A DNA stretch of 64,000 bases. It comes from Escherichia coli O157:H7. GTDB lineage: Bacteria > Pseudomonadota > Gammaproteobacteria > Enterobacterales > Enterobacteriaceae. The notes beneath the pieces were generated by a model. It was not told the origin of the DNA. It searched no databases and saw only the letters and a program-made list of their open reading frames with translations. This document shows, in pieces, positions 1 to 64,000 of the stretch. Every line of letters starts with the position of its first letter. Within the stretch, counting starts at the first letter, position 1. Made by a program: the position numbers and the translations under genes. The stretch lies in NCBI RefSeq assembly GCF_013167455.1, contig NZ_CP038328.1. One strand, given 5' to 3'.

Positions 1-10530: not shown

Positions 10531-10561
10531 GGCCTACAATGCCAGTACAGAATTGTAGGCC
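10531..10561. terminator. hairpin GGCCTACAAT-N11-ATTGTAGGCC between convergent ydjE and pncA (bidirectional terminator or REP-like unit)
   Basis: 10-bp perfect inverted repeat read directly from the sequence. Confidence 0.5.
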
Positions 10562-10570
10562 AGCGTAAAA

Positions 10571-11212
10571 TTACCCCTGCGTCTCTTCCCAGTCTGCCAG
10601 CGTATATAGCGTTGCCCCAGCTGCTGACATCTCCATAAACGCGTGCGCACTGTCCTGGGGCTGGATATTCACGCCACGACAACCATCGGTAATCACGTTT
10701 ACCTTATAACCTAACTGTAACGCGTCCAGCACGGTAAACTTCACGCAATAGTCAGTAGCCAGGCCCATAACGATCAATTCATCGATTTCATGATCGCGTA
10801 ACCAGTCATCGAGAGAGGTTTTCTGCCGACGGCCGTTATCAAAAAAGGCACTGTAACTGTCAACTAAAGGATTTTCGCCTTTATGGAACACCGCTGCGAT
10901 CGCTTTTTGGTTCAGTAACGGATGTAATTGTGCGCCTTCACTGTTCTGCACACAGTGATCTGGCCAGAAGGTTTGTGGCAAACCGTCGAGTTGGCCTGGC
11001 GTATAAGGCTCTACACCGTGCTGGCTGGCAAAACTGCCGTGATTCGCCGGGTGCCAGTCCTGACTGGCGATAACCGCTTCACCGCGCGACTGGCACCAGT
11101 CAATCAGGCGGTTAGCGACATCCACCGTACTGTCACCTTCCGGCACGGCGAGCGCGCCACCAGCACAGAAATCATTTTGTAAATCGACCAGTAACAGGGC
11201 GCGAGGGGGCAT
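10571..11212 (-). CDS. pncA: nicotinamidase/pyrazinamidase
   Basis: 213 codons from MPPRALLLVDLQNDF; isochorismatase-like fold; start 10 bp after the ansA stop. Confidence 0.9.
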   Translation of the reverse strand: MPPRALLLVDLQNDFCAGGALAVPEGDSTVDVANRLIDWCQSRGEAVIASQDWHPANHGSFASQHGVEPYTPGQLDGLPQTFWPDHCVQNSEGAQLHPLLNQKAIAAVFHKGENPLVDSYSAFFDNGRRQKTSLDDWLRDHEIDELIVMGLATDYCVKFTVLDALQLGYKVNVITDGCRGVNIQPQDSAHAFMEMSAAGATLYTLADWEETQG

Positions 11213-11222
11213 TGCAGTCTCC

Positions 11223-12239
11223 TTAATCATCCGGCGTCAGTTCGCCGCGCAGGTTTTGGCTCATGGCCTTGCGAATGGTTTCAGTATCCAGTTCCTGGCT
11301 AAGCAGGTAATGCAGTTTGGTTAGCGTGGCTTCTACAGTCATATCTGCACCGCCAATAACGCCAGCATGGGCGAGGGCGTTACCGGTGGCATAACCACCC
11401 ATATTCACTTTACCGGACATACATTGTGTCAGGTTGACCACCACAATACCGCGATCGCTGGCTTCTTGTAATTCCTGCAGGAAGGCTTTGTTTTGTGGCG
11501 CATTACCCACGCCATAGGAGCGCAGAATCAATGCTTTCACCGGTTGGCGCAGAAAATTGCGCACGACGTCAGCAGAAATCCCTGGATAAATCGTCACTAC
11601 GCCAATTGGTTGTGGGGTGATTGGATGTACGATCAATTCCCCTTCACCGTGCGGGGCGGGTGGCGTATTCAAACGACGAATATGGATACCTGCTTCCAGT
11701 AACGGAGGAAGGTTTGGAGAGGCAAACGCATCAAAACCATCGGCATGGGCTTTGGTAGTGCGGTTGCCGCGATACAGTCGGTTATTAAAAAAGAGTGTTA
11801 CTTCGTTGATCGGATAATTCGCCGCAACGTACAACGCATTCAGCAGATTAATTTGTCCGTCAGAGCGTAACTCAGCCAGCGGGATTTGTGACCCTGTCAC
11901 AATGACCGGTTTACCGAGATTTTCGAGCATGAACGACAGCGCAGAGGCGGTATACGCCATCGTGTCGGTGCCGTGCAGAATGACAAAACCATCATAGTCG
12001 TCATAGTGCGCTTTAATATCTTCAGCAATATGCTGCCAGTCTTCCGGCGTCATATCTGAAGAATCCATCAGCGGCGTATATTCATGAATGGTGAAATCTG
12101 GCATCTCCGGGCGATGGAATTCCGGCATCAGCGCCAGTTGGCGTTGTAGATGACCTGACACCGGTATATAACCCTGCTCGGAACGCTGCATCCCGATGGT
12201 CCCGCCCGTGTAGGCAACGTAAATTGATTTCTTTTGCAT
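11223..12239 (-). CDS. ansA: cytoplasmic L-asparaginase I
   Basis: 338-aa ORF MQKKSIYVAYTGGTIGM..., asparaginase type I threonine-rich active-site N-terminus. Confidence 0.9.
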   Translation of the reverse strand: MQKKSIYVAYTGGTIGMQRSEQGYIPVSGHLQRQLALMPEFHRPEMPDFTIHEYTPLMDSSDMTPEDWQHIAEDIKAHYDDYDGFVILHGTDTMAYTASALSFMLENLGKPVIVTGSQIPLAELRSDGQINLLNALYVAANYPINEVTLFFNNRLYRGNRTTKAHADGFDAFASPNLPPLLEAGIHIRRLNTPPAPHGEGELIVHPITPQPIGVVTIYPGISADVVRNFLRQPVKALILRSYGVGNAPQNKAFLQELQEASDRGIVVVNLTQCMSGKVNMGGYATGNALAHAGVIGGADMTVEATLTKLHYLLSQELDTETIRKAMSQNLRGELTPDD

Positions 12240-12319
12240 GATATTGATATGAATGATATCGAAAGAGCAAAAGTATATACGTGAGGGGCAGCGAGCGCAC
12301 CTGGATACTCTGTGGATAT

Positions 12320-12368
12320 GAGAAAAGTCCGGCAGGACGGAGGGATTAGTGTCCCGCCGGAGAAAAGT
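12320..12368 (-). terminator. intrinsic terminator of the inserted ORF: imperfect hairpin CCGGCGGGAC/GTCCTGCCGG followed by ACTTTTCTC on the minus strand
   Basis: Stem-loop plus T-rich tail immediately after the stop of ORF 12371..13093. Confidence 0.5.
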
Positions 12369-12370
12369 GG

Positions 12371-13093
12371 TTAATCCTGCAACGCATAGGTTACGGTCGT
12401 GACTACGCGTACCGTTTTATTAATCGCCGTAGGATCATCTTCATCACTGCCACTGGCAAAGATCTGGAATACGCCTTGTGAGGCATCGCTAATTGACCCC
12501 ACCTGGCTACCTGAGTCCGTTGCAAATTGTAGTGCGGCGTTGCGTGCATCTTTGGTGGCGGCAGCAATCATCTCAGCGCGCAGTGCGCCAATACCATTAA
12601 AGCGATAGGCGACTTTGCTCTCAGCGATAGCGCCATCCGTAGCGACTTGCAGTTCGTTTAATTTCGCGACGACTTTTTCGACAGCAGCAACATTATGGGT
12701 TTTTATCGTCACTGACCCGTCTGCGTTATAGCGTGGCATTGTGGGATCATCTTTCAGATAAAAGGAATCTGTTCGCTTGCTTGTCCATTGGCCCAGAATT
12801 ATCTCTTTCTCGTTAATCCCCTGAGCATTGAGTTCGGCAACAATTTTTTTCTGCGCTTCTTCCAGTTTCGGGAACAGTTCGCCGGGAACATTACCCTTAA
12901 AGTTAATCGCAATTGTTAATTCCGCCGTATCTGCGCGAACTTCTTTTTCAGAAAGCCCGCGCACATTGACATAACGGTTGTTGGTTTTTAAATGTTTAAC
13001 ACCATCGCCAACAAAATAACCACAGGCGCTAATCCCCAGTCCGAGGACGATAGCGGCAATTAAAGAGGGGGCCTTGTTCACTGATGACTCCAT
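12371..13093 (-). CDS. putative lipoprotein, SIMPL/DUF541-like (periplasmic 26-kDa antigen family); not in the K-12 gene order as I recall it
   Basis: 241 codons from the ATG complement at 13091-13093 (MESSVNKAPSLIAAIVLGLGISACGYF...); signal peptide with lipobox ISAC; the longer ORF-track form begins at a GTG. Confidence 0.65.
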   Translation of the reverse strand: MESSVNKAPSLIAAIVLGLGISACGYFVGDGVKHLKTNNRYVNVRGLSEKEVRADTAELTIAINFKGNVPGELFPKLEEAQKKIVAELNAQGINEKEIILGQWTSKRTDSFYLKDDPTMPRYNADGSVTIKTHNVAAVEKVVAKLNELQVATDGAIAESKVAYRFNGIGALRAEMIAAATKDARNAALQFATDSGSQVGSISDASQGVFQIFASGSDEDDPTAINKTVRVVTTVTYALQD

Positions 13094-13196
13094 ATCAGAT
13101 GCTAAATGAGCAAGGGAATGTAGTGGAGAGAGGGAGTGAAAGACAGTCCGATTCAGGAGTGTGGCCGACAGCATATCGGCCACATTTTTGCAGGAT

Positions 13197-15053
13197 TTAA
13201 CGCACGTTGGCGCAGGTCAGGCAAAACGCATAACGGTTTTGTGGGTCGTTAAACGCCGCCAGCTTGTCGCTTTCACTTTTAACGGTAGAGGCTACCGAGG
13301 CCAGCGGTGCAGGTAACATGGCCTGGAACGCATCTGGCAACATTGCCCGGACAGAACCAGACATGTTGTCCATCACTTTGTCGAAGAAGGTCGGTTCATC
13401 AACGTAGTATTCCAGATGCCACTGTTTCGCTTTTGCCAGCTCTGCTGCTTTGGCGACCGCATCATCGAAATCCCCGAGACTATCGACCAGCCCGTTAGCT
13501 TTTGCGTCCTGACCGGTCCAGACGTGGCCCTGGGCGATTTTATCAATCTGCTCCGGCGTCGAATGACGCGCATCAGCAACCAGCGTGATAAAGCGTTTAT
13601 AGCCATTCTCAATGCTTAACTGCATCATCTGCTGCGCTTCCGGCGGCAGTGCCCTGGTGATAGAAACATCCGCCAGCGGTGAAGTTGAGACACCATCAGT
13701 ATGAACACCAATCGAATCCAGACTATTTTCTACGGTGGTGATCACGCCGAAGATACCAATAGAACCGGTCAGGGTGCTGGGGTTAGCCACAATGTAATTA
13801 GCTGGCGTGGAAATCCAGTAACCACCAGATGCCGCCATGCCGCCCATCGATACAACCACAGGCTTACCCGCTGCCCGGGCTGCTGCCAGTTCAGCGCGAA
13901 TCACTTCAGACGCGGTAACGCTGCCGCCTGGGCTATTAACACGCAGGACAATCGCTTTCACTTTCGGGTCAAGGCGAGCGTCGCGGATTTGTGCCGCAGT
14001 GGTATCACCGCCAACATTCCCCTGAGTTTCCTCGCCATCCATAATTGCGCCATTAGCGAAGACGACACCGATGCTGTCACCGGTATCTGCCGGCGTTTTC
14101 AATGCGTAATCGTAATAACTGATGGCGCGATAATTTTTATCAGCCTTACTCCAGCCGAACTCTTTGGTCAGTGCTTTTTCGATTTCCGCACTCGATGCCA
14201 GTGCATCGACCAGCTTGTTTTCCAGTGCATATTTCGCGGTATCGCCACCGGTTTTGGTTAAACCCTCAAGCAACCCTTGCGCGCCAGGGAATACCTGCTG
14301 AGCAGGGATCTGCCGGTTAGCGGCAACAGTATTCAGATAGTTTTGCCACAGCTCACCAATCCAGCGGCTGTCAGCTTCGCGGGCTGCCGGTGACATGTCA
14401 TCACGAATAAACGGTTCAACGGCAGATTTATACGTACCCACGCGGAACACATGGGTGGAAACTTTCAGCTTATCCAGCAACGATTTGTAGTACAGACCGT
14501 TGGTAGCAAAACCGTGCAAATCCACCACGCCTTGCGGTGACAGCCAAATTTTATTGGCGAAACTGGCGAGATAATATTGCCCCTGGCTGTAGTTCTCGCC
14601 AACGGCATAAACCGGTTTCCCGCTGTCACGAAACTCTTTCAGGGCTTTGCCGATGTACTGCATAGACGGTTGGTCGCCGCCTGCGAAGTTTTTCAGATCC
14701 ATCACGATACCGGTGATATTGCGGTCATCCTTCGCCTGGCGAATGGTATTGACGATATCAAACAGTGAGTTTTCCTGCAGACGATCGGAACTGGCACCAA
14801 GTAGTTGGCGGCTTAATTTACTAAACCGCTGAGAACTGTCGGGTTTATCGACGATCACACCAGAAATGTCCAGCAGCAGTGCACCACGACTGGCCGTTTC
14901 TTTCGAATCACCACCACTGACCTGCATCCAGATCCCCACACCAACCAGCACGAGAAAAATAAAGAACAGGTTAAGTACCATTTCACGGACGAAATTCAGC
15001 AGACGCCACGTCCATTTAAAAAATCCGGCAATAAATCGCCAAAGGGTTCGCAT
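13197..15053 (-). CDS. sppA: signal peptide peptidase A (protease IV)
   Basis: 618 codons from [21 protein letters not shown]; tandem S49 peptidase domains. Confidence 0.9.
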
Positions 15054-15213
15054 GTATTCTCCCAACTTAAGGTCACACCTGTCACAGGCGCAATAGATGT
15101 GGTTATCGTAATGACCCAACCGGCACTTGTCAGCAGGAATTGCGGACTGTGCTGTAACAAAATCCACTCTCGTGTTAATTTTGTGAATAAATATCACGAC
15201 AGGAGTTAATCAA

Positions 15214-15765
15214 ATGGATGCACTCGAACTATTGATCAATCGCCGTAGCGCCTCCCGCCTGGCTGAACCCGCACCAACGGGTGAACAACTGCAAAACATC
15301 CTGCGTGCGGGTATGCGCGCGCCGGACCATAAGTCCATGCAACCGTGGCATTTTTTTGTGATTGAAGGGGAAGGGCGCGAGCGTTTCAGCGCCGTACTGG
15401 AACAGGGGGCGATTGCTGCCGGTAGTGATGACAAAGCTATCGACAAAGCCCGTAATGCGCCGTTCCGCGCACCGCTCATCATCACGGTGGTGGCGAAATG
15501 CGAAGAAAATCATAAAGTCCCGCGATGGGAACAGGAAATGTCTGCCGGATGCGCGGTCATGGCGATGCAAATGGCAGCCGTTGCCCAGGGGTTTGGCGGC
15601 ATCTGGCGCAGTGGCGCATTAACTGAAAGTCCGGTAGTGCGTGAAGCATTCGGTTGCCGTGAGCAGGATAAAATTGTCGGTTTTCTCTACCTCGGCACGC
15701 CGCAGCTGAAAGCATCTACGTCGATAAACGTCCCGGACCCGACGCCGTTTGTCACTTATTTCTGA
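15214..15765 (+). CDS. ydjA: NAD(P)H nitroreductase
   Basis: 183-aa [24 protein letters not shown]..., nitroreductase fold. Confidence 0.9.
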
Positions 15766-15881
15766 TAATTGTCGCGAAACTGTCTGGATTGTGAGCAAAG
15801 GCGCAGGAATTCAGACACTCTCACTTATCACTTCACGGAATGAGGGTTACCATACCCGGATTGCATTGACAGGAGATGTCC

Positions 15882-16925
15882 ATGAGCGAGAACTCGATTC
15901 GTTTGACCCAATACAGCCACGGAGCTGGTTGCGGCTGTAAAATTTCCCCAAAAGTGTTGGAAACCATCCTGCACAGTGAGCAGGCGAAGTTTGTTGATCC
16001 GAATTTGCTTGTGGGTAATGAAACCCGCGACGATGCGGCGGTGTACGATCTGGGCAATGGCACCAGCGTTATCAGTACCACCGACTTCTTTATGCCGATC
16101 GTTGATAATCCTTTCGATTTTGGCCGCATTGCGGCGACTAACGCCATCAGCGATATCTTCGCGATGGGGGGCAAACCGATTATGGCAATTGCGATCCTCG
16201 GCTGGCCGATTAACAAACTTTCCCCGGAAATTGCCCGCGAAGTAACCGAAGGTGGACGCTATGCATGCCGTCAGGCGGGTATTGCGCTGGCTGGCGGTCA
16301 CTCCATCGATGCGCCGGAGCCGATTTTTGGTCTGGCGGTAACGGGGATCGTACCGACCGAGCGGGTGAAGAAAAACAGTACCGCACAAGCCGGATGTAAA
16401 CTGTTCCTGACGAAACCGCTGGGGATCGGCGTTCTTACCACGGCTGAGAAAAAATCACTGCTGAAACCAGAACATCAGGGACTGGCGACGGAAGTGATGT
16501 GCCGGATGAACATCGCAGGCGCGTCCTTTGCCAACATTGAAGGCGTAAAAGCGATGACCGACGTAACGGGCTTTGGCCTGCTGGGCCATTTGAGCGAAAT
16601 GTGTCAGGGCGCAGGTGTGCAGGCGCGCGTTGACTATGACGCGATCCCGAAATTGCCGGGGGTTGAAGAGTACATTAAGTTGGGTGCAGTGCCTGGCGGC
16701 ACCGAACGTAACTTTGCCAGCTACGGTCATCTGATGGGTGAAATGCCGCGTGAAGTGCGCGATTTGCTGTGCGATCCGCAAACTTCTGGCGGTTTGCTGC
16801 TGGCGGTCATGCCGGAAGCCGAAAATGAGGTCAAAGCTACAGCCGCCGAGTTTGGCATTGAACTGACGGCGATTGGCGAACTGGTGCCAGCACGCGGCGG
16901 TCGTGCCATGGTTGAGATCCGTTAA
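15882..16925 (+). CDS. selD: selenide, water dikinase (selenophosphate synthetase)
   Basis: 347 codons [23 protein letters not shown] with the glycine-rich Cys/Lys N-terminal motif. Confidence 0.9.
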
Positions 16926-16929
16926 TTCA

Positions 16930-18891
16930 ATGCGGTTGTTTATTGCCGAAAAACCGAGTCTGGCGCGCGCCATTGCTGATGTCCTGCCCAAACCGCACCG
17001 GAAAGGCGATGGCTTTATCGAGTGCGGTAATGGTCAGGTGGTGACCTGGTGTATCGGTCACCTGCTTGAGCAGGCGCAGCCAGACGCCTACGACAGCCGC
17101 TATGCGCGCTGGAATCTTGCGGATTTGCCGATTGTCCCGGAAAAGTGGCAATTACAGCCCCGACCCTCCGTGACCAAACAACTTAACGTCATCAAACGGT
17201 ACCTGCATGAAGCCAGCGAAATCGTTCACGCCGGGGACCCGGATCGCGAAGGGCAACTGCTGGTGGATGAAGTGCTGGACTATCTACAACTGGCACCGGA
17301 AAAGCGCCAGCAGGTGCAGCGTTGCTTGATAAACGACCTGAACCCGCAGGCGGTTGAGCGGGCGATCGACCGTCTTCGTTCCAACAGTGAGTTTGTACCG
17401 CTGTGCGTTTCTGCGCTGGCGCGAGCGCGTGCCGACTGGCTGTACGGCATCAATATGACCCGTGCGTATACCATTCTCGGTCGCAATGCCGGTTATCAGG
17501 GCGTGCTTTCCGTGGGACGCGTGCAGACGCCCGTGCTTGGGCTGGTGGTGCGCCGCGATGAAGAGATTGAAAACTTCGTGGCGAAAGACTTCTTTGAAGT
17601 CAAAGCACATATCGTGACACCTGCCGATGAGCGGTTTACCGCTATCTGGCAACCGAGCGAAGCGTGTGAACCGTACCAGGATGAAGAAGGGCGCTTGTTA
17701 CATCGTCCACTGGCGGAGCATGTGGTTAACCGCATTAGTGGTCAACCGGCTATTGTCACCAGCTATAACGATAAACGGGAATCAGAATCCGCGCCGCTGC
17801 CGTTTTCGCTTTCGGCGTTGCAGATTGAAGCGGCAAAACGCTTTGGTCTGAGCGCGCAGAACGTGCTTGATATCTGCCAGAAGCTGTACGAAACGCACAA
17901 GCTAATCACTTATCCGCGTTCCGATTGTCGCTATTTGCCAGAAGAACATTTTGCCGGACGCCACGCGGTGATGAATGCCATCAGCGTTCATGCACCAGAT
18001 CTGTTGCCGCAGCCAGTGGTAGATCCAGATATACGCAACCGCTGTTGGGATGACAAAAAGGTCGATGCGCACCACGCCATCATTCCGACCGCACGGAGTT
18101 CTGCGATCAACCTGACGGAGAACGAAGCGAAGGTCTATAACCTGATTTCCCGTCAGTATCTGATGCAGTTCTGCCCGGATGCGGTGTTCCGCAAGTGTGT
18201 TATCGAACTGGACATTGCCAAAGGCAAATTTGTCGCTAAAGCGCGTTTTCTTGCTGAAGCAGGCTGGCGCACGCTGTTAGGCAGCAAAGAGCGCGATGAA
18301 GAAAACGACGGTACGCCATTGCCTGTGGTGGCGAAAGGCGATGAGTTGCTGTGTGAAAAAGGTGAAGTGGTAGAGCGGCAAACCCAGCCGCCGCGCCATT
18401 TTACCGATGCAACACTGCTTTCGGCGATGACCGGGATCGCGCGCTTTGTGCAGGACAAAGATCTGAAAAAGATCCTTCGTGCGACCGATGGTCTGGGGAC
18501 AGAAGCAACGCGTGCCGGGATTATTGAACTGTTGTTCAAGCGTGGTTTCCTCATCAAAAAAGGGCGCTATATCCACTCCACCGACGCCGGAAAAGCGTTA
18601 TTCCATTCGCTGCCAGAAATGGCTACGCGACCGGACATGACCGCGCACTGGGAATCGGTGCTGACGCAAATCAGCGAAAAGCAGTGTCGCTATCAGGACT
18701 TTATGCAGCCGCTGGTGGGGACGCTATATCAGCTTATTGATCAAGCCAAACGTACTCCGGTGCGGCAGTTTCGCGGCATTGTGGCTCCGGGCAGTGGTGG
18801 CAGTGCTGATAAGAAAAAGGCTGCACCGCGTAAACGTAGTGCGAAAAAAAGTCCGCCAGCAGATGAAGCCGGAAGCGGGGCGATAGCGTAA
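16930..18891 (+). CDS. topB: DNA topoisomerase III
   Basis: 653 codons from [19 protein letters not shown] (Toprim start); lysine/arginine-rich C-terminal tail. Confidence 0.9.
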
Positions 18892-19018
18892 GCGAGCGAA
18901 TCTTTCGTGCTATTCGAGTCATATTCTGAAATATCCAGCGGATCAAGAAAATTCGTTGGATATTTTTTTTGCATGGATAAAATTATCGCCTCTAAAGTAT
19001 GTAATAACAGGGAATGTG

Positions 19019-20059
19019 ATGAAAAAAGTTTTATTACAAAACCATCCTGGGAGCGAGAAGTATTCTTTTAATGGCTGGGAAATATTTAATAGTAATTTTG
19101 AACGGATGATTAAAGAAAATAAGACCATGCTGCTTTGTAAGTGGGGGTTTTATTTAACATGTGTTGTCGCTGTAATGTTTGTATTCGCAGCGATAACATC
19201 CAACGGTTTGAATGAAAGAGGCCTGATTACCGCGGGATGCTCTTTTCTTTATCTATTAATTATGATGGGGCTTATTGTTCGGGCCGGTTTTAAAGCAAAA
19301 AAAGAACAGCTGCATTATTATCAGGCTAAAGGTATTGAGCCGCTCAGTATCGAGAAATTACAGGCGCTACAATTGATCGCACCTTATCGATTCTATCATA
19401 AGCAATGGTCTGAAACGCTGGAGTTCTGGCCGCGAAAGCCTGAACCTGGCAAAGATACCTTCCAATATCATGTGCTTCCTTTTGACTCGATCGATATCAT
19501 AAGTAAAAGACGCGAGTCTTTAGAGGAACAATGGGGTATCGAAGATAGCGAAAGTTATTGTGCCTTAATGGAGCATTTTCTTTCTGGCGACCATGGAGCC
19601 AATACCTTTAAAGCAAACATGGAGGAAGCCCCAGAGCAGGTTATCGCCTTGTTGAATAAATTTGCTGTTTTTCCCTCAGACTATATCTCTGATTGCGCTA
19701 ATCATAGCTCCGGTAAATCCTCGGCGAAGCTAATATGGGCGGCGGAATTATCATGGATGATCTCGATATCAAGCACAGCTTTTCAAAACGGGACAATTGA
19801 AGAAGAACTGGCCTGGCATTATATAATGCTTGCTTCTCGAAAGGCGCACGAGTTGTTCGAAAGCGAAGAAGATTATCAAAAAAATAGTCTAATGGGATTT
19901 CTTTACTGGCATATCTGCTGCTATCGCAGAAAGTTAACGGATGCTGAACTTGAAGCTTGTTATCGTTACGACAAGCAGTTTTGGGAGCACTACAGTAAGA
20001 AATGCCGTTGGCCCATAAGAAATGTTCCCTGGGGAGCATCATCCGTTAAATACTCATAA
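19019..20059 (+). CDS. ynjI: inner-membrane protein of unknown function (DUF1266)
   Basis: 346 codons from the ATG at 19019 (MKKVLLQNHPGSEKY...); AT-richer than its neighbours; the ORF-track form starts at a TTG 63 bp upstream. Confidence 0.75.
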   Translation: MKKVLLQNHPGSEKYSFNGWEIFNSNFERMIKENKTMLLCKWGFYLTCVVAVMFVFAAITSNGLNERGLITAGCSFLYLLIMMGLIVRAGFKAKKEQLHYYQAKGIEPLSIEKLQALQLIAPYRFYHKQWSETLEFWPRKPEPGKDTFQYHVLPFDSIDIISKRRESLEEQWGIEDSESYCALMEHFLSGDHGANTFKANMEEAPEQVIALLNKFAVFPSDYISDCANHSSGKSSAKLIWAAELSWMISISSTAFQNGTIEEELAWHYIMLASRKAHELFESEEDYQKNSLMGFLYWHICCYRRKLTDAELEACYRYDKQFWEHYSKKCRWPIRNVPWGASSVKYS

Positions 20060-20069
20060 ACGCCTGAAA

Positions 20070-20168
20070 TTTTGCCGGGGGCGCTGCGCTTGCCCGGCCT
20101 ACATTAGAGCGTAACTGCAATGAATTGTGCCCATTTGTAGGCCTGATAAGCGTAGCGCCATCAGGCAT
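20070..20168. repeat. BIME/REP cluster (two palindromic units)
   Basis: GCCGGGGGCGCTGCGCTTGCCCGGCCTACA and TGTAGGCCTGATAAGCGTAGCGCCATCAGGC match the REP palindromic-unit consensus; lies between convergent ynjI and gdhA. Confidence 0.7.
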
Positions 20169-20175
20169 TTACAAC

Positions 20176-21519
20176 TTAAATCACACCCTGCGCCAGCATC
20201 GCATCGGCAACCTTCACAAAACCGGCAATGTTCGCGCCCTGCACGTAGTTGGTTTGCTCACCTTCACCACCATGCTCAACACAGGCATGGTGGATATCCA
20301 GCATGATGTGATGCAAACGTGCGTCAACTTTCTCGGCTTTCCAGCCCAGGCGCGCAGCGTTTTGTGCCATTTCCAGGCCCGATGTAGCGACGCCACCAGC
20401 ATTAGCCGCTTTACCCGGTGCAAATAGTACGCCTGCCTGCTGGAACAGTTCAGTCGCTTCGATGGTGGTCGGCATATTTGCCCCTTCGGCGACGGCTTTA
20501 ACGCCATTAGCGATAAGCTGATGCGCGGCGTCAACATCCAGTTCGTTCTGGGTAGCGCAAGGCAGGGCGATATCAACCGGTACAGACCACGGCTGTTGGC
20601 CTTCGAGATAGACCAGACCAAATTCTTTGGCGTAATCTGCCACTCGACCATCGCGGCTGGATTTGATTTCGATAAGACGTGCCAGTTTCTCTTTCGTGAA
20701 TCCGCTTTCATCAACTACAGTGCCGCTGGAGTCTGACGCAGTGATCACACGAGCACCAAATTCCATCGCTTTTTCGATAGCGTACTGGGCGACGTTGCCG
20801 GAGCCAGAAACGGAAACGCGCATGCCTTCAAAACCCATACCGTGGCGTTTTAGCATTGCTTCTGTGAAATAAACCAGACCGTAGCCGGTAGCTTCCGGGC
20901 GAATAAGACTGCCGCCAAATGAAAGGCCCTTACCGGTGAAGACGCAGGCGGTATTGTTGGAGAGCTTTTTCATCATCCCCGCCATAAAGCCGACTTCACG
21001 ACCACCAACCCCGATATCACCTGCCGGAACGTCGGTATCCGCGCCCAGGTGGCGATACAGTTCAGTCATCAGCGCCTGGCAGAAACGCATCACTTCGCCT
21101 TCGCTTTTCCCTTTCGGGTCGAAATCGCTGCCGCCTTTACCACCGCCCATCGGCAGAGTAGTCAGGGCATTTTTGAAGGTTTGTTCGAAGCCGAGGAATT
21201 TAAGAATGGAAAGGTTAACTGACGGATGGAAGCGCATACCGCCTTTGTACGGGCCGATGGCAGAGCTGAACTGCACACGCCATGCACGGTTGACCTGTAC
21301 CTGATTGCGATCATCAACCCATACCACGCGAAACTGGATCACGCGCTCCGGTTCAACCAGACGCTCCAGTAATGACATCTGGCGATATTTTGGATTTTGT
21401 TCAAGAAAAGGCCAGAGTGTGGTCATTACTTCACGAACGGCTTGCGCGAACTCGGTTTGATTCGGGTCGCGCTTTTGGACATGGTTGAGGAATGACTCCA
21501 GAGAATATGTCTGATCCAT
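20176..21519 (-). CDS. gdhA: NADP-specific glutamate dehydrogenase
   Basis: 447-aa ORF MDQTYSLESFLNHVQKRDPNQTEF..., GGGKGG motif. Confidence 0.95.
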   Translation of the reverse strand: MDQTYSLESFLNHVQKRDPNQTEFAQAVREVMTTLWPFLEQNPKYRQMSLLERLVEPERVIQFRVVWVDDRNQVQVNRAWRVQFSSAIGPYKGGMRFHPSVNLSILKFLGFEQTFKNALTTLPMGGGKGGSDFDPKGKSEGEVMRFCQALMTELYRHLGADTDVPAGDIGVGGREVGFMAGMMKKLSNNTACVFTGKGLSFGGSLIRPEATGYGLVYFTEAMLKRHGMGFEGMRVSVSGSGNVAQYAIEKAMEFGARVITASDSSGTVVDESGFTKEKLARLIEIKSSRDGRVADYAKEFGLVYLEGQQPWSVPVDIALPCATQNELDVDAAHQLIANGVKAVAEGANMPTTIEATELFQQAGVLFAPGKAANAGGVATSGLEMAQNAARLGWKAEKVDARLHHIMLDIHHACVEHGGEGEQTNYVQGANIAGFVKVADAMLAQGVI

Positions 21520-21754
21520 AGATATAAAACCCTTATATATTAATACGATTGTGCTTATGTTGTTTATGTCATGTGCTTTTGCAGTTTTCGACTATACCAT
21601 CAAGAATGTGACGGTAAGCAAGAAAAAAATGACCCAGGAAAGCAAATTAATAACGAGAGTAATCTCATAACCAAATGCGATAACTCAGACGCTAAAGTTT
21701 TGCCACCCGGCTACCGTTATCAGTAGCAGAGACAATAACGTTAAGGAGTTCCCT

Positions 21755-22027
21755 GTGAGTCGAGCATTGTTCGCCGTAGTATTAGCATTTCCATTAATTG
21801 CACTGGCTAACCCGCATTATGGTCCGGACGTGGAGGTAAACGTACCGCCAGAAGTGGTCAGTTCAGGCGGGCAGTCAGCGCAGCCCTGTACTCAGTGCTG
21901 CGTTTATCAGGATAAAAATTATTCTGAAGGGGCGGTAATTAAAGCCGAAGGAATACTGCTGCAATGCCAGCGGGATGACAAAACCCTTAGCACTAATCCG
22001 CTGGTCTGGCGGCGCGTAAAGCCATAA
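21755..22027 (+). CDS. ynjH: secreted small protein of unknown function (DUF1496)
   Basis: 90-aa ORF with GTG start 6 nt after AAGGAG; N-terminal signal peptide MSRALFAVVLAFPLIALA. Confidence 0.75.
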   Translation: MSRALFAVVLAFPLIALANPHYGPDVEVNVPPEVVSSGGQSAQPCTQCCVYQDKNYSEGAVIKAEGILLQCQRDDKTLSTNPLVWRRVKP

Positions 22028-22400
22028 ACGCCTCTAATAATGGAATGTCAGCAGGAGCCAGCGGATATTGCAGCGCCTCTTCAGGTGAGCACCAGACCAG
22101 CGCCTGATGTTCATGTGCCTGTAACGTCCCGTGGAAGTCGGGTACGTGCCAGGCATGAAGATGGATAATCCGGCCCGAAACTTCTCGCTGATGGCTGGCA
22201 ACATACTCACCCACAGTTGCTTCGATGCCCAATTCTTCGTTTAACTCACGCACCAGCGCCTGCTGCTGGCTTTCATCCGGCTCGACTTTACCACCGGCAA
22301 ACTCCCATAATCCCGCCTGATCGCTCTGGGCGGGGCGTTGCGCGAGTAAAATTTTGCCATCACGTTCAATGATGGCGGCAACAACTTCAATCATTTTCAT
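21993..22400 (-). CDS. nudG: Nudix hydrolase (CTP/dCTP pyrophosphohydrolase)
   Basis: 135-aa ORF with Nudix box GGKVEPDESQQQALVRELNEELGI. Confidence 0.85.
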   Translation of the reverse strand: MKMIEVVAAIIERDGKILLAQRPAQSDQAGLWEFAGGKVEPDESQQQALVRELNEELGIEATVGEYVASHQREVSGRIIHLHAWHVPDFHGTLQAHEHQALVWCSPEEALQYPLAPADIPLLEAFMALRAARPAD

Positions 22401-22486
22401 AAATTACACACGGGCAGATAAGCGAAAAATGCCATAATATCCGCACTGTTGCTCAATCAGAAAGGCTTTATATTTAAGGAGTGCCT

Positions 22487-23107
22487 GTGCTAGACCGCCA
22501 TCTTCATCCCCGGATTAAACCGTTGTTGCATCAGTGTGTGCGGGTTCTTGATAAACCGGGCATTACGCCAGATGGTTTAACATTAGTGGGATTTGCCATC
22601 GGTGTGCTGGCACTGCCTTTTCTGGCGCTGGGCTGGTATCTGGCGGCGCTTGTCGTCATTTTGTTGAACAGGCTGCTTGATGGTCTGGACGGTGCGCTGG
22701 CGCGGCGCAGAGGGCTTACCGACGCGGGCGGCTTTCTTGATATTTCTCTCGATTTTCTTTTTTACGCGCTGGTACCTTTTGGGTTTATCCTCGCCGCACC
22801 GCAGCAAAACGCCCTGGCAGGCGGCTGGCTGCTGTTTGCGTTTATCGGCACGGGTAGCAGTTTTCTCGCTTTTGCTGCGCTGGCGGCGAAATATCAGATT
22901 GATAATCCCGGTTATGCGCATAAATCGTTTTATTATCTGGGGGGATTAACCGAAGGCACAGAAACGATCTTACTGTTTGTGCTGGGATGTTTATTCCCTG
23001 CATGGTTTGCGTGGTTTGCGTGGATCTTCGGTGCGTTGTGCTGGATGACGACCTTTACGCGGGTGTGGAGTGGGTATCTGACGCTGAAGTCGCTCCAGCG
23101 TCAGTAA
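22487..23107 (+). CDS. ynjF: CDP-alcohol phosphatidyltransferase family membrane protein
   Basis: 206 codons from the GTG at 22487 (6 nt after AAGGAG); DG(x2)AR...G...D...D motif (LDGLDGALARRRGLTDAGGFLDISLD). Confidence 0.8.
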   Translation: MLDRHLHPRIKPLLHQCVRVLDKPGITPDGLTLVGFAIGVLALPFLALGWYLAALVVILLNRLLDGLDGALARRRGLTDAGGFLDISLDFLFYALVPFGFILAAPQQNALAGGWLLFAFIGTGSSFLAFAALAAKYQIDNPGYAHKSFYYLGGLTEGTETILLFVLGCLFPAWFAWFAWIFGALCWMTTFTRVWSGYLTLKSLQRQ

Positions 23108-23115
23108 TTGCAATG

Positions 23116-24438
23116 TTATTTGCTGCTGTCCGGGCCGCGTTCACCGGTTGCTACCGGATTTTTTGGATCGCTGCTCCATTCGTACCAGCCGCCGTCGTAA
23201 ACGGAGACGTTATTCCAGCCCATTGCTCGTGCGTACATAAAGGTTTCGGACGCGCGCCAGCCGGTGCCGCAGTAGAATGAAACTTGCTGATCTGGTTTGA
23301 TATTCCATGCTTTCCACATAGCGGTAATATCATCGGCGCTACGCATGGTGCCATCCGGATTATGGAAATCTTCCATATGCGTCGAGTCGCTACCAGCGTG
23401 TCCCCAACGTGCTCCGGCTATTTCACCTTTTGGTTTAATATAGCTGTAACCGCTGGTCGTACCGATAAATTCTGGCCACGAACGAATGCTCACCAGCGAT
23501 GCATCCTGGCGATGCAGCAGTCCACGGGCCTGTTCCATATCGAGCATCAACTGCGGTTGTGCCGGGATCTTCACGCCGAAATCCGGTTCCGCTTTCACTT
23601 TCGGTGGCGTACCGCGCTCAACGGGCAGACCCGCGTCGGACCAGGTTTGCCAGCCGCCATCCAGCAGGCGCACATCTTTCACGCCGGCATAAAGCATAAT
23701 CTGCGCCACACGCGCTGCAGCGTATACGTCACGCCCGTACAGAATGACCGTGGTGTCATGGCGAATGCCGTGTTTTGCCAGCATCGCTTTTAGTTGTTCA
23801 TCAGAAACTTTGTTCCACAGCGGTTCGCTTTCCACTTCGTTGGTATCGATGTAGTCAGCACCGGGAATATGGCTGATAAGGTAAAGCTTAGGAGCGCCCC
23901 TGGCCGCTTCAATGACTTTCCAGTCACCGGCAGGTTTCGCCGTAACCTCTTTACCTTGTTGCAGGTCGTGCAGCCATTGCGGATAAACCAGCTGCTCAAA
24001 GTGCGGCAGTTTTTGTAGACGGGAAGGTTCGCTTAGCGCGTCACTCAGAATGGAGATATGCGTAAAACCTGCTTTTTGCAGTCGCGTTTTGACGGCGTCG
24101 ACATCTTTGCCATTACCGTACAGCGCCACCGGGGCATCGGCTTTCAGGTTATGTTGCTTGATCCACGCGTTGAGCTGTTCGGTGCTCATTTTGTCAAGCC
24201 AGCTAGCAGAGAGGTTTAAGGCGGCAGGTTCATGACCAGAAGGGCCATTTAAGGTTTGTGGCCAGCCGTTATAAAACGCGCTGGAGCGAGTATCTATCGC
24301 TTTGCCATTTTGTTGTTGAAGCTGGTCAAGTGTAAGAGGCTTCGCCAGTTCAGCGGCCCACGAAGAAGCGCAAGCCAGCCCTAAAGCCATTGCCAGCGCG
24401 GTCATTTGAGAAACACGTTTCATCGAAAATCCCGACAT
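23116..24438 (-). CDS. ynjE: three-domain rhodanese (thiosulfate/mercaptopyruvate sulfurtransferase), periplasmic
   Basis: 440-aa ORF (435 aa from the second Met); signal peptide; active-site loop CGTGWRAS. Confidence 0.85.
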   Translation of the reverse strand: MSGFSMKRVSQMTALAMALGLACASSWAAELAKPLTLDQLQQQNGKAIDTRSSAFYNGWPQTLNGPSGHEPAALNLSASWLDKMSTEQLNAWIKQHNLKADAPVALYGNGKDVDAVKTRLQKAGFTHISILSDALSEPSRLQKLPHFEQLVYPQWLHDLQQGKEVTAKPAGDWKVIEAARGAPKLYLISHIPGADYIDTNEVESEPLWNKVSDEQLKAMLAKHGIRHDTTVILYGRDVYAAARVAQIMLYAGVKDVRLLDGGWQTWSDAGLPVERGTPPKVKAEPDFGVKIPAQPQLMLDMEQARGLLHRQDASLVSIRSWPEFIGTTSGYSYIKPKGEIAGARWGHAGSDSTHMEDFHNPDGTMRSADDITAMWKAWNIKPDQQVSFYCGTGWRASETFMYARAMGWNNVSVYDGGWYEWSSDPKNPVATGERGPDSSK

Positions 24439-24489
24439 TGTAGTTTTGAGTGCGCCATTCTGAACTGACGCATTGAGAAAAACTTTGCG

Positions 24490-25143
24490 TTATCGCAGTT
24501 TGTTGTAATTTTCTGACCACTGCGCCATATCCAGAACAGAACTATCAGCAGGAACATCCTGGAGATCGTGCGTTACCTGAACGACGGGGATCGCCAGTTC
24601 GCGAACTTCGCTGAACACCCACTGGCGAAAATTATCGCGCAGAGCCACATCAAGACGGCTGAATGGCTCATCCAGTAGCAACGCTTTTGGCTGAGCGAGA
24701 AGGGCGCGAAGCAGAGCAACGCGCGCTCGCTGACCGCCAGACAAAGTAGCAGGATCCTGATGGAAAGCTCCGTCAAGGCCTGAACGCTCAAGTGCATCAT
24801 TCACGGCATTACGTCGGGCATTCCCCTTAAGTGTCGCCGGTAGCGCCAGCAGTAAATTTTGCCCGACACTGAACTGGTCAAATAACAGTGCATCCTGAAA
24901 AAGAATGCCAATCTGACGCTGTGCGGTGGGTAGCATGTCAATCCGTTGCTCATTGAGCCATAGCTCACCTGTACAAGAAAACTGTCCGGCCAGTGCACCA
25001 ATCATCCATGAAAACAGAGTGGATTTTCCACAGCCAGACGGCCCCATTAACGTGACAATGTCACCTTTATCCACCGTAAAGTTAACGTTTGTCAGCAAGC
25101 AACTTTCTGGTAAACGTAGCGAAACATTTTTCACGCAGAGCAT
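24490..25143 (-). CDS. ynjD: ABC transporter ATP-binding protein
   Basis: 217 codons from MLCVKNVSLRL; Walker A GPSGCGKST, signature LSGGQRARV, Walker B LLLDE; start overlaps the ynjC stop. Confidence 0.85.
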   Translation of the reverse strand: MLCVKNVSLRLPESCLLTNVNFTVDKGDIVTLMGPSGCGKSTLFSWMIGALAGQFSCTGELWLNEQRIDMLPTAQRQIGILFQDALLFDQFSVGQNLLLALPATLKGNARRNAVNDALERSGLDGAFHQDPATLSGGQRARVALLRALLAQPKALLLDEPFSRLDVALRDNFRQWVFSEVRELAIPVVQVTHDLQDVPADSSVLDMAQWSENYNKLR

Positions 25144-26678
25144 TAGCGGAGTCCTTGTCTGACATAACCTACCCATTTTGCGACTAACGCGGTCAGGGCA
25201 AAAATAATAAGCGGTAATAGCAGTTGCCATAAAGCCAGGGCGGCGAGAATACCGTTGCTGCCGCCGCTGCTTAATGCCACCGCCTCAGTGGTGAGCGTCG
25301 GAAAACGCCCCGCGCCCAGCCACAGCGTCGGCATATACTGCGCAATACTGACTGAAAATCCCACCGCGAAGGCAATCAGCGTAGGGCGTAGCATAAGCGG
25401 ACATTTCACGTAAAAGAAGATTTTGGCCCGCGACCAGCCCAGTGTTTGTGCAATCAAAATTAACCGTGAATCAATGCGCTGCCAGGCGGGTTGCAGGATA
25501 AACAGCATCCACGGCATTACCCACAGCAGATGCCCCCAGACCACCGCCGTCCAGCTTCCATCCATGTTCAGCCATAGCGCCAGCGTGTACTGGCCCGCCA
25601 CCAGCGGCAGTGCCGGTAATAAAATCGGCAACCATAGCCACAACTGGCGACGCTGTGGCCCCCATTCCAGCCACAGCAGTAACAGGAGCAAAGCGATGAA
25701 TGTCGCCACCAGCCCCATTGTCAGGCTGTTGATGAGCGCTTCACTATTGATCGTCGACTGATCCGCGAGGATCGCCAGCAGAACCACACACAGCACACTG
25801 GTCAAGGGTAAAAAACTCGCCAGCGTAATGCCTGGCAATAAAGGCGTGGCAGGCTTACGAACGCCATCTACGCGGGGAATAGTACGCCGCCAGGTACACC
25901 ATAGCAGATAGCCCAGCAAAACGTAGGCGGCGAGTAACAACATCAGCAGCAGGCTGGCGAGTGCGCCTTTCGTTTGTTGATCGGCGTCGCCCTGAGTTAA
26001 CCACTGCCAGCTAATTACTGCCAGCGTCGGTGGATTACCTGGCCCAAGAATAATCGCCACATCTACGACCGACAGCGACCAGGCAACAATCGCCAGCATC
26101 GCCATTGCCAGCGCAGGCGCGACGGAGGGCAACAGCAGCCAGTTCAGGCATTGCCAGCGGCTGTAGCCCAGCGAATCCAGCACGATGACTTGCTGTAAAA
26201 GCCGTTTTTCACTCAATACCGCTGCTAAGATCCACAGCAGAAATGCGCTTTCTTTCACCGCCAGCGTGAAGCCCAGCCCAATACCCAATTTGTCCATTGG
26301 CGGAGTGAAATACGGGAAATAGTCATAAAGCAGCCCTCCGTCAGCAAAGAGCAGAAGGGCGCTGGTGGCAAAAGCCACATGGGGAATGGCGAGCAGCCAC
26401 GGCAGACGGGTGCACATACGCTGCCATTTCGGCCCAGGCCACAGCGCCACAATCACCAGTAGGGCAATCAACAACGCCCCGACCGCCGCGATGGTTGTCG
26501 ACACCAGCGTTGCCAGTAATGCCTGCGGTAACTGTGGATCGGCAAATAACGCCTGCCAGTGTGTCAACGACAAAGCAGGCGATATCAGCGTGAGAGCTGC
26601 CGGGATCAGCGGTGCATAAATCACCGCCACCATCGCCCACAGCAAAAAGATTAATGCGTACCGTAACGGTGTAGCCAT
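25143..26678 (-). CDS. ynjC: ABC transporter permease (fused two-domain)
   Basis: 511 codons from MATPLRYALIFLLW; about 12 hydrophobic spans. Confidence 0.85.
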   Translation of the reverse strand: MATPLRYALIFLLWAMVAVIYAPLIPAALTLISPALSLTHWQALFADPQLPQALLATLVSTTIAAVGALLIALLVIVALWPGPKWQRMCTRLPWLLAIPHVAFATSALLLFADGGLLYDYFPYFTPPMDKLGIGLGFTLAVKESAFLLWILAAVLSEKRLLQQVIVLDSLGYSRWQCLNWLLLPSVAPALAMAMLAIVAWSLSVVDVAIILGPGNPPTLAVISWQWLTQGDADQQTKGALASLLLMLLLAAYVLLGYLLWCTWRRTIPRVDGVRKPATPLLPGITLASFLPLTSVLCVVLLAILADQSTINSEALINSLTMGLVATFIALLLLLLWLEWGPQRRQLWLWLPILLPALPLVAGQYTLALWLNMDGSWTAVVWGHLLWVMPWMLFILQPAWQRIDSRLILIAQTLGWSRAKIFFYVKCPLMLRPTLIAFAVGFSVSIAQYMPTLWLGAGRFPTLTTEAVALSSGGSNGILAALALWQLLLPLIIFALTALVAKWVGYVRQGLR

Positions 26679-27817
26679 TCTTGTTCCAGCGCATTTACCC
26701 AACCTGCGTGCGGTTCAGCCAGTACCGGCGGCAGATCTTGCGGCATTCTTGATTGCAATGTTTCGCGCTGCCCATCAGGCAGTTTTTGCGGATCGAGAAC
26801 AGAAGGATCGCCCCAGACAGCGGGATCTGCTTTACGCAATTGCGCATCGGGTGAGAGCAAGAAATTGGCAACTACCTTCGCCGCAGCACTGGCATTCGCG
26901 TTGGCAGGAATGGTGACGAAATGCACGTTGCCAATCATCCCCTCGCGAAAGCCAAAACTGTAACTGCTTGCAGGCAAATCGCCGCTGGCGATTTTTTGCT
27001 GCGCATGCGCGGGGTTAAAGGTCAGCGACAGGCGAAATGTTCCGGCTTTCAGCAGAGCATCCATCCGCGCGGGCGAAGGCGGGAAATCCTTTCCTTCGCG
27101 CCACAAATACGGATGCAGCGCATCAAGATATTGCCACAAGGGAGCAGTGACACGGGCGAAAGTCGCATCGTTCGGCGCTTCATTTAATGCGGCGGGATCG
27201 GGCGTCAGCATAATCAGCAACTGTTCAAGAAACGCCGTGCCGGTAAAGTCCGGTGGGCGCGGATAGGTAACCGTGCCGGGATTGGCTTTAGCAAACTCCA
27301 GTAAGGCTTGCGGCGTTTGTGGTGGCTGTGGCGTAACATCGCGGCGGGCGATAAATGTCAGTTGTGCGCCCCCCCAGGGCGATTCAGCCCCTTCTGTAGG
27401 CACTGAAAAATCTTCCCGCACCGGCAGCTGTGTGTCGACATAGCGCCAGTTGGGCAGAGTCTCTGCCCAGTCGGTTTGCAGTAAATTGGCCTCTTTTAAG
27501 GTGCGGAAGTTTTCGCCGTTCACCCAGAGCAGATCCACCGAGCCGCCCGTTTTACGTCCGGCAGCAGCTTCGGTCTGAATGCGCTTCACCGCGTCTGCGG
27601 CATCCGCCAGACGAACAATCTTCAGGTTTATAGCGTAATGGGTTTTCATCTCGCCGCTAACCCAGTCGAGATAGCGGTTAATTGCGGTATCGCCGCCCCA
27701 GGCGTTAAACCAGACAGTTTGCCCTTTGGCCTCATTTTTAATTTCTTGCCAGTCACTGGCATGTGTTGCCAGAGAAAACAGCGATAACAATCCCAGCAAC
27801 CACCCACAATGGCGCAT
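26651..27817 (-). CDS. ynjB: ABC transporter periplasmic substrate-binding protein
   Basis: 388 codons with signal peptide MRHCGWLLGLLSLFSLATHA; overlaps the ynjC start by 28 bp. Confidence 0.8.
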   Translation of the reverse strand: MRHCGWLLGLLSLFSLATHASDWQEIKNEAKGQTVWFNAWGGDTAINRYLDWVSGEMKTHYAINLKIVRLADAADAVKRIQTEAAAGRKTGGSVDLLWVNGENFRTLKEANLLQTDWAETLPNWRYVDTQLPVREDFSVPTEGAESPWGGAQLTFIARRDVTPQPPQTPQALLEFAKANPGTVTYPRPPDFTGTAFLEQLLIMLTPDPAALNEAPNDATFARVTAPLWQYLDALHPYLWREGKDFPPSPARMDALLKAGTFRLSLTFNPAHAQQKIASGDLPASSYSFGFREGMIGNVHFVTIPANANASAAAKVVANFLLSPDAQLRKADPAVWGDPSVLDPQKLPDGQRETLQSRMPQDLPPVLAEPHAGWVNALEQEWLHRYGTH

Positions 27818-27826
27818 CATCTCTCC

Positions 27827-28375
27827 TTAAGAACGTTTTTCCGGAATACGGCACAGCCCCTGAGCGGGAATGTCCATGGCAGAATTAAAACGGGCTGACA
27901 GATTTTGCAGGCCGATCAATGCCGTCAGTTCGGTGAGCTCCTGAGCGTCAAAATGCGCAGCCAGTCGGGTACGCAGGGCATCATCGACCGTTGGCGGCGT
28001 TACGCTTGCGGCTTCGGCGTACTCCAGCGCCAGCCGTTCTTCATCGCTAAAGAGCGGGCTTTGCCGCCAGTCAGCCACTGCCAGCAGTTTATCGCTGCTG
28101 CCGGTGCGCTCGGCGACTTTCATACTGGTGATATCCACACAAAACTCACACAGGCACATTTGCGCAATGCGCGCGCTGACAAGCGATCGTACTACCGGAT
28201 CGAGCGGTGAGCGTTTGCGCTCCAGCCAGCCAACAAACATCGACACCAGATAAAAGATAAACGGGATCCGCCCCCACCAGCGAATGGGGCTTAGCACCTC
28301 GCCGTAATGGCGACGATGCAGCCACGCCTGCGGACGTAAAATGAAAGGAATTTTGCTAAGCGGCGGTAAACCCAT
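27827..28375 (-). CDS. ynjA: AhpD-like / carboxymuconolactone decarboxylase family protein
   Basis: 182-aa ORF with CxxC motif (MCLCEFCVD) typical of AhpD-like proteins. Confidence 0.8.
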   Translation of the reverse strand: MGLPPLSKIPFILRPQAWLHRRHYGEVLSPIRWWGRIPFIFYLVSMFVGWLERKRSPLDPVVRSLVSARIAQMCLCEFCVDITSMKVAERTGSSDKLLAVADWRQSPLFSDEERLALEYAEAASVTPPTVDDALRTRLAAHFDAQELTELTALIGLQNLSARFNSAMDIPAQGLCRIPEKRS

Positions 28376-29082
28376 CAGGCATTCCTCTTCTGGCGCTCAA
28401 GCCATATTTTCTTCGCCATAAAAATCACCACGGTCAGGGCAAACAGAATAAACAGTCCGGTGACAAACCAGAAGGTACCGCCTGTTAACATGCTGCCCGC
28501 CCAGGAATAAACAATAGTCGCCGGTAACTGACCAAGCCCGGTGGCGATAAAAAACGAGCGAAAACGTATTGAAGTCAAACCGGCAGCATAGCTGATTGGA
28601 TCGAAAGGGACAAAAGGCAATAACCGACAGACCAGGATGGTGTGTTTGCCGTAGCGAGTGAAAAAGCCGTCCATACTGTCAAGTACGGTTTTGCCGGTTA
28701 ATTTTTCCACCACTTCGCGGCCCATCACTCTGGCGATAAAAAAGCACAGTGCCGCGCCGGCCATCGAACTGGTCCACGACAGCGAGCCGCCCCAGAACGC
28801 GCCAAACAGCGACGCATTGGCAAAGGTGATCAAAAACGCAGGTAGCGGTGCAGCAATGGCCTGTAAAATCATCAACAAGAACGAGACAACTGCCGCCAGT
28901 GCGCCGTAAGACTGAATAAAGCGTTCTATACCCTGTTGGTCCACGGCGGCAAACGCCGCAACGCTGCGATTGATAAACTCATGGACGCCGGGAAGCAGCG
29001 CCCATGCCAGCAGCATAGCGAACAACAGGATGATGAGGGTTATACGGTAGTACCAGATTTTACGCGATTGCATCTTCATCAT
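28375..29082 (-). CDS. ydjZ: DedA-family inner-membrane protein
   Basis: 235-aa hydrophobic ORF; stop overlaps the ynjA start. Confidence 0.8.
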   Translation of the reverse strand: MMKMQSRKIWYYRITLIILLFAMLLAWALLPGVHEFINRSVAAFAAVDQQGIERFIQSYGALAAVVSFLLMILQAIAAPLPAFLITFANASLFGAFWGGSLSWTSSMAGAALCFFIARVMGREVVEKLTGKTVLDSMDGFFTRYGKHTILVCRLLPFVPFDPISYAAGLTSIRFRSFFIATGLGQLPATIVYSWAGSMLTGGTFWFVTGLFILFALTVVIFMAKKIWLERQKRNA

Positions 29083-29096
29083 CCTTTATCCTGGCT

Positions 29097-29774
29097 TTAT
29101 TCGGTGATTTTAAAGGTAACCGTTGCCAGCGTGTTATTCGCCGGGAGAACCGAGGCATTGCCTTTGAATTTAACTTCACCTCGTTTTTCAACCGCACCAT
29201 AAGTGTATGTTGCATTGCTGACGATGCCGACCGGGCAGCTATCCAGACACACCAGGCAACCCGTTTTCTTCTCTTCTGCTGCCGTTAAATTACCGCCAAA
29301 GCGCATGTCCAGTTTCTTGCCATTACTGTCAACAATCACTTCATCGAAGGAATACGTTTTTGCCGCCCCTTGCCAGTTGACCGAAATATCCAGTTTGCTG
29401 CCTGTGACATGAGTCGTTTCTTTATTATCCATCGTCATGTTTTCGCCCGGTGTACCACCTGCCTCTTTCAGGGCTTCATAAAATGCTTTCGGGGTCGCAT
29501 AACCCATAAACAGCGATTTATGTCCGTTGGAGCCATCTTTAAACACAATACCGTGACGAGTGTCGTCGGTGAGGAAACGACCATTAATTTGCACCAGCAT
29601 GGTTACCGTATGGTTATTGGCATCGACGCGCAGCGGTTGGCTGTTCGAAAGTCCGTCGTATTCCACTTTTGCCGCCGCATTCTCTTTTTGATCGCAGCCG
29701 CTAAGCCCAGCAACAGCCAGTAAGCAGAGTGCAGTCAGTCCTTTTTTCCATGACACTGAATAATGTTGCAACAT
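29097..29774 (-). CDS. ydjY: lipoprotein with C-terminal CxxCxxxCP cysteine motif
   Basis: 225 codons from MLQHYSVSWKKGLTALCLLAVAGLSGC (lipobox LSGC); C-terminal GCLVCLDSCP. Confidence 0.75.
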   Translation of the reverse strand: MLQHYSVSWKKGLTALCLLAVAGLSGCDQKENAAAKVEYDGLSNSQPLRVDANNHTVTMLVQINGRFLTDDTRHGIVFKDGSNGHKSLFMGYATPKAFYEALKEAGGTPGENMTMDNKETTHVTGSKLDISVNWQGAAKTYSFDEVIVDSNGKKLDMRFGGNLTAAEEKKTGCLVCLDSCPVGIVSNATYTYGAVEKRGEVKFKGNASVLPANNTLATVTFKITE

Positions 29775-29778
29775 CGTT

Positions 29779-30489
29779 CTATCCTTCATTTTTTGGGTGA
29801 GTAAGTGGGTTGCGGCGCGAAGCAGACAGATCCACATGTTTGTGTCGGGCGTAGAGTTTTGCGAGCTGGACGAGAATAAACAGCGCCAGGCCCGCCAGAC
29901 AGAGTTGTAAAATAAAGCGCAGCGTAATGCCTTCATTGGCGAGATCGCTTGCCATCACGGTATAAATAACAATACCGGGCAGGGTCGTGAGTGCCGAAAT
30001 AAGGGTATAAGGCCAGAAGGCGATTGTGGTTAATCCGTAAGCGTAATTTTGAATATTGTAAGGAAACAACGGGATTAAGCGGGTCAGAATAAGAAAATCA
30101 ATACCGTTACGCGCAATGCCTTTTTCAATGGCCTGGAAGGTATGGCTATGGCCAACGTATTTCAGCAGTAAATCACGTCCCATCCAGCGCGCCAGCAGGA
30201 ATGAGCACGAGGAGGCCAGCGTGGCGGCAATTAATGAGAGTAGTGTCCCTAAGAACGGGCCAAAAACTATTCCTCCCGCGATCACCAATATGCTTCCTGG
30301 TAACAGAAAGAGGGTGGCAATGATGAATAACAGAATATAGAGGCTATAACCGAACAATCCGCTCTGGCGAATGAGTGTCTGTAAGTGGGGTAAATCGGTG
30401 AGCAGATCGAATAAACCGAAAGCGTGGATAGCGTAAATGGCCAGCGCAAAAATAAGACAGGCAAAAAGAAATTTACGCTCAGCGTTCAT
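29779..30489 (-). CDS. ydjX: DedA/TVP38-family inner-membrane protein
   Basis: 236 codons from MNAERKFLFACLIFALAIY; first gene of the minus-strand cluster. Confidence 0.8.
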   Translation of the reverse strand: MNAERKFLFACLIFALAIYAIHAFGLFDLLTDLPHLQTLIRQSGLFGYSLYILLFIIATLFLLPGSILVIAGGIVFGPFLGTLLSLIAATLASSCSFLLARWMGRDLLLKYVGHSHTFQAIEKGIARNGIDFLILTRLIPLFPYNIQNYAYGLTTIAFWPYTLISALTTLPGIVIYTVMASDLANEGITLRFILQLCLAGLALFILVQLAKLYARHKHVDLSASRRNPLTHPKNEG

Positions 30490-30655
30490 CGTGGAGTTTC
30501 CTATATCAAACTTGATAATAGAGAAGTGGTCAGACAACTAAAAACGCAGTGACGGTATAACAAAGGACGGCAGGCAACAAATCATTACTGACAGTTTGTT
30601 GATTTTTCTCAAGGTTAATTCTCCTGACCCAGTTTGAGCCAGGAGAGCTGCTAAA

Positions 30656-31462
30656 TTAGCGGCGGAAGGTCGCCCAGACGGGGGCGTGATCGGACGGTTT
30701 TTCCATGCTGCGGATTTCATAGTCGATGCCGGTTTCTACGCAACATTCTGCCAGCGGTTGGCTGGCGAGCAGCAGGTCGATGCGCAGACCACGGTTATCG
30801 TCAAAACCTTTTGAGCGGTAATCAAACCATGAGAAACGATCTGCTGTTTGCGGATTCGCATGGCGGAAGGTATCAACCAATCCCCAGCTCATCAGTCTCT
30901 CCATCCATTCGCGTTCCTCCGGAAGGAAAGAACATTTTCCGGTACGCAGCCAGCGCTTACGGTTCTCTTCGCCAATGCCAATATCCAGGTCGCCAGGACT
31001 GATATTCATATCGCCCATAATCAGCACCGGATTTTCACGCTTGAGTTCGGTTTCCAGGTAGTTTTGCAGATTCTGATAAAACTGCGCCTTTGCCGGGAAT
31101 TTTATCGGATGGTCGCGGCTTTCACCCTGCGGGAAGTAACCGTTGATCACGGTGACATTGCCCAGCGGCGAGGGGATTTCCGCCATAATAATCCGCCGCT
31201 GCGCCTCTTCTTCGTCACCGGGAAAGCCGCGACGCACGGCAATCGGCGTCTCTTTGGTCAGCAGCGCCACGCCATAATGGCCTTTCTGCCCGTGATAAAA
31301 CACGTTGTAGCCGAGCTTCGCCACCTCTTCGAGGGGAAACATATCGTCATGAACTTTTGTCTCCTGCAGGCCAATCACATCCGGTTGGTGCTTTTCGACG
31401 ATGGCTTCAAGCTGGTGGGGTCTGGCGCGCAGGCCATTGATATTAAAAGAGACAAATTTCAT
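30656..31462 (-). CDS. xthA: exodeoxyribonuclease III
   Basis: 268 codons from [21 protein letters not shown]. Confidence 0.9.
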
Positions 31463-31819
31463 AGTCGCTGCCATTTATTCAGATAAAGAGTGCGTGGATG
31501 GTAGCAGAATTTCGCTTTGCTTACCGCCTGTTGTTAAGTGATTTGATCGATGGTTGTTAATGATGTCAACGATGGCGCAAAAAATGCCCGCTTTTGGTGC
31601 GCGCTGCGTCAGAATGGCGCAGTAATTTCCAGTAAATTTCGTCAATGATCACAATTCCAGAATTATATTTTACTTCTGCATAACATTGCGTTTTTTATTC
31701 TTTTTATTCACCCACATCGCAAACGTATTCACTTAATATGCACTTTAAATGCATATGGTTTGGTTATAACTCCTTGATTTCCAGTTAGCCTCCGCCGTTT
31801 ATGCACTTTCATCACTGGC

Positions 31820-31835
31820 TGGCACGAACCCTGCA
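31820..31835 (+). promoter_or_regulatory. sigma54 (-24/-12) promoter element TGGCAC-N5-CTGCA upstream of astC
   Basis: TGGCACGAACCCTGCA read in the sequence about 75 bp upstream of the astC ATG; the ast operon is known to be NtrC/sigma54 controlled. Confidence 0.6.
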
Positions 31836-31871
31836 ATCTACATTTACAGCGAAAACATTACTTATTATTAA

Positions 31872-37935
<6,064 letters not shown>

Positions 37936-37940
37936 TACTT

Positions 37941-37964
37941 ACCCGCAGAAATCTTTCTGCGGGT
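37941..37964 (+). terminator. perfect inverted repeat ACCCGCAGAAA/TTTCTGCGGGT after astE
   Basis: Read directly from the sequence; the tail is only weakly T-rich. Confidence 0.45.
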
Positions 37965-38180
37965 ATTAAGTTACCTTCTTATAAATTAATACAGATTAAT
38001 CCTGGTTATTTGCTTTATTTATCACCAGTCATCCGGTATAGTTCTTCATAATCTCTGCAAAATCATGGTGTTGTAATATTCTCTCATCACTCTCCATCAA
38101 ATTTTCTTTTTTTCTCCATAATTGGCGCAAAAGTGTTTTTTACACTTTCATTGTTTTACCGTTGCTCTGATTAATTGACG

Positions 38181-38195
38181 CTAAAGTCAGTAAAG
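38181..38195 (+). promoter_or_regulatory. candidate CpxR-type direct repeat CTAAA-N4-GTAAA in the spy promoter region
   Basis: Pentamer direct repeat about 80 bp upstream of spy; spy is a known CpxR/BaeR target. Confidence 0.35.
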
Positions 38196-38264
38196 TTAAT
38201 CTCGTCAACACGGCACGCTACTTAAGAAAGCCGTAATAAATAACTGAAAGGAAGGATATAGAAT

Positions 38265-38750
38265 ATGCGTAAATTAACTGCACTGTTTGTTGCCTCTACC
38301 CTGGCTCTTGGCGCGGCTAACCTGGCCCATGCCGCAGACACCACTACCGCAGCACCGGCTGACGCGAAGCCGATGATGCACCACAAAGGCAAGTTCGGTC
38401 CGCATCAGGACATGATGTTCAAAGACCTGAACCTGACCGACGCGCAGAAACAGCAGATTCGCGAAATCATGAAAGGCCAGCGTGACCAGATGAAACGTCC
38501 GCCGCTGGAAGAACGTCGCGCAATGCATGACATCATTGCCAGCGATACCTTCGATAAAGCAAAAGCTGAAGCGCAGATCGCAAAAATGGAAGAACAGCGC
38601 AAAGCTAACATGCTGGCGCACATGGAAACCCAGAACAAAATTTACAACATCCTGACGCCGGAACAGAAAAAGCAATTTAATGCTAATTTTGAGAAGCGTC
38701 TGACAGAACGTCCAGCGGCAAAAGGTAAAATGCCTGCAACTGCTGAATAA
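38265..38750 (+). CDS. spy: periplasmic ATP-independent chaperone Spy
   Basis: 161-aa ORF with signal peptide MRKLTALFVASTLALGAANLAHA. Confidence 0.9.
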   Translation: MRKLTALFVASTLALGAANLAHAADTTTAAPADAKPMMHHKGKFGPHQDMMFKDLNLTDAQKQQIREIMKGQRDQMKRPPLEERRAMHDIIASDTFDKAKAEAQIAKMEEQRKANMLAHMETQNKIYNILTPEQKKQFNANFEKRLTERPAAKGKMPATAE

Positions 38751-38773
38751 TCTTTCAGCCAAAAAACTTAAGA

Positions 38774-38836
38774 CCGCCGGTCTTGTCCACTACCTTGCAG
38801 TAATGCGGTGGACAGGATCGGCGGTTTTCTTTTCTC
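38774..38836 (+). terminator. intrinsic terminator after spy (long stem CCGCCGGTCTTGTCCAC/GTGGACAGGATCGGCGG then TTTTCTTTTCTC)
   Basis: Stem-loop and T-tract read directly from the sequence. Confidence 0.55.
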
Positions 38837-38874
38837 TTCTCAAACAGTTGTAAAAAAAGCCTGATCACCACTAA

Positions 38875-40375
<1,501 letters not shown>

Positions 40376-40388
40376 TGTTGACTCCGAA

Positions 40389-40408
40389 TGCTGGTTATCT
40401 ATCCAGTG
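40389..40408. promoter_or_regulatory. LexA (SOS) box CTG-N10-CAG upstream of cho
   Basis: GCTGGTTATCTATCCAGTG about 15 bp upstream of the cho start codon; cho is a known SOS gene. Confidence 0.55.
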
Positions 40409-40469
40409 TAACAGCCGGGAAGCGATTAAAAAAGAGGCGGGTCGATGACAAAGGTTACACCGTCTGACG

Positions 40470-40572
40470 TGCTACGCCTGTCAGGCCTATTCGACTCCTG
40501 CAATGTATTGAATTTGCATAGTTTTGTAGGTCGAATAAGGCGTTCACGCCGCATCCGGCGTGAACAAATTAC
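40470..40572. repeat. BIME/REP cluster between cho and nadE
   Basis: Palindromic units CGCCTGTCAGGCCTATTCGAC and TGTAGGTCGAATAAGGCGTTCACGCCGCATCCGGCGTGAACA. Confidence 0.65.
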
Positions 40573-40604
40573 TCTTTTTTGCACAATCCAATAGGTGCAA
40601 ATTA

Positions 40605-41432
40605 TTACTTTTTCCAGAAATCATCGAAAACGGTAATTGGCGGACGGCGTTTATGTTCGGTTTTCAGATACCAGTTCTCTATTGTTCTGGCGACCTGTTG
40701 AGGTACGTTTTTCCCTTCCAGATAGTCGTCGATATTGTCATAGGTCACGCCGAGTGCCACTTCATCTGGCAGAGAAGGGCGATCATCTTCCAGATCGGCC
40801 GTTGGCGCTTTCTTATAAAGGTGTTCCGGGCAACCTAATGCTGCCAGTAACTGTTTACCCTGACGTTTGTTGAGACGATACAGTGGATTAATGTCCGTAC
40901 CGCCGTCACCATATTTAGTGAAGAATCCGGTAATGGCTTCTGCTGCATGATCGGTGCCCACCACGACACCGCTGGTCATACCCGCAATGCTATATTGTGC
41001 TTTCATCCGCTCACGCGCTTTTTCATTGCCACGGACAAAATCGCTCAGTTCAATGCATGCTTCCCGCAATGCCTGCTCGCTAGCCAATACCGCGCCCTTG
41101 ATATTAACGGTTAATACGCGATCCGGTTGAATAAAGGCAATGGCATCCTGGCAATCTTGTTCGTCGGCCTGAACACCATAGGGCAGGCGTACGGCAATAA
41201 ATTGCAGTGATTCGTTGCCGGTTTCCTGGCGCAGCTCATTAATCGCCATCTGGCACAGCTTACCGGCAAGCGTGGAGTCCTGACCGCCGCTGATCCCGAG
41301 CACCAGTGATTTAATGAACGGATAAGTTTGCAGGTAGCTTTTCAGAAAATCGACACTACGACGAATTTCCTCTTCAGCATTAATCTGCGGTTTTGCGCCC
41401 AGCGCCTTTATTATTTGTTGTTGCAATGTCAT
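40605..41432 (-). CDS. nadE: NH3-dependent NAD+ synthetase
   Basis: 275-aa ORF with PP-loop SGGQDS. Confidence 0.9.
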
Positions 41433-41633
41433 TGAACCCCTCCAGACAGAAAAGACAAAACTTCCTTAAAGCTAACCCGTTGCTACTGAAACGACAAGCG
41501 ACAGCGGGCTGAATGGTGGTTAAAACGTCATACAGGAATCCTCTGAAAGCGGAGCCGTTTCGTTCATGGGCTTGAAAAAGCGCCCAATGTATTCCAGGCT
41601 TATCTAACACGCTGATAAACAATAGGACGGAAT

Positions 41634-41972
41634 ATGAACAAGAATATGGCAGGAATTCTGAGTGCAGCGGCGGTATTAACCATGCTGGCGGGTTGTACGG
41701 CTTATGATCGTACCAAAGACCAGTTTGTACAGCCTGTGGTGAAAGACGTCAAAAAAGGCATGAGCCGGGCGCAGGTTGCACAAATTGCGGGTAAACCTTC
41801 GTCTGAAGTGAGCATGATCCATGCTCGTGGTACTTGCCAGACCTACATCCTGGGTCAACGTGATGGTAAAGCAGAAACCTACTTTGTCGCGTTAGATGAT
41901 ACCGGACATGTCATCAACTCCGGTTATCAGACCTGTGCTGAATACGACACTGATCCACAGGCTGCGAAGTAA
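41634..41972 (+). CDS. osmE: osmotically inducible lipoprotein E
   Basis: 112-aa ORF with lipobox LAGC. Confidence 0.85.
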
Positions 41973-42003
41973 TCACTTCGTCTGAAAGCTTGAGTAACAA
42001 CGG

Positions 42004-42031
42004 AAACCGGCCATTGCGCCGGTTTTTTTTT
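42004..42031 (+). terminator. intrinsic terminator after osmE (stem AAACCGGC/GCCGGTTT plus T-run)
   Basis: Read directly from the sequence. Confidence 0.6.
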
Positions 42032-42073
42032 GGCCTGAGTTCTTAATTATCTTCGCGAATTATTTGCCCGAAA

Positions 42074-42089
42074 TGTGAAGAGGGTCATA
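42074..42089. promoter_or_regulatory. candidate CRP site TGTGA-N6-TCATA upstream of chbB
   Basis: One-mismatch CRP half-sites about 190 bp upstream of chbB; the chb operon is known to be CRP dependent. Confidence 0.35.
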
Positions 42090-42271
42090 ACCGCAGGTCA
42101 AGGAGAGACAATTTATAAGGTCAAAGAAATACTATTGCTCAGGTCTATACCGTATACTCCTTTCAGCCACAAAAAAAGTCATGTTGGTTTCGCAAGTTAC
42201 CCAGAGCATGGAAGCAGGTTAAGGCTTGCGGAGTGTCTGGCTGACAGATAATCGTCGATGAGGGCAGTTTT

Positions 42272-42592
42272 ATGGAAAAGAAACACATTTATCTGTTTTG
42301 TTCTGCGGGCATGTCTACCTCTTTACTGGTATCAAAAATGCGCGCACAGGCAGAAAAATATGAAGTTCCGGTCATTATTGAAGCATTTCCGGAAACACTG
42401 GCTGGTGAAAAAGGTCAGAATGCCGATGTCGTGTTATTAGGGCCGCAGATTGCTTATATGTTGCCCGAAATCCAGCGTTTGTTACCCAACAAACCGGTTG
42501 AAGTAATTGACTCGCTGCTTTATGGCAAAGTCGATGGTTTAGGCGTGCTTAAGGCTGCGGTTGCAGCGATTAAAAAAGCCGCAGCAAATTAA
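42272..42592 (+). CDS. chbB: PTS chitobiose-specific EIIB
   Basis: 106-aa [23 protein letters not shown] with active-site Cys. Confidence 0.9.
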
Positions 42593-42636
42593 TTTATTTT
42601 AAATTTTCCCGTCAAAGAGTTATTTCATAAATCAAT

Positions 42637-42661
42637 ACCGCAATATTTAAATTGCGGTTTT
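42637..42661 (+). terminator. hairpin plus T-run between chbB and chbC (possible intra-operon attenuator)
   Basis: CCGCAAT-N6-ATTGCGG followed by TTTTT. Confidence 0.4.
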
Positions 42662-42676
42662 TAAGGGTATTTTTCT

Positions 42677-44035
42677 ATGAGTAATGTTATTGCATCGCTT
42701 GAAAAGGTACTCCTCCCTTTTGCAGTTAAAATAGGAAAGCAGCCACACGTTAATGCAATCAAAAATGGCTTTATTCGCTTAATGCCGTTAACCCTTGCGG
42801 GGGCCATGTTTGTATTAATTAACAACGTTTTTCTAAGCTTTGGGGAGGGGTCGTTTTTTTATTCCTTAGGTATTCGCCTCGACGCCTCAACCATTGAAAC
42901 ACTTAATGGTCTGAAAGGTATTGGCGGCAACGTATATAACGGAACATTAGGGATAATGTCTTTAATGGCACCGTTCTTTATTGGCATGGCGCTGGCAGAA
43001 GAGCGTAAAGTCGATGCGCTGGCGGCTGGGTTGTTATCCGTTGCAGCATTTATGACCGTCACCCCATATAGTGTCGGTGAGGCCTATGCGGTTGGCGCAA
43101 ACTGGTTAGGTGGGGCGAATATCATCTCCGGGATTATTATTGGCCTGGTGGTGGCAGAAATGTTTACCTTTATTGTCCGCCGCAATTGGGTCATTAAACT
43201 GCCCGACAGCGTACCTGCTTCAGTATCGCGTTCCTTCTCGGCATTAATTCCCGGCTTTATTATTCTTTCCGTGATGGGGATTATTGCCTGGGCGTTGAAT
43301 ACCTGGGGCACCAACTTCCATCAGATCATTATGGATACCATCTCAACCCCACTGGCATCGTTGGGTAGCGTGGTGGGCTGGGCCTATGTGATCTTTGTTC
43401 CACTGCTCTGGTTCTTCGGTATTCATGGCGCGCTGGCGCTGACCGCACTGGACAACGGCATTATGACGCCGTGGGCGCTGGAAAATATCGCGACCTATCA
43501 GCAATATGGTTCCGTCGAAGCGGCGCTGGCAGCCGGTAAGACCTTCCATATCTGGGCCAAGCCGATGCTGGACTCCTTTATTTTCCTTGGAGGCAGTGGT
43601 GCGACTTTAGGCCTGATCCTGGCTATCTTTATTGCCTCTCGCCGTGCTGATTATCGTCAGGTGGCAAAACTGGCGCTGCCGTCCGGCATCTTCCAGATTA
43701 ACGAACCGATTCTGTTTGGTCTGCCAATTATCATGAACCCGGTGATGTTTATCCCGTTTGTACTGGTACAACCGATTCTGGCGGCAATCACCCTGGCAGC
43801 GTACTACATGGGCATTATTCCTCCGGTGACCAATATTGCACCGTGGACCATGCCAACCGGTCTGGGAGCCTTCTTTAACACCAACGGTAGCGTCGTCGCA
43901 TTGCTGGTTGCACTCTTCAACCTTGGTATCGCAACGTTAATTTATCTGCCCTTTGTTGTGGTGGCTAACAAAGCACAAAATGCGATTGATAAAGAAGAGA
44001 GCGAAGAAGATATCGCTAACGCCCTGAAATTTTAA
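42677..44035 (+). CDS. chbC: PTS chitobiose-specific EIIC
   Basis: 452-aa polytopic membrane ORF. Confidence 0.9.
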
Positions 44036-44085
44036 TCGATGCCGGTACGGGTAATCGTGCCGGTAAGAAAAGAGAGGAACGATGT

Positions 44086-44436
44086 ATGATGGATCTCGAT
44101 AATATTCCCGATACGCAAACGGAAGCTGAAGAGCTGGAAGAAGTGGTGATGGGGCTTATCATCAACTCCGGACAAGCGCGCAGCCTGGCGTATGCCGCAC
44201 TGAAACAGGCGAAGCAGGGCGATTTTGCCGCAGCAAAAGCCATGATGGATCAGTCACGGATGGCATTGAATGAAGCGCATCTGGTACAGACGAAACTGAT
44301 TGAAGGCGATGCGGGCGAAGGTAAGATGAAAGTGAGTCTGGTGCTGGTCCACGCTCAGGATCATTTAATGACGTCCATGCTTGCGCGTGAACTGATTACT
44401 GAATTAATTGAGCTTCATGAAAAACTGAAGGCATAA
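44086..44436 (+). CDS. chbA: PTS chitobiose-specific EIIA
   Basis: 116-aa ORF. Confidence 0.9.
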
Positions 44437-44443
44437 GGAGTCG

Positions 44444-45286
44444 ATGATGCAGCCAGTGATTAACGCGCCGGAAATTGCCACTGCCCGAGAACAGCAGTTG
44501 TTTAATGGCAAAAACTTCCATGTGTTTATCTATAACAAAACTGAGAGTATCAGCGGACTGCATCAGCACGACTATTATGAATTTACTCTGGTATTAACCG
44601 GGCGTTATTTCCAGGAGATTAACGGTAAGCGCGTGTTACTGGAACGGGGCGATTTTGTTTTTATTCCGTTAGGTTCGCACCATCAAAGTTTTTATGAGTT
44701 TGGTGCCACGCGCATATTGAACGTTGGGATCAGTAAACGCTTTTTTGAGCAGCATTACCTGCCATTGTTGCCTTATTGCTTTGTAGCTTCGCAGGTATAC
44801 CGGACCAATAACGCTTTTCTCACCTATGTGGAAACAGTGATTTCTTCATTGAATTTCCGCGAAACAGGGCTGGAAGAGTTTGTTGAGATGGTTACTTTTT
44901 ATGTCATTAACCGTTTACGTCATTACCGCGAAGAACAGGTGATTGATGATGTACCGCAGTGGCTGAAAAGTACGGTAGAAAAGATGCATGATAAAGAGCA
45001 GTTTAGTGAATCGGCGCTGGAGAATATGGTGACGTTGTCAGCCAAATCACAGGAATATTTGACGCGGGCGACTCAACGATATTATGGCAAAACGCCAATG
45101 CAGATTATTAATGAAATCCGTATTAATTTTGCCAAAAAACAACTGGAAATGACCAACTATTCAGTGACGGATATTGCGTTTGAGGCCGGTTATAGTAGCC
45201 CGAGTTTGTTTATTAAAACGTTTAAGAAATTAACGTCCTTTACGCCTAAGAGCTATCGTAAGAAATTGACTGAATTTAATCAGTAA
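44444..45286 (+). CDS. chbR: AraC-family regulator of the chb operon
   Basis: 280-aa ORF with C-terminal AraC-type helix-turn-helix. Confidence 0.9.
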
Positions 45287-45391
45287 GTCGTTATACCTGA
45301 CAATTCACATATCTGTCCTGTTGCTGGATTATTTATGTCCGGGGGGGGCAGATATGCCAGATATCAGTATTCTGTACTGAAGGGAGAAATT

Positions 45392-46744
45392 ATGAGCCAG
45401 AAATTAAAAGTCGTCACTATTGGTGGCGGGAGCAGCTATACCCCGGAGTTACTGGAAGGATTTATTAAGCGTTATCACGAATTGCCGGTCAGCGAATTAT
45501 GGCTGGTGGATGTCGAAGGTGGCAAAGCTAAACTGGATATTATTTTCGATCTCTGCCAACGGATGATTGATAACGCTGGCGTCCCGATGAAGCTTTATAA
45601 AACGCTGGATCGCCGCGAAGCATTGAAAGATGCTGATTTCGTTACTACCCAACTGCGCGTTGGCCAATTACCGGCGCGTGAACTGGATGAACGTATTCCA
45701 TTAAGTCATGGTTATCTTGGTCAGGAAACCAACGGCGCGGGCGGTCTGTTTAAAGGTCTGCGTACCATTCCGGTGATTTTTGACATCGTAAAAGATGTCG
45801 AAGAACTTTGTCCGAATGCATGGGTGATTAACTTCACTAACCCGGCGGGAATGGTCACTGAAGCCGTTTATCGTCATACCGGATTTAAACGCTTTATCGG
45901 CGTGTGTAATATTCCGATCGGCATGAAGATGTTTATTCGCGATGTTCTGATGCTGAAAGACAGCGATGATTTATCTATCGATCTGTTCGGCCTCAACCAT
46001 ATGGTGTTCATTAAGGATGTGCTGGTAAATGGCAAGTCGCGCTTTGCCGAATTGCTTGATGGTGTGGCATCCGGGCAGTTAAAAGCATCTGGCGTTAAAA
46101 ATATTTTCGATCTGCCATTTAGCGAAGGCTTAATTCGTTCTCTGAATCTGTTGCCGTGTTCTTATTTGCTTTATTACTTCAAGCAAAAAGAGATGCTGGC
46201 TATTGAAATGGGCGAATACTACAAAGGCGGCGCACGAGCGCAGGTAGTACAGAAAGTCGAGAAACAACTTTTTGAGCTGTATAAAAACCCGGAGTTGAAA
46301 GTTAAGCCGAAAGAACTGGAACAGCGCGGTGGGGCTTATTACTCTGATGCAGCGTGCGAAATGATCAACGCTATCTACAACGATAAGCAAGCAGAACATT
46401 ACGTTAATATCCCGCATCATGGGCATATTGATAATATTCCGGCAGACTGGGCGGTAGAAATGACCTGTACGCTGGGGCGCGATGGCGCGACGCCACATCC
46501 GCGCATTACGCATTTCGATGATAAAGTGATGGGGCTGATTCACACCATTAAAGGCTTCGAGATTGCTGCCAGCAACGCCGCACTTAGCGGAGAATTTAAC
46601 GATGTGTTACTGGCGCTAAACCTTAGTCCGTTGGTGCATTCCGATCGCGATGCTGAGCTGCTGGCACGCGAGATGATTCTGGCGCACGAGAAATGGCTGC
46701 CAAATTTTGCCGACTGCATCGCAGAGCTTAAAAAAGCACATTAA
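45392..46744 (+). CDS. chbF: family 4 6-phospho-beta-glucosidase (NAD/Mn dependent)
   Basis: 450 codons from MSQKLKVVTIGGGSSYTPEL; AAGGGAG ribosome-binding site. Confidence 0.9.
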   Translation: MSQKLKVVTIGGGSSYTPELLEGFIKRYHELPVSELWLVDVEGGKAKLDIIFDLCQRMIDNAGVPMKLYKTLDRREALKDADFVTTQLRVGQLPARELDERIPLSHGYLGQETNGAGGLFKGLRTIPVIFDIVKDVEELCPNAWVINFTNPAGMVTEAVYRHTGFKRFIGVCNIPIGMKMFIRDVLMLKDSDDLSIDLFGLNHMVFIKDVLVNGKSRFAELLDGVASGQLKASGVKNIFDLPFSEGLIRSLNLLPCSYLLYYFKQKEMLAIEMGEYYKGGARAQVVQKVEKQLFELYKNPELKVKPKELEQRGGAYYSDAACEMINAIYNDKQAEHYVNIPHHGHIDNIPADWAVEMTCTLGRDGATPHPRITHFDDKVMGLIHTIKGFEIAASNAALSGEFNDVLLALNLSPLVHSDRDAELLAREMILAHEKWLPNFADCIAELKKAH

Positions 46745-47515
<771 letters not shown>

Positions 47516-47525
47516 GTAAGGTGGT

Positions 47526-47553
47526 AAGGTCACTCCCCAGGGGACGTGACCTT
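47526..47553. terminator. bidirectional hairpin between convergent chbG and katE
   Basis: AAGGTCAC...GTGACCTT stem with inner CCCC/GGGG pairing. Confidence 0.5.
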
Positions 47554-47561
47554 ATCCATAT

Positions 47562-49823
47562 TTACGCCGGAATTTTGTCAATCTTAGGAATGCGTGACCA
47601 CACGCGGTGTGCTGCCATCAGCGTTAACAGTTCATCCATAAAACTACCGTCGGCGCTGTCAGCTTCCACAATCCCTTCTTCACCCTGGTCAGCGACCTTG
47701 ATTGTTGCTTTAAACTTGCGCGCGTCTCCCGCCAGCGCAATCGGTTTAAGGTGTTTGTAGGCTTCCATCAGGTAGTAGTTGGCATCGCCGTTGTCAGCGA
47801 TATCCGCGATATTGCCGCAAGGGACAATGACCGCATCGACCGTCAGCGAAGGCGCACCGGCAAAGGTAGCGGCTATAGGCAACACCGTACCGTCATCCGC
47901 AGTCACTTCACCCATTCGGGAGTAGAGCAGTTTGGCATGAACGCCTTTGGCCTTCAGCGCCTTGAGAATGGCCAGAAGGTCTGCCGATCTCACTTCATCA
48001 TTAAGTAAAATCGCTACCACGCGACCTTTCACATCACCGTCAGGAATGGCGTACAAACTTAAGGATGGATCCTTTTTCAGACCGTTGACGTCCGGAGGTG
48101 GGGTGATATTCAGCTGGTCGTCAGTCAGTTCGATACCGAGATTTTTCGCCACCGCCTGGGCCAGAGTGAGATCAATATGCGCCAGCTGGTCAACAACGCG
48201 CTCACGAATATACGGACGAACGACTTTGCTTAACTCAAAACTGAAACCATCGACAATATGGCGCTGCTCGAATGGCGTCTGACTTAGCCAGAACAGACGC
48301 GGATGGGAATAATATTCGCCAAAAGATGGACTGCGCTCGCGAACTTTATTTCCTTCCACGCGTTCCTGATATGATTCAAAACCGCCGCGTTTCGGTCCCG
48401 GCGGTGTTTCGCGCGGCCAGTTATCGTTGATCGAGTTCGGTTCGTAATTCGCCGGGTTAGTGTCGATCCCCATACGATGCATGCCGTCACGCTGGAAATT
48501 ATGGTAAGGGCAGGTTGGGCGGTTAATCGGAATCTCATGGAAATTCGGCCCACCAAGACGACTGATTTGTGTATCGGTATAGGAGAACAAACGTCCCTGC
48601 AACAGGGGATCGTTGGTGAAGTCCAGACCAGGAACAATATGACCTGGATGGAATGCTGCTTGTTCGTTTTCGGCAAAGAAGTTATCCGGATTGCGATTGA
48701 GCACCATTTTGCCGACACGCTGAACGGGCACCAGTTCTTCCGGGATAAGTTTAGTTGGATCGAGAAGATCGAAGTCGAACTTGAATTCATCTTCTTCAGG
48801 AATCAACTGGAAGCCCAGTTCGTATTCCGGAAAATCGCCTGCTTCAATGGCTTCCCACAACTCGCGGCGGTGGAAGTCCGGGTCACGTCCGGTTAGTTTT
48901 TGTGCTTCATCCCAAACGAGTGAGGCTTTACCTGCCAGTGGTTTCCAGTGGAAACGTACAAACGTTGCCTTCCCTTCGGCATTAATCAGGCGGAAGGTAT
49001 GAATACCAAAGCCTTCCATGGTGCGGTAACTGCGGGGGATGCCGCGATCCGACATCGCCCACATCACGTTGTGCAGAGTTTCAGGTTGCAGAGAAACATA
49101 ATCCCAGAAAGTATCGTGGGCGCTTTGCCCTTGTGGAATTGCCCAGTGTGGTTCTGGTTTTACCGCATGAACAAAATCGGGGAATTTATGCGCATCCTGG
49201 ATAAAGAAGATTGGCGTGTTATTGCCAACGAGGTCAAAAATACCCTCTTCAGTATAGAACTTGGTGGCAAAGCCACGGATATCACGCACGGTATCGGCAG
49301 AGCCAGCACCACCCTGAACGGTAGAGAACCTAACAAATACTGGGGTGATTTTGTTCGGATCTGAGAGGAAATCCGCTTTGGTGATATCGCTTAAGCTTTT
49401 ATATGGCTGGAAATAACCGTGAGCGGCTGATCCACGTGCATGAACAATACGTTCCGGGATGCGCTCATGGTCAAAGTGGGTGATTTTCTCGCGCAGAATA
49501 AAATCTTCCAGCAGCGTTGGACCACGGCTACCGGCACGCAGTGAGTTTTGATCGTCGGCGATGCGCACGCCCTGATTAGTGGTCAGCGCATAATTTTCAC
49601 TGCCTTTGCGTACGTCTTCCAGAGAATTAAGTTTTTCGTTACGCGTATCAGGGGCTTTCAGGCTCCCTGAGGCGGTAGGTTGTGCACCTGGCGGTGTTGG
49701 TTCAGCCGCTGGACGATGAGAGCCGTCCTCAGGTGCCAGTGAGTCCATCCCCGGTTTCGCTTCGCTGGAATCGTGTAGTGGTGACTGGTGCTGATGTGGG
49801 TTCTTTTCGTTTTGTTGCGACAT
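47562..49823 (-). CDS. katE: catalase HPII
   Basis: 753-aa ORF, large-subunit monofunctional catalase. Confidence 0.95.
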
Positions 49824-50026
49824 TGAACTCGTCTCCTTAATTTATTACTGAAAGGGCCGCTGTTTTGGTCAAAAAACTCTCTAACTATAGACCACCAGCC
49901 AGACCCCGCTTCGGAGACTATTCTGGAAACGGTGTTATGAAATACACGCAAAGCGGGACGTACAGGGGCTAAATCGGCTAAACTACAGTTTTTCTGATTT
50001 TTAATATGCGTTTAGTGAAGCCAGTA

Positions 50027-50269
50027 ATGAAGAAACCGCTCCGCCAGCAAAACCGCCAGATTATTAGCTATGTCCCACGCACGGAACCCGCGCCGCCAGA
50101 ACATGCGATAAAGATGGATTCGTTTCGTGATGTCTGGATGCTGCGTGGCAAATATGTTGCGTTTGTACTGATGGGAGAGTCATTTCTGCGCTCACCGGCG
50201 TTTACTGTGCCTGAATCCGCCCAGCGTTGGGCAAATCAGATCCGCCAGGAAGGGGAAGTGACTGAGTAA
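50027..50269 (+). CDS. cedA: cell division modulator CedA
   Basis: 80 codons from MKKPLRQQNRQIISYV; an in-frame upstream ATG at 50006 is the alternative start. Confidence 0.85.
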   Translation: MKKPLRQQNRQIISYVPRTEPAPPEHAIKMDSFRDVWMLRGKYVAFVLMGESFLRSPAFTVPESAQRWANQIRQEGEVTE

Positions 50270-50545
50270 AGATTACGTACCTCCCGGTTTTGCCGGGAGT
50301 TACATGGCCTGAAATTCTCTATTTCATTGCTACATTCATTCAAACCACCTGTAACAAAAAGCTGCCTTTGACGATCTATTGCTATAAATAAGTGATCTTT
50401 TTTCTTTAATTGTTTATTTATTTTAAAATGGTTAAGTTTTGCTAATCATGATGAGCTATTTTTGATAGTTCATCCTGTGGCGTCGCTCTTAAACTTATAT
50501 TGTAAATGACTTAGATTTAAATGAGATAATAATTTTGTTAACAAT

Positions 50546-51313
50546 ATGAGGCGGGAGATGTTTTCTACAAACTTAATACAGAGTAATTATGGTGATTTAA
50601 ATATTAAAAGCCTGGCTTTCGACTCTTTTAAAGAAAGGCTGCAGTCTACTATGACAGCACTCACTTTCTTTATATCAACGGGTCAATGTGACTGCGATGA
50701 AATAGCAGAATCAAACTTTAATTATATGATTGCCTATATGTCTAACATTAACTATGATGCCTCAAAGCCAGGAGCGCCAGCACTTAGTTTTGATACATAT
50801 CTGCAGGACAATGTTAAATATAGAGTAATAATTAATAATCTTTATGGTAGTGAAATTCGGATAAGAGGTATAAATAAAGATTTTATTGGAATGGATGTCA
50901 CTTCTGTATTTCGCCCAGAAAAAATGACCAATTTGATCAGTATAAAAAACAGGTTGGTTATTCACTATTTAAGGACTATATACTATGAACAATATTATAT
51001 ACATCCTGTCGGGAGCATTTTTGCTGCGATTCAAAAAAATGAGAGTCTCCTAAAGTTTCCTTCGATAATATCAATGCTTAATATCAATCTTCTTTTTAAT
51101 CCACTAAATCTTCCGGGAATGGGAAGTGGTATACTTGAAGATATTATGAGTATTCCAGATAGTTCACTTAGAAAACGTCTCGGGTATGAGGTTTTAAGCT
51201 TCTCGCTACAGGCACATTCATTGAGCCAGGAATGTATTGATAAGTTGGACATTTTTTCGCTGACGATCTGTTTAAATATGAGTCAGTATGCATCGCCGCG
51301 ATGGAACATTTAA
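50546..51313 (+). CDS. ydjO: uncharacterized protein in an AT-rich stretch
   Basis: 255-aa ORF; start possibly at the second Met (50558), which has a GAGG ribosome-binding site; markedly AT-rich. Confidence 0.7.
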   Translation: MRREMFSTNLIQSNYGDLNIKSLAFDSFKERLQSTMTALTFFISTGQCDCDEIAESNFNYMIAYMSNINYDASKPGAPALSFDTYLQDNVKYRVIINNLYGSEIRIRGINKDFIGMDVTSVFRPEKMTNLISIKNRLVIHYLRTIYYEQYYIHPVGSIFAAIQKNESLLKFPSIISMLNINLLFNPLNLPGMGSGILEDIMSIPDSSLRKRLGYEVLSFSLQAHSLSQECIDKLDIFSLTICLNMSQYASPRWNI

Positions 51314-51320
51314 AAAGTAA

Positions 51321-51353
51321 GGCAACGGCCCCTTTACAAAACGGACCGTTGCC
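51321..51353. terminator. bidirectional hairpin between convergent ydjO and ydjN
   Basis: GGCAACGG...CCGTTGCC inverted repeat. Confidence 0.5.
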
Positions 51354-51363
51354 AGCATAAGAA

Positions 51364-52755
51364 TTAATGGTGTGCCAGTTCGGCGTCGTCTTCGCTATCC
51401 AGAATGGCTTTATCGGTTTGCTTCAGCCACTGGCTGGTCAGCGTGCCAGCTGTCATCGAGCCACTAACGTTTAGCGCCGTACGGCCCATGTCGATAAGCG
51501 GTTCAACGGAGATTAACAGCGCCACCAGGGTTACTGGCAGGCCCATCGCAGGCAGCACAATCAGTGCGGCGAAAGTTGCACCACCACCGACACCGGCAAC
51601 GCCTGCGGAGCTAACGGTAACAATACCGACCAGCGTCGCAATCCACATCGGGTCCAGCGGGTTAATGCCAACCGTAGGCGCAACCATCACCGCCAGCATT
51701 GCCGGATACAAACCGGCGCAGCCGTTCTGACCAATGGTCGCACCGAAAGAGGCGGCGAAACTGGCGATGGATTCAGGAACACCGAGTCGACGCGTTTGTG
51801 CTTCCACATTCAGTGGGATAGACGCAGCACTGGAACGGCTGGTAAAGGCAAACGTCAGCACAGGCCATACCTTACGGAAGTACTTCAGCGGACTCACGCC
51901 ATTAATGCCCAGCAGAATGCCATGCACTGCAAACATAATCAGCAGACCGAGGTAGGACGCGACAACGAAACTTCCCAGTTTGATGATGTCTTGCAGGTTA
52001 GAACCTGCAACCACTTTGGTCATTAGTGCCAGAACGCCGTAAGGGGTCAACTGCATGACCAGGCGAACTAGTTTCATCACCCAGCTTTGCAGGGTATCGA
52101 TAGCGGTTAAGACGCGTTCACCTTTCGGCGCATCATCCTTCAGCAGTTTCAGCGCAGCTACACCGAGGAATGCGGCAAAAATTACCACGCTGATAATTGA
52201 CGTCGGATTGGCTCCGGTCAGATCGGCAAACGGGTTTTTCGGGATAAAGGACAAGACCAGCTGCGGAACGCTCAGGTCAGAGACTTTACCAACATAGTTA
52301 CTTTCGATGGCGTTCAGACGTGCAGTTTCTGCACCACCCTGAACCAGACCTTCAGCCGTCAAACCAAACAGGTTGGTTACCAGCACACCGACCAGCGCCG
52401 CAATCAGCGTGGTAAACAAAAGCGTACCAATGGTCAGAAAACTGATTTTGCCTAACTGAGATGCGTTATGCAGACGGGCAACCGCGCTCAGAATAGAGGC
52501 GAAGACTAACGGCATAACGATCATTTGCAGCAGTTGAACATAGCCGTTACCAACAATGTTAAACCACTGTACAGAATCTTTAAGTACCTGGCTGTCAGAA
52601 CCATAAATGGTATGCAGGGCAAGGCCAAAAACCACACCCATCACCAGACCCACCAGCACTTTTTTCGCCAGACTCCACTGTTTATGGCGGGTCTGAGCCA
52701 GCGCAAACAGCAGTACAACGAACACCACGATGTTCGCAATTAATGGAAAGTTCAT
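51364..52755 (-). CDS. tcyP: sodium:dicarboxylate symporter family transporter (L-cystine importer)
   Basis: 463-aa polytopic ORF; named ydjN in older annotation. Confidence 0.85.
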
Positions 52756-52887
52756 CCCCGTTCTCCTGATCTTATTATTTCTATCACTGCGTAGCAGTCA
52801 TAGTGTTGGCGCAAGATTAACAGAACTGTGAGCTGGCTCTTATATTCAAATGGAATTGCTTATTACAGAAAGGCGATTTTTGCCTTT

Positions 52888-53478
52888 TTAGTATTCAACC
52901 TGATGCTTAATAAGCCGATGAAACTGGATCTGCAAGGTATTGATCATTTGCGATGACCAACGAACAGCGCTGTTTTCGGGTAATGAATGAGGCATCCATA
53001 CCGACCAGACAAATAATGCCATGCAGATAAAACGTTCCAGTTGGTTACCCTTTTGGGGAACCAGGATAGGCAAGCGGAAACGCCAGCGGCATGGCCAGAG
53101 CAGGGGAACACCGGCGGGTGTCAGCATATCGGCAAGTATGTGGCTTAAATAACCCAGCACCATTCCTTGTAGCGCATCAGCCGGAATGAACCAGCTTTCA
53201 GGAACCTTAAGGTAAAAGGTTGCCAGCAGCGCAAATACCGCCAGCAGACTGTGGGTAAAACCACGATGCCCAAAAGCGCGGGCGATCGGTTTTGATATCC
53301 ACTTTAATCGCTGCCCAAGAAACGACTTTGGGTGATCGATGTCCGGTAACAAACACGTCAGGATTGCGGAAGGGACAATATGCCACCAGTCACCCTGTGC
53401 CAGCACGGGCGTCAGCTCGGCATTTTTGGCAAATACCGCACAAGCAATAGAAAAGAGAAGGTGACCTTCCGCCGTCAT
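52888..53478 (-). CDS. ydjM: LexA-regulated inner-membrane protein
   Basis: 196 codons from MTAEGHLLFSIACAVFA; LexA box immediately upstream. Confidence 0.8.
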   Translation of the reverse strand: MTAEGHLLFSIACAVFAKNAELTPVLAQGDWWHIVPSAILTCLLPDIDHPKSFLGQRLKWISKPIARAFGHRGFTHSLLAVFALLATFYLKVPESWFIPADALQGMVLGYLSHILADMLTPAGVPLLWPCRWRFRLPILVPQKGNQLERFICMALFVWSVWMPHSLPENSAVRWSSQMINTLQIQFHRLIKHQVEY

Positions 53479-53502
53479 GATAAAACTCACTAAACTGTCG
53501 AT

Positions 53503-53522
53503 ACGTACAGTATAGGATTTTT
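53503..53522. promoter_or_regulatory. LexA (SOS) box CTGT-N8-ACAG upstream of ydjM
   Basis: AACTGTCGATACGTACAGTA, 25 bp upstream of the ydjM start; a second weaker palindrome follows at 53519-53540. Confidence 0.6.
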
Positions 53523-53640
53523 ATACAGTGCACGGAAGTGGTGACGGTGTAACTCTTTCTCTTAAATTGACGATTAATCCGTCAGTTGAATGCAAATTCA
53601 GATAAAGAACCAGGGGCAGCGTGATCACTGCCCCTGGTCA

Positions 53641-54309
53641 TTAACCGAGAAGGTCTTTTGCGGTGAGTTCTGTCAGCGATGAGAGTTTGACGTTTGCTAA
53701 TACAAAACGTGGATCATTTTGCGCTTCTGGCGCAGGAACGACGATGGAACGCATGCGGGCTGCTTTAGAGGCGATCATGCCATTTACCGAATCCTCCAGC
53801 GCTACGCAGGTCAGTGGGTCAACGCCCAGTTTTGCTGCGCAGTCGAGATATACTTGCGGATGCGGCTTGCTGTAAGGCAGTTTTTCGGCCGAGGCGAGGG
53901 CATCGAAACTGTCGCGTAAGTCAAACATGGTCAACACTTTTTCCAGCATATGTAGTGGTGACGCGGAGGCCAGTCCCACCAATAAACCTTGTTCTTTGCA
54001 TAACGCAACGGCTTCGCGCACGCCTGGTAATAATGGACGTGTCTCTTCAACCAGTGAAATGGCACGGGCAATAACCCGTTCTACTACTTCCTGACGGCTT
54101 GGCCCATTCCACGGTTGCCGGGCGTACCAAAGATCGACCACCATATCGATGCGTAAACCTAAGGTGTCCGGCAGCTCGTTACGACGGGAGATATCCACCC
54201 CCAGGCTTGCCATCACATCCAGTTCGGCTCGATCCCATAAAGGTTCTGAGTCGATAAGTAATCCATCCATATCAAAAATTGCAGCAAGAATCTGACGCGG
54301 GGTTGACAT
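53641..54309 (-). CDS. yniC: HAD-superfamily sugar phosphatase
   Basis: 222-aa ORF with HAD motif I (AAIFDMDGLLIDSE). Confidence 0.85.
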   Translation of the reverse strand: MSTPRQILAAIFDMDGLLIDSEPLWDRAELDVMASLGVDISRRNELPDTLGLRIDMVVDLWYARQPWNGPSRQEVVERVIARAISLVEETRPLLPGVREAVALCKEQGLLVGLASASPLHMLEKVLTMFDLRDSFDALASAEKLPYSKPHPQVYLDCAAKLGVDPLTCVALEDSVNGMIASKAARMRSIVVPAPEAQNDPRFVLANVKLSSLTELTAKDLLG

Positions 54310-54455
54310 TACAACCTCTCCTTTAGAGCATTATGTGTAAGGTATTAAGCCGTGCTTATGATTAAGCGCCTATCATATCGCCTTTAAAGAATGGGCGAAA
54401 ACGGATATCTACAGGTAAACTAAGTGAAACGACGCGTCTTAATCAAGGAGAACTC

Positions 54456-54992
54456 ATGACGTATCAACAAGCTGGACGCATTGCTGTTTTGAAAAGGATT
54501 ATGGGTTGGGTGATTTTTATACCTGCATTGATCTCTACATTGATTTCTTTGCTGAAATTTATGAATACCCGGCAGGAAAACCAGGAAGGCATTAATGCGG
54601 TCATGCTCGACTTTACTCATGTCATGATCGATATGATGCAGGCGAATACGCCTTTTTTGAATCTGTTCTGGTATAACTCCCCGACGCCCAATTTTAATGG
54701 TGGCGTGAACGTTATGTTCTGGGTGATTTTCATCCTGATTTTTGTTGGACTGGCGTTGCAGGATTCCGGTACCCGGATGAGTCGCCAGGCGCGCTTCTTG
54801 CGGGAAGGTGTTGAAGATCAACTCATTCTGGAAAAAGCCAAAGGGGAAGAGGGGCTAACGCGTGAACAAATTGAGTCACGTATTGTTGTTCCGCACCATA
54901 CTATTTTCCTGCAGTTTTTCTCACTGTATATCCTGCCGGTTATTTGTATTGCTGCAGGTTATGTGTTCTTTTCTCTGCTTGGGTTTATTTAA
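54456..54992 (+). CDS. yniB: inner-membrane protein of unknown function
   Basis: 178-aa ORF with hydrophobic spans. Confidence 0.8.
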   Translation: MTYQQAGRIAVLKRIMGWVIFIPALISTLISLLKFMNTRQENQEGINAVMLDFTHVMIDMMQANTPFLNLFWYNSPTPNFNGGVNVMFWVIFILIFVGLALQDSGTRMSRQARFLREGVEDQLILEKAKGEEGLTREQIESRIVVPHHTIFLQFFSLYILPVICIAAGYVFFSLLGFI

Positions 54993-54998
54993 TCAAAA

Positions 54999-55015
54999 GG
55001 CCGCACGGAGCGGCC
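54999..55015. terminator. bidirectional hairpin GGCCGC-acgga-GCGGCC between yniB and yniA
   Basis: Read directly from the sequence. Confidence 0.45.
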
Positions 55016-55032
55016 ATTATCTTCAACCCATA

Positions 55033-55893
55033 TCACGCAGCTAATAATCTATCCAGTGACTGCTGAGCAATAACCAAATGCTGACCGCCAAATAATCTTG
55101 CACGATTTAACAGCGTGTAGAGTTGGTAAACCGGTTGACGTTCAAGGAAATCGGCAGGTAGCGGGGATACTGACTGATAGCCGTCATAGATTTGTGGCGG
55201 CTGTTCAGTATGCAGCGGTAACATCGCCAGGTCGCACTCTCGGTCACCCCAGTAGCAGGCCGGGTCGAAAATGTACGGGCCATCCGGACCCAGCGCACAG
55301 TTGCCGGACCATAAATCGCCGTGCAACAGAGAAGGCTGCGGTTGATGTGAGGCGAGACGCTGCTGAATATGCTCGACGATGGCATCGATATTGCCGAAAG
55401 CGATCCCTTTTTCTGCTGCCAGTTCCAACTGCCAGCCAATCCGTTGTTCAGCAAAAAACGTTGACCAGCGACGTTGCCAGGTGTTGGGCTGTGGAGTTGT
55501 GGAGAGCGAGTTATCAAAATCGAGTCCAAATTGTGGTTGGTCGCTCCATTGATGTAAACGCGCAATTTGCTGACCAAGAATAAATGCGCTATGCGCATCC
55601 AGCGGACGAGGTGGGAGATAATCCATCACCAGAAAACTGTAGTCACGGTCAGCGCCAACTGCCCAAACCTTAGGCACGGTGACGGTTTTACTACGCGACA
55701 GTAACTCCAGTTGGTCGGCTTCGGCGGTAAAACCGGGAAGCAGTTCCCTTTCATCACATTTGACGAAAAAGTCATGTCCTGCATAGCGCAAATGCCATGC
55801 GGCATGGACTTCTCCGCCAGGCAGTTCATTACGCAGTTCGATTTCGCCTTCACCTAACTGCTCGCTCAAAAGACGACTGATTGCCTGCCACAT
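55033..55893 (-). CDS. yniA: fructosamine/ketosamine kinase family protein
   Basis: 286-aa ORF, kinase-like fold (LHGDLWSGN). Confidence 0.85.
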   Translation of the reverse strand: MWQAISRLLSEQLGEGEIELRNELPGGEVHAAWHLRYAGHDFFVKCDERELLPGFTAEADQLELLSRSKTVTVPKVWAVGADRDYSFLVMDYLPPRPLDAHSAFILGQQIARLHQWSDQPQFGLDFDNSLSTTPQPNTWQRRWSTFFAEQRIGWQLELAAEKGIAFGNIDAIVEHIQQRLASHQPQPSLLHGDLWSGNCALGPDGPYIFDPACYWGDRECDLAMLPLHTEQPPQIYDGYQSVSPLPADFLERQPVYQLYTLLNRARLFGGQHLVIAQQSLDRLLAA

Positions 55894-55998
55894 GATGTCT
55901 CTCCCATGTTGTCTGCCAGATCATAAGGTTAGCGCAAGAATGCGGTGTAAAAACACGAGCTAACGCACACCACAGACTGATTATTGCCCAAAAACCAT

Positions 55999-56289
55999 TT
56001 ATTTTCTGTTGCTATTCCATTCCTCCCAGGTCGTGATGGTGATTTCAGGATCTTTGCCGGTTGCACTTTGGGTAAGCCCCGAAACCAGTTCTCTAATTTC
56101 TTCTTCACTTTGGGTACTGATAAGTCCAAAAGTGTTAGTCCCCAGCTCATGGATATTTCCCTCATCATCCGTCATGGTGAGCAAAAAACCGTCGCGAGTC
56201 AGGTAATTATTCAACTCGTTAATTTCAGTCAATGTATCCTCATGCAACATGACGGTTATGACATAACGGACAAGATCGCCACTGGCCAT
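55999..56289 (-). CDS. ydiZ: small protein of unknown function
   Basis: 96-aa ORF MASGDLVRYVITVMLHEDTL. Confidence 0.75.
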   Translation of the reverse strand: MASGDLVRYVITVMLHEDTLTEINELNNYLTRDGFLLTMTDDEGNIHELGTNTFGLISTQSEEEIRELVSGLTQSATGKDPEITITTWEEWNSNRK

Positions 56290-56389
56290 AGTTCACCCCT
56301 TTGTTATCACATGACTTTTGAGCATAGTCGGAGAAACGCGTTGCCGACAGGTTGGTGATGATTCCCCCAATGCTGGGGGAATGTTTTTG

Positions 56390-57319
56390 TTAGCGGGAAA
56401 GGTAAGCGTAAATTTTTTGCGTATCGTCATGGGAGCACAGACGTGTTCCCTGATTGAGTGTGGCTGCACTCCCCGCAGCTACGCCAAAACGAACCATCTC
56501 TTCAAGAGAGGCATTTTCTGCCAGTTTCAGTGTCATCGCGCCGACCATGCTATCACCAGCGCCAACGGTACTCTGGCTTTTCACCGGTGGTGGCACCACC
56601 TGAATGCAGTTTTCACTATCAACACCCAGCGCTCCTTGTGGACCCAGGGAAACGACAACCCGTTTGGCCTTGCCGCTATTAACGATTTCCTGCGCGGCTT
56701 TGCGGACATCGTCTGGCTGGGTGAGTTCGCGATTCACCAGCGCACTGAGTTCTTTTTGGTTAGGCTTAACCAACTCGATGTTACCAATCGCCAGTGCTGC
56801 ACTTAACGCTTCGCCAGAACTGTCGATGATGCAGCGGATCCCTTGGTTTTGCGCAGCGGAAATCAGTTGGGTTAATTTTTCCAGCTTCACACCTGGCGGC
56901 AGGCTTCCGCTTATGACCAGGATGGCCCCGGATTCAATTTCCAGAACTTGCTCTTCAAGCTGGCGAAACTCATCTTCATTTAATGCCGCGCCTGGCATAA
57001 CAAAACGATACTGCTCACCGCTTGCTTCCACATGTACGTGTAAATTCTGCCGGGTCCAGTCTTTGGCTTCTACAGTAGCGACGGGGACATTTTCATCCGC
57101 CAACAGTGAAACCAGGTGTTCGCCGGTCGCGCCACCCGCCGGGAAGATCGCTGTGGCACTGCCTCCAAGATGGGCAATGGCGCGGGCGACGTTGATGCCG
57201 CCGCCCCCGGGTTCGAACACCGGTGCGGTACAGCGCAGTTTTCCTTCGGGATAAATTTGCGGGGTAATTGTTGCGCTATCGAGAGAGGGCGCAAGTGTCA
57301 ACGTATAGATACGTACCAT
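56390..57319 (-). CDS. pfkB: 6-phosphofructokinase II
   Basis: 309 codons from MVRIYTLTLAPSLD; ribokinase-family motifs. Confidence 0.9.
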   Translation of the reverse strand: MVRIYTLTLAPSLDSATITPQIYPEGKLRCTAPVFEPGGGGINVARAIAHLGGSATAIFPAGGATGEHLVSLLADENVPVATVEAKDWTRQNLHVHVEASGEQYRFVMPGAALNEDEFRQLEEQVLEIESGAILVISGSLPPGVKLEKLTQLISAAQNQGIRCIIDSSGEALSAALAIGNIELVKPNQKELSALVNRELTQPDDVRKAAQEIVNSGKAKRVVVSLGPQGALGVDSENCIQVVPPPVKSQSTVGAGDSMVGAMTLKLAENASLEEMVRFGVAAGSAATLNQGTRLCSHDDTQKIYAYLSR

Positions 57320-57605
57320 CATTTCCTCCTATAGGCTGATTTCAGTCTGGCACCGAATCAGCGGAAAGTGAAGAAATTAACAATATGATTTATTGGAGCT
57401 TTATTTAAAATTTTGCAGATAAATATATATAAATAAAAATCTGTTTTCGCCACATGCTTATTCAAAAAATGAAATAAGAATACATTGATAAGTTATTCGC
57501 GCCTTTTTATAATTCGTTACCTTTCCAGGGACGCTAATCTTTGATCCTTAAGAAAGTTTCCGGGACCGCGATGGTCTCTTTTTTTGTTGTACGGACTCTT
57601 GATAA

Positions 57606-58364
57606 ATGAAGCTTTTGAAGACAGTTCCTGCCATCGTTATGTTGGCGGGGGGCATGTTTGCGTCACTGAATGCAGCTGCCGATGATTCCGTTTTTACTGT
57701 CATGGACGATCCTGCCAGCGCTAAAAAACCTTTCGAAGGTAATCTGAACGCAGGGTATCTTGCACAATCAGGCAATACGAAAAGCTCCTCACTTACGGCT
57801 GACACCACCATGACCTGGTATGGACAAACCACTGCCTGGTCGCTGTGGGGGAACGCCAGTAATACTTCTTCTAATGATGAGCGTTCTTCAGAAAAATATG
57901 CGGCGGGCGGGCGTAGCCGTTTTAATTTAACTGATTATGACTATTTATTTGGTCAGGCAAGCTGGCTGACAGACCGTTATAACGGCTATCGAGAGCGCGA
58001 TGTGTTGACCGCGGGTTATGGTCGTCAGTTTTTGAATGGCCCGGTACACAGTTTCCGCTTTGAATTCGGTCCAGGTGTGCGTTACGACAAATATACCGAC
58101 AATGCCAGTGAAACTCAGCCGCTGGGCTATGCCTCCGGTGCTTATGCATGGCAGCTTACTGACAACGCTAAATTTACGCAGGGTGTTTCCGTCTTTGGCG
58201 CGGAAGACACAACGCTGAACTCCGAAAGCGCATTAAATGTTGCTATTAATGAGCATTTTGGACTGAAGGTGGCTTACAACGTCACATGGAACTCTGAACC
58301 TCCAGAGTCTGCACCGGAACATACCGACCGTCGGACAACCTTATCGCTGGGCTACAGCATGTAA
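57606..58364 (+). CDS. ydiY: outer-membrane beta-barrel protein (DUF481)
   Basis: 252-aa ORF with signal peptide and C-terminal aromatic residue pattern. Confidence 0.8.
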   Translation: MKLLKTVPAIVMLAGGMFASLNAAADDSVFTVMDDPASAKKPFEGNLNAGYLAQSGNTKSSSLTADTTMTWYGQTTAWSLWGNASNTSSNDERSSEKYAAGGRSRFNLTDYDYLFGQASWLTDRYNGYRERDVLTAGYGRQFLNGPVHSFRFEFGPGVRYDKYTDNASETQPLGYASGAYAWQLTDNAKFTQGVSVFGAEDTTLNSESALNVAINEHFGLKVAYNVTWNSEPPESAPEHTDRRTTLSLGYSM

Positions 58365-58416
58365 AATTATCTGCCGGACCGTGTTATGCGGTCTGGCTGT
58401 CTTCGTTTGTCACTGC

Positions 58417-58524
58417 TCAGCCCCAAATCATTGCTGCCCAACGTAGCAACAACATAGCGCCACAGATTGCCAGTAGCACCACCACCATCTTCCAGTGTTT
58501 TTTATCAAAGCGTTTAGTCGGCAT
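58417..58524 (-). CDS. yniD: small single-pass membrane protein (35 aa)
   Basis: MPTKRFDKKHWKMVVVLLAICGAMLLLRWAAMIWG, the C-terminal 35 codons of ORF 58417..58635. Confidence 0.6.
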   Translation of the reverse strand: MPTKRFDKKHWKMVVVLLAICGAMLLLRWAAMIWG

Positions 58525-58698
58525 ACCAGTGTCCTGCATATCTCTTGTGCGTGATAACGGAGTGTAACAAAAGGGACAGGCATCAAGGGATTTTTTGTTA
58601 TTACAGCCGTCGGGTGGCGTTGTACACCTGATCACTGTTTCTGCGTTTTATGAAAAAATAAAATTATGTATCGATATATAAATATCGTAAATAGCTGG

Positions 58699-64000: not shown

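Follow-up and report, generated by a model that had tools for sequence, protein, structure and literature searches.

A foreign-looking, AT-rich islet between cedA and tcyP carries a frameshifted ydjO gene in Escherichia coli O157:H7

Results

The stretch of Escherichia coli O157:H7 DNA analysed here (64 kb, hereafter the window) is 100% identical to strain PV15-279 over positions 50000–51400, and the RefSeq annotation of the locus was taken from that strain. The gene order is katE (47562–49823, minus strand), cedA (50006–50269, plus strand), ydjO (plus strand) and tcyP (minus strand). The left core flank of ydjO is cedA, which encodes the cell division activator CedA (Pfam PF10729, E-value 7e-46), and the right core flank is tcyP (also named ydjN; 51364–52755), which encodes a cystine/sulfocysteine symporter and is convergent with ydjO. 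Intact ydjO, as found in K-12, comprises 804 nt and encodes 267 amino acids; in O157:H7 it is annotated as a "frameshifted" pseudogene at 50558–51360, with its start (MFSTN) at 50558 rather than at 50546, where a longer ORF call begins.

An AT-rich islet of roughly one-third GC had been predicted by eye at 50280–51313, and the measured composition bears this out. The segment has a GC content of 33.7%, compared to 49.3% for the whole window, with 31.2% in the 276-bp spacer upstream of the ORF and 34.5% in the ORF (50546–51313); the neighbouring genes katE, cedA and tcyP have GC contents of 51.5%, 52.3% and 52.7%, respectively. Over all 1034-bp segments of the 64 kb the mean GC is 49.4% with a standard deviation of 4.5%, which places 50280–51313 at z = −3.46. 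Only 0.13% of such segments are as low in GC, and the lowest one (33.2%) starts at position 50287. Codon usage is also atypical, as the GC3 of ydjO is 0.31 compared to 0.52 ± 0.06 in the 40 other long ORFs of the window, and rare codons make up 12.7% of its codons compared to 4.8 ± 2.5%, which is 2.6-fold the usual share. In a codon adaptation index referenced to the window, ydjO ranks lowest among the 41 long ORFs. The GC content of the islet is thus outside the normal range, and its codon adaptation is atypical as well.

Two further ORFs of low GC content lie elsewhere in the window. The first (58699–60597, minus strand; 632 residues) has a GC content of 39.5%, a GC3 of 0.375 and the second-lowest codon adaptation among the ORFs of the window, and encodes a ShET2 enterotoxin N-terminal domain (PF07906, E-value 2e-46) together with ankyrin repeats. 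It resembles arpB, a gene that is split in K-12. The other (19019–20059, plus strand; 346 residues, 41% GC) encodes a DUF1266 domain (PF06889, E-value 2e-26) and sits in a local GC trough at 18883–19982.

We examined the distribution of the islet in 5426 complete E. coli genomes, scoring it as present where at least 80% of 50000–51400 was held. Presence is not uniform. The islet is carried by 4256 of these genomes (~78%), and 1124 (21%) have an empty junction with only 46 bp between cedA and tcyP. The empty form is present in the B2 archetype CFT073 and also in AR_0089. As a separate observation, CFT073 has a block of three genes between gdhA and topB, which encode a protein with a J domain, a member of the Hsp70 family and a hypothetical protein (locus L069, 37614–42124).

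A species scan with CedA, using one genome per species, returned 54 loci. Approximately 50 of the loci are from Enterobacteriaceae other than Escherichia and hold both genes; here cedA and tcyP are convergent neighbours, separated by 50–110 bp in nearly all, and such close spacing is seen in Citrobacter, Salmonella, Enterobacter, Kluyvera, Leclercia and Atlantibacter. Five non-Escherichia loci have longer spacers of 143–911 bp with GC contents of 45–54%. No YdjO match was found between cedA and tcyP in any non-Escherichia locus of the scan, these five included. The site is also empty in E. whittamii and in three further Escherichia species representatives. Moreover, the CedA tail QENEVEE, the spacer and the hairpin (AAAAACACCTGTCGGGATGACAGGCGTTT) of empty E. 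coli are homologous to those of the empty Escherichia species, and this tail resembles the tails of Citrobacter/Salmonella (QENELSE, QENEIAD). As the ancestral CedA tail is common to the empty sites, together with a terminator hairpin that is homologous among them, the empty state is ancestral and the islet acquired. The comparison of loci thus shows that the ydjO islet was inserted into an ancestrally empty site, and horizontal acquisition is strongly supported. The original prediction had proposed acquisition from composition; to the alien composition and codons can now be added an empty ancestral site in outgroups, in Escherichia species and in the 1124 E. coli genomes.

Alignment of occupied and empty alleles, together with composition, places the islet at 50252–51361, a stretch of ~1.11 kb that substitutes 64 nt of the empty allele. 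On the left, identity between the two alleles stops after ...CGCCAGGAA at 50251. The left junction (50252–50269, plus strand) thus lies within cedA and takes in its stop codon and the five sense codons before it (tail QEGEVTE*); these five codons read GEVTE in carriers and have diverged from the NEVEE of empty genomes and outgroups, in which the tail is QENEVEE* or similar. In E. albertii and Escherichia sp. MOD1-EC7003, as in the E. coli genomes that carry the islet, the tail is GEV(T/A)E. On the right, identity with the empty allele returns immediately before the tcyP stop codon, at ~51361. The predicted interval was correct in its location and slightly narrow at both edges. A His/Arg difference at the C-terminus of TcyP was considered as an islet-linked change and rejected, as it is a lineage SNP that is not linked to the islet.

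At the islet we found no flanking direct or inverted repeats, no tRNA and no integrase or recombinase, and there was no match in the phage collection. No genuine plasmid homolog was found either, the only "plasmid" matches being E. coli records of 4.8–4.9 Mb, which are mislabelled chromosomes. An origin as a mobile element is not supported by these results. The lack of mobility hallmarks points to homologous recombination via cedA and tcyP and does not negate acquisition. In addition, the cedA tail linked to the islet is homologous to the ancestral tail but has diverged from it, which argues for spread between Escherichia lineages by homologous recombination. Probably, then, E. coli received the islet, or the islet spread within the species, through recombination in cedA/tcyP from another Escherichia-like lineage and not by a site-specific element. 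The searches detected no donor.

Within the islet, a hairpin at 50277–50303 (plus strand; −17.2 kcal/mol, z = −3.1), just 3′ of the cedA stop codon, is probably the cedA terminator, though no U-run follows it. A consensus scan located the sigma-70 promoter of ydjO, ATGACT-16-AATAAT, at 50506–50533 (plus strand); the same sequence is given in Table 2 of PMC3946193. A simple scan found 4 promoter-like sites, which is no more than the 5.0 ± 2.0 obtained when the sequence was shuffled with its composition preserved, so that any density of such sites follows from composition. A 20-nt block, ATGAGCTATTTTTGATAGTT (50451–50470, plus strand; invariant columns 185–204 of the alignment), lies some 35 nt upstream of the −35 element and is identical in all E. 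coli alleles examined, including one that is 25% divergent, and in E. albertii, while its flanks have diverged. This block is a candidate cis-regulatory site and may bind a regulator. An Rfam search of the locus gave only a chance sub-threshold snoRNA match.

At the other end of the islet, a 15-nt inverted repeat forms a hairpin at 51321–51353. Folding is much more favourable on the minus strand, at −23.4 kcal/mol (z = −5.4), whereas the plus strand gives −16.6 kcal/mol (z = −3.2). The hairpin is followed on the minus strand by CUUACUUUUUAA, a U-rich tail, and starts 10 nt past the tcyP stop codon; together these features identify it as the intrinsic terminator of tcyP. The terminator-like site on the minus strand uses a shorter stem within the hairpin. 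The last 13 codons of intact ydjO (KATAPIQNGPLPA) run through the same hairpin. The original prediction was therefore right that a hairpin exists here but not that it bounds the islet on the right, as this tcyP terminator lies within the islet and within the intact ydjO frame.

In the O157:H7 sequence ydjO is a frameshifted pseudogene. A T7 run of intact alleles is reduced to T6 at 51252–51257 (plus strand), which shifts the frame after residue 230 and ends it at 51313, and the product has 251 residues, 21 of them out of frame. The exact 67-mer containing T6 occurs in 304 genomes, and every one of these that was sampled is O157:H7 or O157-like; the alignment extends over 68 nt at the T7 site in the remaining genomes sampled. 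A second homopolymer, at 51033–51039 (plus strand), is A7 in the window and is a hotspot of inactivating slippage in other lineages. At least 645 genomes have an A7 to A8 frameshift there, to which a cluster of 2273 proteins corresponds. An A6-type frameshift is suggested by the tail of the protein P0012, and 68-nt matches at the run are consistent with an A9 variant. At least 949 of the 4256 islet carriers have a frameshifted ydjO. Nonsense alleles also occur: strain KL53 has Q262*, O111:H8 has an additional stop codon, and one protein (P0013) ends after residue 161.

Deletions have affected the locus as well. A repeat search identified a direct repeat, TGACGATCT, at 50369–50377 and 51261–51269 (plus strand), and in Escherichia sp. 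MOD1-EC7003 an 892-bp deletion between the two copies has left a ydjO remnant. In strain ES4 the deletion is associated with IS1: two IS1 copies replace the stretch from the 3′ end of chbF through cedA and most of ydjO (locus L004, 1194–2986), and only the last ~60 ydjO codons are kept, beside tcyP. The alleles compared here show that the ydjO islet decays repeatedly and that separate inactivating events, by homopolymer slips, nonsense mutations, microhomology deletion and IS1, are frequent.

The protein was predicted to have no recognisable domain, and our searches agree: Pfam, NCBIfam and PADLOC returned no family match and the best PHROG match was non-significant (E-value 0.37). The AlphaFold model is of moderate quality (pLDDT 67, pTM 0.55) and contains a coherent domain, with residues 20–140 at pLDDT 70–85; no confident fold relative was found. 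In a search of 5.8 billion proteins all matches were at least 74% identical to YdjO, and those with a named source were from E. coli; phmmer, run exhaustively against 1.84 billion representatives, contributed nothing further but fragments and one protein, P0034. Apart from P0034, the protein-database matches are from E. coli or close relatives, or are fragments, and are at least 68% identical. A tblastn search of species-representative genomes added one partial homolog, from E. albertii (38–39% identity). No YdjO homolog was found outside Escherichia in the 5.8 billion proteins, the 1.84 billion representatives or the species genomes and, by these searches, ydjO is an Escherichia-restricted orphan gene.

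P0034 (299 residues, E-value 1.5e-36, 26% identity, gapless) was rejected as a distant homolog. Its source is a 2-kb Logan contig, SRR33321306_56313 (L061), that corresponds to the cedA-ydjO-tcyP region with its purines swapped; compared to E. coli it has 588 A-to-G changes, 450 G-to-A changes and only 10 other differences. This purine-swapped contig is a data artefact of a kind able to mimic remote homology in protein libraries. YahL and YjfZ (DUF2686), orphans from the paper that put forward ydjO as a marker (see Discussion), are like YdjO in length (264–271 residues), in being restricted to E. coli and in being uncharacterised. They differ from it in showing no detectable sequence relationship (BLASTP E-values 0.22 and 2.1) and were rejected as paralogs.

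Among intact ydjO alleles dN/dS is 0.13–0.27, with values of ~0.02 for katE and tcyP. These ratios indicate that moderate constraint has acted on ydjO as a coding sequence during its evolution, and such purifying selection argues against its having been mere junk all along. An allele with 29 member sequences, P0006, carries a 600-bp block (50462–51062) with only 71–85% nucleotide identity and no indels, in which dS is 0.8–0.9 and dN/dS 0.18–0.22. The P0006-type block spans the ydjO promoter and the N-terminal two-thirds of the gene (GCA_025283635.1; locus L005, 3900–4500). On either side of it, the DNA of GCA_025283635.1 matches the window at 92–100% identity, and the encoded proteins do so at 99–100%. 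The block looks like an import from a deeply diverged lineage. In the same comparison katE has, at 48562–49362, a block of 89–93% identity within 96–100%, with an overall dS of 0.20, which suggests mosaic recombination in katE as well.

The partial YdjO homolog of E. albertii lies directly after cedA, has a GC content of 32% and is cut by the contig end; 41 positions are conserved over the ~130 residues present. When the fragment was used to search for a full-length homolog, only a 79-residue fragment was returned. The deep divergence of alleles together with the E. albertii homolog points to an islet that is old within Escherichia and whose alleles have been exchanged.

The original prediction also held that the islet is likely silenced, and here published data on K-12 are relevant, as its DNA is 99.1% identical to the O157:H7 sequence at the locus; the published H-NS data are all from K-12. 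The ydjO/cedA spacer is listed as "promoter island" 1811053_320 and is predicted to be foreign by the Nakamura and Lawrence methods (PMC3661553, Table 1). In the same work it is bound by H-NS in the ChIP datasets of Kahramanoglou and Oshima and unscored in that of Grainger (code "K", not "A"). In vitro, the spacer holds an H-NS site found by genomic SELEX and a sigma-70 holoenzyme site, and its best constitutive RpoD promoter, ATGACT-16-AATAAT, is marked HNS (PMC3946193, Table 2). Based on these K-12 data, the ydjO islet is likely to be silenced by H-NS. In the accessible literature we found no report of ydjO de-repression, or of ydjO-specific expression, in an hns mutant.

In an ExPEC strain ydjO is reported to be up at least 2-fold in serum, alongside ydjN (tcyP) and other sulfur-starvation genes (PMC4145685), which would mean that silencing is not absolute. 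The source states no strand resolution, and the signal may plausibly reflect antisense read-through from the convergent, co-induced tcyP. An anecdotal correlation of ydjO with H2 production in the LTEE rests on two SNPs (PMC10997342).

Discussion

We consider it highly probable that a foreign AT-rich segment of ~1.11 kb, carrying the Escherichia-restricted gene ydjO, was placed between cedA and tcyP, is silenced by H-NS and is decaying. This segment, with ydjO, its own promoter region and flanking hairpins, has replaced the ancestral 46-bp spacer and its shared terminator. H-NS would nucleate on the spacer, which has a GC content of 22–30%, and spread across the islet, occluding the promoter at 50506–50533 and any spurious intragenic promoters and leaving ydjO nearly silent. 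Near-silence would in turn allow frameshifts in the A7 and T7 runs to be tolerated and to spread.

Several observations could be read instead as marks of an accessory gene that is actively kept because it has a real function under particular conditions, be it in the host, in serum, in anaerobic niches or in conflict with phages or other bacteria, with AT-richness and H-NS serving regulation and not the silencing of junk. These are the low dN/dS of intact alleles, which holds in the block with high dS, the 38%-identical homolog that E. albertii has at this site, the 20-nt upstream block that is invariant across lineages, the serum induction (PMC4145685) and the LTEE–H2 correlation (PMC10997342). 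We regard this reading as unlikely, as 21% of E. coli genomes lack the islet, ydjO is frameshifted in at least 949 of 4256 carriers, the O157:H7 strain included, and the protein matches no defence system or other family and no confident fold relative. The serum signal, moreover, co-occurs with that of convergent tcyP in data of unstated strand resolution, and the LTEE link amounts to two SNPs. The constraint on intact alleles might also be taken to mean that YdjO is a genuine Escherichia-restricted protein of unrecognised fold under purifying selection, whose old alleles are exchanged and which serves a conflict or niche function governed by the upstream element and H-NS. Its predicted fold would consist of an N-terminal domain made of a helix plus five strands, followed by a helical C-terminal half, and a divergent 600-bp block in a typical background, together with the 38% E. 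albertii version, would fit such a function. We find this reading doubtful.

The depth of allelic divergence within E. coli implies age, and E. albertii, which is generally placed as an early-branching species of the genus, has a diverged homolog at the same site. An islet ancestral to Escherichia, with the empty sites as precise secondary deletions and the low GC due to relaxed selection on an old native gene, would account for both. However, the spacer, hairpin and CedA tail of the empty sites are mutually homologous, the tail being like that of Citrobacter/Salmonella, and deletion could not recreate them; the true deletion in MOD1-EC7003 differs in that it leaves the islet ends and a 9-bp microhomology scar, and nothing YdjO-like occurs at the site in any non-Escherichia genus of the species scan. 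Largely refuted already, this reading is very improbable. We think it equally far-fetched that the ORF arose de novo in non-coding AT-rich DNA and is not, or barely, protein-coding. The lack of homologs outside Escherichia and of any family or fold match, the moderate AlphaFold model and the passage of the ydjO 3′ end through the terminator hairpin of tcyP would be expected of such an ORF, but dN/dS across the 267 codons is ~0.2 and alleles ~25% apart in nucleotides show no indels, the E. albertii homolog keeps 41 positions over ~130 residues, and residues 20–140 form a coherent model domain.

Read as a foreign, H-NS-silenced segment, the islet resembles the xenogeneic AT-rich DNA of enterobacteria for which the 2006 study of Navarre et al. 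is said to be the paradigm. It shares with such DNA a low GC content, atypical codons and its status as an insertion, as well as the H-NS binding reported for K-12 in two ChIP datasets and by SELEX. It differs from classical genomic islands in lacking an integrase, a tRNA site and flanking repeats, and in consisting of a single gene in 1.1 kb. It is the same locus as the K-12 ydjO/cedA "promoter island" (PMC3661553, PMC3946193), with 99.1% identity and an identical promoter, but in O157:H7 ydjO carries the T7 to T6 frameshift. The islet has thus been described before, as have its foreign character and the binding of H-NS to it. Our additions are incremental and modest: proof of the ancestral state, recombinational boundaries, homopolymer decay, purifying selection and a deeply divergent allele. 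No new mechanism emerges and no long-standing question is opened.

The findings bear on the proposed use of ydjO as a universal qPCR marker for E. coli/Shigella. The BLAST restriction to E. coli and Shigella in that proposal agrees with the present searches. However, ydjO is absent from 1124 of 5426 complete genomes (~21%, B2 strain CFT073 included) and frameshifted in at least 949 more, and E. albertii has a diverged homolog and Escherichia sp. MOD1-EC7003 a remnant. The islet is a textbook single-gene AT-rich insertion that presents four states at one site: empty, acquired, H-NS-bound (as published) and decayed.

Follow-up and report, generated by a model that had tools for sequence, protein, structure and literature searches.

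Two closely spaced palindromes resembling the binding site of LexA, the repressor of the SOS response, lie upstream of ydjM in Escherichia coli O157:H7, and this locus raises the question of whether both of them serve as operators, how exactly they are placed with respect to the gene, and which other signals may share their bases. As suggested by our analysis of the window (the whole stretch of 64,000 nucleotides that was analysed), the ydjM promoter carries two LexA operators, a reading to which we give a probability of about 0.88; the sites, their scores and their conservation are documented below, and LexA binding and SOS induction are taken from the literature. The two motifs are the already published LexA pair of ydjM, and the finding is in this respect a rediscovery.

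The ydjM locus

A region of about 1.6 kb around the two motifs showed 100% identity with E. coli O157:H7 strains and was found in 5,423 of 5,426 complete E. coli genomes. The genes and the boundary of the intergenic region are as follows.

52888..53478, minus strand: ydjM coding sequence, 196 amino acids, with ATG at 53478 (open reading frame list; RefSeq annotation of the identical O157:H7 locus; K-12 b1728; Pfam)
51364-52755, minus strand: tcyP/ydjN, annotated
53641-54309, minus strand: hxpB/yniC, annotated, with its stop codon at 53641-53643
53608..53639, minus strand: terminator-like hairpin of the upstream gene hxpB/yniC, whose 14-pair stem (9 G-C pairs) precedes a T-rich tail

The terminator-like hairpin of hxpB/yniC marks the boundary of the ydjM regulatory region. 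From the ydjM ATG to 120 nt upstream, an interval that includes the whole operator and promoter, the sequence of K-12 MG1655 equals that of the window, and published K-12 results are therefore directly applicable to the ydjM promoter studied here. The operators of the two strains show no difference; two substitutions lie farther upstream, at the hxpB terminator (inside it and immediately behind it).

The preliminary description of this DNA had presented the gene product as a membrane protein of unknown function. Annotation of the protein does exist, however: it matches the Pfam family YdjM (PF04307, E = 7e-36), and its product is named metal-dependent hydrolase in RefSeq. YdjM can thus be described as an inner-membrane, YdjM-family putative metal-dependent hydrolase.

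Position and register of the two LexA boxes

Both LexA boxes were assigned to the strand of ydjM.

53512..53493, minus strand: LexA box 1, the stronger site and the nearer to the gene, TACTGTACGTATCGACAGTT, with the core CTGT-N8-ACAG at 53495-53510
53530..53511, minus strand: LexA box 2, the weaker, upstream site, CACTGTATAAAAATCCTATA, with the consensus distal half CTGTAT and with CTA, not CAG, as the proximal half

Read along the ydjM strand, the order of elements is box 2 (weak), box 1 (stronger), a Shine-Dalgarno-like GTGAG and the ATG, with box 1 and box 2 located 14 and 32 nt upstream of the ATG, respectively, and both of them downstream of the hxpB terminator. The two 20-mers share 2 nt (the terminal TA), with 18 bp from one dyad centre to the other. 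Compared with the operator dyad of E. coli type, CTG-N10-CAG with an AT-rich centre (consensus TACTG(TA)5CAGTA), box 1 fits in full and box 2, reading CTG-N10-CTA, has one consensus half only. The pair also shows the layout known from colicin and lexA promoters, where a strong and a weak site are adjacent or overlap at their ends: at ydjM the overlap is 2 nt and the scores are 14.6 and 12.1 bits.

The CTGT-N8-ACAG box quoted in the preliminary description is present, as ACTGTCGATACGTACAGT at 53494-53511 with its core at 53495-53510, but the range of 53503-53540 given there for the pair is shifted by about 9 bp and splits box 1 in half. The accompanying distance of 25 bp from the ydjM start is correct if counted from the dyad centre, and not for the box itself, the core of which ends 16 nt and the 20-mer 14 nt before the ATG. 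Likewise, the second, weaker palindrome proposed there corresponds to a real weaker LexA site that had been placed in the wrong register: in the 21-mer put forward, CAGTATAGGATTTTTATACAG (53508-53528), the CAG belongs to box 1 and self-complementarity is limited to 14 of the 21 positions, and the true site is box 2 as listed above. The broader proposal, that ydjM as an SOS gene is preceded by a pair of neighbouring LexA operators, is borne out by the literature and by conservation.

Strength of the match to known LexA sites

The bare pattern CTGT-N8-ACAG occurs once in the window, against 0.77 occurrences expected, and is not significant alone. Far better evidence came from a LexA position matrix built from 18 independent E. 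coli boxes (PMC3009722, Table 4), among which ydjM is not included. With this matrix, box 1 (14.6 bits) and box 2 (12.1 bits) took ranks 2 and 3 of the 63,981 positions of the window, rank 1 belonging to the cho/ydjQ box at 40389-40408, which is itself one of the training sites. In simulated sequence, 0.11 sites of the grade of box 1 and 0.38 sites of the grade of box 2 are expected per 64 kb, and a second site of such quality would fall within 30 bp of a given site with a probability of about 4e-4. With this matrix, box 1 had a heterology index (HI) of 10.2-11.0 and box 2 one of 9.75-13.2; the published index of box 1 in E. coli is 9.0. Since the training sites span 1.8-12.2 in HI and 13.1-28.4 bits in score, box 1 lies inside their range and box 2 at or just below its weak end.

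Three further observations concern the window outside the ydjM promoter. Its best match to the LexA matrix, TGCTGGTTATCTATCCAGTG at 40389-40408 (CACTGGATAGATAACCAGCA on the minus strand), is the known SOS box of cho/ydjQ and precedes the GTG start codon of cho (40375) by 13 nt; with this box and those of ydjM, the window holds two genes of the LexA regulon, cho and ydjM. The fourth-best match, TGCTTTATTTATCACCAGTC at 38011-38030 (10.4 bits), has no CTG, is apparently located between spy and astE, and is probably due to chance. The sole Rfam match at gathering score in the whole window is the small RNA ES036 (CssrF; 42.9 bits, 40483-40525, minus strand), which lies between nadE and cho, shortly upstream of the LexA box of cho. 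In addition, mapping of coordinates to NZ_AP018488.1 by ydjM and by cho gave results differing by about 1.3 kb (window about 40400-52800), and strain PV15-279 therefore has, relative to the window, about 1.3 kb of extra DNA at some place between cho and ydjM, a length that would fit an insertion sequence.

Conservation of the two-box layout

Scanning of one genome per species yielded 80 orthologous ydjM loci (74 distinct sequences), which come from about 25 Enterobacteriaceae genera and whose proteins show 85-99% identity. Box 1 was present in all 80 loci with both half-sites nearly invariant, and box 2 reached at least 8 bits in 77 of them. The offset of 18 bp was exact in 79 of the 80 loci, even where insertions 3' of box 1 alter the distance to the ATG. 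The three loci with box 2 below 8 bits were those of Citrobacter amalonaticus (L013) and Intestinirhabdus alba (L025), in which the CTGTAT half has been lost, and of Leclercia (L062), where a 1-bp insertion breaks the 18-bp spacing as well. In the columns of the alignment, there is little or no variation at CTG and CAG, the bases critical for LexA, and more at the centres of the boxes. The pattern CCTATACTG-N10-CAG occurred exactly once per ydjM locus, in all loci.

Within E. coli, the 55-bp operator region was found in 5,418 of 5,426 genomes, 3,611 of which fall in the band of at least 99% identity, that is, are identical at the 55 bases. Box 1 of Escherichia (TACTGTACGTATCGACAGTT, 14.6 bits) is weaker than that of most other genera (TACTGTATGAATTGACAGTT, 19.3 bits), where the typical scores are 19.3 bits for box 1 versus 8-12.5 bits for box 2.

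Published evidence for LexA control of ydjM

Lists of the E. coli LexA regulon have included ydjM since 2000, that of a 2019 review of the SOS response among them, and both reviews and comparative papers cite its tandem boxes. According to PMC4951493, tandem LexA-binding sites at E. coli ydjM were reported experimentally in 2000 by Fernandez de Henestrosa et al., and PMC4576408 gives CACTGTATAAAAATCCTATA as the second site of ydjM (b1728). In Salmonella Typhimurium, the ATG of ydjM (STM14_1605) is preceded by two SOS boxes, one 14 nt away with an HI of 9.12 and the other 32 nt away with an HI of 12.85 (PMC8072944). This geometry is shared with the window; box 1 of Salmonella (TACTGTATGAATTGACAGTT, 19.3 bits), however, resembles the consensus more than that of Escherichia does (14.6 bits).

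The recorded induction of the gene is modest. Salmonella ydjM was 2.1-fold upregulated with nalidixic acid, the lowest value among 46 listed genes, and the GFP signal of its reporter fusion was not detectable (PMC8072944). In E. coli, AZT caused a 2.5-fold increase of ydjM, and its level was 8.6-fold lower with non-cleavable LexA (lexA3) (PMC11228462); a multi-omics time course of the SOS response recorded a log2 change of the ydjM transcript of up to 2.6 (PMC11002266). The modest induction of ydjM argues against especially tight repression, which had been anticipated from the two adjacent sites. In Staphylococcus aureus, a gene with the YdjM motif is likewise regulated by LexA, and the link between YdjM and the SOS response is therefore an old one.

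Candidate promoter at the junction of the boxes

Among the promoter-like elements of the region, the best conserved is found where the two boxes meet. The octamer CCTATACT (53509-53516, minus strand) was invariant in all 74 distinct orthologous sequences, though its CTA is a non-consensus half for LexA, and the two species lacking the distal half of box 2 still retain it. This invariance suggests that CCTATACT probably doubles as a -10 hexamer, TATACT, and the following candidate elements were derived from the alignment.

53514..53509, minus strand: candidate -10 hexamer TATACT, across the junction of box 2 and box 1, proposed from the invariance of CCTATACT
53532..53537, minus strand: TTCCGT as a weak -35 candidate, separated from TATACT by 17 bp, proposed from the sequence CTTcCG, which is largely invariant across genera

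The candidate -10 hexamer is preceded by C, as in sigma-S-preferred promoters. The candidate -35 hexamer matches TTGACA at 2 of 6 positions. In 66 of the 74 distinct sequences, TTCCGY-17-TATACT was the top pair of sigma-70 type, each time at this position; its score of 6.5 bits is no better than the best of random sequence (6.8 +/- 2.0). A built-in promoter scan of 53400-53700 returned no sigma-70 site, and no start site for ydjM or at 18101xx was found in the supplements searched, which belong to papers on Cappable-seq, SMRT-Cappable-seq and a UV tiling array.

Other hexamer pairs were considered and set aside. Genomic SELEX places a sigma-70 holoenzyme site in the ydjM spacer with the guessed hexamers CTGAAA-17-ATTAAT further upstream, and this pair is not conserved across genera. 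The pair GTTACA-17-(C/T)ACTGT reached a mean of 3.1 bits only and is destroyed in the two species with half of box 2 lost. For TATAAA within box 2 as a -10 hexamer, there is no -35 hexamer at a workable spacing. Taking these candidates together with the invariance of the junction, we infer a weak promoter with a -10 hexamer built from the operator junction and a start near 53502.

Proposed mode of repression and comparison with other LexA-controlled promoters

Two LexA dimers bound to boxes 2 and 1 would cover 53530-53493, about 38 contiguous bp. LexA bound in this way could occlude the spacer, the -10 hexamer and the start site of the weak promoter (about -28 to +10). Upon DNA damage, the RecA-stimulated self-cleavage of LexA would free the promoter and lead to a modest induction of YdjM. 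The low expression of ydjM and its modest induction fit such a weak promoter occluded by LexA. The position of the promoter, the steric occlusion and any cooperativity between dimers at ydjM are elements that we infer, and they should be read at that strength.

The colicin operators provide a close parallel, and they share with ydjM a good and a degenerate site whose 20-mers overlap at the terminal positions. For the colicin genes, which PMC4951493 contrasts with ydjM, that paper refers to Gillor et al. (2008) for cooperative binding of LexA to strong and weak overlapping sites, and it also documents cooperative binding to the tandem sites of lexA promoters. In contrast to the colicin case, for which alone of the two cooperativity has been demonstrated, ydjM belongs to the chromosomal core genome and its induction is small. 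Several close LexA boxes are also found at lexA, recN and dinI, as at ydjM, with offsets in Salmonella of 21 bp for lexA, 18 and 22 bp for recN and 23 bp for dinI (PMC8072944); the 18 bp of ydjM equal the offset of the proximal recN pair. The output of these promoters differs widely, with induction in Salmonella of 39-fold for recN and 23-fold for dinI versus 2.1-fold for ydjM (PMC8072944). Unlike the sites of lexA, recN and dinI, the weak site of ydjM seems to form part of the -10 region as well.

Alternative readings of the two boxes

The alternative that survives best accepts both boxes as LexA sites and holds that they are occupied independently, the second adding occupancy and repression being no tighter than that of two weak sites. 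An offset of 18 bp corresponds to about 1.7 helical turns, which would not bring the two dimers to the same face of the DNA, and the small induction ratios are also in agreement with independent binding. On the other hand, a geometric constraint is suggested by the spacing, which does not vary in 79 of the 80 loci from about 25 genera, cooperativity is documented at the colicin sites and at the tandem sites of lexA promoters (PMC4951493), and the recN pair of Salmonella has an equal 18-bp offset (PMC8072944). The constancy of the 18-bp spacing across genera is only suggestive as a hint of cooperativity, and we consider independent occupancy a tenable reading that deserves substantial, though minority, weight.

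A second alternative restricts the operator function to box 1 and explains the retention of box 2 by its role as promoter spacer and -10 hexamer, its resemblance to a LexA half-site being incidental. Several features of box 2 are in line with this explanation: the AT-rich TATAAAAA followed by CCTATACT would make up the spacer and -10 region, the proximal half reads CTA and not CAG, CCTATA is invariant even in the two species without the CTGTAT half, and box 2 varies less at its centre than box 1 does (entropy 0.39 versus 0.55), which would not be predicted from LexA binding alone. However, about 71 of the 74 distinct sequences agree with the LexA consensus at the distal (C/T)ACTGTAT, 73 of 74 retain the CTG-N10 register, and box 2 holds matrix rank 3 of 63,981. 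Moreover, tandem binding has been reported experimentally (as cited in PMC4951493), and the strong and weak overlapping sites of colicin genes described in the same paper demonstrate that such a pair is a functional LexA design. A single operator at ydjM is therefore improbable in our judgement. The remaining alternative, that the motifs are chance palindromes with no regulatory role, could draw on the expectation of 0.77 bare matches per window, but it is refuted by the conservation and expression data, along with the matrix ranks, the adjacency statistics and the published LexA dependence, and we give it virtually no credence.

A conserved block upstream of box 2

Conservation of the ydjM intergenic region extends beyond the operators.

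53566..53533, minus strand: conserved upstream block of about 34 bp, consensus TTTGTGACAAAGAGTTACACCGTCACCTCTTCCG, with the invariant core GTTACAnCGTCAC at 53553..53541

With a mean consensus agreement of 0.93 and 16 invariant columns, the block is nearly as conserved as the operators across the approximately 25 genera, and the next 22 nt upstream of it drop to an agreement of 0.64 with no invariant column. The block holds three GTNAC motifs, the first (distal) of which, GTGAC, is degenerate (AAGAG) in K-12 and O157. We know of no motif, among those of CRP, TyrR, CpxR, OmpR/RstA, PhoB, UvrY and other regulators, that fits the block both in sequence and in spacing. A literature search for the invariant 13-mer and for the block sequence found no paper containing either of them.

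An RNA element was considered as well and rejected: Rfam has no family for the ydjM intergenic region or the upstream block, and the predicted RNA fold of this region was not significant (z-score -0.98).

A copy of the 13-mer with one mismatch, GTTATACCGTCAC, is located in the xthA-ydjX intergenic region (30561..30549, minus strand). It ends 60 nt before the ydjX ATG (30489), and the 13-mer of ydjM ends 63 nt before its own ATG. Matches to the 13-mer with one mismatch numbered three in the window versus 0.47 expected, one of them within a coding region at 58273, and the copy at ydjX may be due to chance. A homologue search with YdjX returned, among the matches listed, only E. coli proteins with 96-98% identity.

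These observations lead us to a tentative proposal with two parts, namely that the non-consensus half of box 2 is held invariant as the -10 hexamer of the promoter, and that the upstream block binds a second, so far undescribed activator which might be shared with ydjX. Taken as a whole, we regard this proposal as speculative and rather unlikely to be correct.

Implications

As a discovery the present result carries little weight, and it is best seen as a confirmation and clean-up of a known regulatory pair. What it adds is the correct strand, coordinates and register of the two boxes, together with a family-wide view of their architecture, in which two LexA boxes are kept 18 bp apart. If the proposal of a shared operator and promoter were true, the same bases at ydjM would act as operator and as promoter, and the weak LexA site would be barred from evolving towards the consensus.

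Follow-up and report, generated by a model that had tools for sequence, protein, structure and literature searches.

yniD of Escherichia coli O157:H7, a catalogued small membrane protein gene next to ydiY, and its predicted promoter

Identity of the gene

It is highly probable that the 35-codon reading frame next to ydiY is yniD, a genuine coding gene translated from the ATG of those 35 codons. The coding sequence for MPTKRFDKKHWKMVVVLLAICGAMLLLRWAAMIWG, followed by a TGA stop, is located at 58524 to 58417 on the minus strand of the window (the whole analysed stretch of 64,000 nucleotides) and is supported by the mechanical ORF list, RefSeq, the NCBIfam model NF041491.1 and the pN/pS ratio. 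The RefSeq CDS WP_001142445.1, annotated as “small membrane protein YniD”, occupies 3118–3225 of the extracted locus L001. Position 3001 of this locus is position 58300 of the window, so the CDS coincides exactly with 58417–58524. The preliminary description had taken the same coordinates for a tiny single-pass membrane protein gene, and the RefSeq annotation bears this out.

The NCBIfam equivalog NF041491.1 (“membrane_YniD”) matches the product with 85.7 bits (cutoff 40, E = 1e-24) over its full length, model positions 1–34 of 34 being aligned to YniD residues 2–35. The exact 35-aa sequence is named YNID_ECOLI in UniProt and is found on at least 1000 contigs. Distant members carry the Pfam label PF28032 “YniD-like” in precomputed annotations. 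The 35-aa YniD gave no match in the Pfam-A copy that we searched, so this copy evidently predates the family.

The K-12 MG1655 counterpart is b4535 (YP_588455.2, located at 1805165–1805272). The 108-nt gene and about 100 nt upstream of it are identical in the window and in K-12, as are the protein (100% identity) and the position beside ydiY. The two differ in the upstream neighbour, which is the pseudogene arpB in K-12 and an intact espL1 in the window. E. coli O157:H7 PV15-279 matches the window at 100% identity. A megablast search with positions 58300–58750 of the window found the yniD region in 5416 of 5426 complete E. coli genomes, and all 25 rows sampled across the ranking carried the annotation “yniD: small membrane protein YniD”.

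yniD is thus already known and is no discovery: it is a catalogued E. coli gene for a small membrane protein. It has long been present in the K-12 annotation as b4535, has NCBIfam and Pfam families of its own and is called correctly by the current NCBI pipeline. What our analysis contributes is support from sequence comparison for the 35-codon start, a predicted conserved extended -10 promoter and an invariant C-terminal RWAAxIWG signature.

Genomic neighbourhood and distribution

ydiY (57606–58364, plus strand) is convergent with yniD. Upstream of yniD lies the type III effector gene espL1 (58699–60597, minus strand), which is intact and codes for 632 aa. The gene had been placed between ydiY and arpB; this holds for ydiY, while the other neighbour is espL1, since arpB is the name of the K-12 pseudogene of espL1. 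Frameshifted or truncated espL1 is also found in BL21(DE3), SCU-313, SK1144 and F11.

yniD is located between ydiY and thrS, and the lineage of the window has espL1 added between yniD and thrS. Comparison of 58525–61119 of the window with loci L002, L005, L007 and L063 shows that espL1 is an insertion into the ancestral layout pfkB< ydiY> <yniD thrS>. Citrobacter, Enterobacter, E. whittamii and atypical E. coli (E69, SCPM-O-B-8794) lack the insertion, and in these genomes yniD is divergent from thrS at a distance of about 300 bp. Homology between the window and the insertion-free loci stops about 50–60 nt upstream of the yniD ATG. Beside pfkB, at about 55999–56289 on the minus strand of the window (L001 700–990), RefSeq annotates a [quoted passage not shown].

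The distribution of yniD was followed in 80 loci anchored on ydiY, one genome per species. A full-length YniD frame was found just downstream of ydiY in 45 of them, belonging to Escherichia, Citrobacter, Enterobacter, Lelliottia, Leclercia, Yokenella, Trabulsiella, Huaxiibacter and Pseudenterobacter. Within 2.5 kb of ydiY, no yniD was found in Salmonella enterica subsp. arizonae and diarizonae, Klebsiella, Raoultella, Kosakonia, Phytobacter, Franconibacter and Siccibacter. The loci lacking yniD (L019, L020, L062, L066, L068, L069, L071–L074 and others) retain ydiY, pfkB and often thrS. Presence of the gene within the family is patchy. The Lelliottia, Enterobacter and Leclercia loci in which yniD is located near locus positions 3900–4070 have about 500–600 bp of extra DNA between ydiY and yniD. 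In this extra DNA, locus L022 contains a 77-aa ORF (3526–3759, plus strand) with a signal-peptide-like N-terminus (MNKIKNAAAAMVLSALSFGVFAADS...).

Searching 1.84 billion cluster representatives with a profile gave only 29 hits at E <= 0.001. Many of them are over-extended or frameshifted gene calls and a few are genuinely divergent members, all of which retain the C-terminal LLxRWAAxIWG/A signature. In the public protein entries P0034, P0036, P0038, P0039, P0048 and P0057 a frameshift cuts YniD short or an unrelated tail follows its C-terminus; such entries look like artefacts of assembly or gene calling and not like variants. The distant PF28032 members occupy unrelated gene neighbourhoods, and no neighbour gene conserved across the whole family was found. 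One divergent 34-aa YniD-like gene, MAKVIGKKYGKMILVLVLICLGLLLLRWAAMIWG (L087–L089, 4001–4105, plus strand), is flanked by a DUF6388 gene on one side and by the convergent gene of an AraC-family regulator on the other, with the flagellar genes fliDST, fliE and fliF nearby.

Selection on the coding sequence

Among 42 distinct coding sequences, the pooled pN/pS was 0.128 in the yniD frame against 0.27–7.0 in the five other frames, and variable columns at codon positions 1, 2 and 3 numbered 18, 9 and 31. For 44 syntenic loci, drawn from about ten genera of enterobacteria, mean ungapped pairwise identity was 0.79 within the coding sequence and 0.26–0.40 in the 60-nt flanks. Because of the low pN/pS, the excess of third-position variation and the contrast between the coding sequence and its flanks, the alignments point to strong purifying selection on a protein whose boundaries are those of the 35 codons.

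Sixteen of the 35 columns are invariant in 29 distinct orthologues: M1, P2, R5, K9, W11, V14, L17, C21, A23, L25, R28, W29, A30, A31, W34 and G35. The N-terminus is conserved as M-P-(T/S), the C-terminus as ...RWAAMIWG and the length is about 35 aa. The 35-aa frame with its ATG and an immediate stop is present in 40 of the 45 complete loci, and in four of the 45 the frame continues at least one codon beyond G35. In Citrobacter sp. NCU1 (L024 3429–3533, minus strand) the ATG is replaced by ATT. In C. youngae ATCC 29220 (L008, near 3428–3499, minus strand) only residues 12–35 align and the N-terminus is disrupted. These two Citrobacter genes are possibly pseudogenes or sequencing errors.

Protein features and expression

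The basic N-terminus and the single transmembrane helix of the preliminary description were both recovered. Residues 1–12 include five K/R, one H and one D (mean Kyte-Doolittle hydropathy -2.1), and residues 13–35 are hydrophobic (mean +2.1). AlphaFold, run on a 29-sequence alignment, predicted a single helix covering residues 5–34 with a mean pLDDT of 83. In Table S1 of PMC10470546 the TMHMM prediction for YniD is N-in/C-out with the transmembrane segment at 13–32; the column for experimentally examined orientation is blank there. Single-pass N-in/C-out proteins are marked by a single hydrophobic helix, about 20 residues long, and a net positive charge at its N-terminal side. Both features are predicted for YniD, and the protein is predicted to form one N-in/C-out membrane helix. 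One-sided conservation of this helix was considered and is unsupported, the conservation moment along it being 0.15–0.17. No relative of the family was found in the PDB, so YniD has not been met as a subunit of a solved complex.

YniD is reportedly among the small proteins confirmed by chromosomal SPA-tagging by Hemm et al. in 2008. Its detection by mass spectrometry in M9-grown cells by Treitz et al. (2016) is reported in PMC12529367. In a Ribo-seq study (PMC10746267) yniD is listed among the “previously known sORFs” and had no significant acid response. The HA-MBP-YniD fusion is scored “-” for cleavage by RseP (S2P) in Table S1 of PMC10470546, indicating that YniD is not an RseP substrate in that screen.

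Predicted promoter and probable terminator of yniD

A predicted extended -10 element, TGTTACACT, is located at 58561–58569 on the minus strand. It is invariant in Escherichia, where the invariant upstream block reads CTTTTGTTACACT. In 41 of 44 loci the ATG is preceded, at a distance of 37–46 nt, by the motif TG[T/G/A]TA[C/G/A]ACT, in surroundings that are just 33–40% identical. The distant homologue of loci L087–L089, which has a different genomic context, is preceded by TGATAATGT about 40 nt upstream of the gene. The block fits the extended -10 consensus, which is TGnTAnnnT. We infer from these alignments that TGTTACACT is the extended -10 promoter of yniD, which would place the transcription start near 58554 and give a 5' untranslated region of about 30 nt. 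No conserved -35 was seen upstream of yniD.

The TAnACT hexamer resembles the -10 elements favoured by sigma-S, and this is only a resemblance. Sigma-S promoters favour C at -13, and the yniD element has another nucleotide in this position. A search for a regulon assignment found no yniD entry in the iModulon supplements searched. By our coordinate conversion, genomic SELEX peaks assigned to the thrS–yniD interval presumably fall within arpB, the pseudogene, at a distance of more than 1 kb upstream from yniD. Listed as “thrS < > yniD” in PMC5493296, these peaks were rejected as evidence for a yniD promoter, since such a position makes them uninformative.

The convergent genes ydiY and yniD are separated by a GC-rich hairpin (58373–58397, not assigned to one strand) that has an 11-bp stem and is bordered on either side by U/T-rich runs. 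The terminator scan matched this hairpin on the plus strand. On the yniD strand the region folds with -16.3 kcal/mol (z = -2.7) and is followed by AGAUAAUUUU. The hairpin is probably a terminator common to ydiY and yniD and used from both sides.

These features bear on the strongest of the competing explanations, by which YniD would be a peptide that damages the membrane like the type I toxins Hok, Ldr, TisB or DinQ and is held in check by an antisense RNA. YniD is indeed small, hydrophobic and single-helix, is of similar size and was screened alongside such toxins in PMC10470546. However, its gene is single-copy, keeps the same syntenic place in about ten genera and evolves under strong purifying selection, and its annotation is “small membrane protein” and not toxin. 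Rfam families overlapping the locus and antisense promoters over yniD were both looked for and not found, and the predicted leader is short with an exposed Shine-Dalgarno sequence instead of long and structured. The hallmarks of type I toxin-antitoxin loci, an antisense RNA gene and a multi-copy or patchy pattern, were not found at yniD. We regard a toxin as improbable.

Start codon and over-extended frames

In the mechanical ORF list, yniD is the C-terminal half of a 72-aa ORF (58417–58635, minus strand). The first codon of this ORF is GTG and not the Met codon that had been implied earlier. An in-frame ATG five codons upstream of the 35-codon ATG gives a 40-aa version. The in-frame extension (58525–58635, minus strand), which yields 72 aa from the GTG at 58635–58633 and 40 aa from the ATG at 58539–58537, was judged non-coding.

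Of the three candidate starts, only the 35-codon ATG has a Shine-Dalgarno sequence: AGGA at 58532–58535 (minus strand), about 7 nt upstream. Pairing with the anti-Shine-Dalgarno gives -4.0 kcal/mol here, compared with -0.7 at the 40-aa ATG and +0.2 at the 72-aa GTG. Purine-rich AGGA, AAGGA or GAGGG occupies the same position in the orthologous loci. The ATG itself is retained in 44 of the 45 loci, the exception being the Citrobacter gene with ATT. This comparative evidence agrees with the 35-codon ATG having been proposed as the true start.

A longer real product, either of 72 aa with a Cys-rich N-terminal extension before the transmembrane helix (GTG at 58635) or of 40 aa (ATG at 58539), is very unlikely, more so than the toxin. 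In its favour, all six E. coli strains that were compared have 41 open codons upstream, and both forms are deposited as proteins, the 40-aa one on 934 contigs and the 72-aa one on 84 under the name “transmembrane anchor protein”. The extension contains four cysteines and has a sub-threshold Pfam “zf-like” match (E = 0.062, 13.7 bits, cutoff 27). espL1 is on the same strand with no predicted terminator before yniD, so read-through transcripts could carry the GTG. On the other hand, the extension sequence is unconserved outside E. coli proper: in most genera it is closed by stop codons 1–25 codons upstream, and where it is open the sequence is unrelated. Neither alternative start has a Shine-Dalgarno sequence, the GTG lies upstream of the conserved extended -10 element and the NCBIfam model matches the last 34 residues only. 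The upstream DNA is lineage-specific, having come with the espL1 insertion, and the open 41-codon extension in E. coli fits such a recent origin.

With its GTG upstream of the promoter element, no Shine-Dalgarno sequence and stop codons outside E. coli proper, the 72-codon frame is an annotation artefact. The 40-aa and 72-aa forms in the databases are over-extended and limited to the espL1-carrying lineage of E. coli. The expectation that automated pipelines may over-extend the gene holds: over-extension is real in older or other pipelines. The current RefSeq annotation is right, and the current PGAP neither missed nor over-extended yniD in 25 sampled genomes.

Dozens of ORFs of 20–40 aa are present near yniD in the mechanical list, so a 35-codon ORF alone is not above chance; conservation places this one above it. 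That the frame is a chance ORF or a regulatory upstream ORF with an irrelevant peptide has the commonness of such short ORFs in the region in its favour, but with 16 of 35 columns invariant, a pN/pS of 0.13, mass-spectrometry detection of YniD as reported in PMC12529367 and no same-strand downstream gene (ydiY being convergent), we give it practically no weight, and judging by the substitution pattern it is already refuted.

Proposed mode of action

It is proposed that yniD has an extended -10 promoter of its own, located about 40 nt before the ATG, and a leader of about 30 nt. Translation would start at the AGGA-preceded ATG at 58524, and the transcript would end at the hairpin common to the convergent ydiY. 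The K/R-rich N-terminus (residues 1–12) would remain cytoplasmic, the helix would span the membrane from residue 13 to about 32 or 34, and the last one to three residues would reach the periplasmic face.

A protein of 35 residues fits as a whole into the ribosomal tunnel and would be released before its helix emerges, so its insertion would have to be post-translational. Such insertion through SRP was shown for the 27-aa YohP (PMC7549839), and YniD may follow the same route.

Once inserted, the helix would pack against a larger inner-membrane protein, as those of MgrB, AcrZ, MgtS, CydX or KdpF do. By analogy with these proteins, we consider such packing the most likely mechanism, with a probability approaching but hardly exceeding an even one. 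The contacts would be made by the invariant V14, L17, C21, A23 and L25 and, in the outer leaflet, by the C-terminal R28-W29-A30-A31-x-x-W34-G35. Since no neighbour is conserved family-wide, gene context gives no clue to the partner.

A more specific proposal, which we put forward tentatively and rate below the packing mechanism as such, is that YniD serves specifically to modulate an inner-membrane protein from within the membrane and is restricted to Enterobacteriaceae and a few relatives. It would dock via the invariant C-terminal R-W-A-A-x-I-W-G and the mid-membrane C21, and its expression would be driven by a conserved extended -10 promoter that needs no -35 and has a sigma-S-like TAnACT. 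If this is true, YniD would be a regulator tuned to stress or stationary phase. The regulatory role attributed to YniD in the preliminary description is an assumption. A partner or a phenotype for YniD would be a modest but real advance.

Comparison with known small membrane proteins

The closest parallels among characterised small inner-membrane modulators of E. coli are the pairs MgrB–PhoQ, AcrZ–AcrB, MgtS–MgtA, CydX–cytochrome bd and KdpF–KdpABC. Like YniD, these small proteins have fewer than 50 aa, a single transmembrane helix and a small transcription unit of their own, and YniD is listed beside modulators of the MgrB/AcrZ/MgtS type in Table S1 of PMC10470546. However, none of MgrB, AcrZ, MgtS, CydX and KdpF is homologous to YniD in sequence. 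MgrB in addition has a periplasmic domain, whereas YniD consists almost wholly of an N-terminal tail and a helix.

YmiA (46 aa) has a superficially similar layout, with a basic N-terminus, one transmembrane helix and a W-G ending (...IWKVWG). Its homology to YniD was rejected at an hhalign probability of 0.9%.

YohP and YniD have no sequence similarity, but both are too short for co-translational targeting, and the same insertion route can be expected for them. They differ in topology: dual topology has been reported for YohP, while the strong positive-inside bias of YniD favours the N-in orientation.
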